Counted from the stretch's first letter, positions 1 through 7,241 are shown. The stretch: DNA of 7,241 bases from Fastidiosibacter lacustris (GCF_003428155.1 NZ_QLIR01000032.1:1-7241), one strand, 5' to 3'. Program-made: numbers and translations. The notes: generated from the sequence alone by a model not told the origin.

Positions 1-335
1 GATACTTGAGTATCGTCAAGTATGTATCTAATCCTTTCATCAGGATAACTGGGGTCAATCGGCACATAGGCAGCCCCTGATTTTAAAATTCCCAAGATGC
101 CTATAATTATTTCTAAGCTTTTATCTAAGCATAAAGCAATCAAGGTATCTGGTTTGATCTCAGCAAGTGATCGCAAGTATTTTGCCAGTTGATTGGCTTT
201 GGCATTGAGTTCAGCATACTTTAATTGTTGATCTTCAAATACCACGGCAACGTTATTTGGTGCCTTTTCAACTTGTTCTTCAAATAATTGATAAATGGTT
301 TTATCTTTTGGATAGGGTTTATCGGTTTTGTTCCA
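1..335 (-). other. NRPS adenylation domain 2, N-terminal ~111 residues only (truncated by the window)
   Basis: Sequence WNKTDKPYPKDKTIYQLFEEQVEKAPNNVAVVFEDQQLKYAELNAKANQLAKYLRSLAEIKPDTLIALCLDKSLEIIIGILGILKSGAAYVPIDPSYPDERIRYILDDTQV. It contains the A1 and A2 motifs and is paralogous to 3202..3536. Confidence 0.9.
1..335. repeat. Direct repeat copy A (intragenic, A-domain 5' end of NRPS module 2)
   Basis: Aligns without gaps to 3202..3536, offset 3201. Positions 165..335 versus 3366..3536 differ at a single base: 304 t versus 3505 c, which changes D to G. Positions 20..164 carry about 23 mismatches by hand count, and 1..19 carry 6 mismatches. Confidence 0.95.
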
Positions 336-3300
336 TTGATGTATTATTTTATGGAGTTCTGCTTCTGGTATTTTTGCTAACGTTTTATTGTTATCAATAT
401 TCCCACATTGGTTAATGTAGTATAAAAAATATCGTTTTAATTTTGTTATTGTTTGTCGATCTATAAAATAATTGTGTCCTAATAATTCGACTGTAAATTC
501 ATTTCCTTGCCTGAAAATGTTTAAAACAAAAGGAATATTCGTTTTTTCGAACCTTTTATATTCTTCTATTTTTCTATTTTGATATTGCTCTTCTATAGAA
601 TGAAAATGGACATAATTGAAGGCAAATTGGTATAAATCATCCTCTTGTAATAAATCAGATTTAATTTTTCCGTAAGGATATATTTTATATAAATTGATTA
701 ATTCTTGATTTCTCCTTGTCTCATCAATTAGAGCTTGTATAGACTGATTTATAATATTTTGTTTAATCGGGATTGTATTAAGGTGAAGACCAAATAATTT
801 ATCTCCCCCTGTCTTTTCCAACCGATTATTGACAACTAATCCTACAATAACTTCTTGGTTAGCAGTGAAAGTAGAAACTAAAATTTGATACAGAGCTAAA
901 AAAACCAGATTAATTGGTATGTTGAATTTTTGAGCTATATTAAAAATAATTTTGTTCTGTGTGTCATTTAGTTTGAAAAACTGTGTATTTAAGTTATTTG
1001 TAAACATTAAAGAGTTATTTAACTTTAAATTAACAGTTAGGAATTGACTGTCATCGAAATATTTTTGCCAGAATTTCACGTTACTTTTGTCCGTGATTGC
1101 ATTTTGCTCATTTGAAACAAATTCACCATAGTAAGGTAGTTCATCTAACTCAATTTTTTTGTTATCAATATACGCAGTTGTGAATTCTGAAATTAAAGAT
1201 GTAATACTCCAGCCATCTGAAATAGCATGATGAAAAGAAAATATTAATTTAAACGAATTTGGCAAGATACTAGTAATAATTACCCTGAATAAACCAACTT
1301 CATTGATTTTGAAAGCATTGTACCTTTCTTCAACAAAATATTTATCAAATGCATCATGCAAATAAATATTCACTTTGTCTTTAACCTTAGCACCATGTTT
1401 ATGTTGGATTGCGACATACCCATAGGTTTTGTCTTTTACAAAACTAGTTCTTAATAGAGAGTGCTTTCGAATTAAGTCTTCAAATACGTTGATTATCTTA
1501 ACACAATCAAGGTTATCATTTATTTGATATGAGAACACATCGTGATAGGTACCATCATTATTTGATCGCTCTTGTTCAAAAAACATGCCTTTCTGTAAAT
1601 ATGAAACCGGGTATATATCTTCAATATCTTCATACAATAAACCACTGTTCTGAAGCACTTGTTTTTGTCCTGCTTTGTCAATCAGTGAAAGTGGGTAATA
1701 TATATCGTTAGAAGGTATATTATATAGTTTTGCTTTTTTCACAATCTTATTAATAGTTCTATAAATAAAAATATCACGCACTGAAATATTAATTCCTAAA
1801 TGCTTTGCTTTCGAAACAACTCTTATACTTAAAATCGAATCTCCACCTATTCTGAAGAAGTCATCATCTATTCCGATTTGTTTAAGCTCTAATACATCTT
1901 GCCATATTTTACATAGTTGATTTTCTATTGAATTTCTTGGAGCAGTAAAAGAATGTTTATTTGTTTTAAATAATGAGACCGGAAATGCTTTTTTATCTAA
2001 CTTGCCATTAATTGTTAATGGAAATTTTTTCATGTGTATAAAAGCGTTTGGTATCATATAGTCAGGCAAGACTTTTATTAAGTGACTAATTAATTCATTT
2101 TCGTCTATTGGATTCTTGCTGACATAATAAGCGGTTAAATAAAATTTATTTCCAAGGTTGTTTTTATCTTTTTTGTTGCCTAAAACGCAGGCTTGTCTAA
2201 TGCCTTTAAAATTTAACAGGTTATTTTCAATTTCGCCAATTTCTATTCTTAGCCCATTGATTTTAATCTGTGTATCGTTTCTTCCAAGGTACTCTAAATT
2301 CCCATTACTAAGCCATCTGACTAAATCACCTGTTTTATATAATTGATCATAACCATTTATTTTATCCTCTTCATCCGCAAAAGGATTTTCAACAAATTTT
2401 TCAGCAGTAAGCTCAGGTTGATTCAAATAGCCACTAGCAACGCCATTACCTCCAATGTAAAGTTCACCAACTACCCCCATCGGAACAACTTGTTTATATT
2501 TATCTAGAACATAAAGCTTTGTGTTTTGTATAGGTTTTCCAATTGGAATTATGGTTTCTGTAGATCTTATGTCATTATATGCACTAACATCTATAGTTGC
2601 TTCAGTTGGTCCATATAAGTTATTTAAGCAAATAGATGGATAGAGAGTTTTAAAACGTCTCGATATTTGATGTGGTAATGCCTCTCCACTACAAAATACA
2701 TCTGTTACACTATTTAATAATCTTTCAGTTACACTTAATTGCTCAACATGATCTAAATAAAGTTGAAGCATACTTGGTACAAAATGCAATTTAGTGATGC
2801 CAACTTGTTTAATTAGTATATGTAGATATTGGGGGTATTTATGATTATCAGGTTTTGTAAATACCAATTGTGCGCCACATAGAAGCGGCAGTAGTAATTC
2901 CCATACTGACACATCAAAACCATATGGTGTTTTTTGTAGAATTTTATCCGAACTATTAAAATGATATTCAGATTGTTGCCACAGTAAACGGTTTACTAGA
3001 GATTTATGGGTGATTAATGTTCCTTTCGGATTTCCTGTTGTTCCGGAGGTATAAATCACATAAGCCAGATCATGAGAGGTATTTTGAGACAGTAGATTAT
3101 CGAAAGGGAAACCTTTATAACTGTTACTATCCAGTGGTATGAGTTGACTATTTGTCATCATTTTAAGCCTTGATAGGTAATGCGATTGTGTCAACAATAA
3201 AGATGCTCGCGTATCATTCAGTATGTATCTAATCCTTTCATCAGGATAACTAGGATCAATCGGTACATAAGCTGCTCCTGCTTTAAGAATGCCAACAATA

Positions 3301-4799
3301 CCAATTATCATTTCCAAGCTTTTATCTAGACATAAAGCAATCAAGGTATCTGGTTTAATTTCAGTAAGTGATCGCAAGTATTTTGCCAGTTGATTGGCTT
3401 TGGCATTGAGTTCAGCATACTTTAATTGTTGATCTTCAAATACCACGGCAACGTTATTTGGTGCCTTTTCAACTTGTTCTTCAAATAATTGATAAATGGT
3501 TTTACCTTTTGGATAGGGTTTATCGGTTTTGTTCCAATCGTATAATATACGTTTTTTTTGTTCTGGTGGTATTAATTCATAATGACATAATGGCTGATCT
3601 GAATCTGCTATTACTGTTTTGAGAAGCATTTCAAGGTATTGAATAAAATAGTCAGGAATATAGGTAGTATCATAACTTACCTCATACACCATTGAAGTTT
3701 TATCATAGGCAAAAAATAAAGTATTTAGTTTACCGCCATAAAAGAAATTCTTACTTTCTAATTCAATTCCACTCAATTCTATCTCTTGAGAGAGAAGGTA
3801 AGTTTCGACAACGGAAACATTTGGGGAAAAATCAATATCTAATGATTCTTTGATTTCTTCAAATGGAATAATTTGATAAGGTTTGTTTTGTTGATATTGC
3901 TCATATATTTTCTTTAGTAATTCCGCAAATGTCATTTCTCCAGATAATTGAATCTGCATTGGAAACATACTGACAAAATAACCAACGATTTTACTAAATT
4001 CAGTCGGACGTATGTTTTTAGGATAGGACACAACTAAGTCATTTAAATGAAAACATCTCAATACAAACGTACTGATTAAGGCATTGAAAAATATAAATGG
4101 TGTTGTCTTATGCGTTTTAAGTAGCTTACTTAAAATTTTAGGGTCAATATTAACTCGCTTACGATTGATTTGCCCTGTGTCATCATGGTTATATTTAACA
4201 AGATCATTTTGATTGCATCCTTGAAGATAGTGCTGCCAATAATCAATGGTTTCTTTTTTACTTTTGGCAATGATTTCTTCTTCATAATCTAAGTAATCAG
4301 CCAATTGATAGGTTTGAAATTGGGTAATGGCATCCAATCCCTCATTATAAAGCTTTTCAAATACTTGACTAAATATTGTCGTGGTTAGTCCATCTGAAAT
4401 AATATGATGCCAGACAAACTGAAAATAATACTGATCATGATCTGTTTTAATCAGTATGGCTCTAAATAGCCAGTCCTTTTCAAGATCAAAAGGCTTGGCT
4501 CTTAATTGTTCAAGTGCAGCAAGAATTTCATCTTGAGTAGAATGGTATAATTCCTGATAAATCACATCTCCATCAAAGCGATCAAGGATGATTTGATTTG
4601 CTTCGCCGTCCTTTTCAATAAACCGTGTTTTAAAAGCTTCAAAATAATTACCAATTGTTTGATATATTGCTGCAAACTTGTCTCTATCTAAGTTACCCCT
4701 AACTTGATATGAAATCGCAATATTATAATTATCCGCATAAGGATTAAGTTTGTAGGCATACCACAGTTCTTCCTGCTGCTTTGTTAATTTAAGAGTCAT
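1..4799 (-). CDS. Non-ribosomal peptide synthetase, N-terminal 1,599 codons (C-A(Ser)-T-C-A...). The 3' end runs off the left edge of the window.
   Basis: The minus-strand frame is uninterrupted from ATG 4799..4797 to position 3, with 2 nt of the next codon left over. I translated it by hand and met no stop. GGAG at 4806..4809 lies 6 nt upstream of the ATG. An in-frame TAA at 4902..4904 closes the frame upstream, with no better start in between. Canonical NRPS core motifs appear in order: LTKQQEELW (C1), WHHIISDG (4389..4412), LKYAELNAKANQLA (A1), YTSGTTGNPKG (3021..3053), NGKLDKKA (1986..2009), FFRIGGDSI (Ser codon 1836..1838), FHHAISDGWS (1206..1235), then a second A-domain start. The ORF is absent from the supplied track only because no stop codon falls inside the window. 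Confidence 0.95.
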   Translation of the reverse strand, partial: MTLKLTKQQEELWYAYKLNPYADNYNIAISYQVRGNLDRDKFAAIYQTIGNYFEAFKTRFIEKDGEANQIILDRFDGDVIYQELYHSTQDEILAALEQLRAKPFDLEKDWLFRAILIKTDHDQYYFQFVWHHIISDGLTTTIFSQVFEKLYNEGLDAITQFQTYQLADYLDYEEEIIAKSKKETIDYWQHYLQGCNQNDLVKYNHDDTGQINRKRVNIDPKILSKLLKTHKTTPFIFFNALISTFVLRCFHLNDLVVSYPKNIRPTEFSKIVGYFVSMFPMQIQLSGEMTFAELLKKIYEQYQQNKPYQIIPFEEIKESLDIDFSPNVSVVETYLLSQEIELSGIELESKNFFYGGKLNTLFFAYDKTSMVYEVSYDTTYIPDYFIQYLEMLLKTVIADSDQPLCHYELIPPEQKKRILYDWNKTDKPYPKGKTIYQLFEEQVEKAPNNVAVVFEDQQLKYAELNAKANQLAKYLRSLTEIKPDTLIALCLDKSLEMIIGIVGILKAGAAYVPIDPSYPDERIRYILNDTRASLLLTQSHYLSRLKMMTNSQLIPLDSNSYKGFPFDNLLSQNTSHDLAYVIYTSGTTGNPKGTLITHKSLVNRLLWQQSEYHFNSSDKILQKTPYGFDVSVWELLLPLLCGAQLVFTKPDNHKYPQYLHILIKQVGITKLHFVPSMLQLYLDHVEQLSVTERLLNSVTDVFCSGEALPHQISRRFKTLYPSICLNNLYGPTEATIDVSAYNDIRSTETIIPIGKPIQNTKLYVLDKYKQVVPMGVVGELYIGGNGVASGYLNQPELTAEKFVENPFADEEDKINGYDQLYKTGDLVRWLSNGNLEYLGRNDTQIKINGLRIEIGEIENNLLNFKGIRQACVLGNKKDKNNLGNKFYLTAYYVSKNPIDENELISHLIKVLPDYMIPNAFIHMKKFPLTINGKLDKKAFPVSLFKTNKHSFTAPRNSIENQLCKIWQDVLELKQIGIDDDFFRIGGDSILSIRVVSKAKHLGINISVRDIFIYRTINKIVKKAKLYNIPSNDIYYPLSLIDKAGQKQVLQNSGLLYEDIEDIYPVSYLQKGMFFEQERSNNDGTYHDVFSYQINDNLDCVKIINVFEDLIRKHSLLRTSFVKDKTYGYVAIQHKHGAKVKDKVNIYLHDAFDKYFVEERYNAFKINEVGLFRVIITSILPNSFKLIFSFHHAISDGWSITSLISEFTTAYIDNKKIELDELPYYGEFVSNEQNAITDKSNVKFWQKYFDDSQFLTVNLKLNNSLMFTNNLNTQFFKLNDTQNKIIFNIAQKFNIPINLVFLALYQILVSTFTANQEVIVGLVVNNRLEKTGGDKLFGLHLNTIPIKQNIINQSIQALIDETRRNQELINLYKIYPYGKIKSDLLQEDDLYQFAFNYVHFHSIEEQYQNRKIEEYKRFEKTNIPFVLNIFRQGNEFTVELLGHNYFIDRQTITKLKRYFLYYINQCGNIDNNKTLAKIPEAELHKIIHQWNKTDKPYPKDKTIYQLFEEQVEKAPNNVAVVFEDQQLKYAELNAKANQLAKYLRSLAEIKPDTLIALCLDKSLEIIIGILGILKSGAAYVPIDPSYPDERIRYILDDTQV
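336..1631 (-). other. NRPS condensation domain 2
   Basis: Starts at EDIEDIYPVSYLQKGMFFEQ. Active-site motif FHHAISDGWS is at 1206..1235. Ends at ...AELHKIIHQ immediately before WNKTD. Boundaries are approximate. Confidence 0.85.
1737..1943 (-). other. NRPS thiolation (PCP) domain 1
   Basis: Sequence APRNSIENQLCKIWQDVLELKQIGIDDDFFRIGGDSILSIRVVSKAKHLGINISVRDIF. The phosphopantetheine-attachment Ser of the GGDSI motif is encoded at 1836..1838. Boundaries are approximate. Confidence 0.85.
1986..3536 (-). other. NRPS adenylation domain 1, predicted serine-activating
   Basis: A-domain motifs present: A1 LKYAEL, A2 LKAGAAYVPIDP, A3 YTSGTTGNPKG, A4 FDVSVWE (2898..2918), A5 NLYGPTE, A7 YKTGD, A8 GRNDTQIKINGLRIEIGEIE, A10 NGKLDKKA. 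I aligned by hand to my recollection of GrsA-PheA. This gives specificity residues D235 V236 W239 H278 F299 S301 L322 I330 D331 K517, i.e. DVWHFSLIDK. That is 9/10 to each of the two classical Ser codes, DVWHFSLVDK and DVWHLSLIDK. Confidence 0.85.
3202..3536. repeat. Direct repeat copy B (A-domain 5' end of NRPS module 1)
   Basis: Partner of 1..335. See copy A. Confidence 0.95.
3570..4799 (-). other. NRPS condensation domain 1 (N-terminal, possibly a starter C domain)
   Basis: The protein starts directly with a C1-like motif, MTLKLTKQQEELWYAYKLNP. The active-site motif HHIISDG is at 4389..4409, about residue 131. The domain ends before the linker ...ELIPPEQKKRILYD-WNKTD. Boundaries are approximate. 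Confidence 0.85.
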
Positions 4800-5402
4800 T
4801 TCGCTCTCCCCATTTTTGACTATAAATTTTATGCATATAATAGAGTAAAATAAGATCAGAAGCCCAACAAATTTGTAACAAGTGGTTTTATTTTGATGTA
4901 TTTAATCCACTTTGAAACATCTACTGCAAGGCATGGAGGAAAAACGCCGAGCCAATGCTCTTTTTAAAAGTACAAAAAACATCAATTTGATGAATAAAAA
5001 TTAGTTGCATTATAGTTGAACTTGGGTAGTATAACGATTCGCTTCTCAAGAGAAGAGCTGTTTTAGATATAAGTGATTAATTGAGTCATCTCCTTGCTGA
5101 TTTGGTAAATCCTTTTTTGTCGGGTGGAAAGGAGGTTGCGATTAAGAAATGGGGGTCTCTTAATAATGATTCAAAATTGATAGTATCAATCATGTTATTT
5201 TATTTCAACAACTTTTGTTGGATAAATTTTTCTATTTAAACATTACTGAAATAGATGCCTATCCTAAGATATTAAATAGACACCGATGCTATAAAACCGC
5301 GATTCTGTATTTAATAAATACTCATTTTTAAGGTTAGACTAATACAATTAACACGACAAAATCCTTTGGTAATTGGTCTGACAGTTTACCTTGGTAATGA
5401 CA
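4800..5402 (-). promoter_or_regulatory. 603-bp AT-rich non-coding spacer, presumed to hold the NRPS promoter/regulatory region (no specific promoter called)
   Basis: No ORF of 60 aa or more in any frame, per the track. Both flanking genes are on the minus strand, so the NRPS promoter should lie here unless there is read-through. Several -10-like hexamers occur on the minus strand, for example TATAGT (plus 4819..4824) and TATTAT (plus 4837..4842). None has a convincing -35 partner at 16-18 bp. Confidence 0.3.
4806..4811 (-). promoter_or_regulatory. Shine-Dalgarno site of the NRPS gene
   Basis: The minus strand reads TGGGGAGAGCGAA-ATG. The GGAG core ends 6 nt before the ATG at 4799. Confidence 0.7.
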
Positions 5403-5720
5403 TTAATACAACTCAATCGAAGTAACCTCTCCACACGCTATTGTTTTCCCTTCCCACAACGTAAAGCGCGTTCCAACTTTTAACCGCGGAATCACCTCGT
5501 CTGGTGAAAGAAACACTATTCTAATATTCTCCACGGTATCTCCTAGCGAGATGGGTTTACCATACTCTTGGACAAGCAAACGGCAATCGTAAGCATGCTT
5601 TGCAACTTCTGGAACATTTTCAACGTACATTGGGCATCCAAAATTCATCGCTGGTATAGCTTGTGAGCGACCACCTTCCTCAGTGTTAAGAAGCGTTATT
5701 TTCGCAAAAATACCTTTCAT
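5403..5720 (-). CDS. 105-aa EF-Tu domain III-like protein, putative cognate immunity protein of the upstream Rhs toxin
   Basis: Complete ORF, ATG 5720..5718 to TAA 5405..5403. AAGGA at 5728..5732 overlaps the TAA of the toxin gene and ends 7 nt before the ATG, an arrangement consistent with translational coupling. The GC of 5461..5520 is 27/60, similar to the toxin 3' part. The sequence pattern FAKITLLNTEEGGR ... PISLGDTVENIRIVFLSP ... VGTRFTLWEGKTIACGEV parallels E. coli EF-Tu FESEVYILSKDEGGR ... VMPGDNIKMVVTLIHP ... DGLRFAIREGGRTVGAGVV. The EF-Tu sequence is recalled from memory and the alignment is by eye. Confidence 0.8.
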   Translation of the reverse strand: MKGIFAKITLLNTEEGGRSQAIPAMNFGCPMYVENVPEVAKHAYDCRLLVQEYGKPISLGDTVENIRIVFLSPDEVIPRLKVGTRFTLWEGKTIACGEVTSIELY

Positions 5721-5727
5721 ATCTGAA

Positions 5728-5732
5728 TCCTT
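5728..5732 (-). promoter_or_regulatory. Shine-Dalgarno site of the 105-aa ORF, overlapping the toxin stop codon
   Basis: The minus strand reads CCA-TAA-GGATTCAGAT-ATG. The AAGGA uses the last two bases of the TAA stop at 5731..5733. Confidence 0.65.
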
Positions 5733-7241
5733 ATGGCACTGGCGAGTAGTTGAGTACTTGTGGAACCAAACCAGGCAGGTTCTTATTAGGAAGAACGCAT
5801 GCAGGAATACCTCGATCTACTGTCGCTGAAATTCCAGGTTGATTCAGAACGCTACGCGGTACTTGTGATTTAACGATCGTATATGGTGGATCACCAAAGG
5901 CTTTAACTGCCTGTTTAGCATAACTCGCAGCCGACTCGGCACTTGTTGTGAAATACTTCCCTTCTAATCCTGGAAGATTATTGAGTGCACCTGTTTTTCG
6001 AATATCAGCCAATTCATCAGGTTTAACAGCCCTGAACACATCTACTAGTTCATCTCCGCCATTTCGAACAGTAGTCACAAACTCGCGTGTTTTACCTGCT
6101 TTATGGCTAGCTTGAGTTGTTTTCCCCGCTGCAACGCTTGCCTTAACATTCTCCACAATCATCTTTGGTGCAACAGCTTTAGCCAGCAGCATTCCGCCTT
6201 TTACATAGGTGCCACCATATAACAATCCTAATCCTAAAGATGCCGCGGTACCCGTATAGTAAGCAGCCGCATTTGTCCGCCCGTTTTCATATCCAAAGCC
6301 TGTTAAGCCAAATGTCGTATCATCCATAAAACCATTGGCAAAATGGGTGGCTAAACGTTTAACATAACCCGATAAATCCAATCCTGTTTGTAGTTGAAGG
6401 CTTTCTAATAGATCATCATAATCTAAATAATCTAATTCATTAAAGTCTAAAATACGCTCTTCATCTATCTTGATAAATCTATCTGCTATAGCAGAATAAT
6501 CGTCAAAATAACCACGCAGTAAACCTTGCATATTGTTAATTAACAGAGCATTCTTTCGCACATATTCTTGTAAAAAATTAATATTTCTTGATAAATCATT
6601 ACTAAATGATAAGTACTTTTTTTCACAAATTGATGCGCAATCAATATACTTACACTCAACGTCAGTAAGCGGATACATAACAGGAGAAAAATATCCTGGT
6701 AGTCCAAATTCTTCAGATTGAGACAATTGTTTGAAGACCTTATAGATATCTTCATAGGTATTTCTAACATATCCTTTTTTTTCTATTTGACTAAAAACTT
6801 TTGCAACAAACGCCTCATAATTCGGATTTTTGATAGCGTGATTATTCAACTTGCTATGCCTTGTTTCAAACCACTGTTGTAAAACAAATTCAACCTTCTT
6901 ACTTTTATGCTTCAATTCATTTTCGAGTAAGTGATATTTTGTATGAATAATTTGTCTATTAATCTCAGGAAGCACCGTTGCTGTTGTTAGCCATAGTATT
7001 TCAAGTTCTAGTAATTTTGATTGCTCACTATAAGTATTTGATGCCTTAACATACCCATTAAAAAATGCTGTCCTTTGCTTTTTGAGTTCGATAATCGCCT
7101 CTTGAGGCGTAATGTCATACAGTCCAGTTGGATCAATCACATTAACTGGGTTATTGCTCGCATAGGCATAAGGGTGTACATTTCCACCTGCTAAAATATC
7201 TAAAGCATCAGGCTGTAAATATCCACCAAGCTTAGGGTGAA
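5731..7241 (-). CDS. Rhs/YD-repeat family polymorphic toxin, C-terminal end: last ~34 codons of the conserved core plus a 469-aa variable C-terminal region. The 5' end lies beyond the right edge.
   Basis: The frame of the 469-aa track ORF stays open upstream of its GTG (7140) all the way to 7241. It encodes HPKLGGYLQPDALDILAGGNVHPYAYASNNPVNVIDPTGLYD. This is the conserved Rhs/TcC core-end signature (AGG-x16-DPxGL, PxxxxDPxGL) that precedes the variable toxin domain. The stop is TAA at 5731..5733. I cannot tell a full-length rhs gene from an orphan rhs-CT fragment with only 100 nt of core in view. Confidence 0.85.
   Translation of the reverse strand, partial: HPKLGGYLQPDALDILAGGNVHPYAYASNNPVNVIDPTGLYDITPQEAIIELKKQRTAFFNGYVKASNTYSEQSKLLELEILWLTTATVLPEINRQIIHTKYHLLENELKHKSKKVEFVLQQWFETRHSKLNNHAIKNPNYEAFVAKVFSQIEKKGYVRNTYEDIYKVFKQLSQSEEFGLPGYFSPVMYPLTDVECKYIDCASICEKKYLSFSNDLSRNINFLQEYVRKNALLINNMQGLLRGYFDDYSAIADRFIKIDEERILDFNELDYLDYDDLLESLQLQTGLDLSGYVKRLATHFANGFMDDTTFGLTGFGYENGRTNAAAYYTGTAASLGLGLLYGGTYVKGGMLLAKAVAPKMIVENVKASVAAGKTTQASHKAGKTREFVTTVRNGGDELVDVFRAVKPDELADIRKTGALNNLPGLEGKYFTTSAESAASYAKQAVKAFGDPPYTIVKSQVPRSVLNQPGISATVDRGIPACVLPNKNLPGLVPQVLNYSPVP
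5734..6087 (-). other. Extreme C-terminal ~118-aa domain of the Rhs protein, presumed toxin domain of unknown family
   Basis: CT residues 352-469 read REFVTTVRNGGDELVDVFRAVKPDELADIRKTGALNNLPGLEGKYFTTSAESAASYAKQAVKAFGDPPYTIVKSQVPRSVLNQPGISATVDRGIPACVLPNKNLPGLVPQVLNYSPVP. The toxin call rests on its position at the very C-terminus next to the immunity-slot gene. I recognise no nuclease (HNH, AHH, EndoU), deaminase (HxE/CxxC), Fic (HxFxxGNGRxxR) or clear ART ExE motif. Confidence 0.5.
6166..6315 (-). other. Glycine-rich hydrophobic segment within the Rhs C-terminal region (glycine-zipper or pre-toxin-TG-like)
   Basis: CT residues 276-325 read TFGLTGFGYENGRTNAAAYYTGTAASLGLGLLYGGTYVKGGMLLAKAVAP. 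The segment has many small-xxx-small spacings and few charged residues. Confidence 0.5.
7120..7173 (-). other. Rhs core-end motif PYAYASNNPVNVIDPTGL (core/toxin demarcation and expected autoproteolysis site)
   Basis: The DPTGL codons are GAT CCA ACT GGA CTG at 7134..7120, read directly from the sequence. In characterised Rhs/TcC proteins the polypeptide is self-cleaved at this motif, releasing the C-terminal toxin. Confidence 0.8.

Follow-up and report, generated by a model that had tools for sequence, protein, structure and literature searches.

Immunity proteins of polymorphic toxins usually have orphan folds and are uninformative about the target of their toxin. The window analyzed here, a stretch of 7,241 nucleotides on a contig of Fastidiosibacter lacustris, raises the question of what it means when the gene in the immunity slot of an Rhs toxin encodes what looks like a domain of EF-Tu. 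An initial annotation, made from the sequence alone, had read this 105-aa ORF as a free-standing EF-Tu domain III. Sequence comparison and structure modeling lead us to regard it as probable that the ORF encodes the immunity protein cognate to an ART-fold-like toxin domain and comes from a large, unnamed family derived from EF-Tu domain III. Within this reading, the homology and a near-obligate pairing with one toxin family across many phyla are established by sequence searches, and the modeled fold of the ORF is that of the EF-Tu domain III barrel.

Organization of the Locus

All features of the locus lie on the minus strand (5403..7241). The Rhs polymorphic toxin ORF (5731..7241) is represented by its C-terminal part; its frame is open from 7239, runs off the end of the window, and closes with a TAA stop at 5733..5731. 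In translation, the Rhs core ends with PYAYASNNPVNVIDPTGL (7120..7173), which carries the DPxGL autocleavage motif, and HPYAYASNNPVNVIDPTGL in the same frame corresponds to PxxxxDPxGL, the motif that ends such cores. The assignment to the Rhs class follows from NNPVNVIDPTGL at 7173..7120 with a C-terminal toxin behind it, the YD-repeat shell lying beyond the window. Downstream of PxxxxDPxGL, the ORF continues with approximately 290 unassigned, mostly helical residues, then a linker, and then a final domain of approximately 115 aa. The linker (6154..6270; GC 0.44), which includes AAAYYTGTAASLGLGLLYGG in translation, is Gly/Ala-rich and hydrophobic and sits immediately N-terminal of the toxin domain. 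Linker-like stretches occupy the same position in homologous loci, and many of these loci also carry DPxGL motifs upstream of the toxin domain. The toxin domain itself covers 5731..6078 including the stop codon and displays the motifs [FY]RAV..E, EGKYFTTS, and VDRGIP.

The predicted immunity gene, encoding a stand-alone, 105-aa EF-Tu domain III-like beta-barrel, occupies 5403..5720, with its ATG at 5720 and its stop codon at 5405..5403. It is separated from the Rhs stop by 10 nt (5730..5721), and a Shine-Dalgarno-like AAGGA read from the sequence (5728..5732) overlaps that stop and lies 7 nt before the ATG. Reading the sequence again confirmed the initial annotation in its coordinates, strand, spacing, and overlap. 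Given the position of the Shine-Dalgarno sequence over the stop codon, toxin and immunity protein would be translationally coupled. The NCBI call for this ORF is 100% identical to its C-terminal 75 residues and is only 75 aa long because the start was placed at Met31; judged from the alignment of close homologs (103–108 aa), the true start is the ATG at 5720.

The layout is that of an ordinary polymorphic toxin-immunity cassette. Linker, toxin, and immunity gene together (approximately 5403–6270) have a GC content of 43–45%, as against 33% in the pre-toxin region and 31% in the downstream DNA. This step at the cassette boundary is consistent with C-terminal cassette replacement, and it is by such a replacement that the cassette was probably gained. 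Approximately 600 nt downstream of the ORF, a multi-module NRPS gene begins on the same strand (ATG at approximately 4799) and leaves the window.

A Free-Standing Homolog of EF-Tu Domain III

The sole Pfam match of the ORF is GTP_EFTU_D3 (PF03143; E 2.9e-5), which is matched essentially over its full length (ORF residues 4–102 against profile positions 8–105 of 106) with a score of 24.8 bits that does not reach the gathering score of 27 bits. By phmmer, the ORF alone found no match in the PDB. A profile built from 123 family members, by contrast with the single sequence, retrieved 65 PDB sequences at E<=10, 63 of them EF-Tu (best E 1.1e-5) and the remaining two weak matches to eRF3. The EF-Tu matches include bacterial, mitochondrial, and reconstructed ancestral proteins, and they align over residues ~300–393 (306–392), which is domain III and not domain II. 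Individually, 19 of the 123 members match PF03143 (E<0.01), and none matches any other Pfam family.

Structure modeling points the same way. The AF2 model of the ORF, built on 22 close homologs, has a pLDDT of 94.4 and shows a barrel built of beta strands, to which two short helices are added; its six to seven strands superpose on EF-Tu domain III at TM 0.76–0.78 and rmsd 1.6–2.1 Å. When the model was compared with the PDB by Foldseek, the best 50 matches were all EF-Tu, with TM scores (normalized to the query) of 0.68–0.78 and identities of 16–24%; most fell at TM 0.74–0.78 and rmsd 1.6–2.3 Å. At 105 aa, alone, and with neither a G domain nor domain II, the ORF is not part of a translational GTPase. 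The initial proposal of a free-standing domain III is thus borne out by Pfam, profile, and structure comparison alike. Moreover, the four EF-Tu blocks that had been matched by eye were all recovered in the HMM alignment, and the earlier estimate that a third of their positions are identical agrees with our own count of 17 of 54 on that alignment. The PDB alignments are independent of the E. coli domain III sequence used in one block alignment.

On these profile and model comparisons, the ORF is a true homolog of bacterial EF-Tu domain III, with a resemblance far above chance, and an ancient one. The low identity to EF-Tu indicates an old divergence and not a recent partial duplication of tuf. 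The EGGR loop characterizes bacterial-type EF-Tu and is not known from eEF1A; its presence in the ORF family indicates descent specifically from the bacterial factor. In addition to this loop, the ORF shares with EF-Tu domain III the beta-barrel fold, a co-linear match over the full domain, the PGD turn, the GxRF strand, the E-G of the REGGRT hairpin, and the terminal G.G.V. The family differs by a Cys pair of its own (C29, C46) and a DCR motif, by a Trp where EF-Tu has R377, and by a short helix (residues 73–79 of the ORF) in place of the HPIAMDDG turn, and the close subfamily of the ORF has an extra hairpin of 6–10 residues at 34–44. Unlike EF-Tu, its members stand alone and sit in toxin loci, not among translation genes.

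Conservation among the toxin-paired immunity proteins is concentrated in a few elements, with at least 90% conservation at G16-G17-R18, C29-P30, D45-C46-R47, G60, F70, L88-W89-E90, and G97. The first of these (codons 5667..5675) forms the "EGGR" loop shared with bacterial EF-Tu (DEGGRH in E. coli); G16 and G17 are invariant, and R18 is found in 44 of 48 toxin-paired homologs. W89-E90-G91 (codons 5448..5456) corresponds to EF-Tu R377-E378-G379 and is likewise well kept (W in 46, E in 48, and G in 41 of the 48 pairs), the Trp being specific to the family. The GGR and WEG of the ORF family align with the EGGR and REG(G) loops of EF-Tu. In the EF-Tu ternary complex, these two loops are neighbors at the domain III tip turned toward domain I and the tRNA T-stem, and R377 is conserved in both EF-Tu and eEF1A.

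The initial annotation had also drawn attention to Thr93 (codon 5442..5444) as the counterpart of EF-Tu Thr382, the Doc site. The alignment position stands, but the functional weight does not, because Thr occurs in only 12 of the 48 toxin-paired homologs (and in 42 of 123 family members). A functional meaning for a residue so poorly conserved across the family was rejected, and the coincidence is, as the alignment has it, a by-product of homology.

Extent of the Immunity-Like Family

A word-indexed search found 22 close relatives of the ORF, which measure 99–108 aa apart from the NCBI call for the ORF itself, and an exhaustive profile search extended the family to 640 cluster representatives at E<=1e-3 (215 at E<=1e-10). 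With few exceptions, the representatives are stand-alone proteins of approximately 100 aa, and among the best 150 almost all fall between 80 and 145 aa. A few members are fused to unassigned domains, a membrane segment, or DUF6966, and one to an Rhs fragment. This last protein (P0121), a 565-aa Rhs fragment ending in a domain III-like domain with no recognizable copy of the window toxin in frame, counts against the immunity reading. A further word-indexed protein search with the broad family alignment gained only a few distant members, and a tblastn search of plasmids with the ORF gave only two weak, unannotated matches in Variovorax. Pfam and NCBIfam both lack a family dedicated to the ORF, and NCBIfam has none for the toxin either. 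A homolog in Thauera sinica bears the automatic UniRef name "EFTu/EF1A C-terminal domain-containing protein"; the domain has thus been noticed by pipelines, without interpretation.

Pairing with One Toxin Family

Scanning with an alignment of the toxin domain, at one genome per species, yielded 54 loci from Gamma-, Beta-, and Alphaproteobacteria, Myxococcota, Verrucomicrobiota, Chlamydiota, Bacteroidota, Riflebacteria, a cyanobacterium, and others. In 47 of these, a domain III-like ORF follows the toxin on the same strand after 0–45 nt (family HMM E 1e-16 to 1e-38), so the layout on which the immunity slot had first been proposed, an ORF adjoining the toxin stop, recurs across the set. Three of the seven exceptions lie within 150 nt of a contig end (L022, L032, L058), another three are toxin copies degraded to fragments (L060, L064, L065), and the last (L053) retains a weak, degraded domain III-like remnant. 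Approached from the immunity side, the picture is the same: five homologs at 75, 60, 41, 32, and 30% identity, drawn from Alloalcanivorax, Acidovorax, two metagenome contigs, and a Myxococcales MAG, each follow the same toxin domain. Some orphan copies also exist, in Rhs/immunity arrays or alone (Thauera, L066, L069), as is usual for immunity genes. With its exceptions explained in this way, the pairing strongly supports the assignment of the ORF as a cognate immunity protein.

The carriers N-terminal of the toxin vary considerably, comprising Rhs proteins in which the distance of DPxGL varies, PT-HINT, and short ORFs whose N-termini resemble signal peptides. The domain III-like ORF accordingly tracks the toxin domain and not the delivery module, which makes a chaperone or adaptor role unlikely.

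Over 48 pairs, the identities between toxins and those between immunity proteins also correlate (r 0.63; means of 54% for toxins and 42% for immunity proteins). Mutual information over the same 48 pairs revealed only correlated indels, linking toxin loops 35–38 and 79–82 with the immunity hairpin 34–44; at MIp 0.30–0.37, against a maximum of 0.28 in shuffled pairs, they rise slightly above the null and may be clade markers. Loop 79–82 lies directly before the VDRG strand, the site of the substrate-recognition loop in ARTs. The covariation would fit binding over the active-site region and could equally reflect clade structure, which is a point against resting the immunity reading on it.

A Minimal Toxin with a Likely ART Fold

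The toxin domain has 43 homologs, most of them C-terminal fragments and one with PT-HINT upstream. It has no Pfam family; among 40 members, Pfam gave only a faint ART-PolyVal match in three (E >= 0.19). Against PDB sequences, neither the domain nor its 40-member profile found a meaningful match, the profile returning nothing at E<=10. Its AF2 model (pLDDT 81) has the order beta-alpha-beta-alpha-beta-beta-beta. The leading Foldseek matches of this model are all ART-fold proteins; they are weak (TM 0.37–0.59, E 3e-3 to 0.3), which weighs against the ART part of the preferred reading, and they are coherent. The top matches are the Aeropyrum and Pyrococcus Tpt1/KptA enzymes, and others are TreTu (7ZHM/7ZHL), CC0527, ParT, diphtheria toxin, the RES-type proteins MbcT and VPA0770 (with 6fkg and 8gug among the RES/MbcT-type entries), and PARPs.

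Residue conservation was computed on 48 non-redundant homologs with a threshold of at least 90%. The positions retained are R16, V18, P20, E22, L23, I26, N34, E39-G40-K41-Y42-F43, S46, A50, Y53, A54, A57, F61, D63, Y66-T67, V87-D88, G90-I91, A93, V95, L101, P106, and P115. They include candidates for positions of the ART catalytic triad, which is R-S-E, H-Y-E, H-H-h, or R-H-h on beta1/beta2/beta5; these candidates are R16 on beta1, together with Y42 and S46, which lie on beta2 or follow it. No conserved Glu was found on beta5 in the 48 homologs, where D88 of VDRG is the only acidic candidate.

A comparison can be made with TreTu, a 113-aa toxin of Salmonella Typhimurium Rhs-main that docks on helix D of EF-Tu and ADP-ribosylates Asp21 in domain I (PMC9825190). 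Like the window toxin, whose fold is a weak model match, TreTu is a minimal ART-fold Rhs C-terminal toxin (~113 aa) followed by a small immunity gene, here TriTu (PDB 7ZHL/7ZHM). The Foldseek match to TreTu (E 5.7e-3, probability up to 1.0, TM 0.47) is one of the best that the window toxin obtains, and Aeropyrum RNA 2'-phosphotransferase (Tpt1), reported among the closest structural neighbors of TreTu itself (PMC9825190), is common to both. R6 and E12 of TreTu correspond to R16 and E22 of the window toxin, with the Arg on beta1 and the Glu six residues further on in helix 1. The other catalytic positions differ (H31 and W68 in TreTu, GKYFTTS and VDRG in the window toxin), and the toxin profile detects no sequence homology between the two. 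From the coherent Foldseek list and the Arg/Glu pair shared with TreTu, an ART fold is taken as likely for the modeled toxin. By analogy, its reaction may be protein ADP-ribosylation, an RNA-directed ART activity as in TreThr, or NADase/phosphorylase activity as in Tne5 or the RES toxins.

TriTu was considered as a relative of the ORF and rejected; it forms a flat five-stranded sheet with two helices (PMC9825190), a fold that differs from the domain III barrel. The pairs TreThr/RhsFI, Tne5/Tni5, Tre1/Tri1, and Tre23/Tri23 have the same genetic layout as the window and, presumably, the same principle of NAD+-cleft occlusion as may operate here. Their toxins belong to sequence families different from that of the window toxin, and none of RhsFI, Tni5, Tri1, and Tri23 has been reported as a homolog of a translation-factor domain.

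A Model for Neutralization and the Question of the Target

On the analogy of known ART immunity proteins, the product of the ORF would bind the toxin 1:1 in the cytoplasm of the producer and block either its catalytic cleft or its substrate-recognition loops. TriTu, Tni5, and RhsFI all occlude the cleft, by a beta-lid that traps NAD+, a loop that enters the cleft, and a helix that plugs its entrance, respectively (PMC9825190, PMC13285283, PMC13617354). The binding face of the ORF product is probably formed by the conserved GGR/DCR/LWEG cluster together with the beta2–beta3 hairpin.

Does the ancestry of the antidote reveal what the toxin attacks? It may not. An explanation to which we give almost an even chance is that the domain III-like fold is a recruited scaffold, that the toxin is an NAD(P)+ glycohydrolase/phosphorylase or an RNA-directed ART, and that EF-Tu ancestry is silent on the target. 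The structural neighbors of the toxin fit such an activity, with the RNA enzymes Tpt1/KptA on top of the list and the RES/MbcT-type NAD+ phosphorylases 6fkg and 8gug and ParT also on it, and no canonical catalytic Glu is apparent on beta5, VDRG standing in place of ExE. There is precedent on both counts: Tne5 shows that Rhs ART-fold toxins can be pure NADases, and TreThr, an Rhs ART of 121 aa, acts on tRNA. Recruitment as a mere scaffold, however, offers no reason why a tuf fragment was chosen and has kept its EF-Tu-specific loops for so long, and the toxin, by residue count, is near neutral in charge, which is atypical of an RNA binder.

A second explanation is a narrower form of the preferred reading, and we consider it unlikely overall: the toxin would contact EF-Tu through domain III, EF-Tu being either the substrate of ADP-ribosylation or a cofactor or entry factor, and the immunity protein would be a domain III pseudosubstrate or decoy seated on the EF-Tu-docking site of the toxin. 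The presence of TreTu in the ART-fold neighborhood of the toxin makes such a link to EF-Tu conceivable; the two toxins share structural neighbors. Also in its favor, the ancestry of the immunity family lies specifically in EF-Tu of the bacterial type, its PDB matches are essentially only EF-Tu, and it retains the EGGR loop and the E-G of REGGRT, the loops shared with EF-Tu being its most conserved part; the near-invariant Trp at the R377 position would be expected of a disabled acceptor or contact residue. To recruit part of a protein to which the toxin already binds is also a simple evolutionary route to an inhibitor. Several Rhs and CDI toxins bind EF-Tu (PMC5737660), and the CdiA-CTs of NC101 and EC869, Serratia Rhs2CT, and Salmonella Rhs2 provide precedent for EF-Tu as a cofactor or entry factor; these are nucleases, though, and their immunity proteins are not EF-Tu-like.

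Other points count against it. TreTu modifies and docks on domain I, and its immunity protein is unrelated to the ORF; the known EF-Tu-dependent CdiA-CT, that of NC101, binds domain 2 (PMC5737660). Furthermore, the GGR and EG motifs in common with EF-Tu could be turns that stabilize the fold and not a recognition surface, identity to EF-Tu is low, and ART-fold toxins can be NADases or RNA-modifying enzymes that have no protein target. A more specific form of the proposal, which we hold to be improbable, has the toxin ADP-ribosylate or obligatorily dock on domain III at the tRNA- and domain I-facing EGGR/REGGRT tip, perhaps with R377 as acceptor or contact, and derives the immunity protein, as a pseudosubstrate, from a duplicated 3' fragment of tuf. 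In more general terms, the EF-Tu ancestry of the antidote suggests, without proving, an origin from the cellular target of the toxin.

Two further explanations concern the ORF itself and fare far worse. The initial annotation had offered as an alternative that the protein is a chaperone or adaptor; such a role would lie in secretion of the Rhs effector, and that of an activating cofactor of the effector may be added. The ORF is indeed small, cytoplasmic, and co-transcribed, and some immunity-like proteins are reported to activate or stabilize effectors; but it follows the toxin domain whatever the N-terminal carrier, the pair being common to Rhs, PT-HINT, and short signal-peptide carriers, and its homologs persist beside orphan C-terminal fragments and as orphans in immunity arrays, so that this role appears very improbable. 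Least credible of all is that the resemblance arose by convergence or chance in a small beta-barrel of generic type. The sub-threshold Pfam score and the empty single-sequence phmmer search could be cited for this, against a match that is co-linear from end to end, a profile that retrieves EF-Tu almost exclusively, family members that individually match PF03143 and no other Pfam family, and 50 best structural matches that are EF-Tu throughout, most of them closely superposed.

Implications for Effector/Immunity Systems

The reading we prefer thus remains that of a cognate immunity protein derived from EF-Tu domain III. The initial annotation knew of no described immunity family that is itself a copy of an EF-Tu domain, and a full-text literature search likewise found no account of an EF-Tu-domain-like immunity protein; the accessible part of the 2012 polymorphic toxin catalog makes no mention of EF-Tu. 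What appears new, on sequence comparison and modeling, is a dedicated family of immunity proteins whose ancestor is a translation-factor domain, together with its apparently exclusive pairing with an unnamed family of minimal ART-like toxins.

One toxin family and one immunity family can therefore be added to effector/immunity catalogs. The antidote is here a recognizable piece of a central translation factor, locked to one widespread ART-like toxin domain, and the pair ranges over Proteobacteria, Chlamydiota, Verrucomicrobiota, Bacteroidota, and Myxococcota. It yields cheap and concrete hypotheses, namely that the target of the toxin is EF-Tu domain III and that immunity genes can arise from the target. 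If the toxin does act on domain III, the pair would clearly exemplify a polymorphic toxin whose immunity protein descends from the very target of the toxin; if it does not, the family would still, by its sequence, show clearly how a housekeeping domain can be exapted to serve as an inhibitor.

Immunity Gene Start and Conserved Cysteines

The NCBI public annotation of the immunity gene (5403..5720, minus strand) starts translation at Met31, giving a 75-aa protein (P0005). All homologues of the immunity protein are 99-108 aa long and their alignment with it begins at Met1; thus, the annotated start lies too far downstream. In the full-length protein, two cysteines, C29 and C46 (codons 5636..5634 and 5585..5583, minus strand), are near-invariant across the family of domain III-like immunity proteins, being present in 46 and 48, respectively, of the 48 non-redundant toxin-immunity pairs. 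Both are absent from EF-Tu. The two residues are placed on the strands of the β2-β3 hairpin, one on each, and the close subfamily of the immunity proteins adds a conserved His (His42). The cysteine pair could form a disulfide or contribute to a metal site.

Variant Toxin-Immunity Loci

In two metagenome-assembled genomes, one from Verrucomicrobiae (L023) and one from Akkermansiaceae (L045), the toxin domain is found in a short ORF (~140-150 aa, around 2930-3306), in which a signal-peptide-like N-terminus replaces the Rhs carrier; in both loci the domain III-like gene still follows. The locus of Thauera sinica (L004) carries an orphan domain III-like gene preceded by a 96-aa ORF (7353-7643), as well as a faint toxin remnant at 7897-7986. 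This ORF ends in ...GTFELYEGNRKTATVTVL, a terminus with faint, non-significant likeness to the C-terminal hairpin of the family (HMM E-value of 0.36). Another locus (L068) contains a second, truncated domain III-like ORF (890-1162) after the first. Finally, the metagenomic protein P0121 (565 aa) is an Rhs-repeat fragment whose C-terminus is itself a domain III-like domain, and the stretch preceding that domain bears a deaminase-like HNCAEQH motif rather than the ART-like toxin. P0121 may stem from a frameshift in the gene call, or the domain III-like domain may here be paired with another toxin.

Neighboring NRPS Gene

One uninterrupted frame spanning at least 1599 codons (3..4799, minus strand) runs off the window start and encodes a multi-module non-ribosomal peptide synthetase (NRPS) with the order C-A-T-C-A; its motifs include YTSGTTGNPKG and FFRIGGDSI. 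Two stretches of the window, 1-335 and 3202-3536, form a direct repeat (91% identity, spacing of 3201 nt). They coincide with the beginnings of two consecutive adenylation domains of the NRPS, and recent module duplication or gene conversion may account for the repeat.

Rhs C-Terminal Region and Cassette Borders

In the window, ~350 aa separate the DPxGL motif that ends the Rhs core from the toxin domain, whereas most homologous loci have 13-195 aa there. Within this interval, the ~290 aa from DPTGL to the Gly-rich linker (6241-7125, minus strand) gave no Pfam or NCBIfam match; this segment could represent a second C-terminal domain, a displaced one, or a domain for translocation. The linker itself is a hydrophobic, glycine-zipper-like Gly/Ala-rich stretch (6154-6270, minus strand) that directly precedes the toxin domain, and most members of the family (including loci L001, L008, L012, and L015) have such a stretch at this place. 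GC content is 0.43 in the immunity gene, 0.45 in the toxin domain, and 0.44 in the Gly-rich linker (~5403-6270 together); that of the flanks is 0.33 in the pre-toxin region and 0.31 in the intergenic DNA and NRPS gene. The junction in composition falls within the Rhs C-terminal region and not at DPxGL. The cassette spanning ~5403-6270 looks horizontally acquired, and the Gly/Ala-rich stretch may be carried along with it as a segment for membrane entry.
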